64,000 bases of DNA, taken from contig OZ244719.1 of assembly GCA_965219095.1 (NCBI GenBank), positions 160,001 through 224,000 of the forward strand, given 5' to 3'. The notes beneath the pieces are model-generated. The model ran no database searches, was not told where the DNA came from, and saw only the letters and a list, made by a program, of their open reading frames with translations. Every line of letters begins with the position of its first letter. Position 1 is the stretch's first letter. Positions 1 to 64,000 of this stretch are shown piece after piece. The DNA is from Bdellovibrionales bacterium (GTDB lineage: Bacteria > Bdellovibrionota > Bdellovibrionia > Bdellovibrionales > UBA1609). The position numbers and the translations under genes are program-made.

Positions 1-321
1 CCCTTTAGCTTGTATAAGGAAACCCTCTTTAATAAGCCCCATAGAAAAAATTTTTCCATCTACAGGATGCAAGGGAGCTTCTTCTAAAGGCCTTAGATTA
101 GGCTTGAGCTTTCTTGAAAAAAATTCACCTATTGACCTGTACTCAGAAATATCCTTTTCAGCTTCAGAGACATCAATGTTATAGATATAACAAAAGACTT
201 TTATCAAAAGAGTTGAGAGTCTCTTAGATACTCTGATATGAGCTAAAAAACCAAGTAAAAAGCTAAACCATCTTAAAAGCATTAAAGGCATTATAAAGGC
301 TTTTTTCAAAAAAATGAACAT
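1..321 (-). CDS. psd: Phosphatidylserine decarboxylase, 5' part (runs off the window start; not in the ORF track)
   Basis: Manual translation from ATG 321: MFIFLKK...YNIDVSEAEKDISEYRSIGEFFSRKLKPNLRPL...HPVDGKI...LIQAKG, matching PSD motifs (FFxRxLK, PxDG, QAKG). Confidence 0.85.
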   Translation of the reverse strand, partial: MFIFLKKAFIMPLMLLRWFSFLLGFLAHIRVSKRLSTLLIKVFCYIYNIDVSEAEKDISEYRSIGEFFSRKLKPNLRPLEEAPLHPVDGKIFSMGLIKEGFLIQAKG

Positions 322-484
322 GATGACTTATATTTTTAATAAATAGAAAAATAACTTATGGAAGAAGGCTTAAGCTACTGTTTTTTCCTAACTGTCTGAC
401 ATTTTTTGACATTGATCAAAATCTACACGCTCTACTAGCTTTAAAATAAGTCTTTTATGGCATCAAATTTGCATTATAAAAGGT

Positions 485-1198
485 ATGGGAAATTTTTTCA
501 AAAGTACAGATTTAAAAAAACTAAGCTCTCTCATTTATATTATATCTATAGTTCTTTTCACCAGCTTTGCTTTTCACTTGTATTTTCAAAATTTCATCTT
601 TTTTTCTAAAAACACAAATCCTAACTTAGACAAAGCTTATAAAGAAATCCATCACCCTCAAACGGAGAAAACTCAAAAACAAGCTCTTGATTTTATTGCT
701 GAAGTAGCTTCTCAACCTAAAGACTACACAGAAGATGAAAGCTTCAAAGCTCTTAATCTTTTAAGTGGTGTTGTGTTTCACTTTGGAATAAAGTCTGAAG
801 GAATGGATGCTTTGAAAAAAATTTATGAGAACATTTTTATAACGAAAAACCAGAAAATTAGAATAAGAAGTATTCTTTATCTAGAGTGGATTTCTTTGCA
901 ATGGACTCCTCAAAAGAAAAGCTATAAAAAGAAAGCTTCTCTTTCTTTAGATTTAAATTATGATTTAAACTCAGAAGAAGAAGAAATTAAAACAAACAAC
1001 CTAGCTTTAAGAGCTACAGAGTATCTTTTGAGTTTGATCTTTCTTAATAAACCCTTTATCATTTCAAACAAAGAAAGAGCGATTGTTTTAAGAAGTCTGT
1101 ACACTATATCAAAGCAATCAGAAAATCCTGAAGCACGAGTTTTTTCCATGAATCAACTTTTTAATATAGCTTTTTTAAGAAGCCGGGGAAGTTTTTAA
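485..1198 (+). CDS. Hypothetical protein with N-terminal TM helix
   Basis: 237-aa ORF, hydrophobic segment at about aa 13-40; no family recognised. Confidence 0.6.
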   Translation: MGNFFKSTDLKKLSSLIYIISIVLFTSFAFHLYFQNFIFFSKNTNPNLDKAYKEIHHPQTEKTQKQALDFIAEVASQPKDYTEDESFKALNLLSGVVFHFGIKSEGMDALKKIYENIFITKNQKIRIRSILYLEWISLQWTPQKKSYKKKASLSLDLNYDLNSEEEEIKTNNLALRATEYLLSLIFLNKPFIISNKERAIVLRSLYTISKQSENPEARVFSMNQLFNIAFLRSRGSF

Positions 1199-1232
1199 AG
1201 ACCTATTAGAACATTTCATTTATACAGTTATA

Positions 1233-1302
1233 TAGTGCTTCCGTTTATATTTTCAGGTTTTTTCTCTAGAGAATCGACCAGAAAATCTAAACAGAAGCAC
1301 TA
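1233..1302. mobile_element. 70-bp IS630-derived MITE, copy 1
   Basis: TAGTGCTTCCGTTT...AAACAGAAGCACTA, flanked by TA on both sides; ends match the IS630 ends at 8406 and 9544. Confidence 0.85.
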
Positions 1303-1379
1303 TAGATATTCATAAAAGTTTCTCTACAAATGACCTAGAAAAATACCTTTATTAGCTCATGAGAGGTGGAAGATAGAAC

Positions 1380-1470
1380 GTAACTCGGTTATCTGACCGC
1401 CCTATCCAAGATTAAATTTCTCTTATAAGTTTTTCTTAAGAGGAGGGATTTTATGGAAGAAGGGATTAAT
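1380..1470 (+). mobile_element. IS66-A left-end remnant
   Basis: GTAACTCGGTTATCTGACCGCCCTATCC...ATGGAAGAAGGGATTAAT matches the reverse complement of about 48877-48967. Confidence 0.85.
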
Positions 1471-1551
1471 GTAACTGCTCACCTACATTGTTCAGTTATC
1501 CCTAACTTTAGACCTGTTTTAAGGTAACTGTTCACTTAAATTCTAGTAATT

Positions 1552-3030
1552 TTAATGTTTAGAGAGGTATTCAGTAGCCATGTCAACGAAGGATAGATTC
1601 TGTTTTTTGGCCGTTCGAGCGACACTCATCATAACCTCTTGGTTATGTGCTCCCTGTTCTGAGCGATTGCAATAAGAGATTTTTCTCATAAGTACAGCAG
1701 GCCTAATTTCCCTCTCTCCATAATTGTTAGTGGGGTCTACTCCAGTCTTAATGAAAGTATAAATTTCATCTCGATATTTGACCAAACGTTTACAAAGCCT
1801 TTGTAAGTCATGGCTTCTGTATTTTTTTGATACCCATTTTCCTGTATCATGCATAAGCAGTTTGTATTTTCGATCGATATTCTCTTTACTTTCATATTCA
1901 TTTTGCAACCTTTTTCCCCTATTGAAAAAAAGTTTGGCTCTCTTAGAAAACTGAGCAATTTCTTTGCTTTTAGGATGTTTTTCTTTTAGCCCATGAAGCT
2001 CCCTTAAAAGATGGGGCCAACATTTTTGCTTTTGACAGTCAATCTTGTTATAGGCAGCATAAAAATCTGAAACTAAAACTCCACGAAAAACTTCTCCAAG
2101 AACATTTTTAACTACATCTTGCGAACGAGTTTGATCAATCTTATAAAATGACACATCATCATTTGAAAAACTCCAGAGCCAATGACTGTTCCCATTCACT
2201 CTCCATCCTGTCTCATCAGCATGCAAATGCCCCTGCTCCGATAACACGGACTTGATATCCTCGTAAGCCCCCTCAAACTTCCTTGCCGTACGACTTATAA
2301 TCTCTGACAAAACACCACGACTGATTTCCATACCATATTGATCAGACAAAAGATTTGTTATTTTACCAAAACTTAAACCCAACTCATATTTCCAATAACA
2401 CACTTGAGCATGAAACTTAGAACCATAAAGACTCGCTCCCAACTTATCACTGACAGAAACCTCCTTGTTACAACAACTGCACCAACTCCAGCCTACAATG
2501 TGTTTCGTGGTGATGACTTGACTTACAGGTGGTAAATCCACCTGATAGTGAACATCCCACTTATGAGAGGGAGGAAGATCAGAGTCACATTTACTACAAA
2601 CCAGTGAAGTCCAAGTGGTCTCCTGATCCGCTTCCTCAGGCCTTTTTCTTCGATGAACTTTATGACCCTTTTTAGGACCCTTCTTTTTTCCTTTTTTAAG
2701 GCTTCCATCTGGATTTTTATTCTTGTTCTTTTTAGCCCACTTAGGAGGCTTGCGTATTGATTGAAGCTCCTCTTTTAGTTTCTTATTTTCTTTTTTAAAA
2801 TGTTCATTATCTTTTTTTAAACGCTCACACCCTTCTTCTAAACGCTCACGCTCTTCTTCTAAACGCTTGCGCTCTTCTTCTAAATGCTTGTAATCTTCTT
2901 CTAAATGCTCATGCTCTTCTTCTAAATGCTTGTAATCTTCTTCTAAACATTTTATTTCTTTTTGTGCTTTCTTAAGCACTATATAGTCCTTTCCGTTTAA
3001 GTTTTTAGAATCTAAAGGAAGAATTATCAT
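1552..3030 (-). CDS. IS66-family transposase (TnpC-like), 492 aa
   Basis: CxxC...CxxC, HADETGW, VLVSDFY, QKCWPHLLRE, PTNNYGEREIR; N-terminal coiled coil. Confidence 0.93.
   Translation of the reverse strand: MIILPLDSKNLNGKDYIVLKKAQKEIKCLEEDYKHLEEEHEHLEEDYKHLEEERKRLEEERERLEEGCERLKKDNEHFKKENKKLKEELQSIRKPPKWAKKNKNKNPDGSLKKGKKKGPKKGHKVHRRKRPEEADQETTWTSLVCSKCDSDLPPSHKWDVHYQVDLPPVSQVITTKHIVGWSWCSCCNKEVSVSDKLGASLYGSKFHAQVCYWKYELGLSFGKITNLLSDQYGMEISRGVLSEIISRTARKFEGAYEDIKSVLSEQGHLHADETGWRVNGNSHWLWSFSNDDVSFYKIDQTRSQDVVKNVLGEVFRGVLVSDFYAAYNKIDCQKQKCWPHLLRELHGLKEKHPKSKEIAQFSKRAKLFFNRGKRLQNEYESKENIDRKYKLLMHDTGKWVSKKYRSHDLQRLCKRLVKYRDEIYTFIKTGVDPTNNYGEREIRPAVLMRKISYCNRSEQGAHNQEVMMSVARTAKKQNLSFVDMATEYLSKH
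2815..2948 (-). repeat. About six 21-bp coding tandem repeats (heptads EEDYKHL / EEERERL)
   Basis: Recurring TCTTCTTCTAAA(T/C)GCT unit with 21-bp period. Confidence 0.85.
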
Positions 3031-3131
3031 ATGAAACTATTTTTTAAAACAAATGACGATTTATCAATACTTTTGAATAAAAACTAGACCCTAACTCAAA
3101 AAATCTGAAAATCTAAACGAAAAACATCATA

Positions 3132-3201
3132 TAGTGCTTCCGTTTAGGTTTTCATGTTTTTTCTCTAAAGAATCGACCGGAAAATCTAAGCGTATTCACT
3201 A
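3132..3201. mobile_element. 70-bp IS630-derived MITE, copy 2, inside IS66-C
   Basis: TA duplicated at 3130-3131 and 3202-3203; empty site present near 18430. Confidence 0.9.
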
Positions 3202-3313
3202 TATAACATTATAGGCATAGGAGCTTTTAGTGAAATTTCAACAATTTACTAGAATTTTTCTGAACAGTTACGTTTTAAGATAAAAGTCTTGCTCTTACAG
3301 ATTTTCTTTTAAA

Positions 3314-3396
3314 TACTTTTTCCATTCTTTCTTTTACCTCCATTTTATGGAGACTTTAAGAGAAAATTGACTGTCCGCAGAAACAGGGGAAGTTCA
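3314..3396 (-). mobile_element. IS3 left-end remnant
   Basis: Matches 14826-14908; joined to IS66-B through TACTTTTT microhomology. Confidence 0.85.
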
Positions 3397-4200
3397 AACA
3401 GCAAAGAAAGCTTCATACTTATCTAGGTCGTGTGATAAGAGATGTTACAAGAAAAGGAGGTTCTAAGCTCTTGGAAGAGAATTCACCTTTAAAAAGATGT
3501 TTATCTTTATGTGTAAGAATTTATAACCAAAAAAGAGGAGATAAGAACAAGGTGTATAGTGTTCATGCTCCTGAGGTTTATTGCATAGGGAAGGGCAAAG
3601 CCCATAAAAAATATGAATTTGGCAATAAGGTGAGTGTGACAACTTCATCAAAAAACTGCTTGGTTTTAGGGGTAAAGTCATTTGAAAAAAATGTATCAGA
3701 TGTTCACAGTTTAAAGCCAGCCTTATCTCAAGTTGAATCCTTAACAAAGGTTAAGGCAAAAAATTTGTATGTAGATAAAGGTTATCGTGGCAAAGAGCAT
3801 CATCCTTCGGGAGTTAATGTTCATATTGGGGGAATGAGTAAAACATTAAGTCCCTACAAAAGAAAACTTCACAGAAGAAGAAGTTCAGTTGAGGCAATCA
3901 TTGGTCATATGAAAATAGATTCTCGTAGGGGAAGGAACTTTCTATTAGGATCACAAGGGGATGCTATTAATTGTCTTTTATCAGGAGCTTCTCAAAATTT
4001 TAGAAAGTTAATGCTAGAAGTTGCGTCTTTTTTCGTTTTTTTCACTGAAATGGCTTAAAAGGCCTGTACGCCTTCTTGAAAACTACTGTTTTGTTTAAGT
4101 TATGAAAAAATATTTAACCCTCTATAGTAGAAAGTAACAGGGATAAAGATCATAATGGCATAAAAATCCTAGGCTTTTGTCAATTTTTCACGTTCGACTA
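3397..4200 (+). pseudogene. IS5-family transposase 3' fragment (ORF 3432-4058) and right end
   Basis: DKNKVYSVHAPEVYCIGKGKAHKKYEFGNKVS, YVDKGYRG, RSSVEAIIGHMK; 5' part removed at the IS3 end. Confidence 0.85.
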
Positions 4201-4477
4201 TATAGTGATCATACATTTTATTTTCCTCCTTTGTTGGTTTGTTTATAAATAAAGTCTTGAAATCCTATTTTACATCTTTTTTTTGCTTTTTCCTTTTTTT
4301 CGAGTAAGCCTTCACAAAAATACAGGCTTAATCGAAAAAAAGGGAAAACACCCTTTGAGGCCTTAAAAACCAGGTCAGCTAAAGGGTTTAGAATTTGTCT
4401 CGAAAATCACCTCCTTCTGCAAGTACTTTAGGGTCACTACCATGGCTTAAACCAGTGACCTGTCTTTTTGATTTACC
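4198..4477 (-). mobile_element. IS110-A left end plus first codons of the transposase
   Basis: Near-identical reverse complement of 62877-63160. Confidence 0.85.
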
Positions 4478-4501
4478 GTCGAATTAATTTCTGTAATTGG
4501 T
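4478..4501 (+). mobile_element. IS630-2 right TIR stub (IS110-A insertion site)
   Basis: GTCGAATTAATTTCTGTAATTGGTA matches 58607-58631. Confidence 0.8.
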
Positions 4502-4503
4502 AT

Positions 4504-4581
4504 AACTCTTTACTTTCTTGCTTTTTTGTCCTTTTTGGGGGATTTCTAACTACTTTTTACCCACAGATTCCCGGGAGGAGC
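4504..4581 (-). mobile_element. ISL3 left-end remnant
   Basis: ACCCACAGATTCCCGGGAGGAGC matches the reverse complement of the ISL3 end at 56797. Confidence 0.8.
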
Positions 4582-4594
4582 TTAAATTAATGAA

Positions 4595-5890
4595 TTAGGG
4601 AATATAATCTCCTGATAATAAGTACCCTTTGGGAACTGTCAATACAAGTGCTGTTGAAAATCTGTCATCTACATGGACGATCTGGACTTTTCCTATAACT
4701 CTTCTTTGATTTCTATAACGAGATTCTGTTTTTCTAAGTTCTTCATTTTCTTTAACCTTCAAGACATCTCCTTTTTTAAGTCCATCTAAATAACCTGCAT
4801 TGATGTAAACAAAAGAGTTTACTTCATGAAAACGCTTGTTAAGAGTAGGAGCTCCTCCAATGATCTGTGATTTATATTTTTTGGTTACAGCAGGGGCTAC
4901 TTGATCTAGGTTTTTAGGAATTTTTATTTTTTCTATACTGTCCGTGACAACAATGTCGGTAAACTCTATAGGTTGGAAACTTTGTACTACCTCAGCTTCA
5001 TAAATATCATAAAAACTGCCTTTTTGTATTTTTTCTAGAATTTTTAGCGTTCCTGATAGAGTAATGCTATAGGGTCTTGAAGAGAAGATGAATTTATTAA
5101 TTTTAGATAAAGGACCTTGATTTTTTAAAATTAAGAGAATTTTTCCTGATTCATATTCATTTTTATTTTTTAATCTCACAAGCACTTTGTTTTGTGGAGA
5201 ACTAAGTTTCATACTGTTTTCATTTTCTATTAATCGGCCAATTCCTTTGGGAGGATAGTTGAGTACATAATAGGATAGAATTTTATAGTTATCACGTTTG
5301 AGAGATTCAGAGTAATAGCCCTTCAGCTCTAGATCTTCTTCTTGAGGTTCTTTGATGATTTGCAAATCAGCTAAACTAGGGGGAAGTTTTGTTAACAAAG
5401 GCTTATAAGGATAAAGAGGATCAGGTATGACGTCTTCAATTTTTTCACTAAAAGGAGGTAAGGCTCTTTTTTTAATCTCTGTAGGTTCTTCTATAACGCT
5501 ACTAGTGCTATCTTTGTTTTGTGAGGGTGTATCTTTTGAAACTTTCACTTCAACTTTTGGTGTTGTGGTTAAGGATCCAAAAGAGAAAATTAATTTCTTT
5601 CCAGGAAAGATCTGGTGAGGATTCGTAATACGAGCATTGAAAGACCAAATTTTAGGCCAATAAAAGCCTGTCCCAAAAAGCACACGGCTAATATCCCACA
5701 AAGTATCGTTTTTTTGAATGATGTACTCTTCGCTAGCTTGTGCTTGATTAAGGAGAGTGTCCCATTCTTTTTCGGACAAGAGAGGATACTTATAAGTATA
5801 GATATAATTGAGTTTTTTCTCATAAGCTTTGTCTGCTAGAGAAGAGTTTGTATAGAAATAAAAAACTAAAGGCAAAAAGAAGAGTTTCAT
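4595..5890 (-). CDS. Secreted LysM peptidoglycan-binding protein
   Basis: Signal peptide; YIIQKNDTLWDISRVLFGTGFYWPKIWSFNARITNPHQIFPGKKL. Confidence 0.88.
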   Translation of the reverse strand: MKLFFLPLVFYFYTNSSLADKAYEKKLNYIYTYKYPLLSEKEWDTLLNQAQASEEYIIQKNDTLWDISRVLFGTGFYWPKIWSFNARITNPHQIFPGKKLIFSFGSLTTTPKVEVKVSKDTPSQNKDSTSSVIEEPTEIKKRALPPFSEKIEDVIPDPLYPYKPLLTKLPPSLADLQIIKEPQEEDLELKGYYSESLKRDNYKILSYYVLNYPPKGIGRLIENENSMKLSSPQNKVLVRLKNKNEYESGKILLILKNQGPLSKINKFIFSSRPYSITLSGTLKILEKIQKGSFYDIYEAEVVQSFQPIEFTDIVVTDSIEKIKIPKNLDQVAPAVTKKYKSQIIGGAPTLNKRFHEVNSFVYINAGYLDGLKKGDVLKVKENEELRKTESRYRNQRRVIGKVQIVHVDDRFSTALVLTVPKGYLLSGDYIP

Positions 5891-5896
5891 CTTCTT

Positions 5897-6376
5897 TTAT
5901 TTTACCTCATTTATCTCCCTTTTAAAAATTTCTTTTTCAAGTTCAACCCTTTGGGCTTCTAGACTTCCAGGGTAAAGTTTTGGTATTTGGTCTAGGGTTT
6001 TTTTTGCTAAATCATAAATTCCCATTCTTTGATAGAGGATGGCTTTCGCAAAGAGAGCTGCCTTTAATTTGTTTCCTTTTGGGAAATCTTTCAGTATTTT
6101 TTGGAAAGTTTTTAAAGCTTCGTGGTATTGTTTTTGATTCAGATGAAGCCTCCCTAGAAGATAAAGAGCATTGTCAAGGTAAAGACTTTTAGGAAACTGT
6201 GCTTCAAAAGTGGCTAGGATTCTCTTTAAAGTCTCTATGTGATTTTTTTGGTAAGCTGTGATAATACGAGTGTAAAACAGATCTTCTGTAAAAATCTGAA
6301 GAGGTTTTTGAGGTTTAAGACTGGCTTGGCTAGTAGAGTTAAAAAGAAGAAAATAGGCTAAAATAAAAAACTTCAT
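5897..6376 (-). CDS. TPR protein, YbgF/CpoB-like
   Basis: FPKSLYLDNALYLLG...FPKGNKLKAALF...LYPGS repeats; signal peptide. Confidence 0.8.
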   Translation of the reverse strand: MKFFILAYFLLFNSTSQASLKPQKPLQIFTEDLFYTRIITAYQKNHIETLKRILATFEAQFPKSLYLDNALYLLGRLHLNQKQYHEALKTFQKILKDFPKGNKLKAALFAKAILYQRMGIYDLAKKTLDQIPKLYPGSLEAQRVELEKEIFKREINEVK

Positions 6377-6987
6377 ATCTCTTAATTTAAAGAATGGGAT
6401 TTAAAATGACAAGAGGATGAAATAAGATTTTTATCCACGAAGTTTGTGAATAAAGAGGAAAACTGGACTTTGGTTTTAAGAACAGACCTTAATTTTAGCC
6501 CTTTGATCTGTTTTGGAAAGCTTTAATTATTTGATATCATTGGATTTTTTTATAATTCAAGGACTTTAAGTCTCAGAAAATTTCATTTTCTTAAAAGCTT
6601 TGTTTTTGAACAAGATTGAACTCAAATTAAATTTTATTTGAGCTGAGTTTGGGATATTTTATGCCATCTATTTTATGATGACTTTAGAATTTCTTCCTGT
6701 TTTTATTGTGTATTTTTTGTAACTTACACGTGTTTGTTCTATTTTTTAGCAAATACTTCTCCTATTGCTCATTCTTGGTGCCTTAATAGAGAGGTGTACA
6801 GAAATGTCACTGATTTTATCTTTTCAGTATTGTTTGTACTCAAACCCTAGCTCAAAAAAATCCAGACAAATTGTAGCTTCTTCAAAAATTAGGCTTAGTG
6901 TGTCTTTTTGTGATTTCAGGCTTTATGTATTTTTTTAGACAGTGTGTTAAAGAAGTTTCCTTATTTTATTGCAAAGCTTCTTTCTTC

Positions 6988-7021
6988 GTAACTGCTTACC
7001 CACATTGTTCAGTTATCCCTA
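6988..7021 (+). mobile_element. IS66-B left-end stub
   Basis: GTAACTGCTTACCCACATTGTTCAGTTATCCCTA. Confidence 0.8.
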
Positions 7022-7065
7022 TGATCTTCCCCCAAAAAAGTGGACAGTTTTTTGGGGGAAGATCA
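7022..7065. mobile_element. 44-bp palindromic IS3-end mini element
   Basis: TGATCTTCCCCCAAAAAAGTGGACAGTTTTTTGGGGGAAGATCA; similar copy at 25330. Confidence 0.75.
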
Positions 7066-7530
7066 CAACCTCTCAAAACTCCATCGCATGTCTATCTTTT
7101 GAGAGCAGACAAAAATACGGTAGCCTTCCGATAAAAAAATCATAAACTCCTCACTAATTCTAAAACTTCTTCCCAATCTAGACCCTTTAAGACTAAGACC
7201 TTCTTATCCTCACATGACTTTTCCTTTTTCAAAGAAACGGTCTTAAAAAGGGACTGGGATACTGTTGAAACATAAGACTTCTTCCAGTTATTGATTGTAG
7301 AGGGGCTGACTTTTGCTTCTTTACAAAATTTAGAAATCTTCTCTTCTTTCAAAAAATCTAGAATCTCTCTGTGCTTCTGAGTAGCGGATAAGCTTCTTGT
7401 TGGAATTCTTCTCTTGACAAAGCTGTATCTTCTTTTTTAAATTAATCTCTTCTTCCATAAAATTCTCACTCTTAAGAAAAACTTATAAGAGAGATTTAAA
7501 CTTGGATAGGGCGGTCAGACAACCGAGTAC
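7066..7530 (-). pseudogene. IS66-A left end with decayed tnpA and start of tnpB
   Basis: Diverged copy of 48490-48967. Confidence 0.85.
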
Positions 7531-7659
7531 CTAAAACTGATAAAATTGATGCTGAAAAACTTGTTTTATTGTTACGCTCTGGCCTTTTGAAACCAGTTTT
7601 TCACTCAGGTGATGAATTCATTTACCTAAATTCGGTGTTAAAAATATACACTACAGTTG

Positions 7660-10291
7660 TCATTTTACAAGGTGTTTATCCACGGCTTTGAGTATTTTTT
7701 CTTGAGATTTACTCAATGTGACTATTTTAGAGAACATATGGCGTTTTTTCTTGTCCTCCATATAAACTTTGTACACACTTCCCAATTCTTTTAGTGCTTC
7801 TTCAGGAGATATCTTAAGATTGTTTAAACTTAACTTTAGAACGGACAGCAAAAGATAGGATAAATAACATATAAAAACATGAGCGATAACTCGGTTATAC
7901 AACCAATGTCGAATCGGACGCAGATGAGTGATTCCTTTTAAAGTCTTAAATGCTTTTTCTATAATATCTTTGTCAAAATATAATTTTAACATGTCTCTGT
8001 CAGGGATATTTTTTGTAGAAAATAAACAAAAATAGCCGTCAAATTCTTCTGCCTTTTCTAATTCTTGTTTTCTAATTCTCCCTTGAGACGTCAAGTATTT
8101 TTCTAAGCCCGTCTTTATAGGCTTTCCTTGAAGAATTTGGTTTTGAGCATGTTCTATCTCATGGTGACGGGATTCTTTTATCTCTACTTTTCTGCGCTCA
8201 TTGAAACAAATAGCCAACTTCCCTTTTATCTTACCTAGCTTATAAGGAAAGCTCTTGATATAAAAAGTGTTTTTACCAAGCCTTGCCATGTTAGAAACAT
8301 GACTTATAGGTTTTGTCTTTAGGGCTTTTCTAAGCACTTTTTTTTCTCGATCTTTTAAAGGAAGACCACATAAGCTATTCCACCCCAAGCCTTTTATCCC
8401 CTCTATAGTGCTTCCGCTTAGGTTTTCAGTTTCCTAAGATAGAGAAGTTATCAGTTATCAAAGTTTCTAATTTAGATCTGTGTTTTCGTATTCCTCTAAA
8501 AAATTGACTTAAACTTCCCTTGAAATCGTCATAGTTTTCATAATATCGATTCGCCGTGACCTCTTTTTTCATAAACTTCCAAAGTCTTTCTATAGGATTT
8601 AAATTCGGTGAGTACGGAGGAAGATAAACAAGTTTTATATTCAACTCTTTCGCTAACTTCTTGACAGACTTCGATCTATTGTATCCGGCCCCATCTAAGA
8701 TAAGATGAATCTCTTTTTCATCGGGATACTTCTTAATGAATATGATAGAGCATATCACATAGAAAAACTTCGTTAACTGTCTTATAACTCCTGACTACCG
8801 TCTTCAAACTATTGATCTCAATAGCTCCACAAACATTCACTCTTTTTCTCCAGCCTGAATTGGTCTTCACTTCAAACTTCTTACCCTCTCTTATCCAACC
8901 ATATGAAATCGTAGGGCCCCACTCAGGATGTGTGGAATCAGCAAAGTAAACAGGACCGTCTTTCTTCTTAATTCTCTTGTATTTACGCACAAACTTTTTC
9001 TGCTCTTCTCTCTTTGCCTTACCCGGTATCGCTGTGGCTTTTTTATAAGAAAAACCAAGGCGATGGAGAAGATCAATTACACCACTTGTTAAAGTACGTA
9101 ACACCAAAATTCTCCTCAATGAACTGGATAACAGATTGTGATGATGGAAAAATTCTTTTCTCTAATTCCTTTAAAAGCATTTTCTCCTCTTTCTTAGTTA
9201 AAAAGGACCTTTTAGGGTTGTAATTGTCGTTGATTAAGCACTCTATCCCGCCTTTGTTATAACGATCTCTACAGGCTCTTATCGTGCCCTCATCAATGAA
9301 AAGAAAACGGGAAATATCTTTACACAACTCACCTTTATCTAAATGGAGAATTGTCATAATCCTTTTTACGTATTTAAGATTTTTCTCTAGAGATAGTTCA
9401 TAGAGTAAATCTTTTCGCTCTTTTTTTGATAGAAACCCTGACATATGAAACTATTTTTAAAAATAAATGACTTTTTATCAAGGCCTTAGAATAAAAACTA
9501 GACCTCAACTCAAAAAAAAACGGAAAACCTAAGCGGAAGCACTATATATTCTGTCGAGATGTTACCCCTCTGTCTGATACAAAAACACCTGAGCGAAGAT
9601 TATAGCTAGAAAAACTTTTAATAAGAGAAAATAGAGCCTTACTGTCATGTATGTTTCCATTGAAGGTTTTATGAAAAACGGGGATGCCTTCCTTTTGAGT
9701 TGTTGCAAGGCCTATTTGAATAAGAGGCTTTGATTTCCCATCCTTGCTTTTTCCAAGCTTAGCAAGCTGGCATTTTGTCCCATACAAATAAGTATTGGTC
9801 ACATCATAAACGATTCCCTTTGTGGACAGATCATATATATTTTTTACGATATTAAAAATATCTCTTTGATGTCGCTCTATTCTTTCTTCAGTTAAAGAGT
9901 CTAAAGCTGACAATAGACGTTCTTCTGTTAAACCTTCTAAATCCAAAATAGTATTTAAGTCCGTTCTGGAAAACCAGTCTGGCATATTATTAACACTTTT
10001 GTAATTTAAGCAATGTGCATAAACCATGCTTAATATCTCATTTGAATAATTTTCCAATATGTCCGGGAGTTTGATTTTTTTTGATATTTTGTCTAGGACG
10101 ATAAGGGGGCCATGAATTTTAACTTCAGAGATTTGAATGTCCTCTGAGCTTAGTGAAATCACTTTTTTACCGCTCACTTCTTTTCCAATATAGCGAATAT
10201 GCTTTTGCACAACCTTGCCCTTAATTCTTTTACTTTCTACCTCAGCCAGATAAGTTTTATTGCCTTTTTTTATTTTTCTTATGAAGCTCAT
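7660..10291 (-). pseudogene. IS1634 transposase split by IS630-1 (ORFs 9542-10321 and 7660-8388)
   Basis: Removing the IS630 and one TA restores the frame (SRQNIEGIKGLGWN); YDVTNTY, LRPIRHWLYNRVIAHVFICYL. Confidence 0.9.
8406..9544 (-). mobile_element. IS630-1 copy 1; transposase in three frameshifted pieces (9073-9444, 8733-9119, 8426-8758)
   Basis: TIR TAGTGCTTCCGCTTAGGTTTTC; TA TSD; FADSTH, LDGAGYN, LPPYSPNLNPIERLW. Confidence 0.92.
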
Positions 10292-11192
10292 ATCCCCTCC
10301 TATAGTGTATAATATATACACTACTACAGATAGTAGTCAATGGCAAACCCCTTTCTTTTTCAAGAAATCTTGTCTTTTCTCAGAGGCAAAAAGACCGTTT
10401 TAAGATGTTTTAAATGTTAGGATGTTTGTAGTGGATATTTTTTGCCCCGAATTTAGGTCATTTACCTTCGTAAGATTGTCAGTGGGTATGAAGATGTGGT
10501 TAAAAGAGGAGTTCGTGTTAAAAACCAAAGATCAGCTCTGTTTCGAGCTTCCCATCTTGATGCTAAGAAGCAGACTCAATTAAAACGGGCAGAAGAGATA
10601 TATTTGTTCTAGAAGGCTTAGATAAAGCTATCAGTTCTTATGGGGAGGAGAAAGCACGTTATGAAGCAGAGTTTAAGAGGCTAAGTAAAAAACACAAAGA
10701 TATTAGAAATCTTAGTAGCATTCCAGGAATTGGTTCTATCAAGGCTATCAAGATTGTAGCCAGGGTTGTAGTGCCTCACCAATTTAAACGTAATTCCTGG
10801 TGGAGTGGACTGCGGACTTGTAAAGCTACATAAAATGAGCAGTGGAAGGTCTTATGGAACTAAGAAGTCTAGGTTTTGCCCACAAATGAAAAGTGTTTTT
10901 AAGATAGCTGCACTCTCAGTTATAGGAAATAACAATGAATTTAATGATTTTTATGAAGAATTGATCAAAAAAAATTTACCACCACACACTGCTAGAAATG
11001 CTACCAACTAGAAGAATTGCAGCTTTAACTTTAGGTGTTTTCAAGTCTGGGAAAAAATATAAACCTTATGGAGAACGTAAAAATGTAAATAATAATAAAA
11101 CAACCTTATAAAATCATCTGTTTAAAGTTTCTTGCATAGTAAGTAACAATACAAATAATGACTTTATGAGGTGAGGATAGATAGCTTAATTA

Positions 11193-12885
11193 CCTAAATT
11201 CGTGACCAAAAATGTACACTACAAAGCTATAATTTCCCATTTTCCATAAAAATCTCAGTTTTCATAGGGGAATTTTCAATTTTTAGATAAAATCACAAAA
11301 AATAACTTGCCTTGCATTTTCCTTTGTAGTGTAATATATTACACTATATGAGGGAGAAATATGAGCTTTATCAGAAGAATAAAAAGAGGAAAGGTAACAT
11401 ATCTTGCAGAAGTAGAGAACAAAAGGGTTGATGGAAAAGTTATCCAAAAGCATATTCGGTACATCGGGAAGGAAGAGAATGGTGAAACTGTAATTTCAAT
11501 GAGCTCATCTGATCTTGAAATAGAAAAGGTCAAGGTTTATGGTCCTTTGCTTGTTTTAGATAAAATAGCTAGGGAAATAGATTTGCAAAAATCTCTTGGC
11601 CAATACTCCAATGAAATATTAAGCATGGTCTATGCTCACTGTTTAGATTACAAAAGCCTTAGAAAAATGCCAAAATGGTATGAGAGAACAGATTTAAACA
11701 CTTTGCTAAATTTAGAGGATCTAACCGAAAGTCGTTTGCTTTCTGCTCTAGATTCTTTAGAGAGTGATCCAGAAAATTTACAGAAGAAAATATTTCAAGG
11801 TGTTCAGAAAAGGTACAATCTTGAGCTAAAAGGGTTGGTGTACGATGTTACCAATACATACCTTTATGGTAGCAAATGTCAGCTTGGAAAATTAGGAAAG
11901 AGTAAGGATGGGAAACGTGGAAATCCTTTGATTCAAATTGGTTTGGTGACAACTCAAAAAGAAGGAATACCAGTGTTTCATAAAACTTTTAGTGGAAACA
12001 TACACGATAGCAGGACTCTACTAAGTTTATCCGATGGATTTGCAAACTATGGACTAAGTGGAGGAATGTTTGTTTACGACAGAGGCATTTTCTCAGAGAG
12101 AAACCTCAATGAAATCAATGAATTGGGCTGGAATACGCTTTGTGGGATTGCTCTCAGAAAAAAAGAGAAGGATGTGATTAGAAAAATGATAAGGCTAGAC
12201 TCTATTGTTGATGTATCCCATCGCATCAGGTTATCAAGTGGTACCTTGTATGCTCAGAGCATTAATCACAATGTTGGAAAAATCAAAGGACGTTTAGTTG
12301 TTTGTTACAATCAAAGGAGAGCTTTAGATATAAGAGAATCTCGTTTGGACGAAATTGCAAACGCACAAATTCTTTTGTCTAAAAATATAAAACCAGGTTT
12401 GGAAAAATACCTTACTCCAACAGGAAGATTAAGGAGAGATCGGTTGAATTTAGAATCTGAGTTTGATGGTTACTCTTGTATATTTTCTACAAAAAAGATC
12501 TCTGCAAAAGATATTGTTAATTTGTACTATAAGAAAGAGGTAATCGAAAAATTTTTTAGGACCTTAAAGGGAATAACAAATTTGAGACCAATTCGTCATT
12601 GGCTTTACAACAGAGTTCAATCACATGTCTTTATATGCTATTTATCTTGTCTGATACTTTCAATTCTAAAAATGAAGCTTGAAAAGATGCAGATGTCTCC
12701 AGAGGAAGCTCTTGAAGAACTCGGTAGCATGTATAATGTCTATCTTTATGACCGAAAAAATAAAACTAGACTTATCAAAACAGTAGCTTTGAATAAAGTT
12801 CAAGAAAAAATACTAAGATCTATTGGAAAAAGTCTTGTCAAAAAAACGTCCGTCTGTAGTGTACATTTTTGAGCACGAACTTAGG
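11193..12885 (+). mobile_element. IS1634-family element B, apparently intact
   Basis: TIR CCTAAATTCGTG / CACGAACTTAGG; 7-bp TSD TTAATTA; empty site near 63830. Confidence 0.92.
11361..12872 (+). CDS. IS1634-family transposase, 503 aa
   Basis: YDVTNTY, VYDRGI, IEKFFRTLK, LRPIRHWLYNRVQSHVFICYL. Confidence 0.9.
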   Translation: MSFIRRIKRGKVTYLAEVENKRVDGKVIQKHIRYIGKEENGETVISMSSSDLEIEKVKVYGPLLVLDKIAREIDLQKSLGQYSNEILSMVYAHCLDYKSLRKMPKWYERTDLNTLLNLEDLTESRLLSALDSLESDPENLQKKIFQGVQKRYNLELKGLVYDVTNTYLYGSKCQLGKLGKSKDGKRGNPLIQIGLVTTQKEGIPVFHKTFSGNIHDSRTLLSLSDGFANYGLSGGMFVYDRGIFSERNLNEINELGWNTLCGIALRKKEKDVIRKMIRLDSIVDVSHRIRLSSGTLYAQSINHNVGKIKGRLVVCYNQRRALDIRESRLDEIANAQILLSKNIKPGLEKYLTPTGRLRRDRLNLESEFDGYSCIFSTKKISAKDIVNLYYKKEVIEKFFRTLKGITNLRPIRHWLYNRVQSHVFICYLSCLILSILKMKLEKMQMSPEEALEELGSMYNVYLYDRKNKTRLIKTVALNKVQEKILRSIGKSLVKKTSVCSVHF

Positions 12886-13195
12886 TTAATTAGAGTGATA
12901 TTTATAAAAAATTCATTTCGACGAATAGCACATCCTCTATTCCTGAAATTTACTATAATCTAAGGTTTTAAATCTTCGGAATAAATTCATGATTTAAAAC
13001 TAAAAAAGGTTCAGATAGACGCATAATAGGAATATGTTTGTTTTACAATGTGTAAAGGAAGAGTCATTAAAAAATGGAAAGGAAATGCAGGAAGTTTTCT
13101 CTTAGATGATTAGAATATTCGTGACCGTATGCAAAAAAAATTTTTTATATTTTTTGTAAATGGAGAAGTGTTTTTTCTTGACATACTTTTTGATA

Positions 13196-13282
13196 GACAC
13201 TCTAAAAATTTAACAGAGTTTGATTAAAAAGCAAGGAGGCTATGCGTTAAAAGAATGTCGAATTAATTTTTGGAAATGGTAT
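13196..13282 (-). mobile_element. IS630-2 left end up to the start codon (IS110-A insertion site)
   Basis: Reverse complement of 57226-57312 with few changes. Confidence 0.85.
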
Positions 13283-13284
13283 TA

Positions 13285-13593
13285 TAACTACAAACTGGAA
13301 ATAAAGGGGAAGAGCTACTGGACTCAAATGCATACGAGATGGCTTCAAAAGATGGTTTCAGATGAAAAAAAAAATTCTTTTTTAGAAAAGTTTTAGAGAA
13401 TTATTTGTTTCTTTTAGAAAGTTTTTCTACATCTATAGAGAATTTAGAAACAGAGATTCATAAATTCATTTAGACAGAAAAATATAAAAAAAAGGTATTT
13501 TCATTAACTTGTATGAGGGGTGTAGGAGAGATATCGGCTATGACTCTCATAATAGAGATTGGAGACATAAAAAGATTTCCTCGTCCTAAGTAA
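13285..13593 (+). pseudogene. IS110-B transposase internal fragment
   Basis: GKSYWTQMHTRWL...LTCMRGVGEISAMTLIIEIGDIKRFPRP, with stops and frameshifts. Confidence 0.75.
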
Positions 13594-13686
13594 TTTAAAC
13601 AAAGGAGGGCTTTAAGAACATAAAAACTGTCCACTTTTTTTTTTGGGGGGGGGAAGATGATCTTCCCCCAAAAAAGTGGACAGTTT

Positions 13687-14553
13687 TTATGTTCTTAAAG
13701 CCCTCCTTTGTTTAAATTCTTTTGGGCTCATGTATTTCAAGGAAGAATGCATTCTTACCTTGTTATACCAATCCATGTAAATTGCAATTTTTTTCTCCAA
13801 CTCTTCCTTTGTTGTACAGTCTTTGTATTCCAGTTCATCCTTCAACGTATGGAAAAAGCTCTCCACAAACGCATTATCATAACAATTTCCTTTCCTAGAC
13901 ATAGATTGCTTGAGGCCAAAGAATTTCAATTCTTTTCTAAACCCTTCACAACAATATTGAACCCCTTGATCCGAGTGGATTATCAAGCCCTCTAAGTTCC
14001 CAGAAACAGATTGGACTGCGGCTCTCAGAGCCTGTTTTGAATGAACCCCGTCCAAGCTCTCACAGAGCTTCCAAGACTTAATCTCTCGATTATAGACATC
14101 TAAAAATACAACCAAATACAGAAATTTATCTCTAAAAGGAATATAGGTTAAATCCGAACACCATACCTGGTTTTCTTTTCCTGCTTGGCTCTGTCCTGTC
14201 TTAAACAACCGAGGAGACTTAATCATGAGAGGGTTATTCTTTGTTGTTCTAGGAACATAGGGTTTTTTCTGACGGGCACTGAGATTCTTTAGTTTCATAA
14301 TTCGAGCTACTTTGTTTTCTCCAGCACTCACTCCGCAACGCTTTAATTCCCTATACACCCTGGGGGAACCATAACAGCCTTTATTTTTTTTAAAAATAGA
14401 TTCTATGTTTTTCTCCAGATTTTTATCCTTTTCAAGCTTTCCCCTGGTTTTTAAAAAACTATAAAAACCAGAACGAGATCCTCTTAATAATTCGCAAATG
14501 CGAAGCACTGGATGCCCTTTCTCTTTTACATAAAACATAGCCTTAAATCTCAT
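13687..14553 (-). CDS. IS3 OrfB (DDE integrase)
   Basis: WCSDLTYI, HSDQGVQY, SRKGNCYDNAFVESFF. Confidence 0.93.
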   Translation of the reverse strand: MRFKAMFYVKEKGHPVLRICELLRGSRSGFYSFLKTRGKLEKDKNLEKNIESIFKKNKGCYGSPRVYRELKRCGVSAGENKVARIMKLKNLSARQKKPYVPRTTKNNPLMIKSPRLFKTGQSQAGKENQVWCSDLTYIPFRDKFLYLVVFLDVYNREIKSWKLCESLDGVHSKQALRAAVQSVSGNLEGLIIHSDQGVQYCCEGFRKELKFFGLKQSMSRKGNCYDNAFVESFFHTLKDELEYKDCTTKEELEKKIAIYMDWYNKVRMHSSLKYMSPKEFKQRRALRT

Positions 14554-14855
14554 TTCAGGATTTCCTTTGAAAAAAAAGCCGCTGCCTCTTTCAATATACC
14601 TACACTCCGCCTCTCATAGACCAGCTCCTTTTTTAACCTCTTTATTTCCTCCAATGCCGAAGCCAAGTCATGGGAAGCTTGTCTTTCTACTTCAGGCTTT
14701 AGAAAACGCTTCCAAGAGCTTATCACTTGGAAATTTCTCAGTCCTAGCTTCTCTGAGGCTTCCTTTGCACCTATTTCCTCTGCCAATTCAATGGCTTGCT
14801 TTTTAAACTCTTCCGAGTACTGTTTTACTTTTTCCATTCTTTCTTTTACCTCCAT
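14550..14855 (-). CDS. IS3 OrfA (HTH)
   Basis: YSEEFKKQAI...EEIKRLKKEL...ILKEAAAFF; ATGA overlap with OrfB. Confidence 0.9.
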   Translation of the reverse strand: MEVKERMEKVKQYSEEFKKQAIELAEEIGAKEASEKLGLRNFQVISSWKRFLKPEVERQASHDLASALEEIKRLKKELVYERRSVGILKEAAAFFSKEILK

Positions 14856-14908
14856 TTTATGGAGACTTTAAGAGAAAATTGACTGTCCGCAGAAACAGGG
14901 GAAGTTCA

Positions 14909-15180
14909 GGCTTTCCGCAGAGTCTTTTTATTTCCTCTTGGAAAAGGTCATGGACTAATTTAGTGCTGCTCCTTCAAGCTGCATAGCAATAAGCTGGCGA
15001 ATCTTCTCATGTTTATTTTTTACCATTTGTAACTGAGATTGATATTGTGTATCTTTCATTTGGGGTTCCCCTCTGGTCTGTTTATAATACCCTGAGTTTA
15101 GCTCAGGGGGAGTCCTTTCTTCAAACCCTAACGGACTTTACGGACAATTTCAAGATTCATTACAGATCATTTAGGATAGA
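14909..15180 (-). pseudogene. IS256-like transposase 5' fragment and end
   Basis: MKDTQYQSQLQ...(frameshift)LVHDLFQEEIKRLCGK. Confidence 0.5.
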
Positions 15181-15260
15181 TAACAAGTAGGCCTTGAAAC
15201 AATAAATTAGATAGTGTAAATATTTTGCTAGGAATTAAACGTAAATACACTTCAAAGAAT

Positions 15261-16775
15261 ATGGTAAAAAAAAATAAAATAGAAGAGTTAGAAAAAAAAC
15301 TTTGGGAAGCAGCTTATAGTTTAAGGAAAAATATTGATGCTACTGAGTACAAACATATTGTTTTAGGCTTAATTTTTCTAAAGTATATTTCTGATTCTTT
15401 TGAACAGCACTATAAACAATTAAAAGAAACTCCTCATGCAGACTCAGAGGATCGTGAGGAATATGAAGCAGAAAATGTTTTCTTCGTTCCACCATCAGCA
15501 AGGTGGTCTTATCTTCAATCTCGTACAAAACTTCCCGAAATTGGTAGAGACATTGATTCTGCAATGGATGCTATTGAAGAAGACAATAAATCTCTTAAGG
15601 GAGTTTTACCTAAAGTTTATGCTAAAGGGAATATCGATCCTATCAACTTAGGAAAACTTTTAGACGAGTTCAGTAACATTGACATGAATAAGGCTAAAAA
15701 TAGAAGTACGGATATTCTAGGCTATGTGTTTGAGTATTTCTTAGGGCAATTTGGAATTGCTGAAGGAAAAAAAGGAGGACAGTTTTACACTCCTTGCTCT
15801 ATAGTGAAACTTCTTGTTGAAATGCTTGAACCCTATAAAGGAAAGATTTTTGATCCTTGCTGTGGAACGGGTGGAATGTTTGTCCAATCAGGAGAATTTC
15901 TCAAAGGGCATCAAGGAAAAATAGATGATATTTCAATTTATGGACAAGAAAGCAATCAAACCACTTGGAGGCTAGCTAAAATGAACTTAGCTATTCGTGG
16001 AATAGAAAGCACTCAAATAAAGTGGAATAATGAAGGGTCTTTTTTAAACAATGAACATTTAGATTTAAAAGCCGACTATATTATTGCCAACCCTCCACTT
16101 AATGATTCTGAGTGGAGTGGGAATTTACTTCAAGAAGATAAGCGTTGGAAGTATGGAACTCCTCCAGAGGGAAACGCTAACTACGCTTGGATTCAGCATT
16201 TTATTTACCATTTAAAGCCCAGAGGTGGCCATGCTGGCTTTGTTATGGCTAAAGGATCTCTAACATCAAAGGTTTCAGGTGAAGGAGAAATTAGAAAAAA
16301 TTTAATTGAAGCCGACTTAATAGATTGTATTGTTAACTTGCCCTCAAAGCTCTTTTTAAATACTCAAATATCTGCTTCTTTATGGTTTGTAAGAAGAGGA
16401 AAGGCTTATAGAAAAAAAGAAGTTCTTTTTATTGAAGCTAAAGATTTAGGAAAACTTATAAACCGAAGAAATCGTGAGCTTTTAGATTCTGATATTAAAA
16501 AAATTGTAGACACCTATCATGAATGGAAAAAAGAAAAGGGAAAGTATAGAGATATTAAAGGGTTTTGTGCTTCAACTTCTGTTGAAAAAATTAAAAAACT
16601 TGATTATATTTTAAGTCCCGGCCAATACGTAGAGACTAAAGAAACTCAAGATGACTTTGATTTCTCTCAAAGATTTAAAGAATTAAAAAATGAATTTGAA
16701 AAACAGGTAAAAGAAGAGGCTGTACTTAACAAAAGAATTTTTGATAACTTATCAAAAATAAAGTACGAGGAGTAA
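15261..16775 (+). CDS. hsdM: Type I RM methyltransferase subunit (start probably ATG 15261; ORF open from 15225)
   Basis: YKHIVLGLIFLKYISD, GQFYTP, DPCCGTGG, NPPLN (usually NPPF). Confidence 0.93.
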   Translation: MVKKNKIEELEKKLWEAAYSLRKNIDATEYKHIVLGLIFLKYISDSFEQHYKQLKETPHADSEDREEYEAENVFFVPPSARWSYLQSRTKLPEIGRDIDSAMDAIEEDNKSLKGVLPKVYAKGNIDPINLGKLLDEFSNIDMNKAKNRSTDILGYVFEYFLGQFGIAEGKKGGQFYTPCSIVKLLVEMLEPYKGKIFDPCCGTGGMFVQSGEFLKGHQGKIDDISIYGQESNQTTWRLAKMNLAIRGIESTQIKWNNEGSFLNNEHLDLKADYIIANPPLNDSEWSGNLLQEDKRWKYGTPPEGNANYAWIQHFIYHLKPRGGHAGFVMAKGSLTSKVSGEGEIRKNLIEADLIDCIVNLPSKLFLNTQISASLWFVRRGKAYRKKEVLFIEAKDLGKLINRRNRELLDSDIKKIVDTYHEWKKEKGKYRDIKGFCASTSVEKIKKLDYILSPGQYVETKETQDDFDFSQRFKELKNEFEKQVKEEAVLNKRIFDNLSKIKYEE

Positions 16776-16782
16776 TAAGACT

Positions 16783-17184
16783 ATGAATAATGAAGTTAGG
16801 TGGAAACAGCGGTTTCAAAACTTTGAAAAATCTTTTAATCTTTTTCAAAGGAGAATAGACGAATTAGAGAAAAATCAAAAAAGCGAAGCTCATCAGATGG
16901 CACTCGTTCAATCTTTTGAGATATTGTTTGAGTTAGCTAAACTTACTATAAAAGATTATATGGATAATCAGGGGCTAGATGCTGGAACTTTTCCTAAAAA
17001 TATAATAAGAGAAGCTTTTAAAGCAGAGATCATTGCTGATGCTGAAGTTTGGATGAGAGCAATAGATATTAAGACAACTCATGTATATCACGAAAATATT
17101 TTAGAGGAAGTTATAAGTTTTATTCAAGAAAGTTTTTATTCTAAAGTTCGAGATTTTTATCATAGCCTTAAAAAAGAATTATGA
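16783..17184 (+). CDS. HEPN-type nucleotidyltransferase substrate-binding protein (HI0074 family)
   Basis: RWKQRFQNFEK, LVQSFEILFELA, PKNIIREAF, W...TTHVY. Confidence 0.88.
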   Translation: MNNEVRWKQRFQNFEKSFNLFQRRIDELEKNQKSEAHQMALVQSFEILFELAKLTIKDYMDNQGLDAGTFPKNIIREAFKAEIIADAEVWMRAIDIKTTHVYHENILEEVISFIQESFYSKVRDFYHSLKKEL

Positions 17185-18272
17185 AATATGGTCTATCTGA
17201 AGAACAACTTAAAGTTATTGAAGAAGCGTTGAAATCTTTTTCAGAAATAGAACAAGTTATTTTGTTTGGTTCTCGTTCCATAGATACTTTTAGGGAGGCA
17301 TCTGATGTAGATATTGCTATTAAAGGAAAAAAGGCTGATTTTAACTTAGCTTCAGAACTAAAAACTTATTTTGAGGAAAAGACGAACCTTCCCTTTTTCT
17401 TTGATATTATTTCTTACTCGACTATTGAGTCTAAGGAGTTAAAGAAGCATATAAGGCAGAAAGGAAAGGTTATTTATACTAAGGGTTGGAGAGAAGTTAA
17501 GTTGGGATATGTAGCTGATATTCAAAATGGATATGCATTTAAGTCAACAGATTTTTCCAAAGATGATGGGACTATTGTTATTAAAATAAAAAATATTTCT
17601 TCTGGAGGATTAAACTTAGACAGCAAAGCACTTTATTCAAAAAACATAGATCACCTTGAATCTTATAAAGTTCAAGAGGGTGATACTTTAATCGCAATGA
17701 CTGGTTCTCACGTAACTCAACCATCTTCTATGCTAGGGAGATCTATTATATACCAGCTTAAAAATAGAGCATTGTTTAACCAAAGGATTGGTAAAATTTA
17801 TGTGACAAAAGAAAATAAATTGTTAAAGTTTTTTTTAAGCTACTTTTTAAAGCAAGAAAATATTGTTTTTGAATTAGCTTCAAATGCAAGTGGTAGTGCT
17901 AACCAGGCAAATATTTCATCATCCTCAATAAAGTCATTAACTATTTCTCTCCCTCCACTCCCAGAACAAAAAGCCATCGCCGAAATCTTATCTAGCCTTG
18001 ATGATAAAATCGAACTTCTCCACTGTCAGAATAAAACTTTAGAGAATATGGAACAAATTTTGTGTCAAAAGTGGTGGTTTATAGATGATCTTTCAGACTC
18101 ATCAGTTTTAGTTCAAAAAAGAGATTTAGATTTAATGAGTATGAATAAAAAAATAGAACCAATATTTGAAAAGATAATTTTAAATTTCAAGAAAATCCTT
18201 GCTTTAGAGAACCTACGAGACATCCTTTTGCCAAAATTAATGAACGGTTCAATTAGGATAAGAGATTTATGA
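17181..18272 (+). CDS. hsdS: Minimal nucleotidyltransferase (MNT) fused to a single-TRD HsdS
   Basis: N-terminus LFGSRSIDTFREASDVDIAI (GSx10DxD); then GWREVKLG...NGYAFKS...LPPLPEQKAIAEILSSLDDKIEL...LRDILLPKLMNG. Confidence 0.88.
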   Translation: MKYGLSEEQLKVIEEALKSFSEIEQVILFGSRSIDTFREASDVDIAIKGKKADFNLASELKTYFEEKTNLPFFFDIISYSTIESKELKKHIRQKGKVIYTKGWREVKLGYVADIQNGYAFKSTDFSKDDGTIVIKIKNISSGGLNLDSKALYSKNIDHLESYKVQEGDTLIAMTGSHVTQPSSMLGRSIIYQLKNRALFNQRIGKIYVTKENKLLKFFLSYFLKQENIVFELASNASGSANQANISSSSIKSLTISLPPLPEQKAIAEILSSLDDKIELLHCQNKTLENMEQILCQKWWFIDDLSDSSVLVQKRDLDLMSMNKKIEPIFEKIILNFKKILALENLRDILLPKLMNGSIRIRDL

Positions 18273-18363
18273 AGAAAGAAAAATTAATTAAAGTTAAAGT
18301 GTAATCAGTTATATTAACATCAACCTCAATATTAGAAAAAACATTCATGTATGTAATGAATTT

Positions 18364-18505
18364 GTAACTGTTCAGAAAAATTCTAGTAAATTGTTGAAAT
18401 TTCACTAAAAGCTCCTAAGCCTATAATGTTATATGATGTTTTTCGTTTAGATTTTCAGATTTTTTGAGTTAGGGTCTAGTTTTTATTCAAAAGTATTGAT
18501 AAATT
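18364..18505 (+). mobile_element. IS66-C left-end remnant without the MITE
   Basis: Reverse complement of 3058-3271 minus 3132-3203. Confidence 0.88.
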
Positions 18506-18863
18506 GTAACAGCTCACCTACATTGTTCAGTTATCCCTAACTTTAGACCTGTTTTAAGATAAAAGTCTTGCTCTTACAGATTTTCTTTTAAATACTTTTT
18601 TCAAATGACAATAAATAAGACCTCCATCAGAAATGAGATTGAAAATATAAGAAGTGACTTTGATAAGCTTGCAAAGAAAGGTTCTGTGCCTACTGAGATT
18701 TCTGTGATTGTTGAATCTCTCTTTAAGGTTGTGAACATTCTGATTGTTGTGTTTTTAGAAAAACAGGTTCGAAAAAATTCCAGCAACAGCGGTCTTCCTC
18801 CTTCGCAAGATTTTAGTCGTCAAGGGAATCGTAATAAGAAAGCTAGTGGGAGTCAGAAAAAGG
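18506..18863 (+). pseudogene. IS66-B left end and truncated transposase (ORF 18605-18880)
   Basis: Near-identical to 33999-34356. Confidence 0.9.
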
Positions 18864-18970
18864 GTAACTCGGTTTCTTAATAGCCCTTGACCCTACGGAG
18901 GAGGATGTTTCTTAGATTTTCAAGGGGAAGTTTTTATTGATCTTATTATAAAACGTTTTCCTAAGGCTTT
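18864..18970 (-). mobile_element. IS66-A right-end remnant (diverged)
   Basis: Similar to 43563-43680. Confidence 0.75.
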
Positions 18971-19005
18971 CTCTGAAGGATTAAATTTTAATGGTAGCAT
19001 TTTTG

Positions 19006-19043
19006 GGCTCCTCCCGGGAACCCACAGATTCTTTTGAGGAGGC
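19006..19043. mobile_element. 38-bp ISL3 left/right end fusion
   Basis: GGCTCCTCCCGGGAACCCACAGATTCTTTTGAGGAGGC. Confidence 0.7.
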
Positions 19044-19269
19044 AAAAAAAATTAAATAAAGTGACCTGGATTAAAGGCTTGAAAATTGTGAAAAAAATTA
19101 CTAGTCAGAACACTAGTATGTCTAAAATCTGGAAGCAATCCAGAAAAATCTAATATATTCAAATACTTATGAATTTTATCGTTTGTTAAAGGGTGAACTC
19201 AGGAAGACCACCTTTCTTCATGAGTTTATGAATATCTATATCTTTTCATAGAAGCTTACAGGCTCCGGC

Positions 19270-19920
19270 TTATAGGCTCTTTAGGTCTGCATGAATTTGC
19301 AAATCACCTTGTGTAGCTTTTTTTATATCTTCTATACTTAGGTCACTTGCTATTTCTTTAAGAACAAATTTGTTGTTAGAAATTTCAAAAACACCATAAT
19401 CAGTAACAACTTTATCAATGCATCTTAAACCTGTTAAAGGAAGTGTGCATTTCTTTAAGAGTTTAGAACTTCCCTTACGATCAGTATGAGTCATAGCTAC
19501 AATAACTTTTTTTGCTCCTGCCACTAAATCCATAGCCCCCCCCATGCCTTTGATCATTTTATTAGGAATCATCCAATTAGCAATACTACCTTCTTGATCC
19601 ACTTCCATAGCTCCTAAAACGGTCAAATCAATATGGCTTCCTCGAATCATACCAAAACTTTCTGCTGAAGAAAAAAAGCTAGCTCCTTTTATAGCGGTTA
19701 CAGTTTGTTTTCCTGCATTTATGAGATCTGGGTCTACTTCTTCTTCTGTAGGAAAGCCTCCCATGCCTAAAAGGCCGTTTTCGCTTTGTAACATAATGTG
19801 TAAGTTTTTAGGTATATAATTGGCAACCAATGTAGGAATACCAATTCCTAAATTCACAGTGAATCCATCTTCAATATCCTGAGCGATTCTTTTAGCAATG
19901 TCTTCTCTTGAAAGAGGCAT
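19270..19920 (-). CDS. scoB: 3-oxoacid CoA-transferase subunit B
   Basis: VNLGIGIPTLV, LQSENG, GMGGAMDLV. Confidence 0.92.
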   Translation of the reverse strand: MPLSREDIAKRIAQDIEDGFTVNLGIGIPTLVANYIPKNLHIMLQSENGLLGMGGFPTEEEVDPDLINAGKQTVTAIKGASFFSSAESFGMIRGSHIDLTVLGAMEVDQEGSIANWMIPNKMIKGMGGAMDLVAGAKKVIVAMTHTDRKGSSKLLKKCTLPLTGLRCIDKVVTDYGVFEISNNKFVLKEIASDLSIEDIKKATQGDLQIHADLKSL

Positions 19921-19936
19921 ACATAAACTCCTTTCT

Positions 19937-20626
19937 TTATGTTTTTACTATTCTTTGTTCAATTCTCTTTTCAGGTTTTGTGACAACAATTCTTTGAACA
20001 AAAACTCCTGGAGTATGAATTTGGTCAGGGTCAAGTTCTCCTAAAGGAACAATTTCTTCTACTTCTGCAATGGTGAGATGAGAAGCTTGGGCCATAATAG
20101 GATTAAAGTTTCTTGCTGTTTTCGAGTAAATTAAATTCCCATAGGGATCAGCTTTATAGGCTTTGATTAAAGAGGCGTCTGCTTTAATAGCTTTTTCTAG
20201 AACATAAGTTCTTTTGTCAAATTCTTTTATTTCCTTTCCCTCAGCCACTTTTGTTCCTACTCCTGTAGGTGTGTAGAAAGCAGGAATTCCTGCTCCTGCA
20301 GCACGAATTCTTTCAGCCAAAGTTCCTTGAGGACAAAATTCTACTTTTAACTCACCTTCCATGAATTGTTTTGCAAAAAGATCATTTTCTCCCACATAGC
20401 TTGAAATCATTTTTTTCACTTGTTTTGTTTGAAGCAAAAGCCCTAAGCCAAAATCAGTAACTCCTGCATTGTTAGAGACACAGGTTAAGTTTTTGACATT
20501 TTTTTCTTTTAAAGTCTCAATGAGTTTTTCAGGAATACCACAAAGACCAAAGCCTCCCACTAGTAAGGTCATATTATCATAAATATCATGGAGGGCTTCT
20601 AAAGGCGTTTCGTAGATTTTGTTCAT
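19937..20626 (-). CDS. scoA: 3-oxoacid CoA-transferase subunit A
   Basis: GGFGLCGIPE, PQGTLAERIRAAGAGIPAFYTPTGVGT. Confidence 0.92.
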   Translation of the reverse strand: MNKIYETPLEALHDIYDNMTLLVGGFGLCGIPEKLIETLKEKNVKNLTCVSNNAGVTDFGLGLLLQTKQVKKMISSYVGENDLFAKQFMEGELKVEFCPQGTLAERIRAAGAGIPAFYTPTGVGTKVAEGKEIKEFDKRTYVLEKAIKADASLIKAYKADPYGNLIYSKTARNFNPIMAQASHLTIAEVEEIVPLGELDPDQIHTPGVFVQRIVVTKPEKRIEQRIVKT

Positions 20627-20630
20627 TACT

Positions 20631-21797
20631 TTACTCCGTTCTTTCTACTAAGAGAGCTAGCCCTTCTCCACCTCCTAGACATATGGCTACAATGCCAAGA
20701 GGTTTTTGATATGTGTGAAGTACATGAACTAGCGTTGTAAGAATACGTGCTCCACTAGCTCCAATAGGATGACCTAAAGCCACAGCTCCCCCATGAATAT
20801 TCACTTTGCTTCTATCAAGATTCAATTTCTTTATGGTAGCTAAAGCCACACAACTGAAAGCTTCGTTGATCTCCCAAAAATCAATATCAGAGATTTTTAA
20901 ACTTTCCTGAGCTAAGAGCTTCTCAATAGCGAAAATAGGAGCTGTTGTAAACCAATGAGGATCTTGAGCGTAAGTGGCATGGGCTTTTATTTTTGCTAAA
21001 GCTTTGTTTGGATTTGTGGATAAAATAAGAGCAGAAGCTCCGTCATTGATTTTGCTTGCATTAGCTACTGTAATAGTTCCGTCCCTATTAAAAGCAGGTT
21101 TGAGTTTTGATATTTTTTCAAAATCCACTTGAAAGGGCAGTTCATCTTGTTCTACTAAAAAAGTTTTTTTTCTAGTTTTAACTTCAATAGGTGTAATTTC
21201 ATCTTTAAAAAACCCTTTTTTATGGGCTTGTTGAGCATATTTATAGCTTTCTTTAGCAAAACGATCTTGATCATCACGTGTTAGTTGAAACTCTTTTGCA
21301 CATTTTTCAGCAATTTCTCCCATATGGCTTTCTGTAGCAGGATCCAAAAGACCATCTTTTAAAATTCCATCCTCAACACTTTTATGTCCTAAACGAAAAC
21401 CCAAACGTGCTTCTGTAAGAAAATAAGGACTTTGACTCATGGACTCCTGTCCTCCTACAGCAACAGTTTCGTTATAACCTAAAAGAAGGGAATCATAACC
21501 TAGCATCACAGCTTTTAATCCTGAACCACAAACTTTATTGATAGTAAGGCAAGGGGTTTTAGAAGGGATCTGAGCTTGTAGAGCCGCTTGTCTAGCAGGA
21601 GCTTGACCTGAACCAGCTGTTAAAACTTGCCCCATAATGCATTCATCGATTGTTTCAGGATCTATACAAGCCTTTTTTAAACTTGATTTTAAGACAAAAG
21701 CCCCTAACTCAGGAGCTTTAAAGCTACTTAAGAGCCCTTGGAAACTACCTATAGGAGTTCTTTGGGCTGATGAAATAAATACTTCTTTTCTTAACAT
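20631..21797 (-). CDS. atoB: Acetyl-CoA acetyltransferase (thiolase)
   Basis: NKVCGSG, EINEAF, GHPIGASG, CLGGG. Confidence 0.93.
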   Translation of the reverse strand: MLRKEVFISSAQRTPIGSFQGLLSSFKAPELGAFVLKSSLKKACIDPETIDECIMGQVLTAGSGQAPARQAALQAQIPSKTPCLTINKVCGSGLKAVMLGYDSLLLGYNETVAVGGQESMSQSPYFLTEARLGFRLGHKSVEDGILKDGLLDPATESHMGEIAEKCAKEFQLTRDDQDRFAKESYKYAQQAHKKGFFKDEITPIEVKTRKKTFLVEQDELPFQVDFEKISKLKPAFNRDGTITVANASKINDGASALILSTNPNKALAKIKAHATYAQDPHWFTTAPIFAIEKLLAQESLKISDIDFWEINEAFSCVALATIKKLNLDRSKVNIHGGAVALGHPIGASGARILTTLVHVLHTYQKPLGIVAICLGGGEGLALLVERTE

Positions 21798-22035
21798 ATT
21801 TTCCTCCTTTTAAGTCAATTATGTCTTAAGGTTAAAAGTTTGTAAAGAATATAGTTGCACTCAATATCTTAGCAACTTTAAAAGCCTTTAGTTAAGATGT
21901 TCTGCACAAAGTTTTTTCGAGAAAGTACGAAAGTGAAGGCCTAAACTTAAGCTCTAAGGGGCTGAAACGTTCAAATCATAGATGTGTGAATTTTGAATTG
22001 TGGTTAGTATATGAACCAAATTTGATCTCCCATTT

Positions 22036-22929
22036 ATGTCTCATAGAGTTATTTTTGTGACAAGTTGTTTTAAAAGCTCATCAAGTGTAGCCTTTTATAA
22101 AAAAGGGGAGGATATGAAAAAGCATTATTTGCAACAATTTCTTTTAGTAAACCTAATAGGTTTTAGCTCCAGTTCTTTAACTGCTCAAATTGAATTAGAA
22201 AAGCTCTATGATGTGTCTCAAAAAGATTCTCTTGTTGAATTTGGAAAGAGCCATAAATCTTATTTTTTACCCGATGACATTCAAATCTTAGTTTGGAATA
22301 TTTACAAACAAAAAAAAACTTCCTTTTTTCACGATTATCGTAATTTACCCCACCCCTTTGATCTCGTTCTCATTCAAGAAGTTTATATGACTAATCATTT
22401 TTATGATTTTTTACTTTCTTTTCATGGTACGTCTTATGCACATGCCATTAGTTTTTTTACAAAAAAACATATTTCAACAGGAGTTATGACAGGAAGTCCA
22501 GTGAAATCTTTTAAAACTATTGTTCAGAGAACGAAAAAAAAGGAACCTATAGTAAGAACGCCTAAAACCCAAATTTTGACTTACTACGAATTAGCTCCTT
22601 TCTACGAACCTTTGCTTGTCATTAACATTCATGCTCTCAACTTTCGCACCTTTAGATCCACAAAAAAACAACTTAAAATGACAAGTAATTATTTAAAAGA
22701 TCACAAAGGGCCTATAATTTTTGCAGGTGATTTCAATAACTGGACTCAATCTCGTCAAAAAGTAGTGACAAAGTTTTTTTCTAAAAGGAAATTTCAAAAA
22801 GTAAAGTTTTCAAAAAAATTGATAACAGATCATGTTTATATAAGAGGACTTAAAGTCAATAGTAGCAAGTTTTTTAATTTAAAAGGATCCGATCACCCTG
22901 CTCTTGTAGTAAATTTATCTGTAAAATAA
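22036..22929 (+). CDS. Endonuclease/exonuclease/phosphatase (EEP) family protein; start may be ATG 22114
   Basis: WNIYK, LIQE, NIHALNF, AGDFNNW, DHVY, SDHPAL. Confidence 0.88.
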   Translation: MSHRVIFVTSCFKSSSSVAFYKKGEDMKKHYLQQFLLVNLIGFSSSSLTAQIELEKLYDVSQKDSLVEFGKSHKSYFLPDDIQILVWNIYKQKKTSFFHDYRNLPHPFDLVLIQEVYMTNHFYDFLLSFHGTSYAHAISFFTKKHISTGVMTGSPVKSFKTIVQRTKKKEPIVRTPKTQILTYYELAPFYEPLLVINIHALNFRTFRSTKKQLKMTSNYLKDHKGPIIFAGDFNNWTQSRQKVVTKFFSKRKFQKVKFSKKLITDHVYIRGLKVNSSKFFNLKGSDHPALVVNLSVK

Positions 22930-23135
22930 AAAAAGTTGCAGGTTTATTTTGAAATGAGGTTATTTTTCCAGAGAAAATAAAACCTAAGAGGTTACTCGAT
23001 TGAGAATTTTTCGAAACTAAAAATCTTTTCAAACAAAGAGAGATGTTAATAAAAAATCGAATTGTGTGATCCTGTAATTAAATTTTATGTACGCAGTAGG
23101 TCTTGAAAATAGCAACTTCAAAAACTAAGAAAAAA

Positions 23136-23325
23136 GCCTCCTCAAAAGAACCTCCGGTAACCCACAGATTCTTTTGAGGAGGCTTTCTTTTTGATAGACG
23201 CTTTCAGCGATTGAACTCAAAAATACAAGACAGGATGTCTTCCTCTTTACTTTCTTGCTTTCTTTGATATGACCTTTTTGGGGGATTTCTAGCTACTTTT
23301 TACCCACAGATTTTCGGGAGGAGCC
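23136..23325. mobile_element. ISL3 end remnants: end-to-end stub 23136-23183 and inverted left end to 23325
   Basis: Matches to the ends of the ISL3 at 56797-59714. Confidence 0.75.
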
Positions 23326-23344
23326 AGAAATTTTACAAGATTTT

Positions 23345-23415
23345 CGGTAAATAGAAAGAGCAAGTCACTGGTTTAAGCCATGATGGTGACCTTAAAATAC
23401 TTGTAAAAGGAGGTT
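23345..23415 (+). mobile_element. Diverged IS110-type left-end stub
   Basis: CGGTAAAT...GTCACTGGTTTAAGCCATGATGGTGACC, similar to 62876-62945. Confidence 0.7.
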
Positions 23416-23586
23416 GACTAAAGTTAAAAAGAAAGTGTCAGGTTGTTTCAGAACAGAAAAAGTGGCAAAATATTTTTGTCGTATTACCAGCTATGTTAAA
23501 ACCATGAGAAATAAAGGATATTCTTCTTTAGAGGCAATCACTATAGCTCTTAACAGAAAAACTCACAGTAAAGAGTGAGTAGTTAC
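23415..23586 (+). pseudogene. IS66-B-like 3' end and right TIR
   Basis: TKVKKKVSGCFRT...GYSSLEAI; ends GTGAGTAGTTAC. Confidence 0.85.
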
Positions 23587-24762
23587 ACAAGTTTTTTTAT
23601 TAATTTTTCTTTTTTCAAGTTCATCTGCAAAAGAGGAATCTTCTAAAAGAACAGTTCTCAAAACAGCTAAATAACAGACTGTTTCACCGTTTTTATCTTT
23701 AAGGCTAAGATCAACATCTTTATGATCAAGCAAAAGTTTAAACCATGACAAATTGTTTTTGTGGATAGCTTTCATAATGGGCGTTATCATGGTTTGAGAT
23801 TGAGAATCATTCACATTTACTCTCACTGTTTCTATAAGCCATCTTACATGTTGATCTTTATTTTTTTCCATAGCTAGTAACAAGGCTGTGTCCCCTGAAG
23901 TATTTTTTACTTCTTTATCAGCTCCTTTTGCTAAAAGCTTCTTAGCATAGTATAGATCGTCTGTTAACATAGAGATTAAAAAAGCTGTATAGCCTTGTTT
24001 TTGTGGATCTTGTGTTGAAAGTTCTAAATCTAGATTTTTGGCCTTTGCCATTAAAAGATCAAAGGCATCTTTGTATTCAAAATGAATAGACGTCATAAGA
24101 GCGGACCAACCGTAATGGTTGGTATGATTGAAATTTATTGCATGATTTATCAAATGGTCTATAGGTTGTTTGTTCATAATAGCTGAGAGTAAGACGTTAA
24201 ATCCTTCATGATCTGTTGCCTCTAAATTAGCACCTTTTGAAATTAAAAACACAGCCGACTTTACACTTCCTTGAAAACCTGCATAGGTGAGGGCTGTGTC
24301 TCCATTAATATCTTTTTTTTCTAATTCAATTTGTCCGGGATAAGAGTTCCATAAAAATTCCAGTACGTGTTGGTTGTCTTTATTTATGGCAGAGAAAGTG
24401 ACATCTTTTAAAGATTGATTGACTTGAAAGGGTTTTTTTATAAAGGGAGCTAAAAATTCAAGCCCTTTTATGCTTCCATGGTAAGCCATGGCCATAAAAA
24501 GAGTATTGCCTGATTTTTTACTTTGAGTGCTGGAGAGTTCGGGGCAAAATTTAATAAGTTTTTTAAACTGTTTCCACATTTCAGGACTGCGGTAATGAGG
24601 GCTGAAAGTACTATGATAAGATCTTATATACTTAAATCCTTGAGATAAGGCATCTTGTGTATTGCAAGGTGAAGCATATGTGAGGGATGATAGACTTAAG
24701 CTAAAAAGAACCCATGTTATAACTCTTAAAATATACGAGAGAAAAGCTTTCATAACAACCAT
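23563..24762 (-). CDS. Secreted ankyrin-repeat protein
   Basis: Signal peptide; repeats GNTLF, GDTALTYA, GWSALM, GYTAFL, GDTALLLA, TPIMKA. Confidence 0.9.
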   Translation of the reverse strand: MVVMKAFLSYILRVITWVLFSLSLSSLTYASPCNTQDALSQGFKYIRSYHSTFSPHYRSPEMWKQFKKLIKFCPELSSTQSKKSGNTLFMAMAYHGSIKGLEFLAPFIKKPFQVNQSLKDVTFSAINKDNQHVLEFLWNSYPGQIELEKKDINGDTALTYAGFQGSVKSAVFLISKGANLEATDHEGFNVLLSAIMNKQPIDHLINHAINFNHTNHYGWSALMTSIHFEYKDAFDLLMAKAKNLDLELSTQDPQKQGYTAFLISMLTDDLYYAKKLLAKGADKEVKNTSGDTALLLAMEKNKDQHVRWLIETVRVNVNDSQSQTMITPIMKAIHKNNLSWFKLLLDHKDVDLSLKDKNGETVCYLAVLRTVLLEDSSFADELEKRKINKKTCVTTHSLL

Positions 24763-24888
24763 GAGTTATATAATAGAATTCAATCTACAAAACAACTAAA
24801 AAGGCTATAAAACTCAAAAAAGCTTTTTGAGTTTTATGATGCACAGCTTGAAATATCAGCAATGTCTTGATATTAAAGGATGTTTTAT

Positions 24889-25137
24889 CCTGAATTTATC
24901 GGTTCGGAGCACAGTGCGTAGCTTCTAATTACCTAATATTACAAGGTTTTCAATTTTCAGGACACGCAACATTTTTCGTTATAGGTCAAGGGTTTAGGTG
25001 TTTTCTAGTCGATACGCAAGCTCCTGTCTTTGAATATCAAAAGCTTGGTAAATTTTCTTAGCCTCTTTTCGACAGTTCTTTTAGATATCATATATTTTTG
25101 TTTTGTTTTTGAATTCTTTAGAATCCACTTTTCCACC
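24889..25137 (-). mobile_element. IS1634-C 3' remnant
   Basis: Diverged reverse complement of 59870-60115. Confidence 0.85.
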
Positions 25138-25329
25138 CCACATAATTGATCTTCCCAAAGAAAAGCATTTAGAGTTCAAAAGACGTTGGAAAAAACTTCA
25201 TAGATTGGAAGATTATGAAAGTGCTAAAAAAGAACATAATAGTCTTCTGAAGTGGCTTAAAAAAATAAGTTCTGAAGCTTCAGAAAGTCTTAAAGAGGCC
25301 CATTTAGAAACATTGACAGTCCTTCGTTT
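25138..25329 (+). pseudogene. IS256-like transposase internal fragment
   Basis: DYESAKKEHNSLLKWLKKISSEASESLKEAHLETLTV. Confidence 0.6.
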
Positions 25330-25373
25330 TGATCTTTCCCCAAAAAAGTGGACAGTTTTTTGGGGAAAGTTCA
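25330..25373. mobile_element. 44-bp palindromic IS3-end mini element, copy 2
   Basis: TGATCTTTCCCCAAAAAAGTGGACAGTTTTTTGGGGAAAGTTCA. Confidence 0.75.
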
Positions 25374-25660
25374 ACCTCTCTATCTTTTTTTGAAAGGCTT
25401 TAAAGTTTGGGCGGCTCTTTATACTTATGATCTCATCGTTTAAGCCCCCTCTTTGACTAAGCTAGCTGTGAAACTTTTATCATCGACATCTAGGCCGATA
25501 TACATTATATTTTTCATTGGATGACCTCCTTTTTGTTGTTAATAGTAAGCTCCTTTTTATGAACTTACTTCTTAGATGAGTCTAACTCTTCTAATCAGGG
25601 TTTTTAAGTCCCAGCCTTTTTGAAAAGCTGGTCATCCATATTTTCTTTTTCTATTTACCG
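25374..25660 (-). pseudogene. IS110-B left end and transposase N-terminal fragment
   Basis: GGAGG RBS then YIGLDVDDKSFTASLV; left end begins CGGTAAAT like IS110-A. Confidence 0.7.
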
Positions 25661-25679
25661 AAAGACTTCCATTTTAAAC

Positions 25680-25943
25680 AATCATTTAGTATAGTCTTAA
25701 AAAACATCTCTTCCTTGCTTTGTTTTTTTCTATTTTAAGGCATTTTAAAGATTTTAATGTACACAGCAAATAAAATGAATATTTTTGAGTTCAATCGCCG
25801 GAGGCGATAAAGACCAATAAGGTCTCAAAGAACTCAAAAATACAAGACAGGATATCTTAACTCTTTTCTCTCTTCTTTTGCCTGATATGACCCTTTTGGG
25901 GGATTTCTAGCTACTTTTCACCCACAGATTCTTTTGAGGAGGC
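25680..25943 (-). mobile_element. ISL3 left-end remnant
   Basis: Diverged reverse complement of 56797-57080. Confidence 0.75.
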
Positions 25944-26000
25944 AGAAGATCTAAAAGCTAAGCATGTGAAAAGGTTTTACTGTAATAAAATTAAACTCTA
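25944..26000 (+). pseudogene. Diverged duplicate of the exonuclease 3' end
   Basis: GCTAAGCATGTGAAAAG(G/A)TTTTACTGTAATAAAATTAAACT shared with 33163-33205. Confidence 0.75.
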
Positions 26001-26148
26001 AATCCTTTAGAGGCATGTTGTTTTCAATTCTAATCATTAGATCAAAAAAAGTTGTCTGAATTTTCTACAAATTGAAGACTCTTCAAAGAACTGAAATTAG
26101 AGTTAGAAAGGTTCATTTCTGACAGCCCTCACATAAAGATATAATCCT

Positions 26149-27051
26149 TTAAGATGAAGATTTTTTATTCTGTAGCATTTTTTTGATTTTTTTAGCAATA
26201 CTTTCCAAATGAAAAAATTCATCTGTTTTTCTTATTTTAAAATCTTCTGTATTTTCATTTTCTTCTAGTTTATCGATAAACTTTTCAAAGGCATAGAGGG
26301 GACCTGCCATTCTGTGAGAAAGAATGCGAGATATAAACCAAAGAGTTAAGCAGAATTGAAAGGTAATAATAGTATAAGCTATAAAAAAAGGAGAAAAGAT
26401 GGAAAACCCAAGATCATTTTGCAAATGCTTTTCCAACATAACTTGAAAGTACGTATAAAAGAAAACCCCTGATATCACCGCAAAACTTGTACTAAAAAAA
26501 AGAGATGTCATCATGTACCGTATTTGAAAAGAAGAATTCACCCACTGATAACTACGACTCTCCTTTGATGGCCAAAATATTTTATAGTATTTCGCAATCC
26601 CTATGATAATAAAAAAACAACCTATCCATTGCATCAAGTCTGCTAAGTTAAAAATTCCTGTTTTGAAAAGCCTAAAATCAATCCAAACAAAATCCACAAT
26701 AGTTTCATAAAGAAGACGATCGGTTACATTGCCTATGATTCCTGAACCTAAAAAAGAAAGCCCCAGTCTTAAGTTAAAGGAGTGGATATGCAAAAAACTC
26801 TGAAGGGAGATGTAGATGAAGAGCAAAAAAAATCCTAAAGTGGTAAGGCAGACTTGTAAGAGGAAGTGAGGCATATTTTGAAATAGCCCTAGAATAACAC
26901 CTTTGTTAAAAACAACTTTAAAATGAATAGGCCCGTAACTATGAAGTTGCTCAAAGTATACAAGAGCTAATTTCTTTAAAGAGTAATCAAGAATCCAAGG
27001 AATAAAAAAAGCTATGAGTATAACAAACCAGTCTGTGTTTTTTAATTTCAT
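26149..27051 (-). CDS. lspA: Lipoprotein signal peptidase II with C-terminal membrane/HAMP-like extension
   Basis: GIIGNVTDRL, IVDF, IFNLAD; extension SHRMAGPLYAFEKF...RKTDEFFHL. Confidence 0.85.
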   Translation of the reverse strand: MKLKNTDWFVILIAFFIPWILDYSLKKLALVYFEQLHSYGPIHFKVVFNKGVILGLFQNMPHFLLQVCLTTLGFFLLFIYISLQSFLHIHSFNLRLGLSFLGSGIIGNVTDRLLYETIVDFVWIDFRLFKTGIFNLADLMQWIGCFFIIIGIAKYYKIFWPSKESRSYQWVNSSFQIRYMMTSLFFSTSFAVISGVFFYTYFQVMLEKHLQNDLGFSIFSPFFIAYTIITFQFCLTLWFISRILSHRMAGPLYAFEKFIDKLEENENTEDFKIRKTDEFFHLESIAKKIKKMLQNKKSSS

Positions 27052-27056
27052 AAGCT

Positions 27057-28601
27057 TCAGTAATTATTTTTTCCTTCTTTATAAGCCTTAATAAACGGCT
27101 CAAAACCTCCATCTGGGTGAGGCTTATAGTTCTTTACCTTCTTACTTACAACAGCTATAAATTTCTTATGCCACAAAGGTAATATGGGGATGTCATGTCC
27201 ATGAATTTTTTTCTGAATTTGACTATAGACTTTAAATCTCTCCTTGTAAGATATCTTTGAGTTTCCCTCTTCAATAAGACGGTCAACTTGAGAGTTGATA
27301 TAAAAACCTCTGTTTCTGCCTTTAGGTGGAATTTGTTGGCTATGAAGTGAGATTCTATAAATATCTGGATCTAAAATACCTACGAAAGAAGAAAAGGCTA
27401 AGTCAAATCGACCTTTTTTTAAATCACTATAATAAGTACCCCACTCAAAACTTTGAAGCTTCACAGGAATCCCGGCCTTTCTCATCTGTTCTATGAGTAC
27501 TTTTGCATTTCTCACAGTGGTAGAGTTATTTGAAGTTTTTAAAACAAGCGGCTTTAAGTTTAACTTTTCTAAGAGTTTTTTAGATTTTTCTAAGGAGTAA
27601 AAGATTTTTTTGATATCCTTTTCAAAAAAAGGATTTTTAGGGGGCAGAAGAGACGAAGCTTTTATAGCAAGCCCTTCTAAATTGTACTGAATGAGATCAT
27701 CCAGCCTTAAGCTATGTGCAATAGCTTGTCTTACTCTCCTTTGTTTTAAATCTTTATTCTTTAAATTAAACAGTAAATAAGTTGTACTTTGGCTTGGAGT
27801 TTTATAGATATTAAAATTTAAAGAAGATTTTGATTTTTCCAAGTTTTTTAACTTTGAAAGAGGTACATCTTCTTGAATGATATCTAAGTCTCCTTTTATA
27901 AGCTTTTGGTAACGTGTAAGATCATCTTTTATGAATTTAAAAATAAGTTTTTTGATTTTAGGAGGTTTATGGGGATGATCCGCTCTCCCCTTCAAAACGA
28001 GCTGCTGTTCATTTTGAGAGCCAAAAACAAAGCTACCACTTCCTACGATTGATTTATAGAAGTCCTTTCCATGCCTTACAACCTCTTTTTTAGGCAAAAT
28101 GCGGATTACAGGAAGGTCAGCTAAGAGAAACTTTGCAGAATACCGCTTTACATGAAGTCGTATAACAAAAAGTTTCTTTTCATTCCTTATAACTTCTACT
28201 TTTTTTATATCTTCAAAGGCTGAGTGAAAAATACTTTCAGGGTTTAAAAATTCGTTAAAGCTAAATAAGAGGTCCTCTTTTGTAAGCGGTTGTGAGTTAG
28301 AAAAGGAAATGTTAGGCTTTAAAACAAACTCCCATAGGTTTTCATTTTTCTTGTAAGCCCAAGACTGAGCTAAATCACCTTCTGGCTTTAAATCATCCCC
28401 TACTCTCACAAGTGAACTGAAAAGAAGGTTAGCTAAACGCCAACCTAAGGCATCTGTAGCAAACCGAGGATCTACTGTTTTAGGAGCTTTGCTCACCCCC
28501 ACCACAAGACTGCTATCTCGGTTATAAGATGACAAATTGCATGAAAGAAAAGTTAACGTAAATAGAAAGTAAAGGAAGTAAAGTATTTTTTTGCTTTGCA
28601 T
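27057..28601 (-). CDS. ABC peptide-binding lipoprotein (SBP family 5)
   Basis: Lipobox FLSC; TVDPR, GDLAQSW, VGSGSF, LPLWH. Confidence 0.9.
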   Translation of the reverse strand: MQSKKILYFLYFLFTLTFLSCNLSSYNRDSSLVVGVSKAPKTVDPRFATDALGWRLANLLFSSLVRVGDDLKPEGDLAQSWAYKKNENLWEFVLKPNISFSNSQPLTKEDLLFSFNEFLNPESIFHSAFEDIKKVEVIRNEKKLFVIRLHVKRYSAKFLLADLPVIRILPKKEVVRHGKDFYKSIVGSGSFVFGSQNEQQLVLKGRADHPHKPPKIKKLIFKFIKDDLTRYQKLIKGDLDIIQEDVPLSKLKNLEKSKSSLNFNIYKTPSQSTTYLLFNLKNKDLKQRRVRQAIAHSLRLDDLIQYNLEGLAIKASSLLPPKNPFFEKDIKKIFYSLEKSKKLLEKLNLKPLVLKTSNNSTTVRNAKVLIEQMRKAGIPVKLQSFEWGTYYSDLKKGRFDLAFSSFVGILDPDIYRISLHSQQIPPKGRNRGFYINSQVDRLIEEGNSKISYKERFKVYSQIQKKIHGHDIPILPLWHKKFIAVVSKKVKNYKPHPDGGFEPFIKAYKEGKNNY

Positions 28602-28651
28602 AATATCTCCTATTTTAAACTTCTTTCCCTTAGAATGGCTCTAAAACTTGC

Positions 28652-30145
28652 ATGATGTCAACAGTTCGTAACCTTTCTTTTATCTTTATGATTAGTTTTC
28701 TTCTTTATGTAGGAGAGGGCTTATCTTCGTCTTCTGATCCTTGTTGGATGTGTAGCCCTTCGATTAATAAACTTGCTTTAAGTCTTCAAAAGAAAGTTAA
28801 AGGAAGTAGTCTGAACTTAAAAAATCTGTCTTTTATGGTCACAGTGGTTGATGGATCGAGAAGCAAGACTTTCTTTTCTATCAATTCAGAGATCAAAAGA
28901 AATCCAGCCTCTTTATCTAAAATCCTAACAGCCACTGCGAGCCTTCGTTATTGGGGAGGTCGCAAAAAAGAAGCTCCTTTTGAAACCAGTCTTTGGACAA
29001 CAGGGCCTATTGAAAATGGTAAATTAAAGGGAGATCTTTATTTAAAGGGAGGGGGGGACCCTTCTTTTACACAAGAATCACTATGGAAGCTTATCGGTCA
29101 GTTAAAGTACTATAATATCCACATCCTAGAAGGTCATATTGCTATTGACGACTTTCTTTTTGACAGGAAATACTTCGAAAGAAGTCGTTTTCCCAAACGT
29201 TCCTCTCGTGCTTATGATGCTCCTACAAATGCTGCATCATTGTCTTGGAATACTTTTACCGTTCTTGTCGAACCGGCAGAAAAAGTCAATCAGCCTTGCA
29301 AAGTGTTCAAAGAATTTGACACTCCTTTTTTAAGAATTGTGAACAAAACCAAAACTGAAGTTAAAAAAACAAAGAACTCTAAAAAACTTCTTGTCATAAG
29401 ACGTCCTTTAAACCCCTATGGACATAAAGTTATCGTTGAAGGTTCATGTTATTTAGGAAAAAAAAGAACATCCTTTTACAGATCAGTTACAGATCCTGTG
29501 TCTTGGATGGGTTCTTTTGTAAAACAGTTTTTAACAGAAAAAAACATCAGATTTTTAAAGAATAAAATTTTACATAAAAAAACTCCTTCTCAAGCTCGTT
29601 TTCTTACTTCTGAAAAATCAAAACCCATCACCTTTCTTATTGATGACTTAATGAAGTACTCTAATAACAATATAGCAGAGAGCTTAGCTAAATCATTGTC
29701 CCTAGGTAACTCTTTAGAAGGAAATCTAAAAGAAGGAGTGAAAAAGATTCAAAAAATTCTCAAAGACACTATAGATCCAAAAACTTATGTTTTAAAGAAC
29801 CCCTCAGGTTACACTTATAAAAATCGCATCAGCGTTCAAACAATACAGTCTCTTGTTTTGAAACTCTATAAACAATCTCCCTATTCTATTGAATATTTAT
29901 TTTCACTCCCTGTAAGTGGCAGAAACGGAACTCTAAAGAAACGTCTAGAAAAGCTTCCGGGGCAAATTAGAGCAAAGACAGGTTTACTTAGGGGTGTTAC
30001 AGGTTTGTCTGGAATTCTTTCTCCTAAAAATCAAAACATTCATTTTATTTTTACTTTCATTTACAATGGTGTAAATAAGAAAGTTATAGATGCTAATCAA
30101 CTTTTTGATGAACTTCTTGTGCATCTCAGTCATGCCAAATTATAA
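28652..30145 (+). CDS. dacB: D-Ala-D-Ala carboxypeptidase/endopeptidase (PBP4, S13)
   Basis: PASLSK, GGGDPS, SNN, AKTG. Confidence 0.92.
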   Translation: MMSTVRNLSFIFMISFLLYVGEGLSSSSDPCWMCSPSINKLALSLQKKVKGSSLNLKNLSFMVTVVDGSRSKTFFSINSEIKRNPASLSKILTATASLRYWGGRKKEAPFETSLWTTGPIENGKLKGDLYLKGGGDPSFTQESLWKLIGQLKYYNIHILEGHIAIDDFLFDRKYFERSRFPKRSSRAYDAPTNAASLSWNTFTVLVEPAEKVNQPCKVFKEFDTPFLRIVNKTKTEVKKTKNSKKLLVIRRPLNPYGHKVIVEGSCYLGKKRTSFYRSVTDPVSWMGSFVKQFLTEKNIRFLKNKILHKKTPSQARFLTSEKSKPITFLIDDLMKYSNNNIAESLAKSLSLGNSLEGNLKEGVKKIQKILKDTIDPKTYVLKNPSGYTYKNRISVQTIQSLVLKLYKQSPYSIEYLFSLPVSGRNGTLKKRLEKLPGQIRAKTGLLRGVTGLSGILSPKNQNIHFIFTFIYNGVNKKVIDANQLFDELLVHLSHAKL

Positions 30146-31571
30146 ATTCTTTGCTATTTTCCTTGTTTTTATTTCTTTATCTTTCTTAGCCAAAGCAAGT
30201 GATAAAACACCTGTCCTGTTCCAGCCAACAAGCTATAATGTTCCAAAACATGTAAAAACACGCCCATGGAAGGAACCTGATTATTCCAAACAAATATCCC
30301 GTTTAGGTTACAGTAAGGACATCTTTAAAGCTCAAACTCCTTTAATTCAAGCATCAGTCAACTTTTGGTTTGATGTTTATTCAAAATACAACACCGATCA
30401 GGGGATTCTACATGACAGCCTCCATGAATCTTTAATCTACGAAATTGTAAATTTTAAGGATATTATGGGAAATCCTAACTCAAGCTTACAAGAGAAAGAA
30501 GAATTAAGATTGAGAAGAGTCAATAAAATAAAAAAAGAAATTCGAGAAATACTCCTTAAACTTTCGAAAGTAAAAAACCCCTCAAAGCTTAAAAAGAAAG
30601 AGAAAAGGTATTGGAATCTTTTTAAAAACATTAAAGAGAAAAATAAGTTCCTTTTTGCGAGAACAAAAAATAGGTTAAGATTTCAGTTAGGTCAAAGAGA
30701 TCTTGTTTTAAAAGGTATTTTCAACTCAGGAGCTTACATCCAAGCTATGGAAGATATTTTTAAAAGGTATAATCTACCTATTGAACTCACTCGCCTTGTT
30801 TTTGTAGAAAGTTCTTTTAATTTATCGGCATATTCAAAAGCAAATGCTAAAGGTATTTGGCAGTTTCTTTTGCAAACAGCAAAGCCTTTTCTAAGAATTA
30901 ATGCCTCTGTGGATGAAAGACTTGATCCTTTGAGAGCCACAGAAGCAGCTGCACAGCTTTTGAAAAAAAACTACCAACATTTAAACTCATGGCCTTTAGC
31001 CATAACAGCTTACAATCGAGGACTTTCTGGAGTAAAGAGAATTCTTAAAAAAACAAAATCTAAAAATCCTGAAAGGCTTTTGAACATAAGAAAAGGATAT
31101 TTCCGCTTTGCCTCAGCAAATTTTTATACAAGTTTTTTAGCTATGATAAAAGCAGAAAAACAGTTAGGTAAAAAAGCAGTTTGGAGACATCCTCTTGAAT
31201 TTAAAAGAGTGAAACTAAGAAAAACTATTTCCTCAAAAGCCCTTATTTCATGGTTTCATGGAAATAAGAATAAAGCTCAAGAGTACAACCGTCATATTCG
31301 AAATTATGTTTGGAGGGATCTGGTAAGGATAGGAAAAGGTAATTTTATTTATATCCCTAAGTATAGAGTGACATTAGTGAGAAAAGAGTTAAAACAGCTT
31401 AAGTCATTAAGCCTCTATAGGGGACGACTTTACAAAATTAAAAAACATGACACTCTATCTTCTATTTCTAGAAAGTTCAAAGTATCTACAAAAAAAATAA
31501 AGAAAGCAAACCCTGAACTCAAAGAACGTTTTTTGAAAAGAAATTATATGATCCTTATTCCTAAAAAGTAG
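30090..31571 (+). CDS. Lytic transglycosylase with C-terminal LysM (MltD-like); start probably ATG 30132
   Basis: FVESSFN, AKGIWQF, DERLDP, LAITAYNRG, YKIKKHDTLSSIS. Confidence 0.9.
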   Translation: MLINFLMNFLCISVMPNYKFFAIFLVFISLSFLAKASDKTPVLFQPTSYNVPKHVKTRPWKEPDYSKQISRLGYSKDIFKAQTPLIQASVNFWFDVYSKYNTDQGILHDSLHESLIYEIVNFKDIMGNPNSSLQEKEELRLRRVNKIKKEIREILLKLSKVKNPSKLKKKEKRYWNLFKNIKEKNKFLFARTKNRLRFQLGQRDLVLKGIFNSGAYIQAMEDIFKRYNLPIELTRLVFVESSFNLSAYSKANAKGIWQFLLQTAKPFLRINASVDERLDPLRATEAAAQLLKKNYQHLNSWPLAITAYNRGLSGVKRILKKTKSKNPERLLNIRKGYFRFASANFYTSFLAMIKAEKQLGKKAVWRHPLEFKRVKLRKTISSKALISWFHGNKNKAQEYNRHIRNYVWRDLVRIGKGNFIYIPKYRVTLVRKELKQLKSLSLYRGRLYKIKKHDTLSSISRKFKVSTKKIKKANPELKERFLKRNYMILIPKK

Positions 31572-31630
31572 TGCTTGAGCCTGTAATTTAAATTATGTAG
31601 CTTATGGCCTATAAAAATTTCAAATCATTA

Positions 31631-31704
31631 TAAAAATCGCCTTATATCATAACCTTGGAAAACTGCCAGAACCTCCGGGAACCCATAGATTCTTTTGAGG
31701 AGGC
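31631..31704 (+). mobile_element. ISL3 right-end remnant
   Basis: Near-identical to 59641-59714. Confidence 0.85.
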
Positions 31705-32090
31705 TATATTTCTTTTGTAGCAAAGAATGAACCCTTGTGCAAGTCCATAAATCTATTTCAAAACCAAACTTTGAAGCAGGCTTCTGTAGGTCTTTTTCAA
31801 TTCTTTTAACAGTCTTATCTCTGATTTTTGGAGGACGTTCAGATCGTTTCTTTTCTTTCAAATCTTCAAATGAATTGTTTCGCTCATAAATTTCAATCCA
31901 CTTGTATATGGTAACACGATGACGACCAATATTTTTTGCTATTGTGGGAGCTGTCTTGCCATTCAAATAATTTTGAACTACTCTTTTCTTTTCTTCGTAG
32001 CTTGCATATTCTCGTCTCATACCAACATTATAATCAATCTAGAAAATTATGCAATTGTAGCGAAACTTTTATGAATATCTATACTATAGT
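31705..32090 (-). pseudogene. IS630-3 transposase N-terminal HTH fragment
   Basis: IAKNIGRHRVTIYKW, RPPKI, PASKFGFEIDLWT. Confidence 0.75.
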
Positions 32091-32401
32091 GGCTCGTAGA
32101 TGGAATGAGAAAAAAACTGCTGTGAGTTCAAAATAAGAAATTCATGGAGGAAAGATTGCTCAATTTATAAAAAGCACATTGAATGTATTAAAGAAGAAGG
32201 GTCATTCTGGATTTCAGATAGAGAATTATACAATGAAACATATTCCTTGATTTTTTACAGATAGGTGTTTTAATAGAATTTAATAAAAGAATATGTACAG
32301 GATAAAAATTAAAACAAATTTTTTAAAAGGGATGCTTTGAAAGAAAGGATTTTGGTATTGTCACAAGCTGAAAAAACTATATCTAAAAATATGAATCATA
32401 T

Positions 32402-33208
32402 ATGGACTCTTTTCTTATAAATCAGCCTTGGACTCAAATGTCATTTGTCTGTTTAGATTTAGAAACTACAGGTGCTTTTCCTGTAGGTGATTCCATCTGT
32501 GAAATAGGAGCTGTTTTGTGGAAAAAAGGAGCTGTTCAAGACGAATTTCAAACTTTAGTAAAACCTCCTTATCCCTTGACTGAGGAGAATGTAAAAATTC
32601 ATAAGATCACAAATAAGATGCTGGTTAAAGCTCCTATAATTTCTGATGTGATAGAAGATTTTCTTAAATTCATAAAAGGGCACATCCTTGTAGCCCACCA
32701 TGCACCTTTTGACTTAGGTTTTTTAGCTTATGACTTTGAAAAACTAGGATATTTTCCTGAGACCTCTCAAGTTTTCCTTTGTTCCTCTTTATTAGCACGA
32801 AAACTCATCCCCGAAGCTCCTAGGCACAAACTTCAAACCCTTGTAAAATATTTAAAAATTGAAAGCTCAGTAAGTCACAGAGCTTTAGAGGATTCTCACA
32901 ATTGTCTAAAAATTCTTCTTGAGTGTTTGAATCGCATAGGAAGAGAGAAAACAATAAAAGATATCCTAGAAGTACAAGATAAAAAAATGTCTTGGGAAGG
33001 TTTTTTCATAAAAAATATTTCTTTACCTCCCTCTTTCATAGAAGCTATTTTAGAAAACAAAAGAGTTTCTTTTGAGTACAATAAAAAATCTCGCTTAATT
33101 TATCCTTATGGTATTGTAAGAAACCCTGACGGAGATTATTTAGCCGGCAAAGAAGATTTCACAGCTAAGCATGTGAAAAGATTTTACTGTAATAAAATTA
33201 AACTTTGA
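32402..33208 (+). CDS. DEDDh 3'-5' exonuclease (DnaQ-like) with a possible WYL-like C-terminal domain
   Basis: DLETTG, AHHAPFD, HRALED; C-terminus RLIYPYGI...YLAG...KRFY. Confidence 0.88.
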   Translation: MDSFLINQPWTQMSFVCLDLETTGAFPVGDSICEIGAVLWKKGAVQDEFQTLVKPPYPLTEENVKIHKITNKMLVKAPIISDVIEDFLKFIKGHILVAHHAPFDLGFLAYDFEKLGYFPETSQVFLCSSLLARKLIPEAPRHKLQTLVKYLKIESSVSHRALEDSHNCLKILLECLNRIGREKTIKDILEVQDKKMSWEGFFIKNISLPPSFIEAILENKRVSFEYNKKSRLIYPYGIVRNPDGDYLAGKEDFTAKHVKRFYCNKIKL

Positions 33209-33329
33209 TCCTGTAAATTTTAAATCATTTATGACCATCTTTTCTTCAATTCAAATCATAAGTTTAAGAAGAGTTGTCTGAATCTTTTATAAGGTGAAAA
33301 CATGCAAAGATCTACAAAAAATTAGTGTT

Positions 33330-33625
33330 AGAAAAATTCATTTATGTGTTGATGAAAAAAATGGCCAGATTGTAGCATCTACTCTAACGGACAATTCTCT
33401 GGTTGATTCGGAAATTTTTGGAGATTTATTGGGAGATCTTAAAAATCATATACCGATTGCACTTCAAAATCCGCACATTAATTTTTTAGGAAGAATCGTA
33501 CACATGGAAGTTGTAGGTCAAAAGGTCGCTTAATTCTTTGTTATATTTTCTTGAGGATCGAAAAAAGAAGTGCAAGCAGTTTGAAATTCATCAAATGTTT
33601 CATAGTATCTGTTGTAAAGTGTAAT
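33330..33625. pseudogene. IS5-like fragment (+) joined to an IS630-like 3' fragment (-)
   Basis: RKIHLCVDEKNGQIVASTLTDNSLVDSEIF; on the minus strand YNRYYETFDEFQTACTSFF. Confidence 0.55.
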
Positions 33626-33998
33626 AGACGTTATATGATCTGACAGTTACACTTTCTGGGTTAATAAAAAACTGTCTGTCAGTTTGTGTTCCGTTCAATC
33701 ATCTTTTGCCTTACAAATGAACATAAGGAAATTAAAGTACATATTTATAATTAAATCAATGAAAAAAACTACTTATATTAAAATTTGGTTACTATACTTT
33801 ATAGCGAAAATACTTGATTTTTGCCCCCTACTACCTCTCAGCTTCTTTTAAGCACTTTTGACGCATGTGCTACTGTCAAACCGGGAAGAAAAATTAGTGA
33901 AAAAGGAGTTAAAACAACTTAAATCATTAAGCCTTTATAAAGGAAGACTTTACAGAATTAAAAGACCTGACACTCTATCTTCTATTTCTAAAAAATTC

Positions 33999-35530
33999 GT
34001 AACTGCTCACCTACATTGTTCAGTTATCCCTAACTTTAGACCTGTTTTAAGATAAAAGTCTTGCTCTTACAGATTTTCTTTTAAATACTTTTTTCAAATG
34101 ACAATAAATAAGACCTCCATCAGAAATGAGATTGAAAATATAAGAAGTGACTTTGATAAGCTTGCAAAGAAAGGTTCTGTGCCTACTGAGATTTCTGTGG
34201 TTTTTGAATCTCTCTTTAAGGTTGTGAACATTCTGATTGTTGTGTTTTTAGAAAAACAGGTTCGAAAAAATTCCAGCAACAGCGGTCTTCCTCCTTCGCA
34301 AGATTTTAGTCGTCAAGGGAATCGTAATAAGAAAGCTAGTGGGAGTCAGAAAAAGGGCTCTAGACTTGATAACAGTAAAGATACAAACAGTGAGGAGACT
34401 GTCTCTCCCTCAGAGTGTTCTCAGTGTGGGATGTTTTTAAAGACAGCAGAGGTAAAAAGCCTTGAGAAGCGTAAAAAGATTGATATTTTTTATGAAATTC
34501 AGACCCATACTGTAACTTCTGAAGTTAAGGATTGTCCCTCATGTGGAGCTAGAAATAAAGGTCAATTCCCTAAAGGTATGAGTGGTCCTCTTCAGTATGG
34601 TATAGGCATTAGAGCTTCCATCATCAATTTCATTATAGTTCAGATGCTGTCTTTTCAACGTGTTGGGGAACATTACATGGGGCTTATAGGTCGAATGATT
34701 TCTCCTGCAGTTATGTTGAGATACATTGCTGAATTAGGAGAGTTTCTTAAAAGTTGGGAAGAGCAGATGAAAGAAAAGATACTTGAATCAGAGGTCATTC
34801 ATGTTGATGAGACCTCTATGAGGGTTAAGGGTAAAAACTACTGGATTCATACTTATAGTTCAGGAGAATTAGTCTTGCAGTTTCTACACCTTTCAGGTGG
34901 AAGGGAAGCCATAAAAGATATTGGTCTCTTGGATAGATATACAGGAGTGCTTGTGCATGATTGTTGGAGTCCTTACTTTTGTTATGATAAGATAACTCAT
35001 GCTTTGTGTGTGGCTCACCTTTTGAGAGAGCTTAAATTTATAGAAGAAAGCAATGGATTCAAATGGGCTACAAATCTCAAAAAACTTCTTAAAGAGACTG
35101 TGGAGTTAGTTCATAAAAAAGAGTCAAGAGTTCTGACTCAAAAAGAGTACGAAACTCTTCAGAGAAGGTATAGGAGTATTCTTACAAAAGGCTTAAAAGA
35201 GCTTCCAGAATTTCCTAAGAAAAATGGCAAGAAAGGACGAATAAAGCATACACAAGCTCAAAACCTTTGGCTGCGATTTAAAAAGTATGAAGCAGAAATA
35301 CTGTGCTTTGCTAAAAGAAAGAACGTAGATCCTACTAATAACAGAGCTGAAAGAGATCTAAGAATGACTAAAGTGAAAAAGAAAGTGTCAGGGTGTTTCA
35401 GAACAGAAGAAATGGCGAAATATTTTTGTCGTATTACCAGCTATGTTAAAACAATGAGAAATAGAGGGTATTCTTCTTTAGAAGCCATCTCTATGGCTTT
35501 AAATAAAAACTTACGAGAGTGAGCAGTTAC
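33999..35530 (+). mobile_element. IS66-B, complete
   Basis: TIR GTAACTGCTCAC; 8-bp TSD AAAAATTC. Confidence 0.95.
34098..35522 (+). CDS. IS66-family transposase, 474 aa
   Basis: KNSSNSGLPPSQD, HVDETS, VHDCW, HALCVAHLLREL, TNNRAERDLR. Confidence 0.93.
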   Translation: MTINKTSIRNEIENIRSDFDKLAKKGSVPTEISVVFESLFKVVNILIVVFLEKQVRKNSSNSGLPPSQDFSRQGNRNKKASGSQKKGSRLDNSKDTNSEETVSPSECSQCGMFLKTAEVKSLEKRKKIDIFYEIQTHTVTSEVKDCPSCGARNKGQFPKGMSGPLQYGIGIRASIINFIIVQMLSFQRVGEHYMGLIGRMISPAVMLRYIAELGEFLKSWEEQMKEKILESEVIHVDETSMRVKGKNYWIHTYSSGELVLQFLHLSGGREAIKDIGLLDRYTGVLVHDCWSPYFCYDKITHALCVAHLLRELKFIEESNGFKWATNLKKLLKETVELVHKKESRVLTQKEYETLQRRYRSILTKGLKELPEFPKKNGKKGRIKHTQAQNLWLRFKKYEAEILCFAKRKNVDPTNNRAERDLRMTKVKKKVSGCFRTEEMAKYFCRITSYVKTMRNRGYSSLEAISMALNKNLRE

Positions 35531-35655
35531 AAAAATTCAAAGTATTCTATAGAAAAAATAAAGAAAGCTAACCCTGAGTTCAAAGAGCGTTTCTTGAAAA
35601 CTTAAACGGAAGCACTATATGACCCTTATTCCTAAAAAGTAAATTGCTTGCAGTT

Positions 35656-36186
35656 TTAATTTAACTTAGGGATAATGCCTATGAAAGGAAGGTTTCGATA
35701 AGAGTTTTTATAGTCCATCCCATAACCTACAACAAATTCGTTTCCTATTTCAAAACCTTTATAATCGATTTGACACTTGCTCTTCGTCGCCTCAGGCTTA
35801 TGAAGAAGGGTGACTGTTGTTACATCTTTAGCTCCTCGTGAGAGGAAAACTGACTGAAGAAAATGCATAGTAAGCCCTGAGTCTATGATATCCTCTACTA
35901 ACACAACACGTTTGTCTTTGAGGTTAGTCTCAATATCTGAAAGTATTTTTACTTGGCCTGTTGAACTGAATCTTTTATAACTTGATACAGCTATAAAGTC
36001 GCATATAATATCCAGCTGAAGTGCTCTTATCAGATCACAGAAGAAAACACTAGCTCCACTTAAGATACAAATAAAGACAGGAACTTCGTTTTTAAACCTT
36101 AGGCTTATTTCCGAGGCAAGCTCTAAAACACACTCTTGTATTTGCTCTTCTGTAATCAATACTTTAGGTTCTACAAGATTTGTCAT
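35656..36186 (-). CDS. hpt: Hypoxanthine phosphoribosyltransferase
   Basis: VLVEDIIDSGLT, FVVGYGMDY, YRNLP. Confidence 0.95.
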   Translation of the reverse strand: MTNLVEPKVLITEEQIQECVLELASEISLRFKNEVPVFICILSGASVFFCDLIRALQLDIICDFIAVSSYKRFSSTGQVKILSDIETNLKDKRVVLVEDIIDSGLTMHFLQSVFLSRGAKDVTTVTLLHKPEATKSKCQIDYKGFEIGNEFVVGYGMDYKNSYRNLPFIGIIPKLN

Positions 36187-36288
36187 ACATTAAGAACTTT
36201 AAGGGAAATGGCCACAAAAAGCAAGGCTTGATTCAAGAGATAGGATCCTAAATAGTGATGATCTGTATAAAGCGTGTGTTTGATTATG

Positions 36289-37539
36289 TGATCTTCCCCC
36301 AAAAAAGTGGACAGTTTTTATGTTCTTAAAGCCCTCCTTTGTTTAAATTCTTTTGGGCTCATGTATTTCAAGGAAGAATGCATTCTTACCTTGTTATACC
36401 AATCCATGTAAATTGCAATTTTTTTTTCCAACTCTTCCTTTGTTGTACAGTCTTTGTATTCCAGTTCATCTTTCAACGTATGGAAAAAGCTCTCCACAAA
36501 CGCATTATCATAACAATTTCCTTTCCTAGACATAGATTGCTTGAGGCCAAAGAATTTCAATTCTTTTCTAAACCCTTCACAACAATATTGAACCCCTTGA
36601 TCCGAGTGGATTATCAAGCCCTCTAAGTTCCCAGAAACAGATTGGACTGCGGCTCTCAGAGCCTGTTTTGAATGAACCCCGTCCAAGCTCTCACAGAGCT
36701 TCCAAGACTTAATCTCTCGATTATAGACATCTAAAAATACAACCAAATACAGAAATTTATCTCTAAAAGGAATATAGGTTAAATCCGAACACCATACCTG
36801 GTTTTCTTTTCCTGCTTGGCTCTGTCCTGTCTTAAACAACCGAGGAGACTTAATCATGAGAGGGTTATTCTTTGTTGTTCTAGGAACATAGGGTTTTTTC
36901 TGACGGGCACTGAGATTCTTTAGTTTCATAATTCGAGCTACTTTGTTTTCTCCAGCACTCACTCCGCAACGCTTTAATTCCCTATACACCCTGGGGGAAC
37001 CATAACAGCCTTTATTTTTTTTAAAAATAGATTCTATGTTTTTCTCCAGATTTTTATCCTTTTCAAGCTTTCCCCTGGTTTTTAAAAAACTATAAAAACC
37101 AGAACGAGATCCTCTTAATAATTCGCAAATGCGAAGCACTGGATGCCCTTTCTCTTTTACATAAAACATAGCCTTAAATCTCATTTCAGGATTTCCTTTG
37201 AAAAAAAAGCCGCTGCCTCTTTCAATATACCTACACTCCGCCTCTCATAGACCAGCTCCTTTTTTAACCTCTTTATTTCCTCCAATGCCGAAGCCAAGTC
37301 ATGGGAAGCTTGTCTTTCTACTTCAGGCTTTAGAAAACGCTTCCAAGAGCTTATCACTTGGAAATTTCTCAGTCCTAGCTTCTCTGAGGCTTCCTTTGCA
37401 CCTATTTCCTCTGCCAATTCAATGGCTTGCTTTTTAAACTCTTCCGAGTACTGTTTTACTTTTTCCATTCTTTCTTTTACCTCCATTTTATGGAGACTTT
37501 AAGAGAAAATTGACTGTCCGCAGAAACAGGGGAAGTTCA
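36289..37539 (-). mobile_element. IS3-family element copy 2 (OrfA 37181-37486, OrfB 36318-37184)
   Basis: Near-identical to copy 1; 3-bp TSD ATG. Confidence 0.95.
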
Positions 37540-37548
37540 ATGTTTTCT

Positions 37549-38397
37549 TCAAACTTTTAAACTTAAAAGCACAACCGCCCATTTAGGCTGATTTTCGTCC
37601 TCACTGATGTTTACAAAAGGCATAAGAAGTGAGTTTCCTGGATTGATGGTAGTGCTTTCAAAGACCTCTCCTTCAGGCTCGTAAGAAAAAGAAAGGGTGA
37701 TGTTTTTAGAAGTTATGGTTTTAACCTTAATGAATAAAGTGCCATTACTTAAATTGATTGTTTGTGAGAGTTTAAGTTCTTGTGTTTTCTCATAAAAACT
37801 TGAAACCCCTTCCTGAGGGGTGTTAAATAGACTTCGTGATGAAAATACAAAGAGTCGCCCTTCTAAAGATGTTTTTTCTTCTTCTACAGATAGATTTAAA
37901 TGATGAGCTAAAACATCAACTAAAGCTTCATGGGATACTTCCAAAAGTTTGATATGAGCAAAAAACTTAGAAGACGAAGTCACAGGAGGAGATATATGTG
38001 AAGAGGCTTTTTCTTTTATGTTTTTTTTCTCTGTCACTTTGCTATTTAAAAGCTCTTGTTTTTCTGTTGAAGGGGGGGCTTCATAAACATCTTTTTGTTG
38101 AGGACTTTCTTTTATTTTTTTCATTTTGATGTTTCTTACAGGAGTACTGACAGTCTTCCAGTTGGTTTTAACTTGTTTTCTAAACTTAGATTGAGAAGAT
38201 TGATGGTTAGGAGAGAGGAGAATATAGGATAAAGCTATGAAGCCTCCTAAGAGCAAACTCACTAAAATAAAGTGATGGGATTTAAGCTTTTCAAGAGGCT
38301 TTTTTTGAAGGTTTTGAACATGAACTCCACAACCTGCACAATACATATCCTTAGGTTGTTCTAGTTTGCATTTAGGGCATATCATAAGCTTATCCAT
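37549..38397 (-). CDS. Hypothetical membrane protein with N-terminal zinc ribbon
   Basis: CPKC...CAGC followed by a TM helix. Confidence 0.7.
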   Translation of the reverse strand: MDKLMICPKCKLEQPKDMYCAGCGVHVQNLQKKPLEKLKSHHFILVSLLLGGFIALSYILLSPNHQSSQSKFRKQVKTNWKTVSTPVRNIKMKKIKESPQQKDVYEAPPSTEKQELLNSKVTEKKNIKEKASSHISPPVTSSSKFFAHIKLLEVSHEALVDVLAHHLNLSVEEEKTSLEGRLFVFSSRSLFNTPQEGVSSFYEKTQELKLSQTINLSNGTLFIKVKTITSKNITLSFSYEPEGEVFESTTINPGNSLLMPFVNISEDENQPKWAVVLLSLKV

Positions 38398-38499
38398 TCA
38401 AAGCCTCCCTTAATACAGTGTGCCACACTTTTTAGTAGTTCACTAATCCTTAAAAGAGGATTTTTGTTTTTTTCTTTTATTTTGGTTCATTTTGTATAA

Positions 38500-38542
38500 A
38501 AAGGTGATAAAAAGTAGGAAAAAGTAGGAAAAAGTAAGAAAA
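38500..38542 (+). promoter_or_regulatory. MraZ operator-like 10-bp direct repeats upstream of a sigma70-like promoter
   Basis: AAAAGTAGGA x2 + AAAAGTAAGA, followed by TTGATT...TATCGT upstream of mraZ. Confidence 0.7.
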
Positions 38543-38619
38543 GATCTTGATTAATAGTGAAAAGTATTTTATCGTGTAGAAAAGCTCAAGGATGAGCTTT
38601 TATTTAAGGAGTAGTCACA

Positions 38620-39051
38620 ATAGGAAACTATTTTAGGGGGCGTTTTTTTCTCAAACTAGACCCTAAGGGGCGTCTTCTACTACCTAAAAGCTTTCGCTTA
38701 AACACTCCTTTAGTCTTGACAACTAACCGCTACAAAGATCTGATCTGTTTGGATGGAATGAGTCAGAAAGACTGGCAGATTTTTGAGGGAAACTTCCTCA
38801 AACAAAAACATGTAGATCTTAGAAAACAATTTTATTTTTCAGGAGCTTTTGTAACAGAACTTGATCGTCATCACCGTCTTTTGATAAGTAGCCATTTAAG
38901 AGAATCAGCAAATCTTAAAGAAAAACTTGTCCTTGTAGGATTGAGCGGAAAATTTGAAATTTGGGGTGATGGGGAATGGAAAAAATTTTCTCAAAGCCTA
39001 TTTAAAGATTTTAAAGACAGTTTAAGCAATTTAGCTCTAAAGGATTCATAA
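38620..39051 (+). CDS. mraZ: Division/cell-wall cluster repressor MraZ, probable ATA start
   Basis: In-frame extension 5' of the listed ORF: FRGRFFLKLDPKGRLLLP; second repeat LDRHHRLLI; FEIW. Confidence 0.85.
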   Translation: MGNYFRGRFFLKLDPKGRLLLPKSFRLNTPLVLTTNRYKDLICLDGMSQKDWQIFEGNFLKQKHVDLRKQFYFSGAFVTELDRHHRLLISSHLRESANLKEKLVLVGLSGKFEIWGDGEWKKFSQSLFKDFKDSLSNLALKDS

Positions 39052-39944
39052 TGGAGAATCTATTGCATAAGCCTGTTATGGTAAAAGAAGTTTTAAACAA
39101 TTGTTTAAGTCAAGAGAGAATGCTCACCTGTCTTGATGGGACTTTTGGAAGAGGAGGACATACGAAAATCTTATTAGAGTACTTTCCTAAAGTTGTGATT
39201 AGAGCTTGGGACTGCGATAGTGAGGCCATTGAATTTGGAAAAAAATACTTTGAAAGTTATACTAAAGAAAAGAGGCTGAATTTAGAACACACTCATTGGA
39301 GTGTTTCTTGTGAAACATTGAGAGCACAAGAGTTTGATTTTGTTCTGTTGGATCTAGGAGTGAGTTCTCCTCAGCTCGATGAAGCCAAAAGAGGTTTTAG
39401 CTTTTATAAAGATGGACCTTTGGATATGCGTATGGATAAAAGACAACAAATCAAAGCAAAAGATATTGTTAATTCTTACTCTCTTGACAGACTTATAGAA
39501 ATTTTTCAAAAAAAAGGAGAGATCAAAGGCCCTAAGAAAATAGCTTATTTCTTGTTGGAAGAAAGAAAAAAGAAACCCTTTGAAACAACAAAGGAGCTAT
39601 CTTGTTTTATTGAAAGCATAGAGGGTTGGAGAAAAAAGGGTTTTCATCCTGCCACCCAATTTTTCCAAGCTATCCGCTTAGAGGTCAATCAAGAATTAGA
39701 AGAACTTCAAAAAAATCTGCCCCTTTTCTTTCACTCTCTTAAAATAGGAGGTAGATTTGTTGTGATTTCGTTTCATTCCCTTGAGGACCGAATAGTAAAA
39801 CATTTTTTTAGAGATAAAGAAAGGGAAAAGAAAGGATTCCGTGTTCACAAAAAAATTATAAGGCCTACAGAGGAGGAGAGAACACAAAACCCTCGTAGCC
39901 GTAGTGCTAAAATGAGAGTTTTTGAAAAGGGAGAAAAGTTATGA
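39051..39944 (+). CDS. rsmH: 16S rRNA m4C1402 methyltransferase
   Basis: HKPVM, DGTFGRGGH, DLGVSSPQLD, PLDMRMD, SFHSLEDR, NPRSRSAKMR. Confidence 0.96.
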   Translation: MENLLHKPVMVKEVLNNCLSQERMLTCLDGTFGRGGHTKILLEYFPKVVIRAWDCDSEAIEFGKKYFESYTKEKRLNLEHTHWSVSCETLRAQEFDFVLLDLGVSSPQLDEAKRGFSFYKDGPLDMRMDKRQQIKAKDIVNSYSLDRLIEIFQKKGEIKGPKKIAYFLLEERKKKPFETTKELSCFIESIEGWRKKGFHPATQFFQAIRLEVNQELEELQKNLPLFFHSLKIGGRFVVISFHSLEDRIVKHFFRDKEREKKGFRVHKKIIRPTEEERTQNPRSRSAKMRVFEKGEKL

Positions 39945-40222
39945 CATTTTTCAAATATTCTCTCAGTATTTTTATCGCAATTTTTTATTTGTTCTGTCTT
40001 GTCTATGCAAAAATGGAAATGAGACGTTTGGGTTACGTTGCCTTTAAGAGCTCTATCCAATATAGACAAGCTCGTGATGAATATAACTCAAATTTATTGA
40101 AGTACATACATCTTACAAATTTAAGTCGTATAACTAAAAAGGCTGAAAAAAACCAACTTAAAAGGGGGAAAGAAGGGCAGGTAATTCATGTTATGGAATC
40201 ACAGCTAGTCCTTCCTCAATAA
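39941..40222 (+). CDS. ftsL: FtsL-like cell division protein
   Basis: Position between rsmH and ftsI; TM helix plus coiled coil. Confidence 0.65.
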   Translation: MTFFKYSLSIFIAIFYLFCLVYAKMEMRRLGYVAFKSSIQYRQARDEYNSNLLKYIHLTNLSRITKKAEKNQLKRGKEGQVIHVMESQLVLPQ

Positions 40223-40225
40223 TCC

Positions 40226-42151
40226 ATGTCACAAAGACTTTTTCTTGTTTTTTTTATCTTCTGTTTGTTTTCTTTAAGTCTTATTGTAAGAACTATTTAC
40301 CTGCAATTTGGTTATGACAAAAGAATTGTCAACCTTAAAAACAAGCAGTTTAAAACAAAGATTCACATCAACTCACAAAGGGGTAAAATATGGGATCGTC
40401 ATGGAAAGGAACTAGCTGTTAGTATAAGTTCATACTCTCTATATGCTCATCCATCAAAAATTAAAAAAAAATACGAAACATCTCGCAAACTATCCAAGAT
40501 TTTAAAAATAAGCTTCAAAAAAATTAGAAAAAAGTTGAACAAAAAAAACTTTGTTTGGATTCAAAGAAAGCTCTCTAAAGAAATAAGAGATAAAATTCAA
40601 TTTTTAAATATAGAGGGGTTAAATTTTATAGAAGAGCCTAAAAGAATCTACCCTCATGAAAGGCTTTTAAGTCAAACATTGGGCTTTGTAGGAATAGATA
40701 ACAAAGGACTTGAAGGTATAGAGTTTAAATACAACAAAGAGCTAGAAGCTAAGAAAAAAACCATCAGCCTTTTGAGAGATGCAAGAGGACGCCCTCTTGT
40801 GTCTCAAGGTTATTTTTTAACTCAGCACCCTCAGGGAAATTCTTTAAAACTGACTATTGATCAAGAGCTTCAGTTTTTTTTAGAAAAAGAACTTACAAAC
40901 AGCATCATAAAAAATCAAGCCAAGTCAGCTCTTGGAGTGATCTTAGAGGCTCACACATCTGAAATCCTAGCTTTAGCCAACATACCAGGATACGATGCAA
41001 ACAAACCTCTAAAAAGTCCTAAAAACTCAAGAAAAAATCACATAGTTAACTCTACATTTGAACCAGGAAGCACTATGAAAAGTTTCATTATAGCAGGAGC
41101 TCTTGAAGAAAAACTGATCAAGCCTAATACGAAAATTGACTGCGAAGACGGTTCTTTTCAAATTGATGATCGTGTGATTACTGAAGCTGGGGGAAAAAAA
41201 TATAGCACTTTAACTGTTAGCGATGTGCTAAAGCACTCTTCTAATATTTGTGTCGCAAAAATCTCCTTTCTCTTAGGTGATAAAAAGGTTTTCAAAATTT
41301 TAAAAAAATTTGGATTTGGTCAAAAAACAAACGTAGATCTTCCTGGCGAGCAAAAAGGAATTTTAAAAAAACCTCCTTTAAGAAAGCATCATTTAAGCAA
41401 TATTTCTTTTGGACAAGGCATTAGTGTAACAGCTTTACAAGTAGCAAATGCTTACACAGCTATAGCAAATGGAGGATTTTTAAATCGCCCCTTTATTGTC
41501 AAAGAATTGATCAATGGATCTGATGGAGTCAAACGTAAAATTTCTAACAAAGTTACAAAAAAAAGAGTTTTAAGTCAAGAAGTGAGTGAGATGATGCAGT
41601 TGATACTCACTTACGCAGCCCCTAAAGCTTCTCATATTAATGGATTTCCTGTAGCAGGAAAAACAGGAACGGCTCAAAAAGTTGATTTTGTTAAAAGTGG
41701 GTATAAAAAAAATGCTTTTCTTTCAAGTTTTGCAGGTATTTTACCAGCCCATGATCCTAAGTTTGTTATTTATATTGCCATCGACGAACCTCAAAAAAAA
41801 CACTACGGCTCCCAAGTGGCGGCACCCGTGTTTGCTCAATTGGCTCGTTATATTGCAAGAAAGGCTCAGTTGACTCCTATTTTTATAGATAACCCTCAAA
41901 TTTTAAAAAAACAAAATGTTTCACTAGATTACAAACAAGAAAAAGCTCTCAAGAAGCTAAAGGTTTTATCAAGCCTCTACTTCCAAAAAATGCCCGATCT
42001 TATAGGGTTTTCTCTTAAAGAATCCTATCATATTTTAAAAAAAAGAAAAATTAAAGTAAAAATCAAAGGCTCAGGCTTTGTTAAAAGGACCTATCCTCAC
42101 CGAGGAGCTATACTTAAAAAAAATCAGCTGGTGGAGTTAATTTTAGAATAA
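40226..42151 (+). CDS. ftsI: Class B penicillin-binding protein with PASTA domain
   Basis: RGKIWDRHG, EPGSTMK, SSN, GKTGTAQK, MPDLIG. Confidence 0.93.
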   Translation: MSQRLFLVFFIFCLFSLSLIVRTIYLQFGYDKRIVNLKNKQFKTKIHINSQRGKIWDRHGKELAVSISSYSLYAHPSKIKKKYETSRKLSKILKISFKKIRKKLNKKNFVWIQRKLSKEIRDKIQFLNIEGLNFIEEPKRIYPHERLLSQTLGFVGIDNKGLEGIEFKYNKELEAKKKTISLLRDARGRPLVSQGYFLTQHPQGNSLKLTIDQELQFFLEKELTNSIIKNQAKSALGVILEAHTSEILALANIPGYDANKPLKSPKNSRKNHIVNSTFEPGSTMKSFIIAGALEEKLIKPNTKIDCEDGSFQIDDRVITEAGGKKYSTLTVSDVLKHSSNICVAKISFLLGDKKVFKILKKFGFGQKTNVDLPGEQKGILKKPPLRKHHLSNISFGQGISVTALQVANAYTAIANGGFLNRPFIVKELINGSDGVKRKISNKVTKKRVLSQEVSEMMQLILTYAAPKASHINGFPVAGKTGTAQKVDFVKSGYKKNAFLSSFAGILPAHDPKFVIYIAIDEPQKKHYGSQVAAPVFAQLARYIARKAQLTPIFIDNPQILKKQNVSLDYKQEKALKKLKVLSSLYFQKMPDLIGFSLKESYHILKKRKIKVKIKGSGFVKRTYPHRGAILKKNQLVELILE

Positions 42152-43548
42152 TGCTTTGGTCTCTAGAAGATTTGATCAGAATAACTCGAGGAAATGTAAT
42201 TTCTTTACAAAATCAAACTTCAAAAAGATTTTCTTCTATTAGTATTGATACAAGAAAAAACTTAAAAGGAAGTGCATTTATAGCTTTAAGAGGAGAGAAG
42301 TTCAATGGGCATGATTTTTTAGATGAAGCTTGTGAGAAAAAAGCTCAATGTGTTTTAATTGATGAGGATAAAAATATCCCTTCTTCTATTGTAGCTATAA
42401 GAGTTAAAGATACATTAAAAGCCTTACAAGATTTAGCATCTTTTTATAGAAGAGAAAAAAAATTTAGAGTCTTAGGTGTAACAGGATCTGTGGGTAAAAC
42501 AACGGTGAAGAACTTTACTTATAGTCTTTTGCACAAAGAAAAAAAAACATTTACTATTGAGAAAAGCTTTAACAATAACATAGGTGTTCCTCTTACAATC
42601 CTAGAAGCTCCTCAAGACTCAAAAACTATTATTGTAGAGATAGGTTCTAATCAAAAAGGTGAAATTGAAAAACTGACAAAAATTGCACAACCCAATCAAG
42701 TTTTAGTTACCTATATAGGAACTTCTCATAGAGAATTTTTTTGCTCTAGAGATGAAATTGCTAAGGAAAAACAACAGATTTATTTAAAATCTCCAAAATC
42801 TTTGCAAATTTATAATCTGGATCAAGAAGAGTTAAGAGAAATGCATTTTCAAGCGAAAAAAAAAGGATGTTCTTGTTTGACCTATTCACAATATTTTTCA
42901 AAAGCTGATGTATTTTTACAAGCAAAATCTTTATCCCTTAACAGCCTTGTATTAGAGGGTCACATTCATGGTCAAAGAGATAAAACTTTAGTACCCCTCT
43001 TTGGCTTGCAAAATGTAAATAATCTTATGGCGGCTTGTTGCTTTGCCTTAGGAGAAAACCTCCCTCCTAAAGTCATATGGAAAAATTTAAGTTTTTGTAA
43101 AAATTTCTGGGGACGAAGTGAGGTTATCTTACTAGAAAATAAGGCAACACTTTTGTTTGATTCCTACAATTCAAGCTTAGAAAGCTCAAAAGCTTTATTG
43201 GATAATATTAAATCACTTCATTGGAAAACCGGAAAAAAATACCTTATTCTAGGTGAGATTGCCGAAATAGGAGAAAAAAGAGGCCTTTATCATGAAATGT
43301 TAGCATGTATGGTCAAAGAGCAAGCTTGGGAAAAGGTATGGTTTGTAGGAAAATCTTACCCATTTTTTAAAAAAACTCTTGGAAAATCATCTATCGATTT
43401 GAAAGTTTTCAAGAGTTATGATAATTATCATGATATTGCAGAAGAGCTTGTTAAAAAGCTTAAAGCAGGGGATTTAGTGGCTCTTAAAGCTTCTCGCTTT
43501 ATGAAATTTGAAAAAATTTCTAACTTGTTAAGACAAAAAATTTTTTAA
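42151..43548 (+). CDS. murF: UDP-MurNAc-tripeptide--D-Ala-D-Ala ligase
   Basis: SIDTR, GVTGSVGKTT, NNNIGVPLT, DSYN, LKASR. Confidence 0.9.
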   Translation: MLWSLEDLIRITRGNVISLQNQTSKRFSSISIDTRKNLKGSAFIALRGEKFNGHDFLDEACEKKAQCVLIDEDKNIPSSIVAIRVKDTLKALQDLASFYRREKKFRVLGVTGSVGKTTVKNFTYSLLHKEKKTFTIEKSFNNNIGVPLTILEAPQDSKTIIVEIGSNQKGEIEKLTKIAQPNQVLVTYIGTSHREFFCSRDEIAKEKQQIYLKSPKSLQIYNLDQEELREMHFQAKKKGCSCLTYSQYFSKADVFLQAKSLSLNSLVLEGHIHGQRDKTLVPLFGLQNVNNLMAACCFALGENLPPKVIWKNLSFCKNFWGRSEVILLENKATLLFDSYNSSLESSKALLDNIKSLHWKTGKKYLILGEIAEIGEKRGLYHEMLACMVKEQAWEKVWFVGKSYPFFKKTLGKSSIDLKVFKSYDNYHDIAEELVKKLKAGDLVALKASRFMKFEKISNLLRQKIF

Positions 43549-43769
43549 AAGCCCATTCAAACGTAAGTCGGTTATATGACCGCCCTTGACTTCTACTGAG
43601 GAGGATATTTCTTAGATTTTAAAGGAGAAGTTTTTATTGATCTTGTTGTAAAACGGTGTTGTAAGACGTTTTCCTAAGGCCTTCCTCGTTACAAAAGTAT
43701 TAGAGAAGTTCTTAAAAGAATAATTCTTAGTTTTTTTTCGTAATTTTGATTTTTTTTGTGCTTTATTCT

Positions 43770-46510
43770 TTAAGAACGAAGCTCACTTGTATACTCAAAA
43801 GGCGTTTTAATAGGTATCTTATCAAGGGAGTTTCCCACAGCCATTAAAATATAGTCCTTAGGATCTAATTCCACCTTCTTACAACTTTCCACAATACTGT
43901 AAAGTACTGATGCTGTTTCAACTCCTCTCTGAGTCCTTGACCCATGAAAGTTCTTTCTTCCCATCACAGAATGCCGAATCGTTCTTTCTGCTTCATTGTT
44001 GGTCATAGGAATTTTCTCATTTTCTAAGAATAAATTTAAGCCATCCCAGTGATTAAAGCTATAATCAATAGCCTTTTTTAAGCCACTCTCAGGACGAGCT
44101 TCTCCATATAAAGTTTATAATACAGATCTTGCAGAGAAAGAACTAAATCCTTTGATTCTGTTTGTCTTAAACTTTTGAGCTCTTCATAAGTTTTTGCCTT
44201 TGATTCAACTTTAAAAATCTCCTCCATAAGCTTTAATACTTTTCCACACTCCTCAGGGTAATTCTGTTCTATGTCAATAAACTTTCTTATCACTGAGACC
44301 AACAAAAAGCAAGATCAATTCCCTTTTCACCCTCAAAGTGTGTTTTATAACTAACGTATCCATCTGTTAAAATAGGCCCCTTATAAGACCCCAAGAGTTC
44401 TTTAACAGAACAAGCTGAACGGCTCTCACTAAAGTAATAAAAACTTCCTCCCTGATGACTTATAACAAACATGTAGCTATCCTTTTGATGTGAATTATTA
44501 ATAGGCCATGGAGTTTCATCAATATGAATCGTTCTGTCTAGTTTAAGAAGCTCCTCTTTGATTTCTTTTCTCACAGGCTCTAAATAACAACTCACAAAAT
44601 AACAAAGATTATAAAGAGTCCTACAATTCACCTTCAAACCATCTGATTCCATCATTCTTCTTACTCTCTCTAAAGGAAGGTGATACAAGTACTTTTGACT
44701 CGCTACTTCTATTGCAAATTTTGGGGAGTACTTAGATCCTGGAACAATTTTCTTAGGAACAGGAGCTGATACTATGATCTCTTTTTCTCCCACTTTGCTT
44801 GCCTTCAGACGGTACTTGTAAAGATGTGATCTTCCCCCAAAAAAGTGGACAGTTTTTATGTTCTTAAAGCCCTCCTTTGTTTAAATTCTTTTGGGCTCAT
44901 GTATTTCAAGGAAGAATGCATTCTTACCTTGTTATACCAATCCATGTAAATTGCAATTTTTTTCTCCAACTCTTCCTTTGTTGTACAGTCTTTGTATTCC
45001 AGTTCATCTTTCAACGTATGGAAAAAGCTCTCCACAAACGCATTATCATAACAATTTCCTTTCCTAGACATAGATTGCTTGAGGCCAAAGAATTTCAATT
45101 CTTTTCTAAACCCTTCACAACAATATTGAACCCCTTGATCCGAGTGGATTATCAAGCCCTCTAAGTTCCCAGAAACAGATTGGACTGCGGCTCTCAGAGC
45201 CTGTTTTGAATGAACCCCGTCCAAGCTCTCACAGAGCTTCCAAGACTTAATCTCTCGATTATAGACATCTAAAAATACAACCAAATACAGAAATTTATCT
45301 CTAAAAGGAATATAGGTTAAATCCGAACACCATACCTGGTTTTCTTTTCCTGCTTGGCTCTGTCCTGTCTTAAACAACCGAGGAGACTTAATCATGAGAG
45401 GGTTATTCTTTGTTGTTCTAGGAACATAGGGTTTTTTCTGACGGGCACTGAGATTCTTTAGTTTCATAATTCGAGCTACTTTGTTTTCTCCAGCACTCAC
45501 TCCGCAACGCTTTAATTCCCTATACACCCTGGGGGAACCATAACAGCCTTTATTTTTTTTAAAAATAGATTCTATGTTTTTCTCCAGATTTTTATCCTTT
45601 TCAAGCTTTCCCCTGGTTTTTAAAAAACTATAAAAACCAGAACGAGATCCTCTTAATAATTCGCAAATGCGAAGCACTGGATGCCCTTTCTCTTTTACAT
45701 AAAACATAGCCTTAAATCTCATTTCAGGATTTCCTTTGAAAAAAAAGCCGCTGCCTCTTTCAATATACCTACACTCCGCCTCTCATAGACCAGCTCCTTT
45801 TTTAACCTCTTTATTTCCTCCAATGCTGAAGCCAAGTCATGGGAAGCTTGTCTTTCTACTTCAGGCTTTAGAAAACGCTTCCAAGAGCTTATCACTTGGA
45901 AATTTCTCAGTCCTAGCTTCTCTGAGGCTTCCTTTGCACCTATTTCCTCTGCCAATTCAATGGCTTGCTTTTTAAACTCTTCCGAGTACTGTTTTACTTT
46001 TTCCATTCTTTCTTTTACCTCCATTTTATGGAGACTTTAAGAGAAAATTGACTGTCCGCAGAAACAGGGGAAGTTCAGATGATACTTCTTTCTAACATAG
46101 CTTCTTACATGAACATCAACCTCTCCTGACACGTCTTGAATCTTTAATTCCTCCCACTCACTGTCCTTAGGATAACCATACTGCTGTGCTATATCAGAAA
46201 GTTCTTCGTCTGTGAGCTTATGATCTACTCTTATCTCTTTTAAGGCCTTCACCTCCCCTTCTTTAGGAGCAGGAACTAAACTCTCAGATTCAAGAAGAAT
46301 TGTCTTTTTAAGCTTCTTTCTACTACGAGAAGATAGTTTTCTTTTTTCACTGGATTTTCCAAATACTATTTTCTTGAACTTACTAAGTAGCTCATCATTA
46401 AAAAGCTTTAATTGATCTTCTTTAGCCTTTTTCTTCTTAAGCTCATTTAATTCTCCTTTTAAAAGTTTAATTTCTTTTTTATAAAGGTGAATGAGTTCAT
46501 TAGAAATCAA
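43770..46510 (-). pseudogene. IS66-A tnpC, split by IS3 and frameshifts
   Basis: FGKSSEK, HIDETPW, TDGYVSY, AFCW, TNNEAERTIR. Confidence 0.9.
44827..46077 (-). mobile_element. IS3-family element copy 3 (OrfA 45719-46024, OrfB 44856-45722)
   Basis: Near-identical to the other copies; 4-bp TSD GATG. Confidence 0.95.
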
Positions 46511-46602
46511 CTTTACATTTTCCAGATCTTTTTCCTCTCGAACAAACGAAGGAAGATGTTTGTATTCAGGGTTTTCGCTTTTTTTTTAAATAAGGAAAAA
46601 GA

Positions 46603-48134
46603 GTAACTGCTCACTCTCGTAAGTTTTTATTTAAAGCCATAGAGATGGCTTCTAAAGAAGAATACCCTCTATTTCTCATTGTTTTAACATAGCTGGTAAT
46701 ACGACAAAAATATTTCGCCATTTCTTCTGTTCTGAAACACCCTGACACTTTCTTTTTCACTTTAGTCATTCTTAGATCTCTTTCAGCTCTGTTATTAGTA
46801 GGATCTACGTTCTTTCTTTTAGCAAAGCACAGTATTTCTGCTTCATACTTTTTAAATCGCAGCCAAAGGTTTTGAGCTTGTGTATGCTTTATTCGTCCTT
46901 TCTTGCCATTTTTCTTAGGAAATTCTGGAAGCTCTTTTAAGCCTTTTGTAAGAATACTCCTATACCTTCTCTGAAGAGTTTCGTACTCTTTTTGAGTCAG
47001 AACTCTTGACTCTTTTTTATGAACTAACTCCACAGTCTCTTTAAGAAGTTTTTTGAGATTTGTAGCCCATTTGAATCCATTGCTTTCTTCTATAAATTTA
47101 AGCTCTCTCAAAAGGTGAGCCACACACAAAGCATGAGTTATCTTATCATAACAAAAGTAAGGACTCCAACAATCATGCACAAGCACTCCTGTATATCTAT
47201 CCAAGAGACCAATATCTTTTATGGCTTCCCTTCCACCTGAAAGGTGTAGAAACTGCAAGACTAATTCTCCTGAACTATAAGTATGAATCCAGTAGTTTTT
47301 ACCCTTAACCCTCATAGAGGTCTCATCAACATGAATGACCTCTGATTCAAGTATCTTTTCTTTCATCTGCTCTTCCCAACTTTTAAGAAACTCTCCTAAT
47401 TCAGCAATGTATCTCAACATAACTGCAGGAGAAATCATTCGACCTATAAGCCCCATGTAATGTTCCCCAACACGTTGAAAAGACAGCATCTGAACTATAA
47501 TGAAATTGATGATGGAAGCTCTAATGCCTATACCATACTGAAGAGGACCACTCATACCTTTAGGAAATTGACCTTTATTTCTAGCTCCACATGAGGGACA
47601 ATCCTTAACTTCAGAAGTTACAGTATGGGTCTGAATTTCATAAAAAATATCAATCTTTTTACGCTTCTCAAGGCTTTTTACCTCTGCTGTCTTTAAACAC
47701 ATCCCACACTGAGAACACTCTGAGGGAGAGACAGTCTCCTCACTGTTTGTATCTTTACTGTTATCAAGTCTAGAGCCCTTTTTCTGACTCCCACTAGCTT
47801 TCTTATTACGATTCCCTTGACGACTAAAATCTTGCGAAGGAGGAAGACCGCTGTTGCTGGAATTTTTTCGAACCTGTTTTTCTAAAAGCACAACAATCAG
47901 AATGTTCACAACCTTAAAGAGAGATTCAAAAACCACAGAAATCTCAGTAGGCACAGAACCTTTCTTTGCAAACTTATCAAAGTCACTTCTTATATTTTCA
48001 ATCTCATTTCTGATGGAGGTCTTATTTATTGTCATTTGAAAAGAGTATTTAAAAGAAAATCTGTAAGAGCAAGACTTTTATCTTAAAACAGGTCTAAAGT
48101 TAAGGATAACTGAACAATGTAGGTGAGCAGTTAC
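46603..48134 (-). mobile_element. IS66-B, complete (transposase 46611-48035)
   Basis: 8-bp TSD GAAAAAGA; near-identical to 33999-35530. Confidence 0.95.
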
Positions 48135-48237
48135 GAAAAAGACTCATCTGCATACATTAATGTCAACATGTCTGTTTTTGTTTTGCAAGCTTTTTTTTAA
48201 AAAAATAAAAATAATCTAAAAAAATAATCTAAAAAAA

Positions 48238-48894
48238 TTATCTTTTCTTAAGCTCGTACTTTCTTAAAATCGAACCATGAACTAAAAGATTCAATTCACT
48301 CCTTGTTAACTCGGGAGAACTTAAATCACTTAAACTCATAAACCTTTCTTTCTCCATCCTCTTTGTTAGTAAAACAAGACCACTCCCATCATAGAACAGC
48401 CCTTTTTATCTCCTTCTATTAAAACCTAGAAAGAGATAAAGATCTCCTAAGTTGATCTCTCCTTTCATCTCACTTCTTACCAGATAACTTAACCTCTCAA
48501 AACTCCATCGCATGTCTATCTTTTGAGAGCAGACAAAAATACGGTAGCCTTCAGATAAAAAGATCATAAACTCCTCACTAACTCTAAAACCTCTTCCCAA
48601 TCTAGACCCTTTAAGACTAAGACCTTCTCTTTCATCACATGACTTTTCCTTTTTCAAAGAGACAGCCTTAAAAAGGGACTTCTTGTGAGAAACTGTTGAA
48701 ACATAATACTTCTTCCAGTTATTGATCGTGGAGGAGCTGACCTTTGTCTCTTTACAAAATTTAGAAACCTTTTCCTCTTTCAAAAAATCTAGAATCTCTC
48801 TCTTAAGAGCTTCTGGGTAGCGTATAAGCTTCTTGTTAGAATTCTCCTCTCGACAAAGCTGTATCTTCTTTTTTAAATTAATCCCTTCTTCCAT
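48238..48894 (-). pseudogene. IS66-A tnpA (frameshifted) and tnpB (premature stop at 48406)
   Basis: IDMRWSFERL...LYLFLGFNRRR*KGLFYDGSGLVLLTKRME. Confidence 0.85.
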
Positions 48895-49025
48895 AAAATC
48901 CTCCCTCTTAAGAAAAACTTATGAGAGAAATTTAAGCTTGGATAGGGCGGTCATATAACCGACTTACATTCAAACAACCTTCAAGCCTCTTATCTCAATC
49001 CAAAAGGAGAAGAGAAAAATGAATC

Positions 49026-50060
49026 TTACTTTAAAGCTTCTCTAATAAAAGCTGAAGCTGTATCCATAAGCCACACAGCAACAGCAATAACAATAACAAG
49101 ACAGCCTACCTCGTTCCATAAAGCTTGACCTTGATACATATTTAAAAGTGTACCTATACCACCACCTCCTACAAGACCTATCACAGTAGCCATTCTTGTA
49201 TTGATGTCCCAACGATAAATGGTAAAAGCTGTGTAAGGTAAGATCACTTGAGGGACAATGGCAAACCATACAACTTGTAACATATTCGCCCCTGTAGCTT
49301 TAATGGCTTCTATGGGTCCATCGTCAACACTTTCAGCAAGTTCCGAATAATTTTTTGCTAACGAAACAAAGGAATGCAACCAAAGTGCCAACATTCCTGC
49401 AAAAGGACCAATTCCCACCCATATGGAAAAAATAATAGCCCAGATAAGAGGCTCAATGGAACGTGTGATGTTAATAAAAACTCTAATAGCACTGTAGACA
49501 AATAAAGAAATTCCATTATGACTCATGATGTTTTTAGCTGCCAAAAAGCTTAAGATAAAAGCAAGGGGTACTGCTAGAATCGTTGCCATAAAAGCCATAA
49601 AGATGGTTTCAACGATCTTTAAAACAGCTTCTGGAAGAATATTAAAGTTAGGGGTAAAAAGATTTACAAAAATTCTTTTTGCAGCGGCAAAACCATCCGG
49701 ACTAAAAAGTTCAATAACATTAAGCTTTGTAGCATGTACCCCTGCTATAAAAGCCACACTAAAAACTAAGATTCTTTGTAGATTAATAAATCGTGAGAAA
49801 AAAAATTTTTGAGAGATTTCGGATCCAATCTTTTTTGTCTCAAAAAGAGATGACCCCATGGTTTCTATTTTTTTCTTATAGAGAACTGTAAAAACCAAAA
49901 TTCCTAAAAAGAAAGAAGATAGAAAATAAATGAGATTCATTTGAAGGTCTAAAAGCTCTTCTTCTGTTGGCTTTAAAAGCCAAAAACCAAAGGTGAGAGC
50001 TAAAAAACAAAAGCTTGCAGCGTCTAAAGTAACAGCCTTTACATAATCACGTTTTTTCAC
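49026..50060 (-). CDS. phnE: Phosphonate/phosphite ABC permease with N-terminal extension
   Basis: RSIEPLIWA, GPIEAIKATGA, YRWDINTRMATVIGLVGGGGIG. Confidence 0.9.
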   Translation of the reverse strand: MKKRDYVKAVTLDAASFCFLALTFGFWLLKPTEEELLDLQMNLIYFLSSFFLGILVFTVLYKKKIETMGSSLFETKKIGSEISQKFFFSRFINLQRILVFSVAFIAGVHATKLNVIELFSPDGFAAAKRIFVNLFTPNFNILPEAVLKIVETIFMAFMATILAVPLAFILSFLAAKNIMSHNGISLFVYSAIRVFINITRSIEPLIWAIIFSIWVGIGPFAGMLALWLHSFVSLAKNYSELAESVDDGPIEAIKATGANMLQVVWFAIVPQVILPYTAFTIYRWDINTRMATVIGLVGGGGIGTLLNMYQGQALWNEVGCLVIVIAVAVWLMDTASAFIREALK

Positions 50061-50077
50061 CCTTTCCCCTTTTTTTT

Positions 50078-50851
50078 TTAATTAACTGTGACTTCTTTAG
50101 CTTTCTCACCATAAATACGTTGAAACCATTCATCTGTGATGTGATCAGGTAGCCCATCAAAAACTTTATAACCATCTTTTAAGGCAATCACTCGATCAGC
50201 ATATTGACGTACAAGACTTAAAAAATGAAGATTGCATAATACAGTCAATCCTAGTTCCTTATTAATTTTCTTCAAATAATCCATGACAGTATGACAAGTA
50301 GCAGGATCAAGACTTGCCACAGGTTCATCGGCTAGTAAAATCTCTGGATTTTGAGTTAAGGCACGAGCGATAGCCACTCGTTGTTGTTGTCCTCCTGAGA
50401 GTTCGTCTGCTCTTAAAAACGCTTTTTCACAAATACCTACAAGCTCGAGGTATTTTAAAGCTTGGTTTTTATTTTTTTCTGAGAAAACTCCTAAAATACT
50501 TTTCAAACTCCCCACACGTCCTAAAGTTCCTGTAAGAGCATTTTTTAATACTGAATAGCGAGGCACAAGATTAAAGTGTTGGAAGATCATAGCCATTTGA
50601 GTGCGAATTTTACATACTTCATAAGCTTTTACATAAGTAATATCACGACCTTTAAAGAAAATTGCTCCTGTTGTAACAGAATGTAAGTGATTCAAACAGC
50701 GAAGCAGTGTTGACTTTCCTGATCCACTAAGACCAATAATCACAAGAAATTCTCCTTTTTTTACACTAAAACTAATACCTCTAAGAGCTTGAACTCCATT
50801 AGAGTAGGTTTTGGTAAGATTTTCTACTTTAAGTATCTCTTGTTGGTTCAT
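50078..50851 (-). CDS. phnC: Phosphonate/phosphite ABC ATPase
   Basis: GLSGSGKST, LSGGQQQRVAIARAL, ADEPVASLDP, NLH. Confidence 0.92.
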   Translation of the reverse strand: MNQQEILKVENLTKTYSNGVQALRGISFSVKKGEFLVIIGLSGSGKSTLLRCLNHLHSVTTGAIFFKGRDITYVKAYEVCKIRTQMAMIFQHFNLVPRYSVLKNALTGTLGRVGSLKSILGVFSEKNKNQALKYLELVGICEKAFLRADELSGGQQQRVAIARALTQNPEILLADEPVASLDPATCHTVMDYLKKINKELGLTVLCNLHFLSLVRQYADRVIALKDGYKVFDGLPDHITDEWFQRIYGEKAKEVTVN

Positions 50852-51789
50852 TTCTTTCTTATAAGTTTCTCGGGTAAGAGCTTACCAACTTTTAAAACAC
50901 TTCTTATAGATTCATAGTCTTTATTAGTAGCTTTTCTAAGACCTGTAATAAGACCTATTTTTTTGAATACATCTTTGCCCTTCTTTGTTTTTATGTATTT
51001 TAAAAGAGCATTAACTACAGTATATTCAATTTCAGGATCAATACCTTTTCTTCCCACAAAAGGTTCATTGGGAATCTTTTGTGTGAGATGAATGATATTC
51101 ACTTCCTTTTCTATATTAGGGTATTGAGTAAGAACCAAACGTCTTGCATCTTGGATTTTTCCATTTGCAGGAGGTGAATAAAATGTAGCTCCTGCATCTA
51201 CTTGTTTTTGGTAAAGCATAGTGATGACGTTATCATGTCTTTGTGCAAATACCGTCTCTGAAGGTTTGATGTTATTCTTCTTAAATTCATAGTTTGGCAG
51301 GATAAAGCCTGATGTAGAAGAAGGATCAACAAAAGCAACTTTTTTTCCTGCTAAACCTTTTAAATTTTTTATATTGCTATCAGCTCGTACCACAATTTGA
51401 GAGCGGTATGTGAAGTGACCATGACGTCCTATGATTAAAAGAGCTTTTACCCCATATTTATTGTTTGCTACAATGTAGGGAAAAGTGCCAAAAAAAGCAA
51501 AGTCAGCTCGCTTAGAGCCTAAGGCTTCTATAACAGCCACATAGCTTGTAGGAACTGAAAACTTATACTTATAGGGAGTTAATTTTTCTAAATCTTCAAC
51601 AAGCTTTTTTCCTGAATCTTTCATAAGTCCTACATCAACTGAAGGAATAAAAAAAATTTTAATAGGATTTTTTTCAGAGCCTAAAGGATATTGATACGAA
51701 GCTGTACAAGAAAAGATCCCTAGAGAAAAAAGAACAAGTACATATTTTCTTAAAATGACTTTTTGTCTTTTTCTTATCCTGTCTATCAT
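50848..51789 (-). CDS. phnD: Phosphonate/phosphate/phosphite-binding lipoprotein
   Basis: Lipobox IFSC; SYVAVIEAL, DPSSTSGFILP, HDNVI. Confidence 0.88.
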   Translation of the reverse strand: MIDRIRKRQKVILRKYVLVLFSLGIFSCTASYQYPLGSEKNPIKIFFIPSVDVGLMKDSGKKLVEDLEKLTPYKYKFSVPTSYVAVIEALGSKRADFAFFGTFPYIVANNKYGVKALLIIGRHGHFTYRSQIVVRADSNIKNLKGLAGKKVAFVDPSSTSGFILPNYEFKKNNIKPSETVFAQRHDNVITMLYQKQVDAGATFYSPPANGKIQDARRLVLTQYPNIEKEVNIIHLTQKIPNEPFVGRKGIDPEIEYTVVNALLKYIKTKKGKDVFKKIGLITGLRKATNKDYESIRSVLKVGKLLPEKLIRKK

Positions 51790-51993
51790 AAAAGCTCCTT
51801 ATATTTATTGTGATAGAGAATTTTTCCTATTGTCTAAACAACTACAATAAAAACAAAAGGAATTCAAACTTTTTTGAAAGCATTAGAATTATGATAAGCC
51901 CTTTACCTTTAAGAAATTAAAAATTTACCAATAACCACCTTGAACCCTCCTCGTTAGTTTTCTTGATGAAAGAACTGGTAATAAAACTAAAGT

Positions 51994-52095
51994 TGACTGT
52001 CCGCATAAACAGGGGAAGTCCACTTTTTTCGACATTCTAAAAATTTAACAGAGTTTGATCAAAAAGGCTGGTCATCCATATGAGAATGTCGAATT
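51994..52095 (-). mobile_element. IS3 left-end stub joined to an IS630-2 left-end remnant
   Basis: GACTGTCCGCATAAACAGGGGAAGTCCA, then reverse complement of about 57226-57320. Confidence 0.7.
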
Positions 52096-52244
52096 AATTT
52101 TTGGAAATGGTATTACTGAGCCACTCTGGGTTCCATTTTTTGACTCAATACAATATTGAAATAGTTTTTCTTGACGTTTCTTATTTTTTTGTACTAAAGC
52201 CTTCAAAAGACAAGAGTGAAAACAACAGTAAAAAATGAGGTAAA

Positions 52245-53885
52245 ATGAAAAAATTTAAAAGATATAATGTAATTCTAGCTACTATACTATCTATTTTAAC
52301 TATCTTAGTCCATGCGGAAAGCATAGCAGAAAATATAATGGTTAAAATATCAGATGAAGACATTCAATATTTTAACGGATTTTTTACAGACTTCAAAAAA
52401 GATCCTAAAAAGATCATGGACAGACTACCTAAAAAAACTGCTTCAAGTCTAAAAAAAGTAACTTTACAATCTATAGAAGATAAAGATTATGTTTCTTATA
52501 AAGATCAGATAAGAAGTAGATTTTGCATGAAAGTTGATAAACAAGAATTTTGTCTTAACAATTTAAAAGGGCGTGTTCCTTTTCGACAAAATGATCTTGC
52601 AAAAAAATTAGTAGATAACCGTAAAAATTTTATTGATAATCTCAAAGAAATAGAAAGGGGTAATTACCTTGAAGCTAAGCTAACTGAAACTCCTTGGTCT
52701 GACGATTATTGGGCCCTTAAAAAAGGAACTTTAGGGTTTAGATATGCCGACGAACAGGTAAGATCCAAGCTTGAAAAAAAGACAAACTACACATGGGAGG
52801 ATATTTATAATTGGCACAATCAATTTCGTTCTGAATCCTATATCCCAGACGACATTTCCTTTCTATCACCTTCTGAAAAATTTGATCTTGCTTTTGGTCT
52901 TCTAGGAAGCCCTCATTCCTTGACAAAAACTATGTGGAAAAACGGAGAGGTTTTTTTCGAAGATTCTGGAAAAGTTGAGCCTTGGATGGGAATTTGTCAT
53001 GGCTGGGCGGCTGCTTCTTTCATGTATCCTAAGCCTTTAAAGGAGGTTGTCATTAAAAATGCAGATGGTATAAATATTATATTTTATCCTTCTGACATTA
53101 AAGCCTTAGGGTCTTTGCTGTGGGCTGAAGCAAAAGTTGATTCCCTCTTTGTGGGAAGTCGTTGCGATGTTAAAGACCCTGAAAAAGATGAAGTTTCAGG
53201 GAGAGTTCTTGATGAAGATTGCTTTGATACAAACCCTGGCACTTGGCACTTGGTGGTGGTCAATCAAATTGGGGTTTCAAAAAGAAGCTTTATTATGGAT
53301 GCCACCTATGATTACGAAGTTTGGAATCAACCTGTAGTTTCTTATGATTACAAATATTTCAATGTAAAAAAAGCATTTAATGAAAAAGACTATAAAATTA
53401 CTGTTACCACAGATTGGAAAAAAGCGAGAGTCCGTTATGATAAGTTTGAAAAGCTTGATCTTTTTAAGGATTTCCGAAAACGACATATGAAAAAAAATAG
53501 TTACATTGTTGGTGTTTATATGAAAGTTAAGTACTCAGTAGAACACTCTCCTAAAATTTCAGGAACAAAGGATCAGTTTCAAGTGGTCAACTACATGTAT
53601 GATTTAGAGGTTGATAGAGACGGAACTATTTTAGGAGGAGAATGGTACTCTAATGCCCATCCTGATTTTCTCTGGGTTCCTAAGAAAGGTTCAAAACCTA
53701 TATTAGGAGACATTTTTTCCATTAATCATAATACTTTCATTTCATCAGAAGGTCAGATTACAGCTTCAAAAGATATTAAGAAAATGGTAGAACGTCTGAA
53801 TCGGTACGGAATGCCTTTTGAAAGTTTTGTAAACTATCTTTTTGAAACCTCAAAACACGTAGATTCTAACTCTTCTCATCCTTAA
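52245..53885 (+). CDS. Secreted transglutaminase-elicitor-family protein (oomycete GP42-like)
   Basis: Signal peptide; PWSDDYW, SPSEKFD, WMGICHGWAAAS, NPGTWH, D...EVWNQPV, YDLE...GGEW...HPDFLW. Confidence 0.8.
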   Translation: MKKFKRYNVILATILSILTILVHAESIAENIMVKISDEDIQYFNGFFTDFKKDPKKIMDRLPKKTASSLKKVTLQSIEDKDYVSYKDQIRSRFCMKVDKQEFCLNNLKGRVPFRQNDLAKKLVDNRKNFIDNLKEIERGNYLEAKLTETPWSDDYWALKKGTLGFRYADEQVRSKLEKKTNYTWEDIYNWHNQFRSESYIPDDISFLSPSEKFDLAFGLLGSPHSLTKTMWKNGEVFFEDSGKVEPWMGICHGWAAASFMYPKPLKEVVIKNADGINIIFYPSDIKALGSLLWAEAKVDSLFVGSRCDVKDPEKDEVSGRVLDEDCFDTNPGTWHLVVVNQIGVSKRSFIMDATYDYEVWNQPVVSYDYKYFNVKKAFNEKDYKITVTTDWKKARVRYDKFEKLDLFKDFRKRHMKKNSYIVGVYMKVKYSVEHSPKISGTKDQFQVVNYMYDLEVDRDGTILGGEWYSNAHPDFLWVPKKGSKPILGDIFSINHNTFISSEGQITASKDIKKMVERLNRYGMPFESFVNYLFETSKHVDSNSSHP

Positions 53886-53914
53886 ATTTCCATAATCTAG
53901 CTAGGGTTTCATAT

Positions 53915-55576
53915 TTGTATTTTGGTTGTCTTATGAGCATGAAGTTTTATAAAAGAGCATTTTACCTGCTTTTTTTTGCAAGTATAAGTTTATCTACACT
54001 TAAAGCTCAGTGCCAAGAAAAAATACCTTCATGTCCATCTTCTTACGAAACCAATTATTTTCTCTTTTTAAACCAGAATAAGGAATTAAATAAACAAAAA
54101 GCCTATCAAGCTTATTATGAATCCAAAAAACGAAGACAATGTTTAAAAACCTGGACTGTTCTTATTTACATGCAGGCTGATAATGATCTAGAGTCCTACG
54201 CTCTTTGGGATCTTTATGAAATGGACAGGTACATTAAAGGCTTTAAAAACAAGGGAACTTCAACAGATAAGGTGGATGTTCTTGTAGAACTGGATCTTGC
54301 CAACACTCAAAAAATCCAAAGACTTCATATGTTCCAATCAAACCTTATTTACGGACAAGAATTTTTCCCAAAAACCACTCTTTCTCAAGAAGATTTCAAA
54401 GGTAAAAATATGTTGCGTCTTATTCAAAGTCCTATTGTAAAATTCATAGAAGAAAAACCCCTCAACACCTTTCAATCACAAAAAAAAAGATTTGAAGATT
54501 TTTTGTATTGGGGTACTCAAAATTACCCTTCAGAGTATTATATGGTGATTTTATGGGGGCATGGCAGGGGATATTTCAATGATATAAAGAAATCCCCTCA
54601 AACAAGAGGACAGGTTGAACCCTCTTCCTCCATAGAATCCTCATTTTTAGGGGGTGTGGCTTTTGATTATAGCAATTTATCTTTTTTAGACATCCCTTCC
54701 TTACAGGAAGTCTTACAGAATACCAATAGTCATTTATCTTCTAATCAAAAAATTAATGTTATAGCTATGGATGCCTGTTTAATGCAAACCCTAGAGGTAG
54801 ATTTAAGTTTATCCAAGGAGGTTGATTACATTCTAGCTTCCTCTCAAGTACAAAATTACATGGGGCTTCCCTATAGAGCTTTATGGGATGAACTTAATGA
54901 AAAAGCTGTTAGCTTAACACCCTATGATTGGGTGAAGGCTGTTCCTAAACTCTTTGAAACATTTTTAAAGAAAAAACGTATTTACAAAAGCAAGCTCTGG
55001 AATCAGTCTTCTTCCTCTTTCACTTATAGTGGGATTTCCACAGCTGAGTTAAATATCAAAGGACCTTATATGAATTTCATAAAACTTTTTATGAAATTTT
55101 CTGAAACCCTTCACAATTATTTAAAAAAGGGATCCCCTATGAGAAAAAGCTTTTTTCTTTTAGAGCTTCAAAAAACTCCCTACTTTATAGGAAATTATAG
55201 AGATATTGGAAACTTAATAGGAACTGTTTTGTTATTTTTAGAAACTGAACAGTCTACTAAAAACTGTAATAAAGAGACAAGGATCATCAACAAAGATTAT
55301 GCCATAGGCTGTAAGCTAAAGGAGCAATCCTATGAACTTTTAAATAAGCTCAATATGATTCTAACGACTTACTCTTATGGGGAAAATTATGTTCAAAATG
55401 ACAGAACTAATAAGAAAGACATATATTTTCTAGGGTTTTTTAAAGGGTTTTCTGTCTGGTTTCCTGATTCACAACAAAAATTTAATTTAAGCTGGGATTA
55501 CATGAAAGCCTCTCCTCTTCTAAAATATGAAAATCCGTGGAAAGATTTATTGATCTATCTTTTTAAGAAAAATTAA
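53915..55576 (+). CDS. Secreted clostripain-like cysteine peptidase (C11); start probably ATG 53933 or 53939
   Basis: WTVLIYMQADNDL, ILWGHGRG (His), MDACLMQTLEV (Cys). Confidence 0.88.
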   Translation: MYFGCLMSMKFYKRAFYLLFFASISLSTLKAQCQEKIPSCPSSYETNYFLFLNQNKELNKQKAYQAYYESKKRRQCLKTWTVLIYMQADNDLESYALWDLYEMDRYIKGFKNKGTSTDKVDVLVELDLANTQKIQRLHMFQSNLIYGQEFFPKTTLSQEDFKGKNMLRLIQSPIVKFIEEKPLNTFQSQKKRFEDFLYWGTQNYPSEYYMVILWGHGRGYFNDIKKSPQTRGQVEPSSSIESSFLGGVAFDYSNLSFLDIPSLQEVLQNTNSHLSSNQKINVIAMDACLMQTLEVDLSLSKEVDYILASSQVQNYMGLPYRALWDELNEKAVSLTPYDWVKAVPKLFETFLKKKRIYKSKLWNQSSSSFTYSGISTAELNIKGPYMNFIKLFMKFSETLHNYLKKGSPMRKSFFLLELQKTPYFIGNYRDIGNLIGTVLLFLETEQSTKNCNKETRIINKDYAIGCKLKEQSYELLNKLNMILTTYSYGENYVQNDRTNKKDIYFLGFFKGFSVWFPDSQQKFNLSWDYMKASPLLKYENPWKDLLIYLFKKN

Positions 55577-55582
55577 TGTATA

Positions 55583-55652
55583 TAGTGAATACGCTTAGAT
55601 TTTCCGGTCGATTCTTTAGAGAAAAAACCTGAAAACTTAAACGGAAGCACTA
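55583..55652. mobile_element. 70-bp IS630-derived MITE, copy 3, abutting IS630-1
   Basis: Near reverse complement of copy 2; TA on both sides. Confidence 0.88.
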
Positions 55653-55654
55653 TA

Positions 55655-56738
55655 TAGTGCTTCCGCTTAGGTTTTCCGTTTTTTTTTGAGTTGAGGTCTA
55701 GTTTTTATTCTAAGGCCTTGATAAAAAGTCATTTATTTTTAAAAATAGTTTCATATGTCAGGGTTTCTATCAAAAAAAGAGCGAAAAGATTTACTCTATG
55801 AACTATCTCTAGAGAAAAATCTTAAATACGCAAAAAGGATTATGACAATCCTCCATTTAGATAAAGGTAAGTTGTGTAAAGATATTGCCTGCTTTCTTTT
55901 CATTGATGAGGGCACGATAAGAGCCTGTAGAGATCGTTATAACAAAGGTGGGATAGAGTGCTTAATCAACGACAATTATAACCCTAAAAGGTCCTTTTTA
56001 ACTAAGAAAGAGGAGAAAATGCTTTTAAAGGAATTAGAGAAAAGAATTTTTCCATCATCACAGACCGTTATTCAGTTCATTGAGGAGAATTTTGGTGTTA
56101 CGTACTCAACAAGTGGTGTAATTGATCTTCTCCATCGCCTTGGTTTTTCTTATAAAAAAGCCACAGCGATACCGGGTAAGGTAAAGAAAGAAGAGCAGGA
56201 AAAGTTTGTGCGTAAATACAAGAGAATTAAGAAGAAAGACGGTCCTGTTTACTTTGCTGATTCCACACATCCTAAGTGGGGCCCTACGATTTCATATGGT
56301 TGGATAAGAGAGGGTAAGAAGTTTGAAGTGAAGACCAATTCAGGCTGGAGAAAAAGAGTGAATGTTTGTGGAGCTATTGAGATCAATAGTTTGAAGACGG
56401 TAGTCAGGAGTTATAAGACAGTTAACGAAGTTTTTCTATGTGATATGCTCTATCATATTCATTAAGAAGTATTCCGATGAAAAAGAGATTCATCTTATCT
56501 TAGATGGGGCCGGATACAATAGATCGAAGTCTGTCAAGAAGTTCGCGAAAGAGTTGAATATAAAACTTGTTTATCTTCTTCCGTACTCACCGAATTTAAA
56601 TCCTATAGAAAGGCTTTGGAAGTTTATGAAAAAAGAGGTCACGGCGAATCGATATTATGAAAACTATGACGATTTCAAGGGAAGTTTAAGTCAATTTTTT
56701 AGAGGAATACGAAAACACAGGCCTAAATTAGAAACTTT
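55655..56738 (+). mobile_element. IS630-1 copy 2, 3'-truncated (ORFs 55755-56465 and 56440-56829)
   Basis: Near-identical to 8406-9544; sequence switches to IS1634-C at about 56738. Confidence 0.9.
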
Positions 56739-57225
56739 TAAAAAACTTTGGAAGATAGAAGAATCGTTTCGAATCAACAAACACACTCTTAAAATGGGCT
56801 CCTCCCGGGAATCTGTGGGTGAAAAGTAGTAGAAATCCTCCAAAAAGGCTCATATTAATCAAAGTAAGAGTAAGACATCCTATCTTGTATTTTTGAGTTC
56901 TTTGAGGCCTTTACTGGCCTCTATCACCTCCGGTGATTGAACTCAAAAACATTCTTTTATTTGCTGTATTACATTAAAATTTTAAAAAAGAAGCACCTAC
57001 TTCCCAGATGCCTTAAAATGTTATTCAAAAAAAAAAAAAAAAGGAGGGAAGAGATGCTTTTGAAGACTATACTAAATGATTGTTTAAAATGGAAGTCTTT
57101 TGTATACGGAGACATTTATTTTTCAAAAGATAGAAAGTCAATTAATGTTCCTATTAAGGCTCGTAAAAATGGCCAAGCTTTTTGTAGTGTTTGTAAGAAG
57201 CTCTGTTCAGTGTATGACAGCAGTA

Positions 57226-58631
57226 ATACCATTTCCAAAAATTAATTCGACATTCTTTTAACGCATAGCGTCCTGGCTTTTTGATCAAACTCTGTTAAAT
57301 TTTTAGAGTGTCGAAAAAAGATTTAGTTACACAGATTCAAGGGTATAATTTTCTAGCTACTTACAAAGTAGAAAGAAGTGCCAACATCAAGATAAAACTC
57401 CAAGCTTTGCAGCATATGCAAGAAGGAAAATCGATTCAAGAAACAGCAAGTATAGTTTTCTATCACAGTCACAGTATCAAATCCTGGTTACAGTCTTTTG
57501 TAGACTTTGATTACGAGGGGTTGATAGATCGAGAAGGCAGAGGGCGCAAGCCTCGTTTACCAGTGACAGAAGAAGAGAACTTCAAAATCAAGTTAGATGA
57601 AATTCAAGACACAAGAGAAGGAGGAAGCATAGGAGCAAAGGGAATACAGGAACTTTTAGCAAATGAATTTGACTGTTGCTATTCTCTTTCTGGGGTTTAT
57701 GCTCTTTTAGACCGTCTTAATATTGTATGGATCAGTGGTCGTTCTCTTCATCCTAAAACTTCACAAGAAGCTATGGAACAGTTTAAGGAACATTTTCCAG
57801 AAGAGGTGGAGAAAATAAAGGAAAAGATTCAGACTCATAAAATAGAGATTTGGTGGCAGGATGAATGCAGAATAGGCCAGCAAGGTTCTTTAAGCAGGAT
57901 TTGGGCAAGAAAAGGCACACGACCTAGAGTTGTGAGACAAAGACAATTTTTATCCACTTATATTTTTGGAGCAGTTTGTCCGGATAAAGATAAAGGCTGT
58001 GCTTGGGTTTTACCGGAATGTAATTCAGGGATGATGCAAATTCACTTAGATGAGATATCTAAAAATATTCAAGAAAACTATCATGGAATTGTTTTAATGG
58101 ACAGAGCCAGTTGGCATACCACAGAGACTTTGATAGTTCCTAAGAATTTATCCCTGATGCCTTTACCTCCTTATAGTCCAGAATTAAATCCCATGGAACA
58201 AGTCTGGCAACAATTACGAAGGATCAAATTATCGAATGCATGTTTTAAAAACTATGACCATATACTGAATACTTGTTGTGAGGCCTGGAATACTTTTTGC
58301 GATCAGGAGGGCAGGATTAAAAAATTATGCACTCGATCTTGGGCAAAACAACAAGATGAATCAAGCTTGTAAATTAATTTGAACCTATAAATTAAATTGC
58401 GTAACTGATTTTTTTCATTTTACATCTTAACCTCACTTTTTTACACTTATTTTAACCCATCAATCGATTCACACAACAATAGATATACATAAAATAAACA
58501 TATCTTATGAAAACTCAACCTCCCTTCAAAAAAAACTTTTTTAAAGCCTCCTAATTGAAACTTTTCCTTAAGTCAATTTTAAAATTTTAAATTTGAACAT
58601 GAAAATGTCGAATTAATTTCTGTAATTGGTA
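57226..58631 (+). mobile_element. IS630-2, complete
   Basis: TIR ATACCATTTCCAAAAATTAATTCGACATT / AATGTCGAATTAATTTCTGTAATTGGTA; TA TSD; removal restores the ISL3 frame. Confidence 0.93.
57308..58372 (+). CDS. IS630-family transposase, 354 aa
   Basis: WQDECRIG, MDRASWH, LPPYSPELNPMEQVW. Confidence 0.93.
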   Translation: MSKKDLVTQIQGYNFLATYKVERSANIKIKLQALQHMQEGKSIQETASIVFYHSHSIKSWLQSFVDFDYEGLIDREGRGRKPRLPVTEEENFKIKLDEIQDTREGGSIGAKGIQELLANEFDCCYSLSGVYALLDRLNIVWISGRSLHPKTSQEAMEQFKEHFPEEVEKIKEKIQTHKIEIWWQDECRIGQQGSLSRIWARKGTRPRVVRQRQFLSTYIFGAVCPDKDKGCAWVLPECNSGMMQIHLDEISKNIQENYHGIVLMDRASWHTTETLIVPKNLSLMPLPPYSPELNPMEQVWQQLRRIKLSNACFKNYDHILNTCCEAWNTFCDQEGRIKKLCTRSWAKQQDESSL

Positions 58632-60201
58632 TAAATCATCACGGGACTTTGAATCCCTTCCTATTTTAAGTTACAGGGTGTTTTTTGTTTATTTTGTAAG
58701 AAGAGTTAATTGTCCTTGCTGTGGGGTAAAAGTTGAGTATTTACCTTGGGCCGATGGTAAGAAGAGTTTAACGATCTTTTACATGAAGTACTTAGCAGAC
58801 TGGTGTCGTCACCTGTCTTGGAAAGAGGTTTCTTGTAAGTTTCATGTCAGTTGGAATCAGGTCTATGCTTCGGTAGAATGGGTCGTAGAATATGGTTTAA
58901 AACAAAGGGTTTTAAAGGGAATACAAGCTATAGGTGTAGATGAAATACAATGGAAAAAGAACCATCAGTATCTCACCTTAGTCTATGAAATAAGCAAAGA
59001 AAGTGTTCGTTTGCTATGGATAGGAGAAAAAAAACAGAAAAGAGTTTTAGAAAATTCTTTGATTTACTAGGAGAGAAGTCAAAAGAGATACGGTTTGTGT
59101 GCTCTGACATGTGGAAGCCTTATTTAAAAGTCATAAAGGAGAGGGCAAGTCAAGCTTTGAATATATTAGATCGGTTTCATATCGTAGCAAGACTCAATAA
59201 GGCTTTAGACGAAGTGAGAGCTTCAAAACACAAAAAAATGAAAGAAGATGGGTATGAACCCCTTTTAAGAAAAGCTAGATGGCCCTTGTTAAAAAATGCA
59301 GAAAATTTAAAATCTTATGAAAAAGTAAAATTAAGGCATTTAATACAGTACAATTTAAAAAGTATCCGCTGTTATCTTTTAAAAGAAGACTTCCGACAGT
59401 TATGGACCTATGTTTCACCAACTTGGGCTGGTAAATTTATAGACAGTTGGACGAGACGAGTCATGCTTTCAAAAATTGAACCTATGAAAAGAGAAGCAAA
59501 AACCATACGAAGACATAAGCTACTTATTCTTAATTACTTCAAGGCTAAAAAAACCTTCTCCTCAGGGATTGTAGAGGGTTTAAACAACAAAGTAAAACTC
59601 ACTATGAGAAAATCTTACGGCTTTAGAACCTCTAAAGCTATAAAAATCGCCTTATATCATAACCTTGGAAAACTGCCAGAACCTCCGGGAACCCACAGAT
59701 TCTTTTGAGGAGGCTTAAAATGAGACCTATCTTTCACCAGATTTCAAGAAGAATAAGAGCCCACATTTTGATCTGCTATCTTTCTTATATTGTCTTAAGG
59801 TATACAGAGCTTTCTTTGAAATCAAAAGGCTTAAATTATGGAGTAGAAACCTTAATTAGAATATTATGTGAGGTGGAAAAGTGGATTCTAAAGAATTCAA
59901 AAACAAAACAAAAATATATGATCTTTAAAGAACTATCGAAAGAGGCTAAGAAAATTTACCAAGCTTTTGATATTCAAAGACAGGAGCTTGCATATCGACT
60001 AGAAAACACCTAAGCTCTTGACTATAGCGAAAAGTGTTGCGTGTCCTGAAAATTAAAAATCTTGTAATATTAGGTGGTTAGAAGTTGCGCACTGCTCCGA
60101 ACCGATAAAGTCAGGATAAAGTCAGGAAAAAATATAAAATGCATTGATTCACTTTTTGATAAACATTTTAAACTCATCAATAATCTTTTTTGTAATTGGT
60201 G

Positions 60202-61323
60202 TTACTCATCATAAAGGAATTTTAGTTTTACAGTCTTAGAATAAGGGACAGCTTGGCAAGTGAGAGCTTTTTTTTCGTTAATATCAGAATCTGTCAAGAT
60301 AGCTTGTTCATCTTGCTTTACAAGACCTTCTTCAACTATAGCTGCACAAGATGTACAAGCCCCTGCCATACAAGAAAAAGGGGGACTATAACCTTCATTT
60401 AAAAAAGTCTCTAATATGTTCATATCTTTTTTTGCATTTACTTTCACTTCCTCACCATCTAAAAAAGCCACTAAAGTTTCTGGAGAAAGGGAGGGTTCTC
60501 CCGTACCTATAAATACACTTTCAGAATCTAACAAAGTTTTAGAATGATGATCTGAAAGTTCTTTCTTAGGCTCTGTAGGATGAGGAGCATGGTACCATTC
60601 TATATGAATTCTTTTCTCTTCAATTCCACAATCAAGAATAGTTTTTTGAGCTGTTTTCATCATGATTTCAGGACCGCAAATATAAAATGTCATAGGAAGT
60701 ATTTTTGTTTTTAAGTCCTCAACCATTTCTTTTATATCTTCTTCTGATATTCTGCCTCTTCGACCTTCCCACTTGTTAGAGGCTTGGCTTAAAAAATGTG
60801 TTACAAAAAGACGATTTTTATACTTTTCTTCTAAAGAATCTAACTCCTTTTTAAAAATGATATCTTCCTCAAATCGATTTCCGTAAAAAAGTGTTGCTTT
60901 ATTATCTTTGTTCTCAATAAGTACTGTTTTCAAAATACTAAAAAGAGGGGTGATGCCACTTCCGGCCCCTATTAAAACGTAATGAAGAGATTCTATGTTT
61001 TCACTTGTATCAAAGAAATGACCTTGAGGAGTTGTAACCTCTAAAAAATCTCCTTCTTTAAGACTATCGACTACATAAACAGAGGTTTTGCCACGAGGGA
61101 TTTTTTTTACAGCAAATTCCATGTCTTGATCTGTATAAGGACATGAGGCAATAGAATAGCCTCTTCCAATTTTACGACCATCAATGTTTAAAATAGCTGT
61201 TAAATATTGGCCACAGACATAATGAAAAACTGACTTTAATTCCTTAGGTATTTCTAGAGTGAAAATAGTTGCGTTATCTGATATATTTTCTTTTTTCTTA
61301 ATTTTTAACCTATGGGTTTTCAT
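60202..61323 (-). CDS. FAD/NAD-binding oxidoreductase with C-terminal 2Fe-2S ferredoxin (PaaE-like)
   Basis: RGYSIAS, GAGSGITP, YICGP, SCMAGACTSC...LTCQ. Confidence 0.9.
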   Translation of the reverse strand: MKTHRLKIKKKENISDNATIFTLEIPKELKSVFHYVCGQYLTAILNIDGRKIGRGYSIASCPYTDQDMEFAVKKIPRGKTSVYVVDSLKEGDFLEVTTPQGHFFDTSENIESLHYVLIGAGSGITPLFSILKTVLIENKDNKATLFYGNRFEEDIIFKKELDSLEEKYKNRLFVTHFLSQASNKWEGRRGRISEEDIKEMVEDLKTKILPMTFYICGPEIMMKTAQKTILDCGIEEKRIHIEWYHAPHPTEPKKELSDHHSKTLLDSESVFIGTGEPSLSPETLVAFLDGEEVKVNAKKDMNILETFLNEGYSPPFSCMAGACTSCAAIVEEGLVKQDEQAILTDSDINEKKALTCQAVPYSKTVKLKFLYDE

Positions 61324-61953
61324 TTAAAAACGTCTCATCAAGCTTACTACAAAACCTTCAATACGAACCTGATCATAACTATAGTACAAAGATTCCATAC
61401 CTTCACAAGAAGGTCTTAATTCAATACAATCTTTATGTTTGTACATTTTTTTAACTGTAGCACCTTCTTCAACACTAGCTACAACAAGGCTTCCGTTATC
61501 GTAGTGAATCTTTTTTCGGATCAAAAGAACATCTCCTTCTAAAATACCTTCATCGATCATAGATTGTCCTTCCACTTCAAGAGCAAAAATATCTTTATGA
61601 TTTTGTGTCAAATGATCTGAAACCTCTATAAATTCACCTGAGTGAACTCTTTCTAAAGGACGTCCTGCAGCGACTTTTCCTAAAAAAGCAATGACGTTTG
61701 CGGAAAAAGCTTCATTCTTTGAGGGTTTAAAGTTGTGAGAACGTAAAACTTTTAAGGCACGTTTTTTATTTTGCCCCGGAGAATAAAGGTATCCTTTCTT
61801 TTGAAGTTGTTTAATGTATTTTTGCACTGAATTGATAGAAGCATATTGAAAGTGCTCTTGTATTTCTATAAAAGAAGGGGAATAACCTCGATCTTCATAA
61901 AACGTTTCTACAAATTGTAAAAAATCTTTCTCTTTAGGCGTAAGAGATGTCAT
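61324..61953 (-). CDS. lexA: LexA repressor (start ATG 61953 after AGGAGG)
   Basis: GYSPSFIEI, VAAG cleavage site, GQSM, ATVK. Confidence 0.93.
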   Translation of the reverse strand: MTSLTPKEKDFLQFVETFYEDRGYSPSFIEIQEHFQYASINSVQKYIKQLQKKGYLYSPGQNKKRALKVLRSHNFKPSKNEAFSANVIAFLGKVAAGRPLERVHSGEFIEVSDHLTQNHKDIFALEVEGQSMIDEGILEGDVLLIRKKIHYDNGSLVVASVEEGATVKKMYKHKDCIELRPSCEGMESLYYSYDQVRIEGFVVSLMRRF

Positions 61954-62048
61954 ACATACGTACCTCCTCCTTTTTTCTTTCTTCAGAATAGATGTAAGTT
62001 TTTTATAAGTCAAGATAAAAAGCAGTTAGGAGTAAAAAAACACCTTTA

Positions 62049-62717
62049 TCACCAAAATAATGTAAAATGACCTTTTAAAACTTTATTGATCTCTTTCTTT
62101 TTAAGAACGAGGTTGTCTCTTGACGAAGGGGCTCTTACCATTTTTAATGAATAAAGTACCCACCTTTTAGGCCAAAAACCATAAAAATTCTTCATGGTCA
62201 AAGTGCTTTGTTCCCCTAACAAAACAGGAACCCTTAGGTCGGCTTTCTTCAACTCCTTTTTATTAGGTAGCAAAACCTCTTTGATCATCTCAGAGTTTCT
62301 ATTGTACTGGCAAGGAATCACAATATGCATTTCCACAGGTGCTCCTGAAACGGAAAGTCCATCTCCATGAAACTTAAGTTTTATGAAGCGATAAAAATCG
62401 CAGGCAAACTCTTTTTTCCCTAAAGCGTTAATTCTTATAAAATGCCCTAAAGCAATGGATTGTTGATCTCCTTTTTGAATCGTTTTAGCTCCCAGCAACA
62501 ATCTTCTGATACTTGCACTCTTAAAATGAACACCCTTAAATTGAGAGATATCTAATTTAGATTCAATGGCCGCAAGCTCACGATGATCTCCTCCCTCTTC
62601 CGAAAAAGGATAAAAAAAGACCTTTCCATCCCAAGAGTTTAAAGTAAAAAATCCCCCTAAAGCCATACCAAGAAGCAAAACACTAAGTGCTAAAAACCCT
62701 CTTTTCATTCCTTTCAT
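62049..62717 (-). CDS. Hypothetical exported/membrane-anchored protein
   Basis: 222-aa ORF with N-terminal hydrophobic helix. Confidence 0.65.
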   Translation of the reverse strand: MKGMKRGFLALSVLLLGMALGGFFTLNSWDGKVFFYPFSEEGGDHRELAAIESKLDISQFKGVHFKSASIRRLLLGAKTIQKGDQQSIALGHFIRINALGKKEFACDFYRFIKLKFHGDGLSVSGAPVEMHIVIPCQYNRNSEMIKEVLLPNKKELKKADLRVPVLLGEQSTLTMKNFYGFWPKRWVLYSLKMVRAPSSRDNLVLKKKEINKVLKGHFTLFW

Positions 62718-62850
62718 CCCTCTTTTTATTCTATAGGATTTCCACCAAAAAAAAAGCCCTACTCGCTAAAAGACTTGTTTAGGGACAGCTTTGTTTCAAG
62801 AGAGAATCTGAACAAAACCCCTAGGAGTACAAAAAAGAAAATAAGGGATA

Positions 62851-62876
62851 ATACCAATTACAGAAATTAATTCGAC
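62851..62876 (-). mobile_element. IS630-2 right TIR stub (IS110-A insertion site)
   Basis: ATACCAATTACAGAAATTAATTCGAC. Confidence 0.8.
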
Positions 62877-63142
62877 GGTAAATCAAAAAGACAGGTCACT
62901 GGTTTAAGCCATGATAGTGACCCTAAAGTACTTGCAGAAGGAGGTGAGCTTTTCGAGACAAATTCTAAACCCTTTAGCTGGCCTGGTTTTTAAGGCCTCA
63001 AAGGGTGTGTTTTCCCTTTTTTTTCGATTAAGCCTGTATTTTTGTGAAGGCTTACTCGAAAAAAAGGAAAAAGCAAAAAAAAGATGTAAAATAGGATTTC
63101 AAGACTTTATTTATAAATAAACCAACAAAGGAGGAAAATAAA

Positions 63143-63754
63143 ATGTATGATCACTATATAGCCGTAGATTGGGCACAAAGTAACATGGCCATTTCAAGGA
63201 TGACAGGCAAATCAAAAGATATTAAGACTATGGACACGATTTCAGATCTTGGGAATCTTCGTGCCTATTTAAAAACTCTGAAAGGTAAGAAGATATTGAC
63301 TATATGAAGCAGAGTTTAAGAGGCTAAGTAAAAAACACAAAGATATTAGCAATCTTAGTAGCATTCCAGGAATTGGTTCTATCAAGGCTATCAAGATTGT
63401 AGCCAGGGTTGTAGTGCCTCACCGATTTAAACGTAATTCCTGGTGGAGTGGACTGCGGACTTGTAAAGCTACATAAAATGAGTAGTGGAAGGTCTTATGG
63501 AACTAAGAAGTCTAGGTTTTGCCCACAAATGAAAAGTGTTTTTAAGATAGCTGCACTCTCAGTTATAGGAAATAACAATGAATTTAATGATTTTTATGAA
63601 GAATTGATCAAAAAAAATTTACCACCACACACTGCTAGAAATGCTACCAACTAGAAGAATTGCAGCTTTAACTTTAGGTGTTTTCAAGTCTGGGAAAAAA
63701 TATAAACCTTATGGAGAACGTAAAAATGTAAATAATAATAAAACAACCTTATAA
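63143..63754 (+). pseudogene. IS110-A transposase with internal deletion and frameshifts
   Basis: MYDHYIAVDWAQSNMAI (DEDD N-terminus) fused at about 63304 to LSSIPGIGSIKA...MSSGRSYG. Confidence 0.85.
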
Positions 63755-63770
63755 AATCATCTGTTTAAAG

Positions 63771-64000
63771 TTTCTTGCATAGTAAGTAACAATACAAATA
63801 ATGACTTTATGAGGTGAGGATAGATAGCTTAAGTAGAGTGATATTTATAAAAAATTCATTTCGACGAATAGCACATCCTCTATTCCTGAAATTTACTATA
63901 ATCTAAGGTTTTAAATCTTTGGAATTCATGATTTAAAACTAAAAAAGGTTCAGATAGACGCATAATAGGAATATGTTTTTTTTACAATGTGTAAAGGAAG
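63771..64000 (+). ncRNA. Putative IS110-A bridge RNA, uninterrupted copy (3' end beyond the window)
   Basis: Target loop 63816-63880 (TAGAGTG, TTTCGAC); donor loop 63881-63973 (ATTTAC, GATAGACG). Confidence 0.75.

Follow-up and report, generated by a model that had tools for sequence, protein, structure and literature searches.

In the 64,000-nt window analysed here, ends of an insertion sequence designated IS110-A repeatedly abut fragments of another, IS630-2, raising the question of what brought the two elements together. A preliminary description proposed that an RNA-guided element of the IS110 family has another IS as its target, and this core reading is supported by junctions at the repeat and start codon of IS630-2 and by the matching guides. 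Most IS110-A copies in the genome lie inside an IS630-type transposon, an association that we attribute to a guide loop matching two spots there; an IS1111-type guide RNA quite probably once directed IS110-A into the IS630-2 start codon and right repeat.

Target sites and junctions in the window

The window holds one intact IS630-2 of the GTG-start allele (57229..58629, plus strand; TA flanks at 57227-57228 and 58630-58631), whose transposase gene (57308-58372, plus strand) encodes 354 aa with the Pfam domains DDE_3, HTH_33 and HTH_32. The limits of the element were given by a contig of run X1 joining 57223 to 58632 with TA..TA ends, and were confirmed, together with an ATG allele, by contigs of four public runs from one study. 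Genome-wide, IS630-2 DNA amounts to 4.0% of the sequence, with 52 full-length copies.

Over the GTG start, where a perfect guide match had been claimed at 57304-57316, we indeed found TAGAGTGTCGAAA, spanning 57308-57310 and fully complementary or identical to the two guides, TTAGAGTG / (A)TTTCGAC. This empty start-codon target (57304..57316, minus strand) reads TTTCGAC^ACTCTA, with the crossover between 57309 and 57310, inside the start codon (57308-57310). The exact 13-mer occurs once in the window; allowing up to two mismatches yields three matches against 1.86 expected, so that loose matches to it are uninformative. The right-repeat target (58599..58614, minus strand) reads AATTCGAC^ATTTTCATG, with the crossover 23 nt from the terminus, and represents the TTTTCA allele, one mismatch from the TAAAAATG guide; among empty right ends genome-wide, TTTTTA occurs 50 times and TTTTCA 40 times. 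Near matches had been reported in both IS630-2 repeats, and TTCGACATT is present in each, at 57246-57254 and reversed at 58599-58614. The left-repeat copy (57246..57254, plus strand) is never occupied: no left-repeat flank was found among the 45 left-end and 42 right-end matches at IS110-A junctions, and in 17 of the 52 full-length IS630-2 copies the left repeat is one base off the TAAAAATG site. Throughout the genome, all occurrences of TTCGACACTCTA (25/25) and TTCGACATTTTTA (47/47) fall within IS630-2 DNA, and the start-codon site is empty in 25 copies, all of them IS630-2.

All three IS110-A ends reported for the window adjoin IS630-2 sequence. A truncated copy (4195..4477, minus strand; reference positions 1-285) has its left end against the outermost 23 nt of an IS630-2 right inverted repeat (4478-4500), the junction at 4477 joining ...ctttttgatttacc to gtcgaattaatttctgtaattggtata. 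Another copy (10458..13198, plus strand; reference positions 617-1349 and 1341-1654) is split by an IS4-like element at 11191-12881 and carries the guides TTAGAGTG (12890-12897) and ATTTCGAC (12915-12922). Its right end lies in a start-codon site at 13198, where ...ctttttgatagac meets actctaaaaatttaacagag...; this end was earlier placed at 13195, and the cut is ambiguous by 3 nt because GAC is common to element and target. Beyond it lies an insertion remnant, the first 81 nt of IS630-2 from left repeat to start codon (13199..13279, minus strand, sequence reversed). The third copy (62877..64000, plus strand), with an internal deletion (reference positions 425-818), continues past the window to C1:224137 and represents a simple right-repeat insertion, with left flank AATTCGAC and right flank ATTTTTATG. 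Its left-end junction (...ccaattacagaaattaattcgac followed by ggtaaatc) separates the terminal 23 nt of that repeat (62854..62876, plus strand) from the body of the IS630-2, and the copy has a 100% identical duplicate at C2:2393405-2394665. Outer flanks differ between the two left-end junctions in the window (4477 and 62877).

A two-loop guide RNA with variable target guide

The IS110-A guide is a 165-nt two-loop RNA (bridge/seekRNA module, 63811..63975, plus strand). Its loops are encoded not at the left but at the right end of the element, 3' of the transposase, in the IS1111/seekRNA arrangement. The target loop of this module comprises a 5' guide, GTAGAGTG (63833-63840), and a 3' guide, ATTTCGAC (63858-63865), and its donor loop reads AAATTTAC ... 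AGATAGAC. The donor loop AAAUUUAC ... AGAUAGAC matches the ends of IS110-A itself, which starts with GGTAAAT on the left and finishes with GATAGAC on the right.

Three versions of the RNA were identified, identical outside one 8-nt 5' guide; the probability that three substitutions fall by chance within the same 8 of 165 positions is 7.6e-5. Each guide version matches one site at 8/8 positions, TTAGAGTG being the complement of C-ACTCTAA (start-codon site) and TAAAAATG that of C-ATTTTTA (right-repeat site), while ATTTCGAC is identical to the left half-site plus core, and the 3' guide matches 7/8 positions at the start and repeat sites and 8/8 at a variant repeat. The pair UUAGAGUG/AUUUCGAC thus specifies TTTCGAC^ACTCTAA, found only at the IS630-2 GTG start codon, and UAAAAAUG/AUUUCGAC specifies (A)TTCGAC^ATTTTTA, which lies in the right inverted repeat, 23 nt from the terminus. 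For the third version, TAATAGCG/ATGTTAAC, presumed targets could be fitted only with a 1-nt offset. The suggestion that mismatches might be bridged by G-T wobbles fits the sequences, from which UUAGAGUG would pair with CATTTTTA by two G-T wobbles and one mismatch. Within individual copies, guide and site are often mismatched: the window copy with GTAGAGTG sits in a repeat site, and a full-length copy located at GGTTAAC^GCATTAAG has the guide TAAAAATG. Such mismatches require that the copy was guided in trans, or that recombination or gene conversion followed the insertion.

The left end of IS110-A carries a leader of ~264 nt with a variable patch, in which no pair of target- and donor-matching loops was found. 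We also considered whether the patch tracks the left flank, and discarded the idea since no rule emerged and copies at the end of an IS66-like element have the majority version. A GGTTAAC coincidence with the leader patch was noted in one copy. An Rfam scan of 62700-64000 (E up to 10) returned no family at gathering score, the best hits being miRNA and leader models at 17-27 bits.

Family assignment, decay and conservation in relatives

IS110-A is a decayed IS1111-group member of the IS110 family. Of the domains of DEDD (RuvC-like) transposases, PF01548 has 17 matches in the genome and scores 31.3 bits on a piece of the IS110-A protein (cut-off 29), and a piece with the C-terminal domain PF02371 scores 20.7 bits, slightly below its cut-off of 21.3; both domains are present in an intact relative (P0001) that shares 81% identity over 107 aa. 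A 9-bp subterminal inverted repeat (left GGTAA-ATCAAAAAG, right CTTTTTGAT-AGAC) compares with subterminal inverted repeats of 7-17 bp and short terminal extensions given for the IS1111 group in the excerpted text of PMC11208160. The non-coding stretch following the IS110-A frame spans ~390 nt and holds the 165-nt module, in which TTAGAGTG (complement of top strand CACTCTAA) lies 5' of ATTTCGAC (identical to top strand), with the core C in both; excerpts of PMC11187229 likewise place the top-strand match 5' of the bottom-strand match in IS1111 seekRNAs. With loops in the right end, the module departs from the IS621 type, whose bridge RNA precedes the recombinase, in the left end. Where the IS1111 group has a GL-P----S(T)G motif, the relatives' consensus reads GLVKLxKISGG and IS110-A reads GLVKLHKMSSG, with K at the P position, the IS110-A frame being broken in four places. 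Four frameshifts are common to nearly all IS110-A copies, and no recombinase-like ORF of at least 200 aa was found in the genome; IS110-A is extinct as an autonomous IS.

The closest intact relatives occur in Bdellovibrionales metagenome genomes and encode transposases of 334-337 aa; DNA relatives of IS110-A were absent from 40 related genomes, none of the same genus. Of 279 related metagenome loci found by a protein-based scan, 80 were taken in, and a metagenome pattern scan for the conserved 5' stem gave no match. When 100 related loci were searched with a covariance model (R1), 83 had the module on the coding strand, 3' of the transposase. Paired cells reached 92.7%, whereas shuffles gave 73% and slid controls 40-57%, and compensatory changes were seen in 37/37 pairs, a count made on an alignment that was fitted to the model. 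Furthermore, the 3' guide agreed with the 8-nt left flank of 47 relatives at a mean of 5.43/8 positions, compared with 2.98 +/- 0.17 for shuffled pairings; the guide rule was tested on left flanks only, because the right end of relative L009 is not confidently placed.

Genome-wide distribution of junctions

Mapping every IS110-A end revealed that IS630-type DNA at two exact positions, 23 nt inside the right inverted repeat and inside the GTG start codon, holds 27/38 left-end and 21/34 right-end junctions, always in one orientation. IS110-A ends thus lie mostly in IS630-2, where a majority of copies elsewhere would have spoken against the preliminary description, and its suggestion of a multicopy, dispensable target disrupted at start codon or repeat agrees with the exact positions hit. 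Left-end chains (n=38) are divided among the right repeat (19), a mutated right repeat (1), the variant repeat of an IS630 relative (3), the start site (4) and other locations (11), and right-end chains (n=34) among the start site (14), the right repeat (7) and other locations (13). Viewed from the target, 23 of 126 IS630-2 right ends are followed by an IS110-A left end, and 17 of 120 IS630-2 left ends by an IS110-A right end, with two more at a mutated end. Relative to the 4.0% genome share, the enrichment of junctions gives P ~1e-29 and ~1e-21 when computed as if junctions were independent, which they are not. An IS66-like element is also a target, with insertions 10 nt inside its end and 39 empty copies.

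The two ends are unequally represented: at the repeat site left ends outnumber right ends by 22 to 6 (P = 0.004), and at the start site right ends outnumber left ends by 19 to 4 (P = 0.003). This imbalance implies that most copies are hybrids and that true insertions are much fewer than junctions: many IS110-A copies are hybrids from which the IS630-2 body has been deleted, and independent insertions into IS630-type elements number at least about four. A single ancestral insertion does not account for the map, which includes a simple start-site insertion (C1:307487-310843) and a simple repeat-site insertion (C2:1421822-1422534), each with IS630-2 continuing on both sides, and one IS630-2 copy occupied at both sites. 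In addition, an empty site at C2:1243180 and a filled one at C2:1721627 have a common outer flank. As to the independence of the junctions, the simple insertions at both sites speak for separate events, while most junctions are not independent, reflecting hybrids, recombination and possibly passive spread.

Allelic variation at the target sites bears on guide matching. All seven right-end junctions at the repeat site carry ATTTTTATG, the guide-matching allele, compared with the 50:40 division among empty ends (P = 0.016). Occupied left ends carry the variant TTTTTAATCAAAC, rare among empty copies, in 15 of 19 cases, which agrees with common descent. The commonest IS630-2 allele today, ATG, is longer by three bases (ATG) at precisely the point of crossover, destroying the start-codon target; none of its 57 left ends is occupied, partly because of how occupied ends are recognised. 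Counting against guided insertion, 16 full-length IS630-2 copies have both perfect sites present yet empty, and the left repeat is never hit; these 16 copies also led us to drop the idea that each IS630-2 subfamily has just one of the two sites. Among young IS630-2 copies, dozens of perfect sites are unoccupied.

Origin of the insertions

One or very few insertions might have spread passively, without IS110 recombination, in which case the enrichment would mostly be hitch-hiking. A hybrid keeps both IS630-2 ends (23 nt of right repeat, IS110-A, and 81 nt of left end), so the IS630-2 transposase, for which at least 11 copies retain an intact open frame of ~357 aa, could mobilise it in trans like a miniature element with cargo, with homologous recombination shuffling the flanks. 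The junction imbalance implies about 15 hybrids, most occupied left ends share one variant, the common frameshifts indicate that IS110-A copies multiplied after inactivation, and an IS4-like insertion lies at the same position in at least three copies; flank reshuffling by recombination is visible in a chimera that has the variant repeat on its left and GCATTAAG on its right. We nevertheless regard passive spread as an unlikely explanation, since frameshifted copies show exact IS110-type junctions at four or more kinds of site (right repeat, start codon, IS66-like end and GGTTAAC^GCATTAAG), which IS630 transposition cannot yield. Moreover, both guides (three TAAAAATG and two TTAGAGTG) occur among copies whose right flank is the start site, which are hybrids or lack the left end, the repeat site holds both leader sublineages, with and without a 57-nt hairpin, and the IS630-2 that received the simple start-site insertion at C1:307487 is a different variant from that of the main group. 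Guide-site complementarity would also go unexplained. The empty hybrid shell AATTCGACACTCTAAA has no match in the genome, a result that also speaks against the formation of hybrids by insertion into a pre-existing empty shell.

The positions could also have been set by protein or DNA structure, for instance by recognition of TTCGAC, with incidental loop matches. TTCGAC stands on the left of both IS630-2 sites, a C precedes the left end in all relatives, and the core and left half-site are almost invariant among copies in the genome. These features make the proposal intelligible, although we consider it highly improbable: the right half-sites differ (ACTCTAA and ATTTTTA) and each is exactly mirrored by a guide version, and in 47 relatives, whose flanks are unrelated, the loop follows the flank. 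In addition, the left repeat with TTCGAC is never used, though 278 of 332 occurrences of TTCGACAT lie within IS630-2, and reprogramming the seekRNA shifts the target in IS1111-type elements, according to excerpts of PMC11187229.

For guided insertion, the reading that we prefer, what the sequences show directly is where the junctions lie, how guides and targets match, that the RNA is conserved and that the element has decayed. By analogy, RNA and recombinase may have acted as in ISEc11 or IS621. During the active era, a DEDD recombinase would have been loaded with a two-loop RNA of ~165 nt encoded 3' of its own gene, its donor loop matching the element's own ends. In the target loop, the 8-nt 5' guide would recognise the right half-site by pairing with its top strand, and the 8-nt 3' guide, AUUUCGAC, would pair with the bottom strand of the left half-site and the core C. 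With guide pairs specifying IS630-2 sites, insertion would fall in a multicopy, dispensable target, where a start-site insertion would separate the transposase gene from its start codon and promoter and a repeat-site insertion would split the terminal repeat. For their movement, frameshifted copies presumably relied on a master copy acting in trans, which has since disappeared. Hybrids may have originated by double insertion into one IS630-2 copy, followed by recombination between both insertions and loss of the body.

More tentatively, and with considerable doubt, the genome might be read as the record of a fossil arms race between insertion sequences, waged through a programmable RNA. IS110-A, with broken transposase and intact guide RNA and ends, would have spread in trans while one 8-nt guide diversified against the IS630-2 start codon, IS630 repeats and an IS66-like end; double hits would have erased the IS630-2 body, and IS630-2 would have answered with its ATG allele. 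The leader patch could perhaps be a second programmable segment.

Relationship to known elements

Insertion of one IS into another is a known habit of IS1111-type elements, of which IS110-A is a clear new example, with no new mechanism. Muller, Lauf and Herrmann reportedly described in 2001 the integration of IS1383 into the inverted repeats of IS1384 in Pseudomonas putida H; as with IS110-A, an IS110-family element has the terminal inverted repeat of another IS as its specific target, whereas the host phylum differs, the target is not IS630-type, and the second, start-codon site and readable guide versions are features of IS110-A. IS4321 and IS5075, said to target Tn21, share with IS110-A their subterminal inverted repeats, single orientation, fixed position in the terminal repeat of another transposon and multicopy, dispensable target. 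Their targets are Tn3-family transposons, in contrast to the IS630-type and IS66-type targets of IS110-A, which is extinct and heavily nested.

ISEc11, ISKpn4 and ISPa11 use a seekRNA, as described in excerpts of Siddiquee et al. 2024 (PMC11187229). From the same text, these elements resemble IS110-A in their non-coding region 3' of the transposase, a short RNA with the top-strand match 5' of the bottom-strand match and overlap at the core, a subterminal inverted repeat, and transposases of 330-350 aa. They have been studied experimentally, whereas IS110-A is read from sequence alone and adds the ~264-nt upstream leader, placing it in the class with two long non-coding regions (26 of about 350 elements in the excerpts of PMC11187229). 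IS110-A is unrelated to them in sequence as far as tested, no Rfam family having matched. The IS621 bridge RNA similarly has two loops (target and donor), reads both strands and has a common core in the excerpted text of Durrant et al. 2024 (PMC11208160), which places this RNA in the left end, upstream of the recombinase; its guide order is reversed relative to the IS1111 type according to excerpts of PMC11187229. A literature search covering titles and abstract openings, itself weak evidence of absence, found no description of IS1111-type targeting of IS630.

The known IS-into-IS habit of IS1111 elements is thereby extended to another lineage, and from terminal repeats to a start codon. The aftermath is also visible, in hybrids lacking their victim, in the spread of broken-transposase copies, and in the re-expansion of the victim after the attacker's death. 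Natural retargeting of a bridge/seekRNA is directly readable here from three otherwise identical RNAs with three base differences in one guide. For bridge-recombinase engineering, the relatives provide natural guide-flank pairs, with 83 loci having the RNA and 47 of these a left flank.

Junctions of IS110-A with IS630-2 in the window

The preliminary description proposed that IS110-A, an RNA-guided element of the IS110 family, targets a second insertion sequence, IS630-2. Analysis here shows IS110-A to be a decayed element of the IS1111 type, and the window junctions behind the proposal were recovered. Left ends of IS110-A at 4477 (minus strand) and 62877 adjoin the outermost 23 nt of the right inverted repeat of IS630-2 (...AATTCGAC|GGTAAATC), a right end adjoins the first 81 nt of IS630-2, reversed (...GATAGAC|ACTCTAAAA), and the 13-mer TAGAGTGTCGAAA at 57304-57316 spans the GTG start of IS630-2. 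The right end, previously placed at 13195, lies at 13198; its location in IS630-2 stands and the exact base is revised, the discrepancy arising because GAC is common to element and target. The copy at 62877-64000 and its outer flank are 100% identical to C2:2393405-2394665 (reverse orientation, with 2.4 kb of contig C2 left before its end), representing either segmental duplication or assembly redundancy.

The genome (3.11 Mb, 34% G+C, two contigs, C1 and C2) abounds throughout in nested insertion sequences; the window corresponds to C1:160001-224000. IS630-2, intact at 57229-58629 with TA on both sides and encoding a 354-aa DDE_3 transposase from a GTG start at 57308, has 52 full-length uninterrupted copies and many fragments, together comprising 4.0% of the genome. 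The intact copy interrupts the 5' part of a transposase gene (56937-57228 and 58632-60013; TA duplicated), assigned to the ISL3 family through PF01610 on its downstream frames and seen uninterrupted in a contig of public run X1. Public contigs for this region, from four runs of one study, corroborate the limits of IS630-2 (57223 joined to 58632, TA..TA) and an ATG allele of its start (TCA inserted behind 57308), and show variants at guide positions 63833-63834.

Genome-wide occupancy of IS630-2 sites

Two sites in IS630-2 account for most IS110-A junctions: the repeat site, 23 nt inside the right inverted repeat, and the start site, TTTCGAC^ACTCTAA over the GTG codon. Among 38 left-end chains, 19 (plus one mutated) lie at the right repeat, 3 at a variant repeat of an IS630 relative, 4 at the start site and 11 elsewhere; the corresponding numbers for 34 right-end chains are 7, 0, 14 and 13. 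An IS110-A left end adjoins 23 of 126 IS630-2 right ends, with 22 distinct outer flanks; among the others, empty sites have the perfect ATTTTTA in 50 cases and ATTTTCA in 40. Repeat-site right-end flanks carry the guide-matching allele in 7/7 cases (P = 0.016 versus empties), the left repeat of IS630-2 has no IS110-A junction, and the target 12- and 13-mers are confined to IS630-2 across the genome (25/25 and 47/47).

The 120 IS630-2 left ends comprise 57 with an ATG allele (AGAGTCATGTCGAAA), 25 empty with the GTG allele and 17 occupied (plus 2 with a mutated end), the remainder having other forms. The GTG-start allele (TTTCGAC^ACTCTA) and the ATG-start allele (TTTCGAC-ATG-ACTCTA) are set apart by 3 nt lying precisely at the point of IS110-A crossover; left ends of the GTG-start allele are empty in 25 cases and occupied in 19, whereas none of the 57 with the ATG-start allele is occupied. 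An escape allele is one possible explanation of the difference, a footprint another. A third form, TTTCGAC-GAC-ACTCTA, is empty at C2:966265 and occupied at C2:1423839.

IS110-A relatives also lie 10 nt inside the terminus (CATATAAC^GTCTATTACA) of an IS66-family element (474-aa frame, PF03050, end ...GTCTATTACA; window 33626-35600 and 46611-48035), where 39 ends are empty and the junctions number 4 left and 5-6 right. This element represents a second IS family serving as target. An exact junction was also found at a low-copy non-IS630 site, GGTTAAC^GCATTAAG. Nesting goes one layer further at several loci (C2:1136170, C1:326968, C2:890973, C2:1317854, C1:709973, C2:1616972 and C2:2092943), where a different IS, whose ends read TGGTCATCCATAT..., interrupts the IS110-A subterminal repeat of the right end ~11-16 nt from the tip. 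At C2:705041 the sequence that follows an IS110-A right end, GATTTACC|GTCGAATTAATT, is an occupied repeat/left-end junction in reverse complement, and two copies therefore lie head to head.

A guide RNA with versions for both sites

The guide is located ~300 nt before the IS110-A right end, downstream of the transposase; its region is present in twenty copies and reads, where intact, GCTTAA-(8 nt)-ATATTTATAAAAAATTC-(8 nt)-GAATAGC. Three versions of the 165-nt module differ solely in the first 8-mer, being TTAGAGTG, GTAGAGTG (carried by the window copy at 63833-63840) or TAAAAATG; the chance of 3 substitutions all falling inside 8 of 165 positions is P = 7.6e-5. Read as reverse complement, TTAGAGTG gives C-ACTCTAA, which forms the right half of the start site, and TAAAAATG gives C-ATTTTTA, the corresponding half of the repeat site. 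The other 8-mer, ATTTCGAC, corresponds to the left half-site plus core, matching 7/8 at the start and repeat sites and 8/8 at the variant repeat AATTTCGAC. The second loop of the module (AAATTTAC ... AGATAGAC) corresponds to the two ends of IS110-A itself, GGTAAAT on the left and GATAGAC on the right. Also present is a fourth version, TAATAGCG/ATGTTAAC, whose fit to other sites requires a 1-nt offset. In the IS1111-family seekRNAs described in PMC11187229, the top-strand match lies 5' of the bottom-strand match, and the guide order in the IS110-A module is identical.

Folding of five sequences with RNAalifold gave two domains with 7 compensatory pairs. Our covariance model of the module, R1, detected it in 83/100 related loci (E < 1e-4), always on the coding strand and, in loci checked, a few tens of nucleotides past the transposase match; no Rfam family matches it. 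Paired cells in the R1 alignment, which was fitted to the model and is thereby biased toward structure, reach 92.7% compared with 73% when shuffled and 40-57% with partners slid; both-side changes occur in 37/37 pairs, and 0/500 shuffles attain the observed values. In contrast to the conserved scaffold, both guide segments are hypervariable. Across 47 relatives whose left end could be recognised, agreement between the 3' guide and the 8-nt left flank averages 5.43/8 positions (shuffled pairings 2.98 +/- 0.17, maximum 3.55 in 1,000 shuffles); the rule reading IS630-2 sites therefore applies across the family.

An IS4-like element (window 11191-12881; 503-aa DDE_Tnp_1 frame, 11361-12872) interrupts the 5' stem of the IS110-A guide RNA, directly ahead of the guide. 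It occupies one identical position in at least 3 copies (window, C1:308831-310526 and junction C2:2072315), and a different IS ends 1 nt away in two more (C2:1475204 and C1:526962); all five carry guide TTAGAGTG. These recurrent IS4-like insertions were either inherited with an element that was already disrupted, or they mark an insertion hot spot of that IS.

Number of insertion events

IS110-A junctions are more numerous than insertions. Distinct junctions number 22 left versus 6 right at the repeat site (P = 0.004) and 4 left versus 19 right at the start site (P = 0.003); most copies are therefore hybrids, combining a repeat-site left flank with a start-site right flank. Their precursor may plausibly have resembled a single IS630-2 at C2:1421822-1423889 with both sites occupied in the same orientation, in which recombination between the two IS110-A copies would delete the IS630-2 body; a genome search for an empty hybrid shell found none. 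Hybrids may also have multiplied through passive movement by the IS630-2 transposase.

A variant rare in empty copies is common to 15/19 occupied IS630-2 left ends, fitting either common descent or an older, now-extinct IS630-2 subfamily. Descent of all insertions from a single event is argued against by simple insertions at both sites, that at the start site (C1:307487-310843) lying in a different IS630-2 variant and those at the repeat site occupying three distinct loci. Both guide versions are also found where the right flank comes from the start site (in hybrids, or in copies without a left end), and the repeat site harbours both leader sublineages, one having a 57-nt hairpin and the other lacking it. 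Further evidence against a single origin comes from an empty/filled pair with identical outer flank in a diverged IS630 relative (C2:1243180 versus C2:1721627), and from the exact junctions at the IS66-like end and GGTTAAC^ site. We place the minimum of independent insertions at about four into IS630-type elements and about nine overall.

Decay of IS110-A and predicted consequences for IS630-2

Only two of 89 chained fragments or copies (120 BLAST segments) are uninterrupted end to end; one full-length copy, C2:602980-601327 (1,654 bp), begins GGTAAATCAAAAAGACAGG and finishes CTTTTTGATAGAC, and its subterminal inverted repeat of 9 bp is ATCAAAAAG/CTTTTTGAT. Four frameshifts cut the transposase reading into pieces, which match PF01548 at 31.3 bits and PF02371 slightly below cut-off. 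Each frameshift site has the same frame-breaking sequence in nearly all copies, including 16/17 full-window matches at the first, where by our reading the one exception, lacking one base, would restore the frame of intact relatives (TTTSQW). None of the 1,779 genomic open frames of at least 200 aa resembles the IS110-A transposase. Intact relatives (334-337 aa, up to 81% identity across a 107-aa query) were found mainly in Bdellovibrionales and other metagenome genomes. The whole population therefore descends from an already frameshifted ancestor, with no autonomous copy left.

Both perfect sites are present, and empty, in sixteen full-length IS630-2 copies, about eleven of which have an intact frame of ~357 aa and are at least 99% identical to the window copy. 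IS630-2 continued to expand after the death of IS110-A. With the crossover located between T 57309 and G 57310, insertion at the start site would place 1.65 kb between the IS630-2 coding sequence and both its start codon and the region upstream; insertion at the repeat site would split the terminal repeat 23 nt from its tip. Double hits followed by recombination would remove the transposase gene entirely.

Similar behavior has precedents, as IS1383 reportedly inserts into the inverted repeats of IS1384 (a 2001 study), and IS4321 and IS5075 are said to insert into Tn21-family repeats (a 2003 study). Targeting of other mobile elements' inverted repeats by the IS110 family is already on record. 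The present case is of the same kind, with two additions: a target at a start codon, and naturally occurring guide versions that serve two sites of a single victim. The RNA-guided mechanism is described in 2024 publications (PMC11208160; PMC11187229).

Elsewhere in IS110-A, a hypervariable leader patch (reference positions 68-85; window 62944-62961) reads GAGCTTTTCGAGAC in most copies, GTTAACTTGTTGAAAC in the copy at GGTTAAC^, and several other variants. The optional 57-nt hairpin with TTTTTTCGA lies at reference positions 130-186 (window 63005-63069). Both resemble left half-sites; a search for a rule tying either to the flanks found none. A sister subfamily with left end GGTAAATAGAAAAAG, 87-94% identical (C2:522034-522803, C2:2387572 and window 23346-23419), has flanks ending in TC rather than AC. 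One of its copies, at C2:522372, still has the ancestral frame where IS110-A carries its first frameshift, giving an open frame of 149 aa.

Follow-up and report, generated by a model that had tools for sequence, protein, structure and literature searches.

A predicted bridge RNA with readable guides in the right end of a decayed IS1111-type insertion sequence from a Bdellovibrionales genome

The stretch of DNA analysed here, referred to below as the window, comprises the 64,000 bp of C1:160001-224000 in a 3.11-Mb Bdellovibrionales genome (34% G+C, two contigs, C1 and C2). It holds two copies of an insertion sequence of the IS1111 group (IS110 family), one of them (copy 2) running past the right edge of the window and the other (copy 1) split by an unrelated insertion sequence, together with an unoccupied element of the IS630 family that contains both of the target sites described below:

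62877..64000, + strand: copy 2 of the IS1111-type element, with its right end at 64137, 137 bases past the window end
62877..63142, + strand: left-end noncoding region of copy 2, starting with GGTAAATC at 62877
63143..63754, + strand: remnant of the DEDD recombinase gene in copy 2, with an internal deletion and the common frameshifts
10660..11192, + strand: copy 1, recombinase-gene fragment (element positions 427-959 of the copy-2 query)
11193..12881, + strand: unrelated insertion sequence in the target loop of copy 1, with a 503-aa DDE_Tnp_1 transposase and an 11-bp duplication
12882..13198, + strand: 3' part of copy 1, in which the right end, the donor loop (intact) and the target loop's 3' half survive
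57226..58632, - strand: unoccupied IS630-family element with both target sites (1407 bp; DDE_3 and HTH_33 domains)

Positions 63771-64000 make up the first two thirds of the right-end noncoding region of copy 2, and we propose that this region encodes a bridge RNA (seekRNA), a reading to which we assign a probability of about 0.9. Copy 2 is 1261-1263 bp long and lacks 395 bp internally, the full-length copies in the genome being 1593-1654 bp; the stop codon of its last recombinase piece is at 63752-63754, and its right terminus, outside the window, reads ...CTTGACATACTTTTTAATAGAC. Copy 1 has the right end ...TTTTGATAGAC, with its C at 13198 and ACTCTAAAAAT following, and the 5' half of its target-loop closing stem has been destroyed by the other insertion sequence. 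The first-pass annotation had set the junction here at 13195/13196, which holds if GAC is counted as a core, the right-end C itself lying at 13198.

A BLAST search of the genome with copy 2 returned 110 pieces, mainly fragments, and pattern searches located 39 left and 37 right ends. The element has a 9-bp subterminal inverted repeat, ATCAAAAAG (62882-62890 in copy 2) and CTTTTTGAT near the right end, whose two arms in the full-length copy L001 lie 5 nt (left) and 4 nt (right) inside the ends, and whose length falls within the 7-17 bp characteristic of the IS1111 group; by eye, a second subgroup of homologues has ATGAGAAAG at the corresponding places. Of the two noncoding regions, the longer (~383 nt, against 209-266 nt on the left) is that on the right, downstream of the recombinase gene. 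Insertion is site-specific and without target duplication, in that the left flank is followed directly by the right flank at unoccupied sites. Near the end of C2, a 1263-bp stretch (C2:2393405-2394665) is 100% identical to 62877-64137 in window numbering, and both of its flanks are identical too; this duplicate may be either a segmental duplication or an assembly overlap of the two contigs.

The right end contains TTGACA, and joining of the ends would set TAAATC (left-end nt 3-8) 17 nt downstream of it, forming a putative circle-junction promoter with TAAATC as the -10 hexamer; in homologues this hexamer is replaced by TAAAAT or TAAATT. Circle-junction promoters are known in the IS110 family, and ISEc11 reportedly has one, termed Pjunc. 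A promoter and terminator scan of the element gave two sigma-70-like sites, against 5.7 expected by chance, and none was convincing upstream of the RNA. Among listed sequencing runs, the stretch is contained in four DNA runs of a single study and in no RNA run. A scan of 62700-64000 against Rfam 15 at E values up to 10 yielded no match for the two loops described below and only chance-level matches elsewhere (E above 6 within 63771-64000). The weak Rfam matches fell mainly at 63001-63114 (Phe_leader and several microRNA models), on a long A/T-rich hairpin of the left-end leader (63001-63078) that is absent from several other copies (copy-2 query positions 130-186).

The right-end region had been annotated as a pair of adjacent hairpins with internal loops, and a direct reading of the letters found all eight of the motifs named there in place:

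63816..63880, + strand: target-binding loop domain, closed by GAGGAT (63816-63821) and ATCCTC (63875-63880)
63834..63840, + strand: 5' target guide TAGAGTG, the reverse complement of C plus ACTCTA, the right half of site R
63859..63865, + strand: 3' target guide TTTCGAC, equal to the top strand of the left target half up to the junction
63881..63973, + strand: donor-binding loop domain, closed by TATTCCT (63881-63887) and AGGAATA (63967-63973)
63891..63896, + strand: 5' donor guide ATTTAC, the reverse complement of left-end nt 2-7 (GTAAAT)
63953..63960, + strand: 3' donor guide GATAGACG, made up of the final 7 nt of the right end and nt 1 of the left end

In the target loop, a GCU/AGC stem that is invariant (63826-63828 with 63870-63872) lies inside the closing stem, and a small apical hairpin separates the two guides. 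The donor loop has an inner stem, GGTTTTAAATC (63907-63917) with GATTTAAAACT (63931-63941), made of 10 Watson-Crick pairs and one G-U pair, and its two guides, GATAGACG and ATTTAC, match the right end joined to the left end, as had been proposed for the circle junction; in homologues the donor columns ATAG(A/G)CG and AATTTA(C/T) are conserved together with the element ends. In the minimum free energy fold of 63771-64000 as a single sequence, the two closing stems and the inner stem are all present and some guide positions are weakly paired, but the stability of this fold is unexceptional (z = -1.52; 13 of 200 shuffles fold as well).

The sites to which these guides correspond could be located in the genome. 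In what follows, a slash between two flanks marks the insertion junction. Site R, CTTTTTTCGAC/ACTCTAAAAAT, has its junction at 57310/57309, within the GTG start codon of the IS630-family transposase; site L, ATTAATTCGAC/ATTTTCATG (in general form ATTAATTCGAC/ATTTT(T/C)ATG), has its junction at 58607/58606, in the far terminal inverted repeat of the same element. Genome-wide, 26 of the 39 left flanks end in TCGAC (ATTCGAC 20, TTTCGAC 5, TGTCGAC 1), and four are ATATAAC; the 37 right flanks include ACTCTAA (15), ATTTTTA (7), GTCTATT (5) and GCATTAA (3). Allowing up to three mismatches, unoccupied genomic matches number 25 for the site-R pattern and 95 for the site-L pattern, and some of the latter are very small elements that consist of a pair of IS630-type inverted repeats (for example at C2:713476 and C2:471326), from which we conclude that the IS630 family has spawned MITE-like derivatives that carry the target. 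Further flank classes also fall in repeated DNA. The class GGTTAAC/GCATTAAGATG has 10 matches, which include five exact unoccupied copies and one with two mismatches, in repeated elements, and the class CATATAAC/GTCTATTACA has 52, with unoccupied copies in repeated elements among the 12 listed. A third abundant repeat (C1:229754 and ~50 other places) ends in ...GGGTAACTGTCAGATCATATAAC GTCTATTACA, and insertion 10 bp from its end gives the left-flank class ATATAAC and the right-flank class GTCTATT.

Searching the genome with the apical hairpin as an anchor gave 27 places, of which 7 are unrelated and 20 are target loops of the element. The 5' guides in these loops are as follows:

GTAGAGTG: 2 loops (window copy 2 and its identical C2 duplicate), reading site R
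TTAGAGTG: 7 loops, reading site R
ATAAAAATG: 7 loops, reading site L
TAATAGCG, with the 3' guide GTTAAC: 2 loops
Aberrant 5' guide: 2 loops

Both GTAGAGTG and TTAGAGTG are the reverse complement of C plus ACTCTA(A), and ATAAAAATG is that of C plus ATTTTTAT; thus, loops with TAGAGTG or TTAGAGTG read TTTCGAC/ACTCTA, and those with ATAAAAATG read TTCGAC/ATTTTTA. The variants differ by three substitutions within 8 nt, in an RNA region that is otherwise nearly identical (copies ~96-100% identical to the query). For the fourth variant, the predicted site TGTTAAC/GCTATTA had no exact match in the genome and 20 matches with at most two mismatches, none of them in a repeated element among the 12 listed; its 3' guide fits the GGTTAAC class, and its 5' guide fits GCATTAAG or GTCTATTAC only with a one-base shift. 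Two aberrant right-end fragments, C2:1617271 (- strand) and C2:625717 (- strand), have a target-loop 5' side that resembles the element's own ends, with a GGTAAATAG...CTATTTACC hairpin in one and the right end followed by GATTTACT in the other, and could be deletion derivatives or products of end-to-end recombination. We note also that target loops are cut at one common point, just 5' of TTAGAGTG, by the insertion sequence with the 503-aa transposase or by other foreign DNA (window 11193-12881, C1:310542, C2:2072300, C2:1475205 and C1:526963, that is, five of the seven copies with the TTAGAGTG guide); the common point may reflect either a preferred site or a single event that was copied later.

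The broken gene upstream of the RNA region is supported as a DEDD/IS110-family recombinase. The piece L001:468-791 matches PF01548 (DEDD_Tnp_IS110, the N-terminal RuvC-like domain) with an E value of 1.9e-7 and 31.4 bits, above the cut-off of 29. For PF02371 (Transposase_20, the C-terminal domain with the G..SG motif region), another piece reaches 20.4 bits against a cut-off of 21.3, the domain being split by a frameshift. The five frame pieces of the full-length copy L001 tile the entire length of intact relatives of ~334 aa, and their alignment to 334-aa relatives bearing PF02371 includes ...CGLVKLHKMSSGRSYG. The longer recombinase relatives number 432, and the best 120 of these 432 are mainly of ~330-340 aa and mainly carry both PF01548 and PF02371. 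A long open frame is absent from every copy of the element found in the genome, and a census against the intact gene of homologue L004 shows which frame changes the copies hold in common:

Frame change +1 at 188: 17 of 19 copies
Frame change +2 at 497: 13 of 16 copies
Frame change +1 at 708: 14 of 14 copies
Frame change +1 at 909: 17 of 17 copies
Frame change -2 at 1000: 17 of 17 copies
Frame change -1 at 1018: 15 of 15 copies

The statement that the transposase copies are broken is thus true not only of the window but of every genomic copy found. Moreover, a tblastn search of the 3.11-Mb genome with the five recombinase pieces revealed neither a second or divergent family nor an intact IS110-family gene, so that the plan of rebuilding the transposase from an intact genomic copy has nothing to start from here. 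Because identical frameshifts occur in every copy of the recombinase gene, the system is now non-autonomous, and we take the element to have multiplied, or to have been homogenised, after its gene broke.

The same census bears on whether the RNA might still be guiding insertion today, with a recombinase supplied in trans from an unassembled copy or made by frame-restoring translation. Some features of the genome are what such activity would leave behind: many copies are 96-100% identical, the three substitutions per 8-nt guide amid near-identical surroundings resemble recent retargeting, and the first two frameshifts are missing from two of 19 and three of 16 copies. However, the four later frame-breaking changes are present in every copy that could be scored, at least four frameshifts exceed what programmed recoding allows, the tblastn search left no candidate donor of the protein, and the target loop itself is interrupted in most of the TTAGAGTG copies. 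We therefore regard present-day activity as very improbable and treat the window copy as a relic.

The earlier claim that specificity can be read directly holds for the guide variants and the site classes, but not copy by copy: among the 13 copies in which both right flank and guide could be read (by eye), five are cognate, seven non-cognate and one ambiguous. Copy 2 of the window is itself non-cognate, with a site-R guide and a position in site L, its right flank being ATTTTTATG and not ACTCTA. Many copies combine a site-L left flank with a site-R right flank, and the flank types are correspondingly lopsided (site L, ~23 left versus 7 right; site R, ~4 left versus 15 right). A marker, GATTAAAAAG, is present in 11 of 14 occupied site-R right flanks and in none of the 25 unoccupied sites, which together with the common frameshifts suggests that founding insertion took place once or a few times and that later copies arose by secondary spread. 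Many copies probably arose in this secondary manner, either through the spread of a block with IS630-type inverted repeats at its two ends or through copies recombining with one another; in such IS630-bounded blocks the TA duplication is very short and the IS630 termini vary by one base. Because of this spread, the flank counts given above are inflated and do not represent independent RNA-guided events. According to Siddiquee et al. (PMC11187229), a change of target needed changes in both the guide and the donor flank, and by that requirement the non-cognate copies would be poor substrates for their own RNA.

Further evidence on the RNA comes from other genomes. A scan of one genome per species, with 21 intact recombinase relatives as queries, returned 68 loci from Bdellovibrionales, Bacteriovoracaceae, delta-proteobacterial, chlamydial and other uncultured genomes. 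Downstream of the gene, the homologues have a target loop of the form GAGG..AGCTCA-[variable]-hairpin-[variable]-G(A/G)(A/T)TAGC..CCTC and a donor loop of the form TATTCCT..AATTTA(C/T)..stem..ATAG(A/G)CG..AGGAATA, with the right end CTTGACnTACTTTnTnATAG(A/G)C. We built a structural alignment (A3) from the window and those 21 loci, out of 68, whose two loops could both be found with a simple anchor pattern; through this choice (21 of 68 for structure, 20-21 for the guide tests below), elements with divergent loops are under-represented. A hand-written structure of 29 pairs in four helices is paired in 93.2% of the 630 cells of A3, compared with 36-48% for controls in which the 3' partners were slid by 1-3 columns; 24 of the 29 pairs show change on both sides (compensatory change), and the observed values were reached by none of 500 shuffles. 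In A3, the window and L004 rows are two columns out of register at the outer donor stem and were scored as broken there; in sequence, TATTCCT and AGGAATA are perfectly complementary. RNAalifold, left to itself, found the target-loop stems and the inner donor stem, kept the guide columns unpaired, and put a short alternative in place of the outer donor stem. The two-loop layout described for the window is therefore retained in 21 homologues, with the guide columns outside the stems.

Conservation of this kind would also be seen if the two-hairpin region acted as DNA, either as recombinase-binding sites or as a right-end cruciform, with the flank matches reflecting DNA-DNA recognition, given that compensatory changes fit an RNA stem and a DNA hairpin alike. 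Two observations tell against it and leave it, in our judgement, very improbable. The first is an excess on the + strand of G-U and U-G cells (27) over A-C and C-A cells (14, of which the two misaligned rows supply part), which mildly favours an RNA read from that strand. The second is that the corresponding region of related IS1111 elements yields an RNA that was co-purified with the transposase and is required for transposition (PMC11187229).

The variable segments covary with the flanks of the element, which we examined in those homologues whose right end (20) or left end (21) could be read. Between the 5' target guide and the reverse complement of C plus the right flank, 14 of 20 homologues have a match of 7 contiguous nt or more, as do only 1.3% of 380 non-cognate pairings; examples are matches of 11 nt (L026) and 9 nt (L010, L034). 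Likewise, identity of the 3' guide with the left flank, starting at the junction and going inward, extends to 5 nt or more in 12 of 21 homologues (9 nt in L017), and in only 0.7% of 420 non-cognate pairings. The same columns thus track different flanks in different homologues, as a guide/target covariation check of the kind suggested in the first-pass annotation would look for. As regards the six homologues whose 5' guide match is shorter than 7 nt, L032 and L035 are real misses and L022 is weak; L025 and L047, which were counted as misses, are misparses of the search pattern and match over 9 and 8 nt by eye.

We also asked how often such words arise by chance, using 20,000 dinucleotide-preserving shuffles of 63771-64000 and guide words anchored at the junction. 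This anchored design was adopted because an un-anchored longest-match test proved uninformative in AT-rich DNA: matches of 7-8 nt to the AT-rich flanks occurred in 9-63% of shuffles, and the test also caught unrelated matches at 63913 and 63929. With anchoring, TAGAGTG was found in 293 shuffles, TTTCGAC in 144, ATTTAC in 2912 and GATAGACG in 39, so that ATTTAC (15% of shuffles) is weak evidence by itself; at least two anchored words occurred together in 71 shuffles. The idea that the guide-like words are chance matches in AT-rich DNA, which the frequency of un-anchored matches and of ATTTAC might seem to encourage, has next to no prospect of being right and is rejected by the homologue guide-flank test and the anchored shuffles, given that none of the 20,000 shuffles contained more than two of the four anchored words, the guide columns follow differing flanks in homologues, and the variants within this genome match two flank classes.

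The homologues also refine what target and donor have in common. The 5' target segment is complementary to the top strand and the 3' segment to the bottom strand, and the two overlap by exactly one C. A GAC core common to target and donor, as first annotated, applies to the main targets of the element but not in general: by eye, the final C alone is common to left flank and right end in homologues (TAC versus GGC in L010, TGC versus GAC in L034), and some insertions of the element in this genome follow AAC instead. Beyond the guides proper, the three bases past the 3' guide of the target loop equal the left-end bases at positions 2-3 in 21 of 23 homologues, although these bases take only two states (GAT and GGT), so that few independent changes stand behind this count. 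For the donor loop, the three bases past the 3' guide agree at positions 2-3 with the first bases of the right target flank in 10 of 23 homologues, versus 7.9% of 506 non-cognate pairings, and at all three positions in seven of the 11 homologues whose flank begins with G. The window's own element breaks the target-loop form of this rule (GAA versus GGT). We put forward only as a tentative and somewhat doubtful possibility that the genome records ongoing natural retargeting, with three substitutions in an 8-nt guide moving near-identical copies between the start-codon site and the far-repeat site of one IS630-family host, and that the homologues record an undescribed rule of IS1111-type RNAs, by which the 3' guides continue into the product junction. 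If true, such a rule would be the mirror image of the handshake guides of IS621, and would matter for the design of IS1111-type editors.

By analogy with published work on IS621, ISEc11 and related systems, the mechanism that we envisage would run as follows. The right-end region would be transcribed and its RNA bound by the recombinase; in the target loop, the 5' segment would pair with the top strand of the right half and the 3' segment with the bottom strand of the left half, each up to the C before the junction, and the segments of the donor loop would pair likewise with the joined circle ends, ...GATAGAC plus GGTAAATC. The RNA-bound DEDD recombinase would then exchange strands at the junction, inserting the circle, with the guides specifying sites within other insertion sequences of this genome.

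Several features of this scheme can be placed against systems described in 2024. Durrant et al. (PMC11208160) predicted a right-end bridge RNA for 93% of IS1111 elements and displayed target and donor loops for three of them. Siddiquee et al. (PMC11187229) describe IS1111 transposases of 330-350 aa, an RNA demonstrated experimentally for four IS1111 members, and a target-guide arrangement in which the top-strand match lies 5' of the bottom-strand match, the order being reversed in the IS110 type. The likeness that had been drawn to both IS621 and IS1111 therefore stands for the IS1111 side, in the right-end position of the RNA and the order of the guides, and is only loose for IS621, since the strand order of the guides is reversed relative to the IS110 type.

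Within the IS1111 group, the element resembles ISEc11, ISKpn4, ISPa11 and ISPst6 (PMC11187229), with a DEDD recombinase of ~334 aa, a longer noncoding region downstream of it and subterminal inverted repeats. As in seekRNAs of the ISEc11 type, two segments match the two target strands and overlap at the junction, and retargeting takes place through the segments alone. Natural retargeting is described in the same paper between ISEc11 and ISXne4; unlike that case, retargeting here is seen among near-identical copies within one genome and not between insertion sequence species. The element differs further from the named IS1111 elements in having its relatives in Bdellovibrionales, Bacteriovoracaceae and other uncultured lineages, and in that all of its recombinase genes are dead and its RNA is a prediction from sequence. 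With IS621, as described in PMC11208160 and by Hiraizumi et al. 2024 (PMC11208158), it has in common a single RNA with target and donor loops that each read both strands, and a donor that is the circle junction. The handshake guides of IS621 are positions beside the guides that match the non-cognate partner (PMC11208158), and extra positions of this kind are seen here as well. In contrast to IS621, the RNA lies in the right end and not the left, the order of the target guides is reversed, a single common C takes the place of a CT core across the homologues read, and there are long subterminal repeats (9 bp here); the element falls outside the IS621 subgroup. A known IS1111-type element likewise has a specific target in the end of another mobile element, but the host here is of the IS630 family, two of its sites are used, one of which splits the transposase start codon, and at least two more target classes lie in other repeated elements.

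The finding is thus a decayed member of the class described in 2024 by Durrant et al. and Siddiquee et al.; it involves no new mechanism, and the window copy is a relic. What it does show is that raw sequence suffices for reading a bridge or seek RNA together with its specificity. For the organism, the finding accounts for part of the genome's landscape of nested insertion sequences, since the guides directed the element to termini, and to a start codon, within others. For the family, the homologues add a well-populated and previously unnamed IS1111 subgroup from predatory and uncultured bacteria, and their dozens of natural guide-target pairs (loci L004-L071) could be used to test the programming rules of IS1111-type RNAs, namely, guide length, register, the single common C and the product-junction positions.
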